From the IMG/VR virus record IMGVR_UViG_2546826724_000006, positions 23,029 to 87,028 of that record: DNA of 64,000 bases; one strand, written 5' to 3'. The notes below the pieces were generated by a model, which worked only from the letters and a program-made list of their open reading frames with translations, ran no database searches and was not told the DNA's origin. Shown in pieces: positions 1-64,000 of the stretch (within the stretch, counting starts at the first letter, position 1; each line of letters begins with the position of its first letter). A program made the position numbers and the translations under genes. The stretch comes from a virus. Its lineage: Duplodnaviria; Caudoviricetes.

Positions 1-286
1 CTCACGAGTGCCGGGAGATGCTAGCGCCGATCTACGCCGAGCGTGCCCGGATCGCTCTGATCCTCGACGCCGAGGTCTACGAGACGCCGAGCCCGGAGCA
101 GCAGGCCGAGGTCCAGGCCGCCTATCTGGCCTTCGTCGCTGAGACCAGTTCCCGAGCTGAGGGCGGCTTCGCTGGAGCGAAAGAGGCCGAAGGCAGTCAG
201 GCCCACGCCGACCGCCTCTCTGCTCTCTCCACCCTCAAACAAGCCGAAGCCAAAGCGAAATCTGAACAGACGGATGGAGTGGAAGC

Positions 287-982
287 GTGACCAACAAGCA
301 GCGTCGAGCCCTCCGTCGCGAGAAGGCCCGCGAGCGTTCGCGGAAGAAGGCCGTCAAGCGGAGTGTGGCGGTCAACATGCAGTCGGTGCGAGCCGGCGCC
401 TACATGGCCGCCAGGGAGCGCCAAGAGCGGTTTGAGGTCGATCCTACTCGCACGTGGTACGTCATCCGCACGCTGCCGCGCTGGGCGACGAAAGCTGCCG
501 AGCAGATCACCGCTTCCGGCACGCCTGTGTTTGAGGCGCGCGAGGCGATCCGGCTGGTTTCCGACATCGGCAAGGTTCGGCTGGCTCTGATCCCTGTCCT
601 GCGCCGGGTCATCTTCGTCGGCGTGCTGGATTGGCGCGAGCTGCGGCACGTGGAGAGCCATCCCGGCGTGTACGACGACGCCACGGGCTACGGCCGATCC
701 GGCGTCGTTCAGCGTCCTGGCGGCGGTCATATGGTCATCTCGGCCGAGGACCTGCAGAACTTCGCCGACTGCATCACGGGCGTCGGTGGCGACGATGATG
801 CGGCTCGCAAGGTGCTGTTTGAGATCGGCGGCAGCGTCCGTGTGAAGGACGGGCCGTTCGCCTCGTTCCAGGGCACGGTCGAGGAGCACGACGAGCGGAC
901 CGGCCGCACGAAGGTTGGCGTCGACATCTTCGGCCGGATCACGCCGATGTGGCTTGAGGAAAATGCTATCGAAGCGGCCTAG
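287..982 (+). CDS. NusG-family transcription antiterminator (phage paralog)
   Basis: NGN-like start WYVIRTLP; KOW motif VRVKDGPFASFQGTVEE; C-terminal VDIFGRITP. Confidence 0.9.
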   Translation: MTNKQRRALRREKARERSRKKAVKRSVAVNMQSVRAGAYMAARERQERFEVDPTRTWYVIRTLPRWATKAAEQITASGTPVFEAREAIRLVSDIGKVRLALIPVLRRVIFVGVLDWRELRHVESHPGVYDDATGYGRSGVVQRPGGGHMVISAEDLQNFADCITGVGGDDDAARKVLFEIGGSVRVKDGPFASFQGTVEEHDERTGRTKVGVDIFGRITPMWLEENAIEAA

Positions 983-987
983 AACGA

Positions 988-1015
988 TTGACAAAACCTA
1001 TCGTTCGTGTATCTA
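988..1015 (+). promoter_or_regulatory. Putative late promoter
   Basis: TTGACA (988-993), 16-nt spacer, TATCTA, directly after the NusG paralog. Confidence 0.55.
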
Positions 1016-1281
1016 GGCACGCAGGACACATCCGAACCGCGGCGACAGCTACGGCAGTCTGGCCCACTTCGGACCCCGGCCCACGATCAAAGGCGATCGA
1101 GGCGACAGGGTTGTTGTCTCAAAATTCCGCACTTGAGCGCCGAGCGCTCGGGCAATCAGTTCGATGCGGCCGCAGGGAGGGACCTGCTGAGAAGGCCGTA
1201 AGCCGGCCGCTACGTGCGGCGGAGTGCCGGCAGCCAGTTTCGAGTCTGGCCCGCATCGATACCCTTAGCCGGTAGCCTCTC

Positions 1282-1503
1282 ATGCCCGAGACCATCCCGG
1301 CCGACATCACGGCGGCGATCAAGAATTTCCATTCTGCGGCCCGTAGAGAGGGCGCGCTTGGAATTGGCACCCAAGCCTCAGCCGAGGCCGAGAACGCCGC
1401 CAGCGAGGCCCGTAAGCGATTGGAACGGGCAATCAGCGCTCACCTCCGCGGCTATGCCAGATTGAAGGCTGCGATGGACGCCATCACGAGCGGGGGCGCC
1501 TGA
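1282..1503 (+). CDS. Hypothetical protein
   Basis: 73-aa ORF with plausible composition at start of late operon. Confidence 0.5.
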   Translation: MPETIPADITAAIKNFHSAARREGALGIGTQASAEAENAASEARKRLERAISAHLRGYARLKAAMDAITSGGA

Positions 1504-2133
1504 CCCGTGGACTTCGACGATCTCTCCGACGTTCACCTGGACCGTGATCCCGACGACCTCCTCCCCGAGGACTGGGACGACGACACAACCGGAGAGATCG
1601 AGCTGGCCGGCATTCGGCGCCGGGTGATGGCTGAGACTGAAGGGCGGGTGTGATGGGCTGTGCGGTCACCGGAAGCGTCACCATCCACGGCCTCGGCGGT
1701 GCGACTTGGGAATTGCCCGTTGGGGTGCTTCAGGAGGTCATCACGGTCGAGAAGGTCGTCGGCAGCGTCCGCACGATCTACCGCGGCTCCATCGGCTCGC
1801 TGATTGCCCTCGGTGTGCTGACCCCGCCGGAAGTCTGACTTGGGCGACTGGCTGAATGAGCGTCCCGCTCTCTCCGGCTTCGCCATCGGCCTCACGTCGG
1901 CCGCCACTGGCCTGATTGCGATGGCCCTTCTGTGGATCTGATCTTCACCGCCGACTGGGTCTCCGGCTTTGCCTCGGGCGTGCTGCTAAGCAGCGTCATC
2001 GCCTGCTGCCTCGCGATGAGGGCTAGCCGCTGATGCCGGATCCGAAGGCTGTCCTGACCTGGCTGATGCTGCCGAGCCTGTTTGCCGCCGGCTGGATCTG
2101 CGCAGGCTTTGACCTGATGACGGGAGCGCGGAC

Positions 2134-2289
2134 ATGAGCCTCGTCACGATCCTCCTCATCATCCTGATCATCCTCGCCTTTGGTGGTGGCGGCTTCATCG
2201 GCGATGGCGCTTACCGTGGCCCTGGGTTCGGTCTCGGCGGGATCCTGCTGCTCGTGCTCATCGTCCTGTTGGTTTCCGGGAGGCTCTGA
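2134..2289 (+). CDS. Small two-TM membrane protein, DUF3309-like
   Basis: MSLVTILLIILIILAFGGGG...GFGLGGILLLVLIVLLVSGRL, read manually (not in ORF track); GGAG upstream. Confidence 0.7.
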   Translation: MSLVTILLIILIILAFGGGGFIGDGAYRGPGFGLGGILLLVLIVLLVSGRL

Positions 2290-2550
2290 TGCACCCGACC
2301 GACACGCTCCTCTCGCTGAGCCATGCTCGCATCGCCCGTGCTGCTGCCGCTGGCCCTCGCCGAGCCACACGGCCTACGCTGAACACCGATCGCCAGCATA
2401 TGGCCCGCATCGCTCAGGCTGATCCGTGGACAACCCGCCACAGCGTCGGCGCCGCCATCGTCCGCCTCAACACCCTCGCCCGTGCTGACGGCATCCTAGC
2501 CCAGCGCATCGACGCCTTGTAGGGCGGAATAAACAAACGGCAGAAATTCC

Positions 2551-2829
2551 ATGGGCGACAATCTCACTCGCCCCGGTCCTGGTCGCCCTAAGGGCTCAGT
2601 CAACAAGACGACGGCGCTTCTCAAGGATGCGATCCTTAAGGCCGCCGAGCAGGCTGGAGGCGGCGGGGAAGAGGGGCTGGTCAACTACCTGACCGCGCAG
2701 GCCTCCGAGAGCCCCGCGGCTTTCATGTCGCTTCTCGGCAAAGTGCTTCCGATGCAAGTCACCGGAGAGGACGGCGGCCCGGTCAGGGCGACTTTCTCGT
2801 TCAAGCTTGATCGGCCAGAGCAGTCGTGA
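2551..2829 (+). CDS. terS: Terminase small subunit (helper)
   Basis: GPGRPKGSVNKTT motif, ends FMSLLGKVLP; overlaps TerL start (GTGA). Confidence 0.75.
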   Translation: MGDNLTRPGPGRPKGSVNKTTALLKDAILKAAEQAGGGGEEGLVNYLTAQASESPAAFMSLLGKVLPMQVTGEDGGPVRATFSFKLDRPEQS

Positions 2830-4073
2830 ATTTCGAGTATGAGCGCCCTTGGCTGGCAGAGTACCAGCGAGAGGCGCTGTTCGGTGAGGAGCGGTACGGC
2901 GTCGTCGAGGGCTCGACGAAGTGCGGGAAGACGGCGCCCTGCCTGATCTGGCTCGCTGAGCAGTGCATGTTCGGCGGAGAAGGGCAGAACCACTGGTGGG
3001 TGGCGCCGGTCTACCCGCAGGCTGAGATCGCCTACAAGCGGATGAAGCGGGGCTTGCCCCACGACATCATCAAGACCCACGACACGGACAAGTGGATCGA
3101 ACTGCCGGGCGGCCGGCGCATGTGGTTCAAGACCGCCGAGAAGCCGAACAACCTGTATGGCGAGGACGTCTACAGCGCGGTGATCGACGAGGCCAGCCGC
3201 TGCCGCGAGGAGAGCTGGCACGCCGTCCGGTCGACACTGACGGCGACCCGTGGGCCGGTTCGGATCATCGGCAACGTCAAGGGCCGCAAGAACTGGGCGT
3301 TCGCCTTGGCTCGCAAAGCCGAGGCCGGCGCCCCTGGGATGGCCTACAAGCGGATCACGGCCTACGACGCGATCCAGGCCGGCATCCTCTCGCAGGCCGA
3401 GATTGACCAAGCCCGGTCGGATCTGCCCGAGGCGGTGTTTCGGGAGCTGTACCTCGCCGAGCCGTCCGATGATGGCGGCAACCCCTTCGGCATGAAGGCC
3501 ATCGCCGACTGTATCGGCCCGATGTCCGACGGCAAGCCGATCGCGTGGGGCTGGGATCTGGCGAAGTCGGTCGACTGGACGGTCGGCATCGCGCTGGACG
3601 CTGAAGGTCGCATCTGCCGGTTCGAGCGGTTCCAGAAGCCCTGGAACGATACGATGGATCGGATCGTCGAGGCGACCGGGTCCATTCCGGCCCTTGTTGA
3701 CAGCACGGGTGTCGGTGACCCGATCCTAGAGATGCTGCAGAAGCGCCCCGGCTCGCGGTTCGAAGGGTTCAAGTTCACCAGCGAGTCCAAGCAGCGGATT
3801 ATGGAAGGGTTGGCAGTCGCGATCCAGAAGATGGAGATCGCGATCCCCGAAGGCCCGATCCGGTCAGAGCTTGAAAACTTCGAGTACGAGTACACCCGCA
3901 CGGGTGTCCGCTACACGGCTCCGGATGGCTTCCACGACGACTGCGTGTGCGCGCTGGCGCTAGCGGTCAGTCACAAAGCCCATGCCCGGCAGCCCCTGAC
4001 GATCGACCCCGAGCTTCGCCGGCTCGCGAAGATGCCTCGGCGTGGAGGCTTCACGTTCAACCTCGGGACCTGA
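2826..4073 (+). CDS. terL: Terminase large subunit (helper)
   Basis: Walker A GSTKCGKT, Walker B VIDEAS, nuclease motifs WDLAKSVD and HDDCVCALAL. Confidence 0.95.
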   Translation: MNFEYERPWLAEYQREALFGEERYGVVEGSTKCGKTAPCLIWLAEQCMFGGEGQNHWWVAPVYPQAEIAYKRMKRGLPHDIIKTHDTDKWIELPGGRRMWFKTAEKPNNLYGEDVYSAVIDEASRCREESWHAVRSTLTATRGPVRIIGNVKGRKNWAFALARKAEAGAPGMAYKRITAYDAIQAGILSQAEIDQARSDLPEAVFRELYLAEPSDDGGNPFGMKAIADCIGPMSDGKPIAWGWDLAKSVDWTVGIALDAEGRICRFERFQKPWNDTMDRIVEATGSIPALVDSTGVGDPILEMLQKRPGSRFEGFKFTSESKQRIMEGLAVAIQKMEIAIPEGPIRSELENFEYEYTRTGVRYTAPDGFHDDCVCALALAVSHKAHARQPLTIDPELRRLAKMPRRGGFTFNLGT

Positions 4074-4075
4074 GT

Positions 4076-5707
4076 ATGACCCGAGCCCAGCGACGCAATC
4101 GAGCCAGGACCGCCGCGCAGGTAATTGGCACGGCGCAGGATACCACGCCCGAGGCCCGCAAGCCTCTCCAAATCGCGTTAGAGCTTCGTGGGCGGGCCAA
4201 GATCGGCAAGGGGCAGGGGAAGCCCGTCGATCCCTTCGCCGCCGCTCAGCATCCGCCTGGGACGACGGGTGGCTCCAATCTGGCGATGGATGAGGCGCCT
4301 GGCGTTGGGCCTTGGGCGTCGGAACTGCTCGGCGCCTACACCGGCACCTACGGCTATTTTCCCGGGTTCGCGCAGCTCGCCATTCAGGCGCAGATCCCTG
4401 AGATCCGCCGGATGGTGGAGATCATCGCGACGGAAGCCACGCGCAAGTGGATCAAGATCCAGGGTACGGGCCAGGACAAGGCTGATCAGATCAAGGCGAT
4501 TGAGGAGGCCTTCGTTGAGTTCGGGGTTCGCGACGTGTTTCGGAAGATGCTGGAATGCGACGGGTACTTCGGCCGAGGGCATATCTTCGTCGATACCGGA
4601 ACGACCGATCCGGACGAACTGAAGACCCCAATCGGCAGCGGATCCGATAAGGCCAGCCAAGCCAAGGTCGGCCGAGGCAAGCTGAAGGGGTTCAAGGTCG
4701 TCGAGGCGATGTGGGCGTACCCCAACGGGTACAACGCCACGGACCCTCTGGCTGATAATTGGTACAAGCCCACGACGTGGCTGGTGCAGGGCAAGCCGGT
4801 CCACCGGACGCGGCTGCTGACCTTCGTCGGCCGTGAAGTGCCCGACCTGCTGAAGCCGGCCTATAGCTTCGGTGGCGTGTCGCTCTCGCAGCTCGTGAAG
4901 CCCACGGTCGACAACTGGCTCCGTACCCGCCAGTCCGTGTCCGACATCGTGAACGCCTTCAGCGTCATGGTGCTGTCCACCCAGATGGGCAACACGCTCG
5001 GCGTGGCAGACACCAGTGTCGCGGATCGCGTCGAGCTGTTCAACGACCTCCGCGACAATCGCGGGGTCTGGCTCCTCAACAAGGAGACGGAGGACTTCAA
5101 GAACGTCTCGGCACCGCTCGGTGGCCTTGAGGCGCTTCAGGCTCAGTCTCAGGAGCACATGGCGGCGATCCCGGGCATCCCGCTCGTGAAGTTCTTCGGG
5201 CTTCAGCCGGCGGGGCTCAACGCTTCGTCGGACGGCGAGATGCGCTCGTTCTTCGACTGGATCGCCGCCTTCGTTGAGACCGGGCGCCCGATCATCCAGA
5301 GCATGCTCGGGTTCGTCCAGCTTCACCTGTTCGGTGAGGTCGACCCGGAAATCACCTTCGCGTTCGAGCCCCTTTGGTCCATGTCGGACAAGGAGCTTGC
5401 CGAGGTCCGGAAGATCGAGGCCGATACGGCTCTGGTCTACATTGACGCTGGCGTGCTCGACAAGGACGAGGAGCGCAAGCGGCTCGCGGATGATCCAGAG
5501 TCCACCTACCACGGTCTGGACCTGAACGCGGTCGTTGAGGAGCCGGAAGGCGAGGGTGACCTTGCCGACGTGGACGAAGGCGACGATGATGCCGGCTCGG
5601 CGGTCATGAGCCTCTTCGACCGCGCATCCGAGCAGCAGCATGATCGATCTGAGCCTGGGCGAGATGCTGGAACTCGCCCGCGAGGCCGAGCTTCAGAAGC
5701 GGCTTGA
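4076..5707 (+). CDS. Portal protein, DUF1073-type
   Basis: Follows TerL; motifs EATRKWI, IPLVKFFGLQPAGLNASSDGE, FEPLW; acidic tail. Confidence 0.9.
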   Translation: MTRAQRRNRARTAAQVIGTAQDTTPEARKPLQIALELRGRAKIGKGQGKPVDPFAAAQHPPGTTGGSNLAMDEAPGVGPWASELLGAYTGTYGYFPGFAQLAIQAQIPEIRRMVEIIATEATRKWIKIQGTGQDKADQIKAIEEAFVEFGVRDVFRKMLECDGYFGRGHIFVDTGTTDPDELKTPIGSGSDKASQAKVGRGKLKGFKVVEAMWAYPNGYNATDPLADNWYKPTTWLVQGKPVHRTRLLTFVGREVPDLLKPAYSFGGVSLSQLVKPTVDNWLRTRQSVSDIVNAFSVMVLSTQMGNTLGVADTSVADRVELFNDLRDNRGVWLLNKETEDFKNVSAPLGGLEALQAQSQEHMAAIPGIPLVKFFGLQPAGLNASSDGEMRSFFDWIAAFVETGRPIIQSMLGFVQLHLFGEVDPEITFAFEPLWSMSDKELAEVRKIEADTALVYIDAGVLDKDEERKRLADDPESTYHGLDLNAVVEEPEGEGDLADVDEGDDDAGSAVMSLFDRASEQQHDRSEPGRDAGTRPRGRASEAA

Positions 5708-5763
5708 GGCTGACGGCATAGCCCCGGTGGAGGGCAAGCCCGTCACAATGCCCGAGGATTTGC

Positions 5764-7512
5764 GTGGCAAGCTCGGTGAGGCCATTGAAGGGGAGCGGGG
5801 CGGTACTGCGCCCGATCCATCCCAGCGCCGGCCTTGAGGCCGCTTATCGCAAGCGGCTGACGGCAGCGCTGGAGGAGATGCACCGATCCATCATGTGGTG
5901 GATCAAGGCGGCTTATCGGTCGAACACGCCGCATCTGGCACAAGACGAGACGCCGGCCGAGACCCTGCGCAAGGCCATCCGCAAATTGACCCGGCGCTGG
6001 ACCTCGCGCTTCAACGTGCTGGCGGACGACCTCGCCTCGTACTTCGCCCAGGCGGTAAACGAGCGCTCAGATGCAGCGCTGAAGACGGCGCTCAAGAAGG
6101 GCGGCTTCACGGTAGAGTGGACGATGACCCGCGCCCAGCGCGACGTCGTCGGCTCGGTGGTCAACGAGAACGTCGCGCTCATCAAGAGCATCCCGCAGCG
6201 CTACCTCCAGGGTGTGGAAGGTGCTGTCATGCGGTCCGTGCAGACGGGTCGCGATCTCGGGCAACTGACCAAGGATCTGCAGGAGCAGTTCGGCGTCACG
6301 AAACGGCGAGCGGCCCTGATTTCGAGAGACCAAAATAACAAGGCGACAGCGGCGCTGACGAGAGCACGCCAGTTGGAGATTGGGGTCGAGGAGGCCGTAT
6401 GGCTGCACTCGCATGCCGGACGTTCCCCGCGCAAAGCCCATCAGGCGATGAACGGTAAGACCTACGACATTAAGAAGGGTATGTGGGACCCTGACGAAAA
6501 GGCTTACGTGCTGCCGGGGGAATTGATCAACTGCTTCCCCGGCGACACGCAGGTTGGCTTAAGCGGCAGCCCGGTTCGGGTTTGGCGTGCGCCGTTCGAA
6601 GGACCAATGGTCCACCTCGAAATCGGAGCCGATCTGCTCAAGGGTACACCTAATCACCCAGTACTCACCGCCCGTGGGTGGGTTGGCATAGGCGAGCTTA
6701 ATCGCGGCGATAAGGTCGTCTGCGTGGCGCTCCAAAACCGGAATGTGGTTCACAACAACGTAGACAAGCGAGTAGCCACATTCGCTGAGCTTTTCGAAGC
6801 GTGGTCGGCTCCATTTGGACATGTGAGCCGAGAGGGCACTGGTTTTAACTTCTACGGCGACAGGCCCAACGGCGACGTCGATGAGGTAATTGTCGGATAC
6901 GACAACCTGTTGCTCAACAGGCAGTCCCGCGGCCTTGAGGATCGCAGCGATCTCGCGCTCTCCGAAACCGATAGTGCGGTCGTCGGATTTGGTCTTAGCC
7001 GCGGTCTTCATGTTGGCTCTGCGGACTTCGCGAGCCTTGCTCACGATCAACGCCCGTCCCTCTGGACCGGCGGCGTCAAGCCGGATTTTGTTGGCATCGC
7101 TTCGGGCTCGCATGAGGCCGCGACGGTTCAGGACATCTCGGATGTTTGCGGCCGAGTGGCGGGGGAAGCCGAGCCTATCGGCAATGGCAGTAGTCCCAAG
7201 GCCGGACTCGTACAGCGGAATAATTTGGGGCGCCAAAGCCTCCCAGTCCATCCGTCTATCGGAGGCGACTCCGATCAAACGGAGCTTTTTTCCCAACTCG
7301 TCCGCAGTGCATCCGATAGCGGATGCCGCGTCTTTGAGTTTGGATCCACTCTCTACGAGTTCCGCCGCGTGACGGATAAGCGTGTCCGGGATTTTTCTGG
7401 ACATGTATTCACCATGCAAACGCTGAGTGGTTACTATAGCGTTGGCGGTGCATTTGTCCAGGCGAAAAACTGCCGGTGCGTATCGCGCGCCGTGGTCAAG
7501 GGCTTCGGCTGA
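5764..7512 (+). CDS. MuF/SPP1 gp7-like minor head protein, intein-containing (spliced about 269 aa)
   Basis: RAALISRDQNNK, WLHSHAG; conserved PGELIN-CRC motif split by a 313-aa insert. Confidence 0.9.
   Translation: MASSVRPLKGSGAVLRPIHPSAGLEAAYRKRLTAALEEMHRSIMWWIKAAYRSNTPHLAQDETPAETLRKAIRKLTRRWTSRFNVLADDLASYFAQAVNERSDAALKTALKKGGFTVEWTMTRAQRDVVGSVVNENVALIKSIPQRYLQGVEGAVMRSVQTGRDLGQLTKDLQEQFGVTKRRAALISRDQNNKATAALTRARQLEIGVEEAVWLHSHAGRSPRKAHQAMNGKTYDIKKGMWDPDEKAYVLPGELINCFPGDTQVGLSGSPVRVWRAPFEGPMVHLEIGADLLKGTPNHPVLTARGWVGIGELNRGDKVVCVALQNRNVVHNNVDKRVATFAELFEAWSAPFGHVSREGTGFNFYGDRPNGDVDEVIVGYDNLLLNRQSRGLEDRSDLALSETDSAVVGFGLSRGLHVGSADFASLAHDQRPSLWTGGVKPDFVGIASGSHEAATVQDISDVCGRVAGEAEPIGNGSSPKAGLVQRNNLGRQSLPVHPSIGGDSDQTELFSQLVRSASDSGCRVFEFGSTLYEFRRVTDKRVRDFSGHVFTMQTLSGYYSVGGAFVQAKNCRCVSRAVVKGFG
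6532..7470 (+). mobile_element. Intein (313 aa) in MuF
   Basis: Starts CFPGDTQV, block B TPNHPVLT, block F/G HVFTMQT..YYSVGG..AKN, followed by Cys+1 (CRC). Confidence 0.9.
6559..7404 (-). CDS. HTH + PD-(D/E)xK (DUF559-like) putative homing endonuclease, antisense inside the intein
   Basis: ATG 7404 with GGTGA RBS; two HTH-like segments; EREIAAIL..EQQ..YLIDVAV..VAVEVK..LSECGYSLVYV. Confidence 0.8.
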   Translation of the reverse strand: MSRKIPDTLIRHAAELVESGSKLKDAASAIGCTADELGKKLRLIGVASDRRMDWEALAPQIIPLYESGLGTTAIADRLGFPRHSAANIRDVLNRRGLMRARSDANKIRLDAAGPEGRALIVSKAREVRRANMKTAAKTKSDDRTIGFGEREIAAILKAAGLPVEQQVVVSDNYLIDVAVGPVAVEVKTSALSAHMSKWSRPRFEKLSECGYSLVYVVVNHIPVLERHADDLIAAIKLAYANPPTGGEYWVIRCTLEQIGSDFEVDHWSFERRTPNPNRAAA

Positions 7513-7546
7513 TCGCTGCAGCCGGGCATAACTCGGCTGCAACTCC

Positions 7547-9007
7547 ATGCTTCTCTCTGCCGACACAAAAGTCCGGCTCGCGCTGGATCGCGCCGCCGTG
7601 CAGGAGTCCTTCCGAACGAAGGACAACGACGGCCACCTTCATATCTCGGCCACGCCGATCTCAAAAAGTAATGTGTGTCCGTATTTCGGGCGGGAGATCA
7701 TAAACTGGCGTGCGCTCGGCTTGGATGCCGACCGAGTTTACAAGCTCTATCGCGATCCCGAAGAGCTAGAGAAGGCCGCCAGCACCTTCTCCGGCAAGCC
7801 CCTGATGATGGGGCATTGGGAGAGTGACGCAGACAACCACGACCACCTCAACACAGTCGGTGGAACGCGGGATGTCTACTGGAAGGCGCCGTACCTGATG
7901 ACGGCGCTCGATGTCTGGCCTGGGCCAGCAATCGAAAAGATTGAAAGCGAAGAAGCCGCCGAGCTTTCTGCCGCTTACCGCTATCGAGCCGACATGACGC
8001 CGGGACGAACGCCTGATGGCGAGGTCTTCGACGGAGTTATGAGGGATATCGATGGATCCCACGTAGCATTCGTGCCGCGTGGCCGAGCAGGGCGTGATGT
8101 CCGAGCCTGGGATCAAGCCCCTATTACCTTCAAGGAGTTCATAATGAACACGGCCAAGTTGTCGCCGGCCGCTGCGCAGACCCGCGGCGCTCTGGCTGTC
8201 TACCTTCGTCCCAAGCTCGCCACTGACGCGGCTATCGACTTCGACCCCGCGCTCAAGGGCGTCACCGCCAAGAACTTCAAGGCTTCGATCCCGGCCATGG
8301 TGCTCGGGGTCATGAAGGCGACCAAGGGCAAGCTCGCCCAGGACGCCGACATTGAGGACGTCGCTGAGGTGATTGAGGCGCTGGCCGAGATCCTACCGCC
8401 GGAAGCTGAAGCCGACGTGAAGGCCGCGGTTGAAGGCGCAGAAGGTGGGGAGGTCAACGACGACGCTGATGCGGCTGAAGCCTGCATTGAGATGTGCCGG
8501 AAACTCAGCCCCGAGGACCGTGAAAAGGTCATCGCTGGGTGCCAAGCCATGGGCGGTGGTGAGCAGGCCCAGGACGAGAAGGACGACGAGAAGAAGGACA
8601 AGGCCATGGACGCTGCGATGGTGCAGGCTCGCATCCGCGAGGCGACCAAGAGCATGGTCTCCAAGACCGCCATGGACGCTGAGATCGCCCGCGCCCGTGC
8701 GGACGCCATCGCGGCCACCACCGCGCACATCAACGGCATCAACGAGGCCCGCCGTCGCGTCGCTCCGTGGGTCGGCGAACTCGCCATGGACTTCGACAGC
8801 ATCGAGGCCGTGGAGCGCAAGGCCTGCGACGTGCTCGGCATCGCCCACAAGGGCAAGCACCCCGACGCCCTGATGGACATCATCTCGGCTCGTCCGAAGG
8901 CCGGTGAGCGCTCCCGTGAGGCTGCGCCCCGCACTGCCATGGATGCCGCCGCTGCCAAGAGCTTCGACGAGCGCTTCGGCACTTCCCGCATCGGTCACGC
9001 CGCCTGA
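7547..9007 (+). CDS. Prohead protease/scaffold, DUF2213-type
   Basis: ISKSNVCPYFGREI, ELSAAYRY, HVAFVPRGRAG; Ala/Asp-rich scaffold half; internal AAGGAG..ATG at 8144. Confidence 0.9.
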   Translation: MLLSADTKVRLALDRAAVQESFRTKDNDGHLHISATPISKSNVCPYFGREIINWRALGLDADRVYKLYRDPEELEKAASTFSGKPLMMGHWESDADNHDHLNTVGGTRDVYWKAPYLMTALDVWPGPAIEKIESEEAAELSAAYRYRADMTPGRTPDGEVFDGVMRDIDGSHVAFVPRGRAGRDVRAWDQAPITFKEFIMNTAKLSPAAAQTRGALAVYLRPKLATDAAIDFDPALKGVTAKNFKASIPAMVLGVMKATKGKLAQDADIEDVAEVIEALAEILPPEAEADVKAAVEGAEGGEVNDDADAAEACIEMCRKLSPEDREKVIAGCQAMGGGEQAQDEKDDEKKDKAMDAAMVQARIREATKSMVSKTAMDAEIARARADAIAATTAHINGINEARRRVAPWVGELAMDFDSIEAVERKACDVLGIAHKGKHPDALMDIISARPKAGERSREAAPRTAMDAAAAKSFDERFGTSRIGHAA

Positions 9008-9034
9008 TCGGCGCTCTGAACAGGAGACGAGACC

Positions 9035-9547
9035 ATGAGCTTCCCCACGACTGTCAATTACGCACCGGCTCCTGCCGTTGAAGGCGACTTCTGCGACAGC
9101 AACCCGCGTTCGTCTGTCGACGCCGGCCCCATGGGTCTGGTCGTCGGCTCGGGCGGCGCTGTCATCGGCCGGTGGCACTGGGCGACTGCCCCGAACGACG
9201 GCGATGGCGCGCCTGCGTCCATCACCAACTCTGGCACGGGCGCTCCCACGGGCTTCATGCACCGTGAGCAGCAGGCGCTGATCACCACCTATCTCGCCGA
9301 GTCCGGCATGACGGTGCAGCCCGGCTTCCCGGCCACGCTCATGAAGAGCGGCGGTTTCTGGGTGAAGAACCGTGGCTCGGCGCCGACTGTCGTGAACCAG
9401 AAGGTGTTCGCCAACAACACTGATGGCAGCAGCTCGACTGGTGCCGCCGGAGCCACCGTCGCGGGCGCGACCGAAACCAAGTGGTACTGCCACTCGGTCG
9501 CCGCTGTCGGCGAACTGTTCAAGATGTCCGCGCTGCCCAACGGCTAA
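9035..9547 (+). CDS. Head decoration/cement protein
   Basis: Between scaffold and capsid; APAVEGDF..NPR, GFMHREQQALITTYL. Confidence 0.8.
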   Translation: MSFPTTVNYAPAPAVEGDFCDSNPRSSVDAGPMGLVVGSGGAVIGRWHWATAPNDGDGAPASITNSGTGAPTGFMHREQQALITTYLAESGMTVQPGFPATLMKSGGFWVKNRGSAPTVVNQKVFANNTDGSSSTGAAGATVAGATETKWYCHSVAAVGELFKMSALPNG

Positions 9548-9572
9548 GCGGCAGCATAGCGGAGATATCAAC

Positions 9573-28286: not shown

Positions 28287-28971
28287 CTCTGAGTACGGGG
28301 AGCTTGAGGTTGAGCGTGCCGGTCTCGCCGGCATCAACCTGGTCGCCGAAAAGGACAACGCTGCCGCGACCGTGATGGGTCGTCTTGAGAACACCGTGTC
28401 GTTCTACGGCGTGGCTGGGCTCCAGAATTACGGCTTCACTAACGACCCGTCGCTGTATGCCGTTCTGACCCCGGCGACGAAGGCTGCCGGCGGCACGACT
28501 TGGTTCACCACGGGCGGCGCCCCGAACGCCACGGCCAACGAGGTCTACAACGACTTCCTGTCCATGTTCGCGCAGCTCGTGAACCAGACTGCCGGCCTCG
28601 TCGAGGCTACCGATCGCTTGGTTTGGGCGCTCCCGCCGCAGCAGGCCGTCGCGCTGGGCTTCATCAACCAGTACAACGTGAAGGTTCGTGAAGCCATTCA
28701 GGCCGAGTTCCCGAGCCTGCGCATCGTGACCGCCGTCCAGTACGGCAAGCAGAGCGCGCAGAGCCCGATGGGCCTGTCGGCCGGCAACATGACCCAGCTC
28801 TTCGCCGAGACGATTGACGGTCAGGAGACGGGCTTCAACGCCTACGCCGAGAAGATGCGCTCGCACAACGTCGTCACCGACCTGTCGAGCTACAAGAAGA
28901 AGTGGTCGGGCGCGACCTGGGGTGCCGTGATCAAGGTCCCCTATGCCATCGTCGGCATGGTGGGCATCTGA
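28276..28971 (+). CDS. Major capsid protein (DUF2184), 3' fragment
   Basis: YQTISEYGELEVERAG..FYGVAGLQNYG..NDP..EKMRSH..TWGAVIK..GMVGI, in frame with 5' fragment. Confidence 0.92.
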   Translation, partial: YQTISEYGELEVERAGLAGINLVAEKDNAAATVMGRLENTVSFYGVAGLQNYGFTNDPSLYAVLTPATKAAGGTTWFTTGGAPNATANEVYNDFLSMFAQLVNQTAGLVEATDRLVWALPPQQAVALGFINQYNVKVREAIQAEFPSLRIVTAVQYGKQSAQSPMGLSAGNMTQLFAETIDGQETGFNAYAEKMRSHNVVTDLSSYKKKWSGATWGAVIKVPYAIVGMVGI

Positions 28972-28972
28972 T

Positions 28973-30363
28973 ATGGCGCAGCCCCAGCACAACCCCCTGC
29001 CGCGCCAGGGTATCGCGCCGACGAACACTATCACCACGGCTCGCGAGGTGGTCTCGGTCGCCTGCAAGATGCCGAACGGGATCATCCTGCGGACCTTCGT
29101 GCCGCGGACTGAGAGCGAACTCGTTCTCGGCGGCGGTTCCCGTGAGGTGACCGTCTATCGGGAGACCGAGGATCAGATCGTGATCGGCGGAACCGCCGCG
29201 CGTATCGGTGATCCTCGCCCCCCGATCCTGGTTGAGGGCGGGTATCGCATCACGCAGAACGTCCCGAAGAGCCTATGGGATGCGTGGTACGCTGCGAACA
29301 AGCACTCGGATCTGGTCAAGAACCGTCTGATCTACGCCAGCGAGAAGCGCGAGGACGCCGAGGCATTCTCCCGCGAGCACGAGAGTGTCGTGACCGGGCT
29401 GGAGGGGATTGATCCCGCCAACCCCGGCAAGCGCGTCCGCGGCATCGTCCCGGGCGATAAGCCCAAGTAGCAGCCCGACAGGAGAGCGTCATGGCTAAAA
29501 CGGTCAAGGTCGGCTGCCGTATGCCCGGCGGCATTCGTCTTCAGGTCCCCGATTGGGTTCAGGGTCCCGATGGCGAGAAGACCCTCAAGACGGTCGCAAT
29601 CTACGACATCGCCGGCAGCAACCGGCACATCGGCGGTGTGCCTGGCGGCCTGCACCACGAAGACGACGCCACCTTCACGGAGATCCCTGCGGATCACTGG
29701 GAGAAGTGGTACGAGATGAACAAGGACAGCGATCTCGCCACCAGCGGCGCCATCTTCAAGGGTCCCGCGAAGGCCGATGTCGCCGATCCGGCGCTGGCCG
29801 CCGACCCTGTGCAGGCGGAAGCCGAGATGCAGCGCCAGGTGCTCGGCGAGCAGCAGTCGACCGACCCGAAGGCCGATGCGGAAGCCGCTAAGGGGCGCAC
29901 CCGCGCCGCCAAGCAGGCCTAAGGGAGCGACGCCATGGCTGAGACCGTGAAGATCGGGTGCCGCGTTCCGAGCGGCCTCCGCCTGCGCGTCTACGAGATG
30001 CAGGAGACCCCTGAGGGCCAGATGGCCGTCGAGGTCGGCATGATCGAGCTTGCCGGCTCCGGCGACCTGTCGGCGCCTGAGGGCGATGCCACGTACTCGG
30101 AGGTCGATGCCGGCCTCTGGGACAAGTGGCTCGCCATGAACAAGGACAGCGACCTGATCGCCAACCGGACCGTCTACAAGGGCAATGCGTCCGCGAAGAC
30201 CCCGGCTGAGAAGGAAGCGGCGGCGGCTCCCGCCTCGGCGCCTGAGAAGCCCGCTGACAAGCCCGTAGCGGCCCCGTCGTCCGCTTCGACCGCGTCCACG
30301 GCCTCGACTGCCTCGACGTCGTCGACCGCCGTCTCCGGCCTCGACAAGCCCAAGGCGCCCTGA
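28973..30363 (+). CDS. Three tandem paralogous small virion-region proteins (28973-29470, 29491-29922, 29935-30363)
   Basis: Shared C[KR][MV]PxG and WxxWxxxNKxSDL motifs. Confidence 0.8.
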
Positions 30364-30383
30364 TCTAGGCGGGAGCACCCATC

Positions 30384-30824
30384 ATGGGGGCGATAGCGAC
30401 CTTCAACTATCAGGCGTGGAAGGCTCGCTATCCCGAGTTCGGCACCGTCTCGCAGGATCTGGCGACCGCCTACTTCGCAGAGGCGACGCTGTATCTGCGG
30501 AACGATGGCACGGGGCCGGTGCAGGATGCCGGGCAGCAGCTCCTCTTATTGGGAATGCTGACCGCCCACATAGCGAAGCTGAACGCGCTGAACGACGATG
30601 GGTCGTCTGCTTCTGGCTTGGTTGGGCCTATCACCGCCGCGTCGGAAGGCTCGGTTTCGGTGAGCAGCGGGCTGGTCGTCGAGTCTGGCACGGCTGGCTG
30701 GTTCCAGCAGACGCCCTACGGCTACGCCTTCTGGAACGCGACGGCCCCCTATCGCGCGATGCGGTACGTGCCGAGCCGCAGGGCCTACAGCACCGGTTAT
30801 GGCGGCTACGGGCGGGTGTGGTGA
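30384..30824 (+). CDS. Head-tail adaptor, DUF4054-like
   Basis: RYPEF, LTAHIA, ASEGSVSVS, WFQQTPYG. Confidence 0.85.
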   Translation: MGAIATFNYQAWKARYPEFGTVSQDLATAYFAEATLYLRNDGTGPVQDAGQQLLLLGMLTAHIAKLNALNDDGSSASGLVGPITAASEGSVSVSSGLVVESGTAGWFQQTPYGYAFWNATAPYRAMRYVPSRRAYSTGYGGYGRVW

Positions 30825-30856
30825 TCGCCCTGGCGACACGTTCAATTGGTCATTTG

Positions 30857-33070
30857 TCATTCGGGGTTGATCCCGGCCTGAAACCGTGCCCACGCCCGAT
30901 CCACGATGCGCCTATTTTCATCATCGGCCGGCGGCAGGCTTCCGTCCGGCGGCACATCAAGCAGCACGTCCAGGGCATTGCGCAGCATCTTCGCGGATGC
31001 CGTCTTGCCCATGCCATCAAGCTCTTGGGCAACGCCTTCGATCGCGGCGGCGGCATCCAAGCAGGACTGCTCTTTTATCATTCTAAACTCCCTTCTTTAG
31101 GCGGGTATCCGACATTCGAGGTTGCTGAGCCCAACGCTGGCCATCAGGTCGATTGTGGCTTTGGAGGTTGATGGGACGCGTCCAAGCATCCGGATCGAAT
31201 TTGCCGTTCCGCCTCTCGAACGATGGCACGAACCCACACCCGCCCATCTTCGCTAAGCTCATCCCATTCGCAGGCGTAGTAGGCCTCACGCAACACGTTG
31301 GGTGAGTTGCATATAACTTGAGGGTCAAGGTGATTGTCGTTCATGGCGCTCAGATCTTGTCATTCGTCAGACGGGATCGATGGCTCCACGATCGGCGTCC
31401 AGTGCGTGTGATAGCCGGGCCAATTCTCGCAAGTCGGCGATCCGCAGTAGGGCGGCTCTACGATCGGGAAGCGCCACCAAAGCACGTAGCGATCTTCTTC
31501 GGTCCACTCAGATCGTGGGCGAGCGTTCATCCGAATTGGCCCCAATCGATGTAGAAGATGAGGACCAGCGCCACCGCTATGAAAACGGTCGGCAGGTCTG
31601 ACGCGCTCATTCGGGAAGAGCTTCCTCGGCGGCCTGAACTGCGCTGCGCAGCGTCGGATGATACGGGCCACCCTCGTCCATCTGCCAGTTGGCGTAGGCG
31701 ACAAGCGTGCGAAGGTGTTTGGCTAAAATCGCATTTCGATGCGGATGACTGTTCCTCACCCCCGGGCTTTCCACCGATGAGTAAGCGTTCCCGGCATCGC
31801 AGATCATCCGGGCCAATCCGCGGTCGGTCGCATCGCTGCCTGTGGCAAGATCTACGACGACGACACCGCGTGCATCGCACACGCACCCAGGAGCGGCATC
31901 ATCGATCCGCCAAGGAAGTGGAGCGTGGATGAAGTCGATCAGCGGGCGTCCTGGGCCGAAGCCCGCGGCCTCAAGATCCGCGTAATTGGTGTTTGTATAG
32001 TCGCGGGTTTCCACGGCATGCCGCGCCCGTGCGATGCGGTCAGCCGTGTCATCGTCCGGTCGATCCATCAGGGGCTGACCAAGTTGGGTCTTGACCATCT
32101 GCACTTGGCTTGGGCTCTCCGGGTTGGTGACCACGGGAGCGGAGGATAAGGTCGGGGCTGCCATTTCATTCCTCTCGATCATTCAGCCGCTTCGTCCAAG
32201 TCGCGCAAAAGCTCTCGCGGAACCGGGAAGCTGTTGCCGATCCCGTCAGCGTATTTGACCCACACCGCCTTGCCGTCGTCGCTGACGATGCGGACGCGGG
32301 GCCAGGACTCCACGCCCTCGTAGCTGCACCGCATCTCGCACTCTTGCCCGGCTTCGAACGGCACCCCTCATCTCCTCGGCAGCGGCGAAGTGGTCAGCGC
32401 CCACGCCATGAACGCGAGCCACGCGAGGCTGGGCAGCACGCCGCAAACGAAGCCGGTCGCGACCATGAGGAGGATGCCGACAGCTTCAGCCATCCGAAGG
32501 CCTCACGTTCATCGGATAAGCCGGATCGCGTCGGGGATCGGTAAGTGGCAGGACGGCGCGTAGGGCCTCTCTGATGGCGATCTGAAGCCCCGCGCATGCT
32601 TGGACGTTCGCCTTTGTACGTCGGACGCCCGCGGCTGTGGTTCCTGCGATCATCAGATCCAGACTGATCTGATCGAGATCGGGAAGGCGCCTCATCTCAG
32701 TCCTCCCCGTCATCATCCGGCCGCCCAGCGGCGGCCTCGGCATCGCGGCGACTGGCATACGGGCCGTCGCATTCCCCCGTGCTCCGATCGACCGCATACC
32801 AGCCGCGGTCGCGGTACTCGCCGTACTCCGGCGCGCCTGTGACGAACTCGATCCGCATCACAGCACCGCCTCGCGGGAGGGGGCGGTGCCTTCGAACGTG
32901 GCGGTGATCGAACCGCAGGGACGAACGGTGCCGACGCCCTGGTGCAGGCTGAGCAGCTTGCCCGCGCAATCGGAACGGCGAGCGTCGATCCAAGCCTGCA
33001 TCGCGCCGAGGTCGGCGGTGATGAACGTGAACCCGTTGATGTGGCCGCGGAAGATCTTGGTGGTGGGCAT
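30857..33070 (-). other. Leftward cluster of small hypothetical ORFs inserted in the neck region
   Basis: Tightly packed minus-strand ORFs with RBSs (e.g. 30857-31081, 31607-32182, 32179-32364, 32858-33070). Confidence 0.7.
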
Positions 33071-33097
33071 CGGGTGGCTCCGTCTCTGATGTAGACA

Positions 33098-33176
33098 GAG
33101 ATAACCAATTGCGGTAACGGTGTCAATATCCGCAATTGGATTTTGGTGCCCTTTGACGAACATTCCGCAATTGGAT
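33098..33176 (-). promoter_or_regulatory. Leftward promoter with three operator repeats
   Basis: Minus-strand TTGACA-17-TATCTC; CCAATTGCGG (33105) and CCGCAATTGG (33130, 33165). Confidence 0.75.
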
Positions 33177-33188
33177 ACGGCCACCCGC

Positions 33189-33398
33189 ATGGGCCGGAAG
33201 CCGATCAAGCGCGACGTGCGAATGAAACAGTTCACTCACTGGCTCGACCCAGACGCGATGGCTCGCGTCGAAGCGCTGGTCGGCAAGATGAAGATCTCGG
33301 ACTTCATGCGCGCTGCGGTCGAGCATGAATTGCAGCGCCGTGAGGCTTCCGATGGTTCAGATCAAAGGCGGCGAGGCATTGGAGAAGCACCTCGGTGA
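33189..33398 (+). CDS. Ribbon-helix-helix regulator
   Basis: MGRKP..QFTHWLD..ARVEALVG..ISDFMRAAVEHEL. Confidence 0.7.
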   Translation: MGRKPIKRDVRMKQFTHWLDPDAMARVEALVGKMKISDFMRAAVEHELQRREASDGSDQRRRGIGEAPR

Positions 33399-33891
33399 GC
33401 TGGCAAAGAAAGTAGAAAGGCCGGCCAATCTCTCTGTCGGCTTCCTGTCCGATGCGACTTACGAAGACGGTAAGAGCGTCGCTATGGTCGCTGCGATACA
33501 GGAATTCGGCGCACCTAAAGCGGGCATCCCGCCCCGGCCCTTCTTCCGCAACATGGTGGCCGCCAAGTCCGGCCAGTGGCCTGATGCCATCGCGAACTTG
33601 CTGAAGGCGACCGACTACGACGCCACCAAGACCATGATGCAGGTCGGCGAGGGCATCTCCGGGCAGCTTCGCCAGTCTATCGTAGACACTTCTGAGCCGC
33701 CGCTCAGTGTCCTGACGCTGATGGCCCGGAAGTGGAAGAGCGACAACCCCGACGAAGCCATGACGCGCACCGTCTTGGAGCAGTTGCGGGCTAGCCTCTC
33801 AAAAGGGCCTCCGGACCTCGGCGGGGTTTCAACGAAGCCTCTTGTTGAGAGCGGCAACATGCTTAACAGCATCGATTACACGGTGGACTGA
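33352..33891 (+). CDS. Neck/virion morphogenesis protein
   Basis: VAAIQEFGAP..IPPRPFFR, KPLVESGNMLNSI. Confidence 0.85.
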   Translation: MVQIKGGEALEKHLGELAKKVERPANLSVGFLSDATYEDGKSVAMVAAIQEFGAPKAGIPPRPFFRNMVAAKSGQWPDAIANLLKATDYDATKTMMQVGEGISGQLRQSIVDTSEPPLSVLTLMARKWKSDNPDEAMTRTVLEQLRASLSKGPPDLGGVSTKPLVESGNMLNSIDYTVD

Positions 33892-33893
33892 GC

Positions 33894-34310
33894 ATGCCCG
33901 GCCTGAACCTGCGCAACATCGCCAACGGCGCGATCCAGGGGCTGAACCCGAACGTCATCGCCACGGTCCGCCGCGCGGCCGGCTACACCACCGACGCCAG
34001 CGGCAAGCGCACGCCGTCGTTCACCGAGATCGTCGTCCCCGTCCAGATCCAGCCGATCACCACGGGCGACATGCAGAAGCTGGACAACCTGAACATCCAG
34101 GGCGTCCACCGCGCCATCTACGTCAGCGCTGAAGTCGAAGCGATGATCCGCGTCGACAAGAAGGGCGGCGACCAGATCGTGTTCCCGCGAGGCGTCATGC
34201 CCGAGGACAACGACAATACCACCCGCTGGATCGTCTCCGCCGTTCTGGAAGTCTACCAGAGTGGATGGAGAAAGTGCGCTATCACACTCCAAAATAGCTA
34301 CTCGCAGTGA
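33894..34310 (+). CDS. Head closure-like protein
   Basis: Position; QIQP..LNIQG..GGD. Confidence 0.7.
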   Translation: MPGLNLRNIANGAIQGLNPNVIATVRRAAGYTTDASGKRTPSFTEIVVPVQIQPITTGDMQKLDNLNIQGVHRAIYVSAEVEAMIRVDKKGGDQIVFPRGVMPEDNDNTTRWIVSAVLEVYQSGWRKCAITLQNSYSQ

Positions 34311-35032
34311 TCCCCGGCCTCCTGCCGGTCCCGAGCCGCGTCGACATCCAGACGGCTCTGCGATCGGTCCTGCTTCAGATCCTGCCCGACGGCGTCGAGG
34401 TCATCGCCGGTCAGGACAACAACGTGCCCGAGCCCACGGGCGACTTCGTCAGCATGACCGTGCTCCGGCAGGAGCGGCTGGCGACCAATATCGTAGCCTA
34501 TGAGGACTGCGCGTTCACCGGGGCCATCGCAGGCCGCATCCTGACGCCGACCAACATCCGGTTCGGAAGCCTCACCGCTGGACGGCTTGTCTTCGGGACC
34601 GGGGCTGCAACGGCTCCGACCATCAGCGCCGTCAACTCGGACGGTACGGCAACCCTCTCGCAGAACCTGACGGTTACGGCCAGGCCGATGGCCTCTGGCG
34701 TGAAGGGGCTCAAGCAGAAGACCCGCTTCGTCTTCCAGTTGGACATCCACTGCGACGACGACGACCACGCCTCGGACATGGGGCAGGTCATCTCCACCAT
34801 GCTCCGCGATGACGCTGGGATCCGCCTCTTCGCGGCGACCAACGTCGCAGTCACGCCGCTCTACGCCGACGATCCTCGGCAGATGCCCTTCGTCAACGCC
34901 GAGCAGCAGTACGAAGATCGCTTCGTGGTCGAGTGCCACTTGCAAGCCGACCAAATCATCACCCCGCCGCAAGAGTTCATGGACCGCGTCGATGCCGACC
35001 GGATCCCGGCCGACATCTTCTTCGCCGCCTGA
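34307..35032 (+). CDS. Tail terminator-like protein
   Basis: Before sheath; GQDNNVPEP, PLYADDPRQ..EQQYEDR. Confidence 0.75.
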   Translation: MIPGLLPVPSRVDIQTALRSVLLQILPDGVEVIAGQDNNVPEPTGDFVSMTVLRQERLATNIVAYEDCAFTGAIAGRILTPTNIRFGSLTAGRLVFGTGAATAPTISAVNSDGTATLSQNLTVTARPMASGVKGLKQKTRFVFQLDIHCDDDDHASDMGQVISTMLRDDAGIRLFAATNVAVTPLYADDPRQMPFVNAEQQYEDRFVVECHLQADQIITPPQEFMDRVDADRIPADIFFAA

Positions 35033-35041
35033 GGACGCAGC

Positions 35042-37042
35042 ATGACGACCATTTCCGCATCTCAGATCGTCAGGATCCTTCCGCAGGTCCTGAACGGCGG
35101 CGGCGATCCGCTGGCGTTCAACGGTCTGTTCCTGACCAAGAACGCCCGCGTCCCGACCATCAACGGGGCCAGCGGCGGTGTGCTGTCGTTCCCGAACGAT
35201 GGCACGTCCGTGGCGTCCTACTTCGGCGGCACGTCCTCCGAGGCGGTCGAGGCCAACGTCTACTTCCTCGGGCCCGACACCTCGACGAAGAAGGCCGAGA
35301 ACGTCCTCTTCGCCCGTTTCCCGGCCTCGGCCATCGCGGCGTTCCTGCGCGGCGGCAACGTCACCACGCTGACGCTCGCCCAGCTTCAGGCGCTCTCGGG
35401 CACGCTGTCGATCATCGTCGATGGCTACACCCGCTCGGCGACTGGCCTGTCTCTGTCCGCGGCCACGAGCTACACCGCGGCGGCGTCGCTGATCCAGGCG
35501 GGCCTCAACGCCTCGCAGCCTGTCGCGGCCTCGGTCACGGGTGCCATCGCGGCGGGGCCGTCCGTCTCGCTCACCGGCTCCATCGCCGGCAACGTCCTCA
35601 CCGTCAACAGCGTCGCCACCGGCCCGATCGTGCCCGGCACCGTGTTGAGCGGAACTGGCGTCACTGCCGGGACCACCGTCACCAATCAGCTCTCGGGCGC
35701 GCAGGGCGGCGTCGGCACTTATGCGGTGTCCGCGTCTCAAATCGTGCCGAATGGCTCTCTGACGGGCTCCTACGGCGTTCTGACGGTCACTGCAGTGGCG
35801 AGCGGTACGCTGTCGGTCGGACAGGCCCTGTCGGGCACTGGCGTGACCACTGGGACGGTCATCACCGGCCTCGGCACCGGCACGGGCCTCGCGGGCACCT
35901 ACTACATCAATCCGAGCCAGACGGCTGCGAGTGGCACGATCACCGCAGCATCCACGCCCGTGACTGTGGCCTTCGACAGCCAGTCGGGCGGCTTCGTCAT
36001 CACCTCGGGCATCACGGGCTCGCCCTCCACCATGGCCTACGCCACGGGCTCTCTGGCTGACAGCCTGTTCCTGTCGCAGGCAACCGGTGCGATCCTGTCC
36101 CAGGGCTCGGATGCCATGACGCCGGGCGACTTCATGACGGCGCTGACCCAGATCACGCAGAACTGGGTCTCGTTCACGACGCTGTTCGACCCCGATGGCG
36201 GCCTAACCGGCACCAACGTTCAGAAGCTGCTGTTCTCAACGTGGAACAACGCCCAGAACAACCGCTACGTCTACGTCGCCTGGGATCGCGATCTCAGCCC
36301 GACGACCGTCGTGCCGGCGCCGACCTCGCTGGGCTATCTGCTCCAGTCGACGAACCTGTCCGGCACCTTCCCCTTCTGGGAGCCGAGCAATCAGCATGGC
36401 GCGGCCTTCGTGATGGGCTACATCGCCTCGCTGGACTTCGACGGCTTCAACGGCCGGACGACTGCTGCCTTCCGCAGCCAGACTGGTCTGGTGGCCGGCG
36501 TGAGCAACGCCACGGTTGCGAGCAACCTCGCCGGCTCGCCGCAGGCCACCGGTAGCTTCGGCAACGGCTATAACTTCTACGGCGCCTACGCCACGGCCAA
36601 TCAGGGCTTCGTATTCCTGAACCGCGGCACGATCTCGGGCCGGTTCCAGTGGCTGGATAGCTACGTCAACCAGATCTGGATCAACAACCAGCTCCAGCTC
36701 GCCTTCATGAACCTGCTCACGCAGGTCAACAGCATCCCGTACAACACGGACGGTGATGCCCTGATCGAGGCGGCTGCGCTGGATCCGATCACGGCGGCGG
36801 TGAATTTTGGCGCCATCCGTGCGGGCGTGCCGCTGTCGAACGCCCAGCGGGCTCAGGTCAAGTCCATGGCTGGCCTCGACATCGCCAGCACCCTCACGCA
36901 GCGCGGCTGGTATTTCCAGTCGCTGGCCGCCACCGCCTCGACGCAGACCCGTCAGGGCCGCGCCAGCCCGCCCGTGCGGCTCTTCTACATGGACGGCCAG
37001 TCTGTCCAGGCCCTCACCGTCCCCTCCGTCATGATCCAGTGA
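35042..37042 (+). CDS. Tail sheath, DUF3383
   Basis: 666 aa; [38 protein letters not shown]. Confidence 0.9.
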
Positions 37043-37068
37043 TCGCCACGATCTAGGAGCTTTAGACC

Positions 37069-37497
37069 ATGTCGATCACCTCCGCGAACGCGGTCCTGTA
37101 TCTCGGCGTCACCGGCCTGTTCCCGACGCCGCAGAAGATCCAGGGCTTCGCCACCGACGACATCTACGACACCGAGGCGCTTGAGGTCGGCGACACCATG
37201 ATGGGTGTCGACGGCTACCTCTCGGGCGGCTTCGTCTACAACCCCGTGATCCAGGGCTACAGCATCATGGCTGACAGCCCCTCGGCCGATTTCTTCGACA
37301 ACTGGGTCGCGGCCGAGCGTCTGATCAACGACAAGTACACCGCGTTCGGGACGATCTTCCTTCAGGGCACCGGCCGGAAGTACGCGATGACGAAGGGCTT
37401 CCTCGTCACGGCCCCCGTGCTGCCGGATGCCAAGAAGCTCCTCCAGCCGCGGAAGTTCACCATCCGGTGGGAGCGCGTGCTCCCGGCGCCGGTCTGA
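37069..37497 (+). CDS. Tail tube protein
   Basis: Follows sheath; ITSAN, QGFATDD, MGVDG.LSGG. Confidence 0.85.
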   Translation: MSITSANAVLYLGVTGLFPTPQKIQGFATDDIYDTEALEVGDTMMGVDGYLSGGFVYNPVIQGYSIMADSPSADFFDNWVAAERLINDKYTAFGTIFLQGTGRKYAMTKGFLVTAPVLPDAKKLLQPRKFTIRWERVLPAPV

Positions 37498-37507
37498 GGT
37501 CTGACGC

Positions 37508-38130
37508 ATGGCACGTCGTGATGTCCGGGTGACAATCCCCTCGGATGACCCGAAGAACCGGGACGCTGGCAAGACCTTCCTTCTGACCGAGATGTCCGCG
37601 GCCCGCGCTGAGGACTGGGCGATGCGGGCGCTTCTCGCGTTGACCACCTCTGGCGCCGAGCTGCCTGATGACGTGCAAGGCGCCGGCATGGCCGGTCTCG
37701 CGGTGATGGGCGTCCAGGCGCTCCAGGGCCTCAAGTACGACGAGGTCAAGCCGCTGATGGACGAGATGTTCGCCTGTGTGCAGATCTGCCCGGATCGGCA
37801 GCATCCTAGCGTGGTCCGGGCGCTCGTTGAGGACGATATCGAAGAGGTCTCGACGCGTCTCCGGCTGCGAAAGGAGATCCTTGACCTCCACGTGGGTTTT
37901 TCGCTGCCCGGCGCCCCGTCGATGTCGGCTCAGTCGGCGACGCCGGGCGCCCTAGCGGATGGCGTGATTACCCGAACGTCCCCCGGACGATAGGCGTCAT
38001 CCGAAACGCCAAGGCGGCCACGCTGCACGAGCTGCAGACCGTCTACGGCATCAAAGACGCCTATGACATGATCGAAATGATCCAGATTGACGCGCACAAT
38101 CAGCGCGTGATGGCGCCAAAACAGGGCTAG
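37508..38130 (+). CDS. Tail assembly chaperone (37508-37993) with -1 programmed frameshift product to 38130
   Basis: In-frame slippery G GGT TTT at 37894-37900; -1 frame open to TAG 38130, just before TMP. Confidence 0.88.
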
Positions 38131-38133
38131 CCT

Positions 38134-40560
38134 ATGGCGACCGTCATCGACAGCCTGATCGTCTCGTTGGGCCTTGACCCCTCTGCCTTCACGAAGGGGC
38201 AGAAGGAGGCCGCTGCCTCCATCGCCAAGACGCGCGAGCAGGCGCAGAAGCACGGCGCTGGTATCGAAAAGAGCATGGACGGCGCGTCCGAGGCAGTGGA
38301 TCGCCTCGCTCGCAACGCCCTCAAGCTGTTTGCGGTCTTCACGGCTGGTCGGGCGATCAAGGATTTCGTCGCCGATGTCACGTCGGCCGACGCGGCTCTC
38401 GGCCGGCTCGCCAAGTCGGTCGGCTCGACGCCCGATGTGATCTCTTCGCTGGGCAACGCAGTCGCCCGCAACGGGGGCTCTGCGACTGCGGCGGCTGGCT
38501 CATTTGAGCGGCTGGCCGACAGCATCAACGAGATCAAGACCACTGGCAACTCGCCGATCCTGCCGTTCCTGTACCGCCTGCAGGGGCTGGGCGGGAAGCA
38601 GATCAACCTCAACAAGGAGCTGTCCGAGACATTCGGCGATCTGGCTGAGAACGCCAAGAACATCGCCGATCGCCAGGGCGTTCCGTTCGCGACCTACCTG
38701 CTGAAGCAGGCCGGCGTTGACCGCGATACGGCAGCCCTACTGGTCAAGGGGCGTGAGGCTTATAACAAGGCGCTCGCCGAGAGCCGTCGGATTGGCATCG
38801 TCCGCAAGGAGGACACTGAGGCCGCTCAGAAGCTTGAGACTTCGCTGGAGAGCCTGCGCCAGACCTCGGAGGGGTTCGGCCGCACGATCCTGACGGCGAT
38901 TACCCCGACCGTCACTGACCTAATTGAGCGGATGCGGGAGTGGATCACCGCCAACCAGGATTGGATCAAGACCGAGATCGTTACCAAGATCCGCGAGTTC
39001 GCGGACTGGCTGAAGAGCATCGACTGGAATTCGATCCTGTCCGGGATCCGCGGGTTCATTCGCGGTGCCGACGATGCGGCCAAGGCGGTCGGTGGCTGGA
39101 AGGTTGTAGCGGAAGCGTTCTTCGCGCTCTGGGCGGCGAGCAAAATGGCGGCGCTATTCGCCCCGCTGCTCCTGCAAATCGCAGGCGTTCGGCTCGCTCT
39201 GCTCGGCCTTGGCCCATTTGGAGCTGCGCTCCTCGGATTGGGTGCGCTAGCAGGCGTCGCCGGTCTCGCGACGGCAGACCAGCTTCCGAAGGTACTTGGG
39301 CGCGAGGGTGCCGCAGGCGTCGATCCTGGAACGGGCGGTGCTACCGAGCGGCCGCCGATGGACCTGTACGGCCAAGAGGGTGGCGCCCGGCCTTGGCTGC
39401 GTCGGCAGTGGAACCGGACGAAGCGGCTGTTCGGTGGCGGCTCGGCTGATGCGGCAGAGGGCGGAGCTGGTATCCGCACTCGGGCAGCCCGTGCCGCCCG
39501 CGGAGATCAGTCTGGAGGTGTGGCCGCCAATCCTGGCGCTTACAAGGATGTTCTTGATCACATCGCCCGAAGCGAAGGAACAGCTAACCAAGCCGGGGGC
39601 GGCTATAACACTTCCCTGGGGTATGGTCGCTATCTCCCGGGAGGGAAGGAGCAGAACCTCACCAGCAAGACGCTGGATGAGATCTTGGAACTCGGCAACC
39701 ATATGCGGAGGCAGCCAGGAAACCCGAACTCCTCTGCAATGGGCCGATATCAGATTGTCGGGAGCACCCTACGTGCTCAGATGCGGCAACTCGGGCTCAA
39801 AGGAAGCGATCTTTTTGACGAGAAGACGCAGGACCGGATCGGGGCCAATTTGGCTCGGCAGCGTGGGGCGAATTCGGTCGGACTTCAGCAGGAGTGGGCA
39901 TCCCTAGTCGGAGCTAAGAACGCTACGGCCGTCGCGCTTATGCAGAAGGTTGATCGGAACGCGTCAACCATCCCGCTGGATCGGCCTTCGGCTCCTTCTC
40001 CCGCAGACACAACGCGGCGCGATGTGCTGGCTGATCCTAACGATGAGCGGCGCAAGATAGAGGCCCAAAAAGTTGCTGAGAGCGTCGCAGCGGCACAGGT
40101 ATTGAAGTCTGTTCAGGAGAGTCAGAAGCAAGGCACTCTAGCGGAACGTGCCGCTGCCGGGAGTGAGTATGGTCCGCAGACTCCATACCCCGGCAGCCGA
40201 TCTATCAAGCAAATGAACGATTGGCTCTGGGACAAGAAAGGACCCCAGCCAATCGACTGGAAGAAAGACCCAGAAACTGGGAACTGGAAGCCCGTTTTCG
40301 CTGGAGGCAAGCCAAGTGCGGCTCTGGGGGCGCAGCGGGCTGGTGCTCAGGCTGCAATTGCTCAGGTACAGGCGGCTCAGACTGCTGCGGTGTCAACCAC
40401 TGCGAATGACAATCGCACGACCTCAAGCGTCGAGAACAACATCAACGGGCCGATCAACATCCATACCGCAGCTACGGACGCTAGCGGGATCGCCCGTGAC
40501 ATTAAGCCAGCCCTCCAGCGGCATGCTTTCGCCGCGGCAGCCAACTACGCGAGAGCCTGA
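38134..40560 (+). CDS. Tape measure protein with lambda R-like lysozyme domain
   Basis: 808 aa; LDHIARSEGT..GYN..SSAMGRYQI..FDEKTQD. Confidence 0.9.
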   Translation: MATVIDSLIVSLGLDPSAFTKGQKEAAASIAKTREQAQKHGAGIEKSMDGASEAVDRLARNALKLFAVFTAGRAIKDFVADVTSADAALGRLAKSVGSTPDVISSLGNAVARNGGSATAAAGSFERLADSINEIKTTGNSPILPFLYRLQGLGGKQINLNKELSETFGDLAENAKNIADRQGVPFATYLLKQAGVDRDTAALLVKGREAYNKALAESRRIGIVRKEDTEAAQKLETSLESLRQTSEGFGRTILTAITPTVTDLIERMREWITANQDWIKTEIVTKIREFADWLKSIDWNSILSGIRGFIRGADDAAKAVGGWKVVAEAFFALWAASKMAALFAPLLLQIAGVRLALLGLGPFGAALLGLGALAGVAGLATADQLPKVLGREGAAGVDPGTGGATERPPMDLYGQEGGARPWLRRQWNRTKRLFGGGSADAAEGGAGIRTRAARAARGDQSGGVAANPGAYKDVLDHIARSEGTANQAGGGYNTSLGYGRYLPGGKEQNLTSKTLDEILELGNHMRRQPGNPNSSAMGRYQIVGSTLRAQMRQLGLKGSDLFDEKTQDRIGANLARQRGANSVGLQQEWASLVGAKNATAVALMQKVDRNASTIPLDRPSAPSPADTTRRDVLADPNDERRKIEAQKVAESVAAAQVLKSVQESQKQGTLAERAAAGSEYGPQTPYPGSRSIKQMNDWLWDKKGPQPIDWKKDPETGNWKPVFAGGKPSAALGAQRAGAQAAIAQVQAAQTAAVSTTANDNRTTSSVENNINGPINIHTAATDASGIARDIKPALQRHAFAAAANYARA

Positions 40561-40570
40561 CACTTCGGGT

Positions 40571-40963
40571 TCAAGATGGTGGGCGACCGTCGTAAACATC
40601 ATCTTGATGCTTGATGATCGCCGCGCGAGAAAGAACTGATCCGCCGACCTGAATGCGGTCAATCTCAAGATAGCCGGCGCCGACAAACTGGCCATCATAG
40701 ACGAAGCGGTTCCGAGCGGCGTTCTGGCAGACGATGTGTATGTGGCGCTTGCGCTTGTCTTGCGCGTCGCAGGAGTAGCCAGCCTCTTGAAGACGTTGAA
40801 AATACCGGACGGTTGTGCGGTCGCCGGACAGCCCCTCACCGGGTGCCTCGGCCATAGGGGTATTCGGAAATGACAAGGCGGGGTGCTGTTCCCACGGCAT
40901 CGCTTGGGCTAAAGACGTTGAGGCAGACAGAACGGCTGTAGCCAAAGCAAAAGCGTAACGCAT
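40571..40963 (-). CDS. Small secreted protein
   Basis: Signal peptide MRYAFALATAVLSASTSLA; TAATG coupling to upstream gene. Confidence 0.7.
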   Translation of the reverse strand: MRYAFALATAVLSASTSLAQAMPWEQHPALSFPNTPMAEAPGEGLSGDRTTVRYFQRLQEAGYSCDAQDKRKRHIHIVCQNAARNRFVYDGQFVGAGYLEIDRIQVGGSVLSRAAIIKHQDDVYDGRPPS

Positions 40964-41358
40964 TACGGCATCCTCTGCTCTAAGGCAGCTCGCCTGATTT
41001 CCAGAACGGCAGCCGGATTGTCTTTCCAATAATCGCACCCTGTCGAGCGCGCGAACTGCGGGCCTTCTGCCAAAATCTGATTGATGGCCCGTTCCATCGA
41101 CTCGTATGGCTCCGGCTTGTTGACGAAATAGAACCGGTTCTGAGCGATAGCACCGTATGCGAGGCTTTTGGTGGGGAGTGCTCCACACGCGATTGCGTAG
41201 GAATAGGCACGCACGCCATCCAAGAACGCGTCGTACCGAGCCTGAAGCTGCTTCCGAGCTTCTTGCGCCACCGCGCCAGCATACGGATCCGCACTCTGAG
41301 CCCGAACGGGGCCAGAGGCGATCAGAACAGAACACAGAAGCACGGCCGCCGAGCGCAT
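40963..41358 (-). CDS. Small secreted protein
   Basis: Signal peptide MRSAAVLLCSVLIASGPVRA; Cys pair. Confidence 0.7.
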   Translation of the reverse strand: MRSAAVLLCSVLIASGPVRAQSADPYAGAVAQEARKQLQARYDAFLDGVRAYSYAIACGALPTKSLAYGAIAQNRFYFVNKPEPYESMERAINQILAEGPQFARSTGCDYWKDNPAAVLEIRRAALEQRMP

Positions 41359-41411
41359 CGGCCCAAGATGGGCGCGGCCCGTAAACCCGTCGAGGGGAAC
41401 GGAACTGGAAC

Positions 41412-42335
41412 GTGCCTGAACTCGTGAACGTGCCTGATGTCGACGGGGTCCCCGCGGTCGCTTTTGCGGCTGGCGTTGGCGCCGGCATCGCCCTCGTGGC
41501 TGCCGATGCGCTCGGATTGCCTCTCTTCGGCTCCATTGGCACGCAGTGGGGCATCTTTCGCCAGGGGCGCCCTGTCGTCGTCTGTGACAACGTCGCGGCC
41601 TTCGACCACAAGGCGGATTGGGCGATCTCCGACTACCCTGTCGAGGGGGGGCAGTTTGAGAGCTACAACAAGGTCACGATCCCCTACGATGTCCGGATGG
41701 TGTTCACGGCCGGCGGCTCGGAAGCGAACCGCACGGCCCTGCTGAACAGCCTGCGCGCGATCGTCGGCGACCTGAACTTCTACGACGCGGTCAGCCCCGA
41801 GGCGGTCTACACCCCGGTCAACCTTGTCCACCTCGACTATCGCCGCACGGCGCAGAATGGTGTCGGCCTCCTGGTCGTGTCCGTCTGGTGCCGACAGGTC
41901 CGGCAGGTTGCCTCAAGCCAGACGGGGGCGGCCGGGGGTGCGGATGCGAGCGGCACCGATACGCCAAGCGCGACGGGCAGCGTCGGTGAAACCGCCAGCC
42001 CCTCTGGCGCCGACCAGACAAACAGCGGCGCGGTGCAGGCCACGGACATCGGTTCGCAACCCAACGCGACTGCCACCCTCACGCCAAGCGCACCCAACAC
42101 GGTGGCGACCGAACTGACGGGCACGAACGCGACGGCGACGACGCTCGGCGCTTCGGTCACGGCGACTCCTATTGAGGGCACGGTGATCGGCGCGACGTCT
42201 CAAGGCACCCCGCTTTCCGGTGCGACTGAGCTGTCACCGTCTGTGACCGCGGCCGTCCCGTACTCCTCTTCGACCATCAGCGGACTGCAGGCTGCCGGTC
42301 CGGACCAGTACAGCATGTTCGGGGTGTCGCCCTAG
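41412..42335 (+). CDS. Dit-like baseplate/tube initiator with Thr/Ser-rich tail
   Basis: ISDYPVEGG.FESYNKV..P. Confidence 0.8.
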   Translation: MPELVNVPDVDGVPAVAFAAGVGAGIALVAADALGLPLFGSIGTQWGIFRQGRPVVVCDNVAAFDHKADWAISDYPVEGGQFESYNKVTIPYDVRMVFTAGGSEANRTALLNSLRAIVGDLNFYDAVSPEAVYTPVNLVHLDYRRTAQNGVGLLVVSVWCRQVRQVASSQTGAAGGADASGTDTPSATGSVGETASPSGADQTNSGAVQATDIGSQPNATATLTPSAPNTVATELTGTNATATTLGASVTATPIEGTVIGATSQGTPLSGATELSPSVTAAVPYSSSTISGLQAAGPDQYSMFGVSP

Positions 42336-42337
42336 CC

Positions 42338-42646
42338 ATGCAGATCATCCCGATCCAGGCCGAGCCGAACCAGGCCATCACCGTCACGCTGGCGAACCAA
42401 GCGTGTCAGATCAACGTCTATCAGAAGCTCTACGGCCTGTTCGTGGACCTGTATGTGTCTGGCGCTTTAGTCGTCGCTGGGGCGCCAGCCTTGGATCGTA
42501 ATCTCATCGTGCGGTCGACCTACCTCGGATTTGCCGGCGATTTGGTCTTCATCGACACGCAGGGAACTGACGACCCGACGTACAGCGGCCTCGGGTCGCG
42601 GTTCCAGCTTGCCTATGTCGAAGCGAGCGAACTGATCGCCGCATGA
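42338..42646 (+). CDS. Small baseplate protein
   Basis: IPIQAEPNQ, YLGFAGDL.FIDTQG..DP..GLGSRF. Confidence 0.75.
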   Translation: MQIIPIQAEPNQAITVTLANQACQINVYQKLYGLFVDLYVSGALVVAGAPALDRNLIVRSTYLGFAGDLVFIDTQGTDDPTYSGLGSRFQLAYVEASELIAA

Positions 42647-43506
42647 GCTTCAAAGCCAAGCACCTCGACTTCACGCTGACCCTCAAGAACGGCAACTTCG
42701 GCAAGGGCGGCAACACCGCTCAGATCACCGGCCATCGCGCGACGGTCGACATCGTCAAGCCCGGCGGCTCTGACATGGGGCAGATGGAGGCGGCCATCTA
42801 CGGCTTGCCGCTGTCGCTGATGAACCAGCTCACCACGCTGGGGACCCAGGTCAACCTGATGGACAAGAATACCGTGGTGGTGAAGGCCTACGAAGACGGC
42901 CAACAGCCCACGGTGGTGTTCCAGGGCACGATCAGCCTCGCCTACGCCGACATGCGGGGCATGCCTCAGGTCTGCTTCCGGATCTCAGCCCACGCCGGCC
43001 TGTACGAGGCAGGCGCGCCCAACGAGCCGATCAGCGTCAAAGGCTCGGCCGACGTCGCCAAAACCATGGAGCAGGCCGCCAAACAGGTCGGGCTCCAGTT
43101 TGAGAACAATGGCGTCGATACGAAGGTGATGAACCCCTACCTGCCAGGCAACCCGCGCTCTCAGATGAAAGCGCTGGCGCAGATGGCCGGCATCGGGTGG
43201 GTGATCGACAACGGTACGCTCGCCATCTGGCCCGCCGGCAAGTCTCGCAAGGGTGAGACGCCCGTGATCCAGCCTCCTGAGATGGTCGGCTATCCTGCGT
43301 TCACACAGTCGGGCGTCGAGGTGACGACGCTGTTCAACCCGCAGGTCAAGTACGCGGGGACCATTGAGGTCAAGAGCGCGATCAAGCCGGCCTGCGGGAA
43401 GTGGAACATCATCTCCATCGCCATGGCGCTGGACGCTGAGATCCCCAACGGCCGCTGGTTCCAGATCCTGTCGACAACATCGGTAGGCGTGCAGGGGCGG
43501 CCATGA
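42643..43506 (+). CDS. Baseplate hub
   Basis: Position before spike; IYGL, FENNGV, MVGYP. Confidence 0.85.
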   Translation: MSFKAKHLDFTLTLKNGNFGKGGNTAQITGHRATVDIVKPGGSDMGQMEAAIYGLPLSLMNQLTTLGTQVNLMDKNTVVVKAYEDGQQPTVVFQGTISLAYADMRGMPQVCFRISAHAGLYEAGAPNEPISVKGSADVAKTMEQAAKQVGLQFENNGVDTKVMNPYLPGNPRSQMKALAQMAGIGWVIDNGTLAIWPAGKSRKGETPVIQPPEMVGYPAFTQSGVEVTTLFNPQVKYAGTIEVKSAIKPACGKWNIISIAMALDAEIPNGRWFQILSTTSVGVQGRP

Positions 43507-44201
43507 GTGGCGGCGCAGGGAATAGCGACAGCATCGTCGGCCAGAACCCGATCACGGGGTCGACGTCGCAGTTCAACCAGCACGACACCCAGATCGACCA
43601 GATCATGGGCGAGAAGCGGTTTCACTTCGTCGCCAAGGTCGTCAAGGTCTACAACCGCAACAGCCTCACCAAGCCCTGCACGGTCGACATTCAGCCCGTC
43701 GTCAAGATGACGGACGGCGCTGGCAAGGCAACATCGCACGGCACGATCTACGGCGTGCCGGTGCCGCGCAACCAGTCGGGCGACAGCGTCATCGTCAACG
43801 ACCCGAATGTCGGTGATGTGGCCAGCTTTTCGGTGCTGGACCGGGATCACTCCTCATCGCAGGCCAACGACTGGAAAGAGGCCAACCCCGGCTCAAACCG
43901 CCGATCCAACATGTCGGATGCGGTGTTCGGGAAGGTGCTTCCCCGCGAGGCGCAGGAGGTCAAGCAGTTCATCCGGTTCGACGATGCCGATGGCGGCGGC
44001 GGGATGACGATCCAGGACCGCAATGGCAACAAGCTCGTTTCGAACCAGTCCGATGGCTGGAACCTGAACGGCGTCAAGATCGACAAGAACGGCAAGTTGA
44101 CCGCGCCCGGCGACATCGTGGCGGGGCAGGGGGGAGCGGATCAGGTCTCCCTGCAGAGCCACATCCACGGCACCAGCCCAGCTCCGAACCCGGGAACGTA
44201 G
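43503..44201 (+). CDS. Baseplate spike (Gp138-like)
   Basis: TVDIQP, VGD..DRD, SDA; terminal SHIH metal-binding motif. Confidence 0.88.
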   Translation: MSGGAGNSDSIVGQNPITGSTSQFNQHDTQIDQIMGEKRFHFVAKVVKVYNRNSLTKPCTVDIQPVVKMTDGAGKATSHGTIYGVPVPRNQSGDSVIVNDPNVGDVASFSVLDRDHSSSQANDWKEANPGSNRRSNMSDAVFGKVLPREAQEVKQFIRFDDADGGGGMTIQDRNGNKLVSNQSDGWNLNGVKIDKNGKLTAPGDIVAGQGGADQVSLQSHIHGTSPAPNPGT

Positions 44202-44204
44202 CCG

Positions 44205-44558
44205 ATGGCCTCTACGCTGCTTCTGGACCAGCAGGGGTGGGATCTCGCCCTCGACGTATCGGGCAACATCGCCGTTGCAACGGAGCCCTACGCGCAGGCG
44301 CAGGACGCGGCCTCCTCCATGCGGACGTTCGCGGGCGAGGTCTGGTACGATAGAAATCGCGGCGTGCCCTATTGGGAGCAGATCCTCGGCCATTACCCGC
44401 CGGTCTCGCTGATGCGGACCTATCTTGAGGGCGCGGCTCTCCTCGTGCCGGGCGTCGTCAAAGCCCGCGCGTTCTTCACCGGCTTCGCTGATCGGCGGCT
44501 CACCGGTCAAGTCCAGATCCAAGACGCGTCCGGTCAGGTCTCCGCGACGGGCTTCTGA
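44205..44558 (+). CDS. Baseplate wedge/sheath initiator
   Basis: WDLALD.SGNIA, F.GEVWYD..GVPY. Confidence 0.8.
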   Translation: MASTLLLDQQGWDLALDVSGNIAVATEPYAQAQDAASSMRTFAGEVWYDRNRGVPYWEQILGHYPPVSLMRTYLEGAALLVPGVVKARAFFTGFADRRLTGQVQIQDASGQVSATGF

Positions 44559-44564
44559 GGTAGC

Positions 44565-45998
44565 ATGACATCCTCAAACGTTCCGGCGCCTACCTTCGGG
44601 GCGGGCGGCTTCATCGCGCCCCTAGAGAGCGACATCCTCGCTGGGCGCATCGCCGATTTCCAGGAGGTCTTCGAGGGCAACCTCAACCCTGATCTGGCGA
44701 GCCCCCAGGGGCAGCTCGCGATGTCCGACACCGCCATCATAGGCGCGGTGATGGACATGTTTCTGTTCTACACGTCCCAGGTGGACCCTGCCTTCGCGCA
44801 GGGCCGCATGCAGGACGGCATCGGGCGCATCTACTTCATCGAGCGCAATCCCGCGCAGCCGACCGCCGTCCAATGCACGGTGATCGGCGCGCAGGGCGTG
44901 ACCATCCCGGTCGGAGCCCTCGCGCAGGACGCGGCGGGGAACACCTACATCTGCACGCAAGCCGGCACCTTCGACGCGACCGGCACGATGACGCTGACGT
45001 TCGCCAATAAGGAGGTCGGACCGATCCCGTGCCCGGCCGGCACGCTGACGACGATCTATCAGGCAATCCCTGGCTGGGACACGATCGCGAACCCGGCGGA
45101 TGGCGTGCCAGGCACGCTTGTGGAAAGCCGCACGGCCTTTGAGGCGCGGCGTCGCCTCGCGGTGGCTCAGAACTCGCTGGGCTCCATCCCGTCCGTCCTC
45201 GGCGCCGTGCTGAACGTGGACGGCGTCACCGACGCCTTCGTGACGGAGAACAGCGCGAACAGCCCGCAGGTCATCGGGGGCGTGTCGCTCGCTCCGAACA
45301 GCCTCTACGTTGCGGTGACGGGCGGGGCTGCCGCGGACATCGGTCGCGCAATCTGGACCCGCAAGGCACCGGGCACGACGCTGAACGGCAACACTTCCGT
45401 TCAGATCCAAGACACGCAGAGCGGTTACGTGCCGCCATACCCGACCTATTCGGTTAGCTTCACCCGACCGAACGCGACGAGCGTCTACTTCTCGGTCATC
45501 CTCGCTAACAGCGTCGGCGTGCCGGCGGATGTGGCGATCCAGGTGCAGAACGCCATCATTGACGCCTTCGCCGGCCTTGATGGTGGCCCTAGGGCGCGTA
45601 TCGCCAGCACGGTCTTTGCCTCGCGGTTCTATGCGACCGTTGCGGCGCTCGGCGCCTGGGCCAAGATCGTTGAGATCAAGATCGGGTCGATCAACACCCC
45701 CTCTGCAACCTTCGTTGGATCAATCTCGGGCAACGTGCTCACGGTCACCTCGGTGACGAGCGGTGCTCTAGCGGTCGGTCAGATCATAGACGACGCGACG
45801 GGCGCTCTCGTTGAGGGCACGTCCATCATCGCGCTGGGCACCGGCACGGGGGGCACCGGCACGTACACGGTCTCGTCCAGCCAGACGGTCGGCACCGAGG
45901 CGATGATCGCGGCGACTGCCAGTCAGGATCGGGTGCAGATGAACCTGAACCAGATCCCGACAGTCTCGGCGGCCGACATCTCGGTGACGCTGGCCTAA
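44565..45998 (+). CDS. Baseplate J-like protein
   Basis: SPQGQLA, DP..A.GRMQDGIG.IYF, ESR..FE.RR. Confidence 0.9.
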   Translation: MTSSNVPAPTFGAGGFIAPLESDILAGRIADFQEVFEGNLNPDLASPQGQLAMSDTAIIGAVMDMFLFYTSQVDPAFAQGRMQDGIGRIYFIERNPAQPTAVQCTVIGAQGVTIPVGALAQDAAGNTYICTQAGTFDATGTMTLTFANKEVGPIPCPAGTLTTIYQAIPGWDTIANPADGVPGTLVESRTAFEARRRLAVAQNSLGSIPSVLGAVLNVDGVTDAFVTENSANSPQVIGGVSLAPNSLYVAVTGGAAADIGRAIWTRKAPGTTLNGNTSVQIQDTQSGYVPPYPTYSVSFTRPNATSVYFSVILANSVGVPADVAIQVQNAIIDAFAGLDGGPRARIASTVFASRFYATVAALGAWAKIVEIKIGSINTPSATFVGSISGNVLTVTSVTSGALAVGQIIDDATGALVEGTSIIALGTGTGGTGTYTVSSSQTVGTEAMIAATASQDRVQMNLNQIPTVSAADISVTLA

Positions 45999-46001
45999 TC
46001 G

Positions 46002-46880
46002 ATGAGCGGAGACGTCAACAACTGGCCGTACCCGGCGCCCCCGGGGCCGGGGTCAAACGCTGTCGGTGTTGGGGCGATCGGCGTCGCCCCTCTCGGTACG
46101 CTGCCGGCGTTCGACTGGCGTCAGACCATCCTCAGTCAGTACGCCAACAGCGACCGCATCATCGGGCTGATTGAGACATTCTTCGACGCCGTCGACCAGA
46201 CAGAGGACTTCGACGCCTTCCACGACAACATCTGGAACCTGAACACCGCCACTGGCTATGGCCTCGACATCTGGGGTCGCATCGTCGGTGTGAACCGGGT
46301 TCTGCAGGTCGCCAACGTTGGATGGTTCGGGTTCGTCGAAGCTCTGCCTGGATCTCTGCCATTTGGAGATGCGCAGTTCGCCGGGTTCTCGCCATCCCTC
46401 GGTTTTTCCGAAGCGATTGACCAAGCCCCTTTCGGAGAGGGCACGTTTGCCTTCGCCAAGCTGTTTCAGGGCGTCAATCCGGACAGTGGGGCGGGCGCTT
46501 TCTATCCGGGCGGTCAGCTCACCAGCAACTACACGCTTTCCGATGAGCAATATCGCCGACTGATCTACGCCAAGGCGCGAGCCAATATCGCAGACGGCTC
46601 GATCCCGACGCTCAACATGATCCTGCTGAGCATCTATCCGGGCCGCGGCAACGTCTACGTTCAGGAAGGCATGGTGCCGACGTTCTTCGGGTTCTCCGAG
46701 GCCGGCAACACCGCCCCATTCGGACAGGCCGCCTTCTACAACGGCCAGACCATCCCGACGATGCAATACCAGATCGTGTTCCGGTTTCAGCCGTCGCCGA
46801 TCGACCTCGCCATCGTCCAAAACTCCGGCGTGCTGCCCAAACCTACGGGCGTCGCCTCCTCCATCTCCATCCAATCTTGA
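46002..46880 (+). CDS. Baseplate wedge protein, DUF2612
   Basis: SQYANS, TA.GYGLDIWGRIVG, LSDEQYR.LI..KA, LPKPTGV. Confidence 0.88.
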   Translation: MSGDVNNWPYPAPPGPGSNAVGVGAIGVAPLGTLPAFDWRQTILSQYANSDRIIGLIETFFDAVDQTEDFDAFHDNIWNLNTATGYGLDIWGRIVGVNRVLQVANVGWFGFVEALPGSLPFGDAQFAGFSPSLGFSEAIDQAPFGEGTFAFAKLFQGVNPDSGAGAFYPGGQLTSNYTLSDEQYRRLIYAKARANIADGSIPTLNMILLSIYPGRGNVYVQEGMVPTFFGFSEAGNTAPFGQAAFYNGQTIPTMQYQIVFRFQPSPIDLAIVQNSGVLPKPTGVASSISIQS

Positions 46881-46890
46881 GCCGAGAGCG

Positions 46891-47781
46891 ATGCAGGCAA
46901 GTCAGATCCCGGCGAAATTCACTGCCGTTTGGGGCAATGCGGCCGGCAACGGCTACATTCGCACAATCCCGGCGTCCTCGCAGATCAACGTCACTCCTGG
47001 CGCTGCATCGCTCGCGGATGGCTTCCCGCCGCTCTGCTTTACGCCCGTCGGCTCTGGTGGCATCCCGCCGGCCGGGCAGGACTTCAACGGCATCCTGAAC
47101 CAGATCACCGCGTGGTCGCGTTGGCAGGCTGCCGGAGCACTCCCGCAGTACGATTTGGCATTTGCGCAGGCGATCGGCGGCTACCCGATGGGCGCCGTAG
47201 TTGCGTCTTCCACGCCCGGGAAGGTGTGGCTCTCCACCTCCGACAACAATCAGACTAACCCCGACAGCGGCTCGTCTGCTGGATGGATCGGTTTGTCTCC
47301 CAGCGCGGCGAAGACGCCGTTCAACTATCAGTACGTCACCTCGTCGACACGCACGGACGCGAGTGCGAGCGGCGCAAGTGTTCTGGTTCCAGTGGTCACG
47401 GGCTTGGGCTTTGTCAAAAAGAGCGCCACGTCAAATCTGGTCATCGTTTCCAATTTCACCAGCTATGCCCCTGTTATTCCGGGTCAGGCTAACGGCGCCT
47501 CAACGGTTAGGCTGATCGTCAGCAATGGTACGTCTCAGGACGTGGCGTTGAATAGCGTCTTCAACACCGCGAATGGTGCACCTGGCGGTAGTGGCAGCAA
47601 CTCCCCGACCTTCGTGCTTCCCGGCGTGCCTGCAGGAACCATGACGTTTGGTCTGTCGTATTTCCGCGGCGATAATCTGGCTTGGCGGACCATTTTCAAT
47701 CCGTATCCAGCAGACTTTGGAACGACTGGCCCTAATCCTTACACCTCATACTTTATCTATGAGTTCGAGCCGGGCTCTTGA
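46891..47781 (+). CDS. Tail fibre protein
   Basis: GFPPL..GGIPP.GQDFNGIL, IGGYP.GA N-terminal anchor. Confidence 0.8.
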   Translation: MQASQIPAKFTAVWGNAAGNGYIRTIPASSQINVTPGAASLADGFPPLCFTPVGSGGIPPAGQDFNGILNQITAWSRWQAAGALPQYDLAFAQAIGGYPMGAVVASSTPGKVWLSTSDNNQTNPDSGSSAGWIGLSPSAAKTPFNYQYVTSSTRTDASASGASVLVPVVTGLGFVKKSATSNLVIVSNFTSYAPVIPGQANGASTVRLIVSNGTSQDVALNSVFNTANGAPGGSGSNSPTFVLPGVPAGTMTFGLSYFRGDNLAWRTIFNPYPADFGTTGPNPYTSYFIYEFEPGS

Positions 47782-47833
47782 TCTTGCCTGATGCCGTAAA
47801 CCCAATTGCTAAATTATCAGAGGTCTCTACGCG

Positions 47834-48268
47834 ATGGCTGAGCCGCTTGACGATCCGCAAGAAATTGAGCCTAACTACGACGAAGAGGGACTGCGTCAAC
47901 TTTCATTGACGCAGAACGGCGTCGCCGGGATCCGCCGCATACAGGGATCTTCGGGGGAAATTACGGGCTTCCTGAGCCTCTATCCCCTCGACCTGAAGGG
48001 CTACAAGCCGCCGTCCGCGCAGTCCGGTCCGACACAGATCCCGTTCCTCGGCTTCCTTGCCCTGTTCACGCAGGCCGAGCAGACCGCCATCGTCGGTTCG
48101 GATGACGTGCGCGTGCGCCTGTTCTGCCTGATGGCGGCTGGGGCCAACTTTGTGGACCTGACGGATCCTCGCGTCATCCAGGGTGCGCAGCTTCTGGAGA
48201 CCCTTGGCCTCATCAAGAAGGGCCGCGCCGCGTCAGTGCTCGCCGGCCAGTCGCCTTCCGCCTCCTGA
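47834..48268 (+). CDS. Fibre-associated hypothetical protein
   Basis: FLALFTQAEQ..VDLTDP..GLI..RA..VL. Confidence 0.65.
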   Translation: MAEPLDDPQEIEPNYDEEGLRQLSLTQNGVAGIRRIQGSSGEITGFLSLYPLDLKGYKPPSAQSGPTQIPFLGFLALFTQAEQTAIVGSDDVRVRLFCLMAAGANFVDLTDPRVIQGAQLLETLGLIKKGRAASVLAGQSPSAS

Positions 48269-48280
48269 CCTGAGCCGATC

Positions 48281-50302
48281 ATGAAGCGTCTCGCTTTCAC
48301 GCTGCTCGCGCTCCTGTTCGCCTCCTGCGAGGTAGCCGCGCAGTCGTCGCCGAACTTCTCCTACGGGCAGGTCCCGACCGCCAAGCAGTGGAACGACGCC
48401 TTCGCATCGAAACAGGACCGCCTGACGTTTGCCCCGCTCAATCCGGCCGGCGGCACGATGCAGGGCAGGCTGCAGACGGCGCCTTCAACCGTCAATGCGG
48501 CGGGTCTGTCCATCATGCCCGGGACCGCTCCGAATGCGCCGGTCAATGGCGATATCTGGGCTACGACGGTCGGCCTCTACAGCCGCGTGGGAGGTCGCAC
48601 GCTGGCGATCCCTGGCCTTGACCAAGCCACGGGCGCGCTGATCGTCCCGAACGGCCCCACCCTCGGCACCTACCAGAACGGCCAGTACACCTCTCAGCCG
48701 GATGCGATCCAGCTTCAGAGCGGGGGGCTGACGTGCGCCGCTGGCGCGACCTGTGATGTCACTCCAGGGAAGGTCACAGCTACGGGCGCCAGCGCCGGCC
48801 AGACCCTCGGCGGCTGGTTTTCCAGCCTCGTATTCGGCACGCCGACCGTCACGAGCCTGCGCGCCTACTCGCGCCTGTTCATTGCTCCGAACAGCCTCAT
48901 CACGGTCGGCGGCTACACGTCGCTGGGGGATGGTGGCGGCGGCTCCTTCTACTGGTCGAATACCTCGACCGCGACCGACGACGGCGTGCTCGTCATAAAC
49001 CCGACCGGGAACGGCGGGGCTGGCCGCTGGCTGCGCATCTTCAATGGGAGGCTCCCTGTTGAGGCCGCAGGGGCTCTATGCGATGGTGGTTCCAACGACA
49101 CTGTTCCATTTCAAAAGGCGATCAATGTCCTCGGCGCCCAACCTCGCGGCGGCATCGCGGAGATCGGCGCGAAGGCGTGCGTCATCAGCGGAACGCTGAA
49201 CGCGCAGGTCTCAAACGTCGCCCTTGAGGGCAAGGGAGCGTCATCCGCACTGATCGTCAATTTCCCGGCCGGGGATGTTATCCGATTTGGCTCCGATACG
49301 GCACAGTACTCGAATTTCACGATCCGTGACTTCGTTATCGCGTCTTCGGTATCTAGGACTTCGGGAGCCGCAATCAACGATTATAACGGCGTCAATCTCG
49401 TTGTTCGAGGCGTGCGTCTGATCGGTGGCTACGATGGGATCGTGGCCGACAGCAAAAACTCTTCCTTTAATCAAGCGCAGTTAAGGATTGAGAACGTCAT
49501 CGCTGAAGGACTCACAAACGAGTGCTTCTCGTTTGGGAGAAATTCGGCAACGACGGCCACGAATAGCGATGGGTCGGCTAGTCCGGCTCTATTCGTAAAT
49601 GGCGTGTACGTTCTAAATAGCGTCGCCTCGAACTGCGGGACTGGGGCGGCTCTGTACAGCATATCTGGCGGATATTTCAGCGGTCTTGAGGTCTACAAAT
49701 CCGTTAACAATGGGATCGTTTTTGCTCCGACCACTGCGCATCTCGGCATTCAGGGTGTCTGGTTTAATCAGACCCTAGCGGATAGTAGCGCGGCGAGCGG
49801 TTGGTATGTCGCTGGCACTGGAAAAATCGGTGAAGTCAAAATCACGGCGTCGCAGGCCAGCACGAGCGGCGCCCATGGGTTTGATATAGAGCCAGGCACG
49901 AACCTCGACAGCTTATGGCTTACCGACTTCCAGTCGACAGCCAACGGCCAGCACGGCTTGCGGATTGGAGGCGGCGCCAACGTCAACGTCCGTGGCGGCG
50001 AGTACTATTACAACGGCAACGGCCCCGGTGGCGTCGGCATAGCGGTCGAAAACAACGTGAAGGGCTTCAGCATCACCGGGATCAACAGCGGTCTCGGCGG
50101 CTGGGCGAAGCTCAACATCACAGACCTGACCAATCAGGGCAAGCCGATGAAGCAGACAAACTGCATCTACGTCGTCGGCCCAGCTAACGACAACTATAAC
50201 ATCACGAGCAACCGCTGCATGGGCAACACGTCCACGAACGATCAGCTTCACGACGGCGGCACCGGAACCAATAAGGTCGTATCCGGCAATCTGACGTACT
50301 GA
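48281..50302 (+). CDS. Tailspike-like beta-helix protein (putative depolymerase)
   Basis: GY..GDGGGG.F.W..DDG, GA.CDG..NDT..FQKAI, Gly/Asn-rich beta-helix repeats. Confidence 0.8.
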   Translation: MKRLAFTLLALLFASCEVAAQSSPNFSYGQVPTAKQWNDAFASKQDRLTFAPLNPAGGTMQGRLQTAPSTVNAAGLSIMPGTAPNAPVNGDIWATTVGLYSRVGGRTLAIPGLDQATGALIVPNGPTLGTYQNGQYTSQPDAIQLQSGGLTCAAGATCDVTPGKVTATGASAGQTLGGWFSSLVFGTPTVTSLRAYSRLFIAPNSLITVGGYTSLGDGGGGSFYWSNTSTATDDGVLVINPTGNGGAGRWLRIFNGRLPVEAAGALCDGGSNDTVPFQKAINVLGAQPRGGIAEIGAKACVISGTLNAQVSNVALEGKGASSALIVNFPAGDVIRFGSDTAQYSNFTIRDFVIASSVSRTSGAAINDYNGVNLVVRGVRLIGGYDGIVADSKNSSFNQAQLRIENVIAEGLTNECFSFGRNSATTATNSDGSASPALFVNGVYVLNSVASNCGTGAALYSISGGYFSGLEVYKSVNNGIVFAPTTAHLGIQGVWFNQTLADSSAASGWYVAGTGKIGEVKITASQASTSGAHGFDIEPGTNLDSLWLTDFQSTANGQHGLRIGGGANVNVRGGEYYYNGNGPGGVGIAVENNVKGFSITGINSGLGGWAKLNITDLTNQGKPMKQTNCIYVVGPANDNYNITSNRCMGNTSTNDQLHDGGTGTNKVVSGNLTY

Positions 50303-50335
50303 TGGCCCTGGGCCTTCCCTTGATCTGAGCAGCCC

Positions 50336-52905
50336 ATGGCGATCACCGCTAGCAGCCCCGACGCGTTCTTCGACGGGGAGGATTTCGCATGGCAGCAGAC
50401 CATCCTTCAGGAGGATGGCGTGACGCCGCTGGACCTGACCGGATCGCGCCTGTTCGTGCGGTTCTGGGACGTGTCCAAGACGCTCGTGGGCGTCTGCGAT
50501 AGCGGGCTGACGGACGGGTCTCTGGTGATCGCGCCGGGTACGGGCGGCGTGGCGTCGTTCCTGATCCCTGCCGCCGGCCGGACATGGAAGCCGCAGTTCC
50601 TCGGGTTCCTGCGGCTGAGCATGCAGACCGACGTCATCGGCGACCTCTACCGCTACGCGCCCGGCTCATCCTCGCCTCGGGGCATCTGTCGGATCGACTT
50701 TACGGTCCTGCCCGGCACGGGGGCGTCCTCGTGAGCGGCGGCGTCTCGCTTCCCCGCTTCACCGTAACCGCACGCCAGCGTCCCAATGTGGCCGTGGCTG
50801 CGCAGGGAAGGCCCGTGGTGGCATCCGTGGTGGTTCGGGGACAACAGGGCGCTCGGGGCGAGACGGGCCTCCAGGGGCCTCCTGGCGTCAGTCTCGGCTT
50901 CGGCGACATCATCTACACCGACCGCACGTCAGGGCCCGAGGATCGGTTCGAGGCGAACGTCCGGCAGCAGGTCCGCTTCTCCGGTGCGACCACGACGGTG
51001 ATGGACAAGCTGCTGCCTCCCTTCGTGGGGCACCAGTTCCTCGTCAATGACCGGCTGATGGCGCGGGCGCTCAACGACGTCTACCACATCCGGATCAACC
51101 TGATCGTCTCGGCGGATGCGGCCAGCACCCGGCTGAAGATGGATTGCGACGCGCAGTCGGCCTTCGGCCCGCTGCAGGCGGACGACAGCACCCTGTTCTC
51201 CTCGGCCGGAGTCCCCGAGCGGGTGACGTTCAGCTTCGCCATTCAGGTGCAGGGCAACACCCTCGCCAACGGCGCCGCCTTCTACCTCACCAGCACGCAG
51301 CCCGTGACCGTGCTGAGCGAGACCCTATTCATCATCCCCGCGACGGTGCAGCCCGAGACCGTGTGATGATTTGTGTGTGGTATGACCCCGACTGTGATCA
51401 GATCTGGGTTTCGGGGCAGGAGCAGTCCTATGCCCGGCGCTCGCTCGTGGCTGGGACGACCAACGGCAACATCACCGTGATGATGAAGGCCGCGGCGGCC
51501 GGCGACTACGTCGTCAACACGCCGTGGGCAAACGTCGGCAACTGCGACGGGGAGCCGTTCCCCGATCAGGCATCGGTGCTCGCGTACCTGCAGGGCGAGT
51601 TCGCCAAGAGCGAGCCGGTCAGGCCGCCGCCGGCCCCCTATCCGCTGACCGGCGCTGCCAGCTTCGCCATCAATCACGGCCTGTCCTACGCGCCGAGCGC
51701 GACCATCGTCGATCCTGACGGAGCCGAGGTCGACACCGACGTCGCCCATGCCCCGGGCCTGACGACCCTGACCTTCGCCCAGCCATTCACCGGAACCCTC
51801 TACCTGGGATAAGCGCATGTCTCGGAAAATCGGCAACGGCCTCGACCTTCAGAACCAGCGCATCCAGAACCTCGGGACGGGTTCGCAGCCGACCGATGCG
51901 GTCAATCTCGCGCAGGTTCAGTCGCTGCTGGCGGGCCTGTCGTGGCACGGCGCGGTCCGCGTGGCCTCCACCGGCAACATCAACCTCGCATCGCCCGGCG
52001 CGGCGATCGATGGCGTCACGTTGGCGGCCGGCAACCGCTTTCTCGCCAAGGACCAGACGGCAGGCGCTGAGAATGGCGTCTACGTGTGGAACGGGGCGTC
52101 TGTGGCGGCCACACGCGCCGCGGATGGCGTCACGGGTACGCTGAACGCGGGCGCGGCCTTCTACGTCGATGAGGGCACGGTCAACGCCGACACGGCCTTC
52201 ACCGTCACCACCGACGACACGATCACTGTCGGCACGACGGCCATCGCCTTCGCCAAGTTCGGCGCTGGCATCGCCTACACGGCTGGGACGGGCCTCACCC
52301 TCACGGGCACGCAGTTCGCGATCAACACGACGGTCGTAGCCCGGAAGTTCTCAACCAACGTCGGCGACGGATCCTCGACCACGATCACGGTATCCCACAA
52401 CCTCGGCACGCTCGACGTCGTGGCGCAGCTCTATCTGGTGAGCACGGGGGAGACGGTGGAGACCGACACCGTTCGTCCCAGCACCGGTACGGTCGCCTTC
52501 ACGTTCGCCACTGCCCCGGCGGCCGGCGCCCTCCGTGCCGTGATCACGGGCTGAGCGATGCCCCGAAAGCAGCTCGGAAAGGCTGCGGCTGCCGCCAACG
52601 ACCTGATGACCCGGGCGGACGTGCTGGCGGTTCTGCCGCGCGTTCGAACCTTCACCGGGACGTGCAACAGCAGCGGCGTAGCGACGATCTCGTTCGGGGC
52701 CAGCACCTACAGCGCCGTCCCGTTCGCGTGGCTGATTGAGGACTGGAACGCCAATGGTCAGATGATCTGCGGGAAGGTGACGGCGACCACCGCGACCGGC
52801 TGCACCGTCCAGGGGATGATCTCTCAGGGCACGCTGCTGCTCAACACCAACCCGTTCACGACGGCTCCGAATGGGACCGTGGTGACGGTGGCGGTGATTG
52901 GGTAG
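50336..52905 (+). CDS. Five coupled accessory structural/fibre genes (50336-50734, 50731-51366, 51366-51812, 51817-52554, 52558-52905)
   Basis: Coupled ORFs; short collagen-like GxxG run; IDGVTL..R.L.KDQT..ENGVYV and HNLG motifs. Confidence 0.7.
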
Positions 52906-53118
52906 GCGGTGGAGATCGTCTGCTGGCGCAACGAGTACCGCATGCCCGATGGATCGCGACGGTTCGGGCTTCCGGCTTGGACAAGAGATGACGCGGTCCG
53001 GCACGGCGCCGAGGTCCAGGGCACCACGGGAGCCCTCGCTGTCTTCCGATGGCGGATCGTGACCCGGCCAGTGCGCTCGGCCACCTAAGGCCGCTTTCTC
53101 GCAAAATTTGAGGCTTTG

Positions 53119-53604
53119 ATGGTCCGCACTCTCGTGGCGCTGGCGCTCTGCGCGCTGGCCTCTCCAGCCATGGCCGCCAGCGACGGCACCGAGCCCGATC
53201 CGGTGCTGACACCGGGGGCAGTGGAGACGCAGTCTGTCGACATCATCTGCCATCACAAGACGGGCGAGCGCCGGCACGCCACCGCTGCGGAGAAGGCGGC
53301 TGTCTACAAGGCGTATGGGCTCGCCAACCGGCATGATGGGTTCTGCGCTGGCCCGCGAGGCTGTGACCTAGACGACCGCGTGCCGATCGAATGCGGCGGC
53401 AGCAACGAGCCTGCCAACCTGTGGCCGCAGACGGGATCCGGTCCGTACAATCAGGTCCAGAAGAACAAGCTGGAAGGGCTGTGCCATCGCCTCGTGTGCG
53501 CAGGCACGATCACTCCGGCCGAGGGGCAGGCGTGGTTCCTCGGCGACTGGAAGGCTGAGTACGACCGGCGCTTCGGCGTGGCCCATGCTGGAGCCACCCA
53601 GTGA
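53119..53604 (+). CDS. Secreted HNH-like protein
   Basis: Signal peptide; PDP.LTPGA, DLDDRVPIECGGSN..NLWPQ..KNKLE. Confidence 0.7.
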   Translation: MVRTLVALALCALASPAMAASDGTEPDPVLTPGAVETQSVDIICHHKTGERRHATAAEKAAVYKAYGLANRHDGFCAGPRGCDLDDRVPIECGGSNEPANLWPQTGSGPYNQVQKNKLEGLCHRLVCAGTITPAEGQAWFLGDWKAEYDRRFGVAHAGATQ

Positions 53605-54113
53605 CGGCGCTCTTCCTGCAGAAGGTCAGCGTCTACGGCCCGCGCCTGATGCACGACGTCGGCCTGTCCGACCTCGATGCCGCTGCCGTGTACGGCAACG
53701 TGGGCCACGAATGCGCGGGCTTCACAGCCTACCACGAGGGCGGCCAGCCGTCCCGCTACGGTGGGGTGTCCTGGTGCCAGTGGACGGGCGCCCGCCGTCG
53801 CCTCTTTGAGGCTTGGTGCCGTCAGCATGGCGTCGCGCTCACATCCGACGCGGCAGGCTACGGCTTTCTCGTCCACGAACTGACCGGCACCGAAGCTGGC
53901 GCCATCGCGGCGATGCGGCGGCACTCGTCGCTTGAGGCCAAAGTCGCGGCCTTCGAAGCTGAATTTGAGCGCGCCCGGGTCAAGGCGATTTCGCGTCGGG
54001 TCGTCTGGGCGAGGCTCGCCTTGTCGGCCCTGCATCCCGGCCATCCTGCGACCATTGCGCCGTCCAAGGTCGCGCGCCGCAAGCCGATCGCCGACAAGCA
54101 CCGAGGACACTGA
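53601..54113 (+). CDS. Phage tail lysozyme-like muramidase
   Basis: AAAVYGNVGHEC, GG.SWCQWTGARR, FLVHEL, FER. Confidence 0.8.
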   Translation: MTALFLQKVSVYGPRLMHDVGLSDLDAAAVYGNVGHECAGFTAYHEGGQPSRYGGVSWCQWTGARRRLFEAWCRQHGVALTSDAAGYGFLVHELTGTEAGAIAAMRRHSSLEAKVAAFEAEFERARVKAISRRVVWARLALSALHPGHPATIAPSKVARRKPIADKHRGH

Positions 54114-54784
54114 TGGTAGAGGTCAACATCGTCGCCGTGCAGAAGGCGCTCACGGCCAAAGGCTTCAAGCTTGAAGCGGATGGCGTCTGGGGCCGCAAGT
54201 CGATTGACGCGCTCAAGGCATTCCAGGCGAAGAACCGCCTTCTGGTGGATGGCGTCATTGGGCCGGCATCGCTCGATGCGCTCGGCCTATCGCGGACGGC
54301 CCCGATGGTCCCTGTCTGGCTGACCGAGGCTCGCCGCAAGATGGGCCTGCACGAGAAGCGCGACAACGCCGAGTTGCGGGCCTTCCTCAAGAGCGACGGC
54401 CACACGCTCGGCGATCCTGCAAAGCTCCCGTGGTGCGGCGACTTCGTGCAGACGTGCATTGACCTGACGCTGCCGGACGAGGCGATCCCGACCAACCCGT
54501 ACTGGGCGCTGAACTGGCTCAAGTTCGGCCGGGCGCTGAAGACGCCCGCCCTCGGCGCCGTTATGGTGTTTTCGCGCGACGGCGGCGGCCACGTCGGCTT
54601 CTACGTCGGCGAGAGAAAGGCCGACTACCGCATCTGCGGCGGCAACCAGACGAATGCCATCACCGAGGCGTGGATCTCCAAGGCTGGGTTCAAGGGCGCT
54701 CGTTGGCCGAAGACCTCGCCGCTGCCGTCAGGCGGCCGGGTCATGCTCTCCGATAAGGGGGCTCCCATCACCGAGCTGTCGTGA
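54113..54784 (+). CDS. Endolysin: PG-binding + TIGR02594/NlpC-P60-like domain
   Basis: DGVWG..FQ..L.VDGVIGP; PWCGDFV, GGGHVGFY, GGNQ. Confidence 0.9.
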   Translation: MVEVNIVAVQKALTAKGFKLEADGVWGRKSIDALKAFQAKNRLLVDGVIGPASLDALGLSRTAPMVPVWLTEARRKMGLHEKRDNAELRAFLKSDGHTLGDPAKLPWCGDFVQTCIDLTLPDEAIPTNPYWALNWLKFGRALKTPALGAVMVFSRDGGGHVGFYVGERKADYRICGGNQTNAITEAWISKAGFKGARWPKTSPLPSGGRVMLSDKGAPITELS

Positions 54785-55384
54785 CCGGCGCGCCCTGACA
54801 GGCGTTTTCAAAGCTTTATCCAACGCCCACCCGTGGATGCCAAGGCGAGACAGAAGAGTGCCGTAGTTTATGCCGTACCGTTCCGCGGCTTCGACAAGCG
54901 GCATTCGCAAACCATCAACTTCCACGATCCGATTTGTGCGTGTGTTGCGAGCCTGTCTCTTCTTGGTAGCCCAAACACAGTTCTGTTTATTGTACCCCTG
55001 ATCGTTGTGCATGCGATCAAGGGTGTGATCCTTTGGGCGTGGTCCCATATCCCGGTAGAACGCCTCGAAGCTCTCGCGCCACTCATCGCAAACAGCGATC
55101 CCCCGACCGCCGTAGCGATGATAGTCGGGGCGGCGCGGGTCATGGCACCTGCGCTTCATATCGGTCCAGATCCGAAATTCGGTTGAGCGCGTCATGCCGT
55201 GAACGGTGACGGCTTTGAGCAGGGCCTTGTTCGTCATCTGTCGGCCGATGCAGCCGCAGCTCTTCGACTTGCCTTCCCGGAGATCGTAAGCGGGTACATG
55301 CCGGACAGTGCCGCAATCGCATCGGCAGAGCAGTCGCCCCTTCTTCTCAAGGGTCGTGGTCCAAGCGCCGTAGCGGATTTCCAT
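54728..55384 (-). CDS. Free-standing HNH homing endonuclease
   Basis: CRCDCG, KSCGC, W..MKRRC, YGGRGI.VC, TLDR..N..Y...NC.WAT...Q.RN. Confidence 0.88.
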   Translation of the reverse strand: MEIRYGAWTTTLEKKGRLLCRCDCGTVRHVPAYDLREGKSKSCGCIGRQMTNKALLKAVTVHGMTRSTEFRIWTDMKRRCHDPRRPDYHRYGGRGIAVCDEWRESFEAFYRDMGPRPKDHTLDRMHNDQGYNKQNCVWATKKRQARNTRTNRIVEVDGLRMPLVEAAERYGINYGTLLSRLGIHGWALDKALKTPVRARRSRQLGDGSPLIGEHDPAA

Positions 55385-55566
55385 TGCTGATCCTCCACTT
55401 ACCGAAGGACACAATAGCATGGAAAACAGATTAGTGCCCGCGAAATCCGCCGTGAGCGCCGAATAATGGCCGATCACCCCGGCTGGCGGACCTTCTTCGC
55501 GCTGCTGTTCGGCTCTGCGGTGGCCTTGGCGATCCTGTTCAGCGTCGCGGCTCAGTTTCCGAGATG

Positions 55567-55752
55567 AGGTCAGTGCGGGCCGGGCTGGTTACCGACTGGC
55601 TCCCGTATTCGAGCTACGTCAGGTACTCCCGCGTGCAGGCCATCTCAGGCTTTACGGCGGGTCCTATTTGTTGAGCCTGCTTTCTTCCGGCGAAGTTCAT
55701 TTCCCGCGCCGGTCTACGTCGTGCCGGTCCATCCCGGCTGCCGCACTGACCT
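55567..55752 (-). ncRNA. Putative tRNA-like/c4-like structured RNA
   Basis: 12-bp closing stem AGGTCAGTGCGG/CCGCACTGACCT, flanking hairpins, upstream TTGCCT-16-TATATT promoter. Confidence 0.55.
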
Positions 55753-56001
55753 TCCGAATATAGCACTCCCGCGCGTCCAGGCAAAGCCGCCGCGCTCTCA
55801 GTCAAAGGCACGACCGCCTTTGCCCGGTTCCCGCGGGGCTTCAGAACCGGCCTAACCCGGCGCTAGCAGCGCACTTCGACCGCTTAACGCGGCTCTAGCC
55901 TCGCTCACGCGCCGCGCAAGAGCGGCTTCAGCCTGCCTCTGCACCCGTTCCCCAGCCGGCGGGGCCAGCCGAGCAACCCTTTCCAAATCGGAAACAGTTC
56001 A

Positions 56002-56487
56002 ATGACCCGCATTGCTCGGGCGCTGGCGTTCGCCTGCGTCCTTCTCCCGCTCGGCGCTTGCAACCTCACCGCCAGCCAGGGCCAGATCAACGACGCCCTG
56101 AACGGCGGCGTCACGAGTTCCTCCGGCCTCTCCGGCATCGGCCTCTCCACCGCCCAGATCCAGAAGGTCACAGCGATCATCAACCAGGTCCGCACGGCCA
56201 CCAAGACCGCCTGCGGCTACCTGCCGACTGTGACCTCGGTCCAGAACATCATCGTCGCCCTGAACCCCGACATCGCCTCCGTGAGCGTGCCGGTGACGAA
56301 GGTCGCGCAGATCGCCTGCACGGCGCTGAGCAACGCGGCTCCGACCTCCTACACGGCCGGCGAGGCGCCTGAGAAGGCGAAGAAGGCCCCCGCGAAGCCT
56401 GCCGAGCCGAAGGTCGGTGAGACCGTCACCAAGACGATCATCGTGAACGGCCAGCCCGTCGCCGTCACCGGCACGAAGATGAAGTGA
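56002..56487 (+). CDS. Lipoprotein in lysis region
   Basis: Lipobox LPLGAC after hydrophobic signal. Confidence 0.75.
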   Translation: MTRIARALAFACVLLPLGACNLTASQGQINDALNGGVTSSSGLSGIGLSTAQIQKVTAIINQVRTATKTACGYLPTVTSVQNIIVALNPDIASVSVPVTKVAQIACTALSNAAPTSYTAGEAPEKAKKAPAKPAEPKVGETVTKTIIVNGQPVAVTGTKMK

Positions 56488-56494
56488 GGCGGCC

Positions 56495-56731
56495 ATGGCT
56501 AAGCGCCAGTACGCAATCCCCGTTCCGTACACGACCAGCGCCGCGGACGGCATGAAGATCGGCATCGCGCTCGACATGCCGGAGGTGCAGGCCGCGCTTC
56601 CCCGCATCCGGCCGGCGATCGTCGAGAAGCTGCGCCGCGTCGGCGTCTTCCACCACGAGACCTTCTCCAGGGAGGAGCTGGACAGCATTCCAGCGGACCT
56701 CTGGAACCAGCTAGCGCCTCACCTCGGATAA
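56495..56731 (+). CDS. Hypothetical protein
   Basis: 78-aa ORF with GAGG RBS. Confidence 0.6.
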   Translation: MAKRQYAIPVPYTTSAADGMKIGIALDMPEVQAALPRIRPAIVEKLRRVGVFHHETFSREELDSIPADLWNQLAPHLG

Positions 56732-56735
56732 AGCC

Positions 56736-57068
56736 ATGACCCCGCAGACCCTTGCCGTCATCGGCACGTTCATCAGCTTCGTGGCAGGCATCCTCGCCAG
56801 CCGTGGGCTCATCAGCAAGGAAACCGCCGACTACCTCGCGAGCCCCGAAGCGCTGGCCGTCGTCGGAACGGTGCTCGGCGCCGCGGTCGCCGGCTATGGC
56901 CTGTGGCGCAATCGGCCGAAGGCGGTGATCGCCGATGCCGGCAAGGCCCTGACCGGCAAGGGCGCCATCATTGCCCCGGCGCCGATTGCCGACAGCACCG
57001 CGACGCCTTCCAACGTCGTCAAGTCGCTGGACGAGGCCAAGAAGCTCCCCGGCGTGCCGGCAGCCTGA
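56736..57068 (+). CDS. Putative holin
   Basis: Two TM segments, 110 aa, lysis region. Confidence 0.55.
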   Translation: MTPQTLAVIGTFISFVAGILASRGLISKETADYLASPEALAVVGTVLGAAVAGYGLWRNRPKAVIADAGKALTGKGAIIAPAPIADSTATPSNVVKSLDEAKKLPGVPAA

Positions 57069-57255
57069 TCTGAGCCGCCGTCGCCCGGCGAAAGGCGATG
57101 CAGCGTGGGGCAAGCCGATGTGCTTGGCGGCTTACGGCTCGCCCCACTGACCACTCCCGACGCGAGCAGCCCGCGCCAGAAATGGCTGGGCCCACCCTGT
57201 TCTAGGATGCACCTATGCCGCAAGCCGTTTCTGCCGACCGCCTAGGCGTCGCCTG

Positions 57256-58615
57256 ATGCCAGCGCCGGCCGAAGCCATCTCAACCGCTCAGAAGACCGCA
57301 GACGTCTTCCTAGCCCAAGGCCCGATGGGGGCCGTCGTCGTCGCAGAGAGCCTACTTCTCATCGTGGCGGGTTTCGCCATCTGGAAGCTCTACAGCGACA
57401 AGGAGGGGCTGATTTCCAAGCTCCTCCAAGTCGCCTCTGCGATGGAAGCCTCCAAGAACGCCACTGAGCGCTTCGAGGATGCTCTTCAGGCCCTCCGAGC
57501 CACCCTGGAAACCCGCGGGCAGACGGTCGCCGACCTCTCCCAGCGCGTCGAATTGATGGATCGCGATCTGAAACACGGACTGGGAAACCTGTCGGCCGCT
57601 CTGAACGGTATCGCCAACTTCCTGCAAAGGGGCCGCCGCAGCGCTCCGCTCCTGGGCTCATCTCGGGAACAGGATGATGAGTGGGGGCCTCGGTGATCGC
57701 GAGGCGCATCATGGCATGGATCCAGAACTGGCTGCACCCTCAGGACGCACGGCGTTTCGATGCCGTGCTTGCGGCTGAAGTCGAGGCAAAGGAGCGGGCG
57801 GGCCAAGCGGCGGAAGCCCTCGCCGAGACTGCCCGCGAACGGGGCCGCGATGCGAAGGACGTCCAAAACGAGATCCGACGCACCATCCGGCAGCACAGCG
57901 ACGTCGCAAGCCCGCTCGGAGGCACCACCAGCGACGTCCGCTCACTGGTCGAAACCGCACTGGCGCGAGTTCAGCCGCGCCCTGGTCAGAAAGGGTGAGC
58001 AAAGTGCCGTGGCGTACTGGGATCTATAACGACGATAGCCCCGAGAATGTCAGAAGCACGATCGGGTGGGTGTGCTTCCTTCTCATCATCGGCTACGTCT
58101 GTTTCAACGTCTTCTCCAAAAACAACGACGTCAACCTCGGCCTCGACACCATCATCGGCGTGCTGGGCCTCTACGTCGTGTTCAAGTACCTGCGCCGGTC
58201 GGTCATCACGATCCTGACCGGCTCGGGCGACGCCTCCGACTTCCTGATCGTCGGGGTGCTGTTGTCGTGGCTGAGCCAGTCCGGCCGGGCCGCCGGCAGC
58301 ATCGTCACCCGGCTTTCGGGCTTCGACCCCGCGTGGTTGAACTCCGAGTACTTCGGCATCGTGAAGCTCATCACGATCGTCGCGGCGGTGTGCCACGTCG
58401 TGCCGGCCGGTGCGATCAAGGCCAACGGCAGGGAGAGCGTCCCGGCGCCCTCTCGCTACGGGCTGGCTTTCACCTTCCTGATCTCGTTCGCCCTGGTCTT
58501 CGTCCTGCTGGCCTACAAGCCGGACCTCAAGCCCTGGGTTGATCGGATGCCAGCTTGGAGCCGCGACATGTTCCAGACCGGCCAGAAGGCTACGCCCGAA
58601 CCGAGCCACGGCTGA
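57256..58615 (+). CDS. Three coupled membrane/coiled-coil genes (57256-57696, about 57693-57998, 57995-58615)
   Basis: TM plus coiled coil; last gene is multi-TM. Confidence 0.65.
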
Positions 58616-58739
58616 TGCACCACTGCCCGCCCGACATGGGGCTCGTCGTCATGTGGTGCTCGCTGGCGCTGGGCTTGGGCCTCGTGATCGGGAACCTGAC
58701 GAAGCGGTAGCCGCCTCTCACATCGCTGTCTCTCTGCCC

Positions 58740-58770
58740 AACCGCCCGGCACCCGCCGAGGCGGTTTTTT
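58740..58770 (+). terminator. Intrinsic terminator ending late operon
   Basis: AACCGCC-CGGC-accc-GCCG-a-GGCGGTT followed by TTTT. Confidence 0.8.
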
Positions 58771-58779
58771 CGTGCTTGG

Positions 58780-64000: not shown

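What the first reader, a model, noticed from the sequence alone, without database searches (positions are those of the whole stretch)
6532..7470. Intein whose endonuclease is encoded on the antisense strand
Seen: the MuF intein has normal splicing blocks (C1, TxxH, terminal Asn, Cys+1), but its middle reads as non-protein-like sequence. The opposite strand (7404-6559, own RBS, codons in exact register) encodes a convincing 281-aa HTH-HTH-PD-(D/E)xK nuclease that even overlaps the N-terminal splicing blocks. Known: intein homing endonucleases are normally fused in frame (mostly LAGLIDADG, some HNH). Inference: an antisense homing gene hides in the intein, is expressed independently of the late gene, and keeps the sense frame stop-free so splicing still works.
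Basis: partly seen in the sequence, partly recalled or inferred. Interest (0 to 1): 0.9.

Follow-up and report, generated by a model that had tools for sequence, protein, structure and literature searches.

The report
MuF intein with antisense homing endonuclease
A self-splicing protein insert (intein) in this provirus's head-assembly gene carries its DNA-cutting mobility enzyme as a separate gene on the opposite strand, codon against codon; it is real and under selection, but a 2025 preprint already described this layout.

Summary
Window 6532-7470 (+) is a class-1 intein (Cys1, TPNH block B, terminal Asn, +1 Cys) in a MuF head-morphogenesis gene. Intein-less homologues join exactly at ...GELIN|CRC.

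The minus strand (7404-6559) encodes a 281-aa HTH-HTH-PD-(D/E)xK nuclease in the same codon register. In this 63% GC window a stop-free antisense frame is not significant (P about 0.12). Relatives decide the case:
- Both frames are open in register in 51 of 51 loci, down to 31% GC (per-locus P as low as 2.5e-12).
- In intein residues 61-285, antisense dN/dS is 0.10-0.35 and sense 0.46-1.5. In the extein this is reversed.
- AlphaFold gives pLDDT 90 for the antisense protein. The sense product is a Hint fold with a 123-residue disordered loop.
- Promoter-like site, SD-like site and start codon all lie inside the C-terminal splicing blocks.

Jerseyviruses show a precise 816-bp presence/absence polymorphism with divergent flanks, which supports homing.

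It is not new. Gosselin, Arsenault and Gogarten (bioRxiv 10.1101/2025.01.02.630785) report anti-sense VSR-like endonucleases in full inteins of actinophage minor capsid genes. This scan has also noted the layout on other DNA (231 notes). It is a new member of a known kind. Expression, splicing and cleavage remain untested.

The parts
5764..6531 (+). MuF (SPP1 gp7 / Mu F-like head morphogenesis) N-extein, 256 aa, ending ...PGELIN
   Evidence: PF04233 E 6e-10 and phrog_324 E 1.7e-74. 2595 homologues of 140-448 aa were found. Many are about 269 aa and intein-less.
6532..7470 (+). Class-1 intein, 313 aa: Cys1, block B TPNH (residues 39-42), block F ...GHVF (His291), terminal Asn313
   Evidence: Sequence read directly. 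The family profile A3 hits solved inteins: 2lwy 1.2e-9, 2jmz 1.2e-8, RecA mini-intein 4e-7. PF14890 matches 22 of 35 family members; the window's own insert scores only 13 bits, E 0.091. The AF2 model matches the Mtu RecA intein splicing domain with Foldseek probability 1.00. Intein-less alleles join at N|CRC.
6532..6711 (+). Intein residues 1-60: N-terminal splicing blocks under sense-strand selection. Residues 16-60 are constrained on both strands.
   Evidence: Concatenated NG86 omega: residues 1-15 sense 0.16 / antisense 0.69; residues 16-60 sense 0.33 / antisense 0.52. The d1/d3 ratio is 0.57 for residues 1-15 and about 1 for 16-60.
6901..7269 (+). Sense-frame residues 124-246: stop-free but disordered linker with no recognisable domain
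   Evidence: AF2 pLDDT 27-36. Sense omega 0.70 against antisense 0.27. No Pfam hit.
7387..7470 (+). Intein residues 286-313: C-terminal splicing blocks F/G, under sense-strand selection
   Evidence: Sense omega 0.26 against antisense 0.60. d1/d3 0.35-0.59. H291 and N313 are invariant in 35 of 35.
7471..7512 (+). MuF C-extein (13 aa, starting CRC) plus stop codon
   Evidence: The same CRC... tail follows Asn directly in intein-less homologues P0013, P0014 and P0016.
6559..7404 (-). Antisense gene for a 281-aa HTH-HTH-PD-(D/E)xK (Vsr-fold) nuclease, the candidate homing endonuclease. Its codons are in exact register with the intein frame.
   Evidence: ORF. 8 homologues at 51-61% identity were called as genes. 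1281 representatives of 50%-identity clusters score E<=1e-30. AF2 pLDDT 90.2. Foldseek top hit is 3r3p, the I-Bth0305I catalytic domain: probability 1.00, E 0.017. Antisense omega is 0.10-0.35.
6991..7404 (-). Antisense protein residues 1-138: two helix-turn-helix units and a long helix (DNA-binding part)
   Evidence: Pfam HTH_23 in 25 of 44 and HTH_7 in 20 of 44 family members. PDB profile hit 2lvs_A over residues 9-98, E 2.6e-6. AF2 helices.
6685..6969 (-). Antisense protein residues 146-240: nuclease core with E149, Q166, D176 and E185-x-K187
   Evidence: Q166, D176 and E185 are invariant and G146 and E149 nearly invariant in 44 sequences. K187 was read by eye in the shown rows, where some carry another residue. 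DUF559 and MTES_1575 each match 4 of 44. 3hrl_A E 0.003. 3r3p by fold.
7409..7413 (-). SD-like GGTGA, 4 nt upstream of the antisense ATG, inside the block-F codons
   Evidence: An SD-like word lies at -16..-5 in 31 of 41 unique loci, against 251 of 2050 control windows. GGAG/GAGG occurs in 19 of 41 against 96 of 2050.
7433..7460 (-). Sigma-70-like promoter match TGGACA-16-TATAGT (10 of 12), inside the block-G codons of the intein
   Evidence: 1 found, 0.4 +/- 0.7 expected. A match of at least 9 of 12 lies at the same distance in 18 of 40 loci, six of them perfect 12 of 12, against 31 of 800 control windows.

Best explanation
The MuF head-morphogenesis gene of this provirus is interrupted by a mobile class-1 intein. 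The intein's homing endonuclease is not fused in frame. It is a self-contained gene on the opposite strand, with its own promoter-like site, SD-like site, ATG, 281 codons and stop, and it lies wholly inside the intein in exact codon register.

Proposed mechanism:
1. The late MuF mRNA is translated straight through the insert. The sense product is a Hint splicing domain (residues about 1-123 and 247-313) joined by a disordered, stop-free loop of about 123 residues.
2. That domain excises itself and ligates ...GELIN to CRC..., giving the 269-aa MuF seen in intein-less relatives.
3. A separate antisense transcript gives an HTH-HTH-PD-(D/E)xK (Vsr-fold) nuclease.
4. This nuclease cuts intein-less MuF alleles of co-infecting or resident relatives. 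Repair then copies the whole cassette, with some flanking extein DNA, into the cut allele (homing).

The two frames stay open together because, in this register, a stop in one frame is a TTA/CTA/TCA Leu or Ser codon in the other. Synonymous codon choice avoids these.

Shown here: the anatomy, the exact insertion point, selection on the antisense frame, selection on the sense splicing blocks, conservation of the start and expression signals, the folds, and presence/absence polymorphism with divergent flanks in relatives.

Inferred: antisense transcription and translation, splicing, DNA cleavage and its target.
For: Anatomy and boundaries
-.
- Intein-less alleles of 269-281 aa join exactly at N|CRC (P0013, P0014, P0016). 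10 of 12 metagenome loci do the same.

Both frames open
- Both are open and in register in 51 of 51 loci, at 31-68% GC.
- TTA/CTA/TCA make up 0 of 43-49 Leu+Ser codons on either strand. In the exteins of the same phages they are 20 of 45 (L019) and 27 of 63 (L047).

Substitution pattern
- The pattern flips inside the intein. In the extein d3 >> d1. In intein residues 61-285 d1 > d3 > d2.
- NG86 omega for residues 61-285: antisense 0.10-0.35, sense 0.46-1.5. For the N-extein control: sense 0.03-0.37, antisense 0.84-3.1.
- Five non-overlapping pairs, concatenated, give the same picture.

Folds and domains
- AF2 antisense protein: pLDDT 90.2.
- Sense insert: 64.8 overall, with residues 124-246 below 50.
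- The sense profile hits solved inteins.
- The antisense profile hits HTH proteins and an endonuclease-like protein, and by fold the I-Bth0305I homing endonuclease core.
- E149, D176 and E185 are invariant or nearly so; K187 is common.

Expression signals
- Start codon ATG in 39 and GTG in 2 of 41 loci, all in one alignment column. SD-like site in 31 of 41.
- Positionally conserved promoter-like site in 18 of 40 loci, against 31 of 800 controls.

Mobility
- In Jerseyviruses, 58 records hold the full gene. Many 86-95% identical records (22 of the 40 rows shown) match about 50-56% of the query in two pieces, as expected for alleles lacking the insert.
- LP31 against ST1 and Jersey differs by a precise 816-bp indel. 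LP31/ST1 identity is 97-100% over 600 bp of N-extein but 67.5% in the last 77 bp before the insert.
- P0011 is 93-100% identical to the window's MuF over residues 1-180, then 70, 53 and 58% next to the insertion site.
- Antisense dS in the sense-disordered part is 1.6-17 fold (median about 3.5) lower than extein dS in the six closest pairs, fourfold or more in only two of them.

Prior description
- The same architecture is described in the Gosselin et al. 2025 preprint.
Against: - There is no direct evidence of antisense transcription, translation, splicing or cleavage.
- In the window alone the double openness is not significant (P 0.12; Fisher p 0.24).
- The window's own matches to curated models are weak. 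Intein_splicing scores 13 bits against a cut-off of 35.8. MTES_1575 has E 0.048. HTH_23 scores 21.7 against a cut-off of 24.6. PF14890 is not found in the record at E<=0.1.
- The nuclease fold match has a modest Foldseek E-value (0.017) and covers only about 98 residues. The VIA-align libraries that could have confirmed it were not available.
- The SD-like site of the window's clade is weak (GGTGA with 4-nt spacing). 22 of 40 loci have no promoter match of at least 9 of 12.
- The lower dS of the intein could partly reflect constraint on both strands rather than recent transfer.
- No near-identical intein-less DNA could be fetched for the window's own clade, so the mosaic with P0011 is seen only at the protein level.
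Confidence: 0.85

Rival explanations
1. The antisense nuclease gene is real and expressed but no longer, or never, acts as the intein's homing enzyme. It may serve the phage another way, for example by cutting competing phage or host DNA or acting as an HTH regulator. On this reading the intein is now inherited mainly vertically.
For: The preprint notes that most VSR-like cases looked vertically inherited. Only two clusters showed a transfer-like pattern. No cleavage data exist. In the window's clade both extein and intein are saturated (dS above 1), so recent transfer cannot be shown there.
Against: The gene is confined to the intein in 51 of 51 loci. Of the 148 newly listed proteins in the context-free library search, 132 carry the reverse-complement imprint of intein block B. 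The only copy in this 87-kb record is the one in the intein. Jerseyviruses show presence/absence polymorphism with divergent flanks. The insert sits at the same N|C site in phages of Actinobacteria, Enterobacteria, Pasteurellaceae and Vibrio.
Confidence: 0.1
2. The antisense ORF is a non-expressed mirror of a conserved sense protein. An in-register antisense frame of a GC-rich gene is often open, and it can give tblastn hits because the middle codon positions are shared.
For: At 63% GC the window has other long spurious antisense ORFs. Openness in the window alone has P 0.12. The conserved antisense motif YWVIRC is indeed only the mirror of sense block B.
Against: - The frame stays open at 31-43% GC, with per-locus P of 1e-9 to 2.5e-12.
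- Purifying selection acts on the antisense frame, not the sense frame, over residues 61-285.
- AF2 gives pLDDT 90 for the antisense protein and about 30 for the sense middle.
- The antisense frame has HTH and nuclease domain matches. The sense middle has none.
- ATG, SD-like and promoter-like sites are conserved.
Confidence: 0.03
3. The insert does not splice. MuF is made as a long fusion, or the head needs only the N-terminal 256 residues, and the sense frame is open for another reason.
For: The C-extein is only 13 residues. MuF proteins tolerate varied C-terminal additions: 800 aa in Aaphi23 and 1083 aa in Angelicage. No splicing assay exists.
Against: - C1, T39, H42, H291 and N313 are invariant in 35 of 35 inserts.
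- The +1 Cys is present in all 47 loci not cut by a contig end.
- Sense omega is 0.16-0.33 in residues 1-60 and 0.26 in residues 286-313.
- Intein-less relatives have exactly the ligated sequence.
- The sense frame is kept open even in AT-rich phages.
Confidence: 0.04

Closest known systems
Full inteins with an anti-sense VSR-like homing endonuclease in actinobacteriophages (Gosselin, Arsenault, Gogarten, bioRxiv 10.1101/2025.01.02.630785). I read the abstract, matched passages and section 15.
   Same: A contiguous intein; a separate ORF on the antisense strand inside it; a Vsr-like nuclease fold with extra helical N-terminal parts; an HHpred link to 3R3P; and a minor capsid host gene. The Gordonia phage records that my antisense query hit annotate the gene as 'MuF-like minor capsid protein'. 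In both cases the sense 'endonuclease region' has no recognisable structure.
   Different: This copy is in a 63% GC provirus.

The family reaches phages of Salmonella, Klebsiella, Edwardsiella, Aggregatibacter, Vibrio and Escherichia/Shigella, plus AT-rich metagenome viruses.

[quoted passage not shown] Here the ORF covers intein residues 10-291, including block B, and its start, SD-like and promoter-like sites lie in blocks F/G.

The parts of the preprint I read do not report per-strand dN/dS, the codon register, or the block-B mirror signature.
Inteins with an anti-sense LAGLIDADG endonuclease (Synechocystis DnaX, Chloroflexus SpoVR-like; Gorbalenya 1998 and Gogarten et al. 2002). I know these only as cited in the preprint's passages.
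   Same: The endonuclease gene is on the strand opposite a contiguous intein.
   Different: The nuclease family differs (LAGLIDADG against PD-(D/E)xK/Vsr fold), and so do the host genes. I did not read the primary papers.
'Fractured genes': split inteins with a free-standing Vsr-like or GIY-YIG endonuclease gene between the halves (Dassa et al. 2009, PMC2677866; passages read)
   Same: A free-standing endonuclease gene, some Vsr-like, sits inside an intein. It occurs mostly in phage, and short coding overlaps exist between the endonuclease and the intein parts.
   Different: [quoted passage not shown] Overlaps are only 6-69 bp. Here the gene is antisense, the sense frame stays continuous (cis-splicing), and the overlap is the whole 846-bp gene.
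I-Bth0305I, prototype of the EDxHD homing endonuclease family (Taylor et al. 2011, PMC3239194; passages read; PDB 3R3P)
   Same: It is the best structural match of the nuclease core (Foldseek probability 1.00, TM 0.64 over the target). It also has an N-terminal HTH-type DNA-binding region and a C-terminal Vsr-fold nuclease.
   Different: It is encoded in a group I intron in recA. Its composite EDxHD motif includes a catalytic His. The present family has no invariant His. Instead it has the classical E...D...ExK set, and by sequence it is nearer DUF559/MTES_1575.
Canonical bifunctional inteins with an in-frame LAGLIDADG or HNH domain (for example the PI-PkoII, PhoVMA and TliVMA structures among the hits)
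   Same: A Hint splicing domain with an endonuclease function placed between the N- and C-terminal splicing blocks. The element is mobile by homing.
   Different: The endonuclease is a domain of the same polypeptide. Here it is a separate protein read from the other strand.

Membership tests
Intein (Hint domain, class 1) | Nucleophile (Cys/Ser) at position 1 | tested here: met
   TGC at 6532-6534. C1 is invariant in 35 of 35 and present in 51 of 51 loci.
Intein (Hint domain, class 1) | Block B TxxH | tested here: met
   TPNH at residues 39-42. T39 and H42 are invariant. Sense-strand selection is seen there.
Intein (Hint domain, class 1) | Terminal Asn followed by Cys/Ser/Thr at +1 | tested here: met
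   AAC at 7468-7470, then TGC. N|C is present in all 47 loci not cut by a contig end.
Intein (Hint domain, class 1) | Hint fold, or a match to curated or solved inteins | tested here: met
   The family profile hits solved inteins at 1.2e-9 to 4e-7. Foldseek matches the RecA intein splicing domain with probability 1.00. PF14890 matches 22 of 35 relatives. The window's own insert scores only 13 bits against a cut-off of 35.8.
Intein (Hint domain, class 1) | Insert absent from homologues, which carry exactly the ligated extein sequence | tested here: met
   P0013, P0014 and P0016 read ...GELIN directly followed by CRC.... 10 of 12 metagenome loci are intein-less at N|CRC.
Intein (Hint domain, class 1) | Protein splicing activity | not testable with these tools
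   Needs an expression and splicing assay.
Homing endonuclease | Nuclease fold with catalytic residues conserved | tested here: met
   AF2 pLDDT 90. Top fold match is 3r3p. D176 and E185 are invariant and E149 nearly invariant; K187 is common in the shown rows of 44 sequences.
Homing endonuclease | Gene resides inside a self-splicing element | tested here: met
   CDS 6559-7404 lies inside intein 6532-7470. The same holds in 51 of 51 loci.
Homing endonuclease | Sporadic presence/absence at one site among close relatives, with flank co-conversion | tested here: met
   Jerseyviruses show an 816-bp precise indel. LP31/ST1 flank identity drops to 67.5% next to the site, against 97-100% further away. 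For the window's own clade there is only a protein-level mosaic (P0011).
Homing endonuclease | Cleaves the insert-less allele at or near the insertion site | not testable with these tools
   Needs purified protein and target DNA.
Anti-sense VSR-like HEN inteins (Gosselin et al. 2025) | Contiguous intein plus a separate antisense ORF with a Vsr-like nuclease fold | tested here: met
   compared with the preprint passages.
EDxHD homing endonuclease family (I-Bth0305I) | Composite EDxHD motif including a conserved catalytic His | tested here: not met
   No His is among the invariant or nearly invariant columns of 44 sequences. The conserved residues are E149, Q166, D176 and E185, with K187 common in the shown rows. 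The fold resemblance remains.
Fractured gene with split intein (Dassa et al. 2009) | Host gene broken into two genes with separate intein halves | tested here: not met
   The sense frame is continuous from 5764 to 7512, and likewise in all 51 loci.

The most novel reading that the evidence does not exclude
The two genes may be functionally interlocked, not merely overlapping. Three observations support this:

- The endonuclease gene's promoter-like -35/-10 boxes, its SD-like site and its ATG are written in the complements of the codons of splicing blocks F and G. The ATG is the complement of the invariant block-F His codon.
- Its last 110 or so codons are written across the N-terminal Hint subdomain.
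- At block B the antisense residues (W/R/G, V/M, I/V, C/S/G/R) are simply the reverse complements of synonymous Pro, His, Asn and Thr codons.

If so, selection on the phage for a spliceable MuF would also protect the selfish gene's expression signals and reading frame. Any frameshift or stop-creating deletion in the endonuclease gene would also destroy MuF. That would slow the usual decay of homing endonucleases. It could explain why the layout persists in more than a thousand 50%-identity clusters across phages of several bacterial phyla. It would be a natural case of long-lived, bidirectional double coding used as an 'addiction' device.
Probability: 0.3. Interest if true: 0.6.

Novelty: new member of a known kind. 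Interest (0 to 1): 0.3.

Why it matters
- **Annotation.** The antisense gene is unannotated in the four phage records I opened for it: Edwardsiella MSW-3, Aaphi23, Gordonia Angelicage and Salmonella LP31. There only the long 'head protein' is called. About 850 bp are read as junk-like protein, and a nuclease gene is missed.
- **Biology.** This is a clean, widespread natural example of two proteins read from opposite strands of the same codons. It has a measurable hand-over of selection from one strand to the other, and it supports the view that free-standing endonuclease genes colonise pre-existing inteins.
- **Tools.** The element offers a compact Hint domain that tolerates a 120-residue unstructured loop. 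It also offers a family of HTH-guided PD-(D/E)xK nucleases with a known natural target region, the conserved N|CRC site of MuF.
- **Limits.** The architecture itself was reported in 2025 and has been met many times in this scan, so this window adds a member and some detail, not a new kind of element.

Tried and rejected
- **Relatives of a virus record.** I used the search for related loci instead.
- **First related-loci search.** A single-protein search for related loci in viral contigs found nothing. The alignment-based search found 45 loci.
- **The look-up of encoding contigs.** DNA for P0002-P0011 could therefore not be fetched. The mosaic with P0011 and the odd 361-aa call P0010 stay at the protein level.
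- **Metagenome scan.** The scan with the N-extein gave no near-identical relative (best 64%). L060 (intein-plus) and L057-L059 (intein-minus), whose record names share one prefix, are only about 60% identical in DNA. That gave no clean co-conversion test.
- **Expression.** The look-up of sequencing runs and read laying were tried. Three contig runs (X2, X3, X5) hold the intein-bearing allele at 99% or more, with no joint that skips it. The one raw RNA run laid (X21) had 0 reads on the stretch, so this is no test of expression either way.
- **VIA-align.** Both libraries were absent from the machine.
- **Pfam intein model.** PF14890 does not detect the window's intein in the record at E<=0.1.
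- **Terminator-like hairpins.** Three were found on the + strand inside the intein, against 1.8 +/- 1.4 expected, which is not significant.
- **Literature.** Searches did not find an antisense-endonuclease intein report. Earlier scan notes gave the wording that found the preprint.
- **Considered and rejected.** I rejected the mirror-ORF artefact, a non-splicing insert and a split intein (see rivals and membership).


Full report
**What is at the coordinates**

The + strand ORF 5764-7512 (582 aa) is a MuF / SPP1 gp7-type head-morphogenesis protein. Pfam PF04233 covers residues 150-257 (E 6e-10) and phrog_324 scores E 1.7e-74.

After ...PGELIN the frame continues with Cys (TGC, 6532-6534). It runs 313 codons to ...VQAKN (AAC, 7468-7470) and is followed by Cys-Arg-Cys and ten more residues.

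The minus strand holds an ORF with ATG at 7404 and stop at 6561-6559 (281 aa). Its codon triplets coincide with those of the + frame. The record is an 87-kb IMG/VR provirus, 91% complete, and holds only this one copy of the antisense gene.

**Is it more than chance?**

Not in this window alone. At 63% GC the extein uses TTA/CTA/TCA in only 0.7% of codons, so a 303-codon antisense frame without stops has P of about 0.12 (Fisher p = 0.24). Other long antisense ORFs lie opposite the portal and scaffold genes. The case therefore rests on relatives.

**Relatives**

- A tblastn search with the antisense protein hit 92 phage records, all below 60% identity.
- In the four I opened, the hit lies antisense to the annotated head protein, and both strands are open: Edwardsiella MSW-3, Aaphi23, Gordonia Angelicage and Salmonella LP31.
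- An alignment-based scan gave 45 IMG/VR loci and one MAG contig.
- In 51 of 51 loci (50 plus the window; 44 distinct antisense translations; GC 31-68%) the antisense frame and the in-register sense frame are both open over the whole match.
- All 51 start the insert with Cys after the MuF motif. All 47 not cut by a contig end finish with Asn|Cys.
- From each phage's own extein codon use, the chance of no TTA/CTA/TCA over the overlap is 1e-9 (L019), 2.5e-12 (L047), 1e-8 (L041) and 5e-6 (Aaphi23).
- Both strands use 0 of 31-67 Leu+Ser codons of these three kinds. The exteins use 20 of 45 (L019) and 27 of 63 (L047).

**Which strand is under selection?**

Between related loci, extein differences fall mostly on sense codon position 3. 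Inside the intein they fall mostly on sense position 1, which is antisense position 3.

Along the intein the d1/d3 ratio changes as follows:

| Intein residues | d1/d3 |
|---|---|
| 1-15 | 0.57 |
| 16-60 | about 1 |
| 61-285 | 1.1-2.4 |
| 286-313 | 0.35-0.59 |

NG86 omega by pair:
- Residues 61-285: antisense 0.10-0.35, sense 0.46-1.5.
- N-extein control: sense 0.03-0.37, antisense 0.84-3.1.

Five non-overlapping pairs, concatenated, give sense/antisense omega of:

| Region | Sense | Antisense |
|---|---|---|
| N-extein | 0.16 | 1.07 |
| 1-15 | 0.16 | 0.69 |
| 16-60 | 0.33 | 0.52 |
| 61-123 | 0.75 | 0.30 |
| 124-246 | 0.70 | 0.27 |
| 247-285 | 0.66 | 0.36 |
| 286-313 | 0.26 | 0.60 |

So the sense frame is selected as protein only in the terminal splicing blocks. 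The antisense frame is selected in between. About 45 codons around block B are constrained on both strands.

**What the two products are**

*Sense product*
- The family profile hits solved inteins: a BIL domain (1.2e-9), the MJ0781 KlbA intein (1.2e-8, including a block-F stretch) and the RecA mini-intein (4e-7).
- PF14890 matches 22 of 35 inserts, and no other Pfam family matches any. The window's own insert scores only 13 bits.
- AlphaFold gives confident structure for residues 1-68, 80-123 and 247-313, and pLDDT 27-36 for residues 124-246.
- Foldseek's best hits are intein splicing domains, with probability 1.00.

*Antisense product*
- AlphaFold gives pLDDT 90.2 over 281 residues. The model has two HTH units, a long helix, an alpha/beta core and a C-terminal hairpin.
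- Pfam finds HTH_23 in 25 of 44, HTH_7 in 20 of 44, and DUF559 and MTES_1575 in 4 of 44 each.
- The PDB profile search finds a double-HTH protein (2.6e-6) and an 'endonuclease-like protein', 3hrl (0.003).
- Foldseek's top hit is 3r3p, the catalytic domain of the homing endonuclease I-Bth0305I: probability 1.00, E 0.017, TM 0.64 on the target.
- Q166, D176 and E185 are invariant, E149 is nearly invariant and K187 is common. Together they form a classical PD-(D/E)xK set.
- There is no conserved His, so the EDxHD motif of the I-Bth0305I family is not met.

**Expression signals**

- The start codon sits in one alignment column in all 41 distinct complete loci (39 ATG, 2 GTG). It is the complement of the invariant block-F His codon.
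- An SD-like word lies at -16..-5 in 31 of 41 loci, against 251 of 2050 control windows. GGAG/GAGG occurs in 19 of 41 against 96 of 2050. The window has the weaker GGTGA.
- The window has a minus-strand TGGACA-16-TATAGT match at 7460-7433, scoring 10 of 12 (1 found, 0.4 expected).
- A match of at least 9 of 12 lies at the same distance in 18 of 40 loci, six with the perfect consensus, against 31 of 800 control windows.
- All these signals lie inside the intein, so the cassette is self-contained.

**A mirror signature at block B**

A profile search of 1.84 billion cluster representatives found 31,789 proteins at E<=1e-3, 7,544 at E<=1e-10 and 1,281 at E<=1e-30.

Of the 148 newly listed proteins (150 rows, two met earlier), 132 carry [W/R/G][V/M][I/V]x[C/S/G/R] near the C-terminus. 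These chemically unlike alternatives are the reverse complements of synonymous codons:
- Pro: CCA, CCG/CCT, CCC.
- His: CAC, CAT.
- Asn/Asp.
- Thr: ACA, ACT, ACC, ACG.

At the one position the pattern leaves free, 114 of 132 are R/W/G, the mirror of Pro. So at block B the sense TxNHP motif is what is conserved. The signature also shows that nearly all library members of this family are intein-nested.

**Exact insertion point and mobility**

- Searching with the N-extein found 2595 homologues of 140-448 aa. Many are about 269 aa, which equals 256 + 13.
- P0013, P0014 and P0016 read ...GELIN followed directly by CRC....
- Of 12 metagenome loci, 10 are intein-less at N|CRC, one (L060) has the intein, and one differs.
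- P0011 is 93-100% identical to the window's MuF over residues 1-180, then 70, 53 and 58% in the last 90 residues, next to the insertion site.
- Among Jerseyviruses, 58 records hold at least 80% of the LP31 gene. Many 86-95% identical records (22 of the 40 rows shown) match about 50-56% in two pieces.
- LP31 against ST1 and Jersey differs by a precise 816-bp indel. LP31/ST1 identity is 97-100% over 600 bp of N-extein, but 67.5% in the 77 bp before the insert and 88-92% in the 200 bp after it. Intein-plus alleles share flank variants.
- Antisense dS in the sense-disordered part is 1.6-17 fold (median about 3.5) lower than extein dS in the six closest pairs, fourfold or more in two. This fits recent transfer, but double constraint may contribute.

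**Comparison with what is known**

My first five literature searches found nothing. Earlier notes of this scan (231 notes in at least 170 genomes) pointed to a preprint. I then found it and read its abstract, matched passages and section 15: Gosselin, Arsenault and Gogarten, bioRxiv 10.1101/2025.01.02.630785.

The preprint reports:
- 63 non-canonical inteins in PhagesDB, among them anti-sense VSR-like endonucleases in full inteins, with minor capsid proteins among the hosts;
- predicted structures in which the sense 'endonuclease region' is unstructured;

It cites Gorbalenya 1998 and Gogarten 2002 for anti-sense LAGLIDADG inteins.

Dassa et al. 2009 (passages) describe split inteins with a free-standing Vsr-like endonuclease gene between the two gene halves, in 'fractured' genes. 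The architecture is therefore known.

What this analysis adds:
- membership of a proteobacterial-type provirus, and a much wider host range;
- the per-strand selection map;
- the register and codon-avoidance logic;
- the overlap of the endonuclease gene and its signals with the splicing blocks (the preprint says such ORFs typically lie outside the splicing domain);
- the block-B mirror signature.

I could not see the preprint's supplements, which may already hold some of this.

**Verdict**

The feature is real. It is a new member of a known kind, with interest 0.3.

Expression, splicing and cleavage remain untested. An RNA run laid on the stretch held no reads, so it was no test.

Noticed in passing
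window 5764-6800 (protein P0010): A 361-aa gene call from another contig is 100% identical to the window's MuF through about 105 intein residues (...AELFE). It then ends in a different 16-residue tail. This could be a deletion or frameshift variant of the intein/endonuclease cassette, or an assembly artefact.
   Followed up: no
window 5764-6531 (protein P0011): An intein-less 269-aa MuF from other contigs is 93-100% identical over residues 1-180, but only 53-70% over the last 90 residues next to the insertion site. This looks like a recombination or co-conversion boundary.
   Followed up: partly
L004 / L064-L067 (Salmonella Jerseyviruses): There is a precise 816-bp intein presence/absence polymorphism among cultured phages that are 86-95% identical. 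Flank identity drops sharply next to the site. This makes a ready experimental system for homing.
   Followed up: yes
window 5073-5630: A 2255-nt contig of run X3 carries 65 differences from the window over 5073-6656. All 40 of the 72 listed differences that were shown lie before about 5630 (the portal gene's 3' end), and 32 were not shown. This suggests a mosaic boundary near the portal/MuF junction.
   Followed up: no
window 4178-5641 (-), 8200-8991 (-), 8393-9574 (-): Long antisense ORFs (487, 263 and 393 aa) lie opposite the portal and scaffold/protease genes. They are probably GC-driven and spurious, and they show that ORF length alone means little in this window.
   Followed up: no
L003 (Gordonia phage Angelicage) 2405-3352: My search finds a VSR-like antisense ORF inside the MuF intein of Angelicage, Affeca, Vivi2 and Fosterous. 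The preprint's text lists 'Angelicase, Affeca...' under endonuclease VII-like inteins. That may refer to a second intein in another gene. I could not check without the supplements.
   Followed up: no
L002 (Aaphi23) 1781-4183 and L003 974-4225: MuF proteins with this intein carry very different C-terminal exteins, from 13 aa in the window to several hundred residues in Aaphi23 and Angelicage.
   Followed up: no
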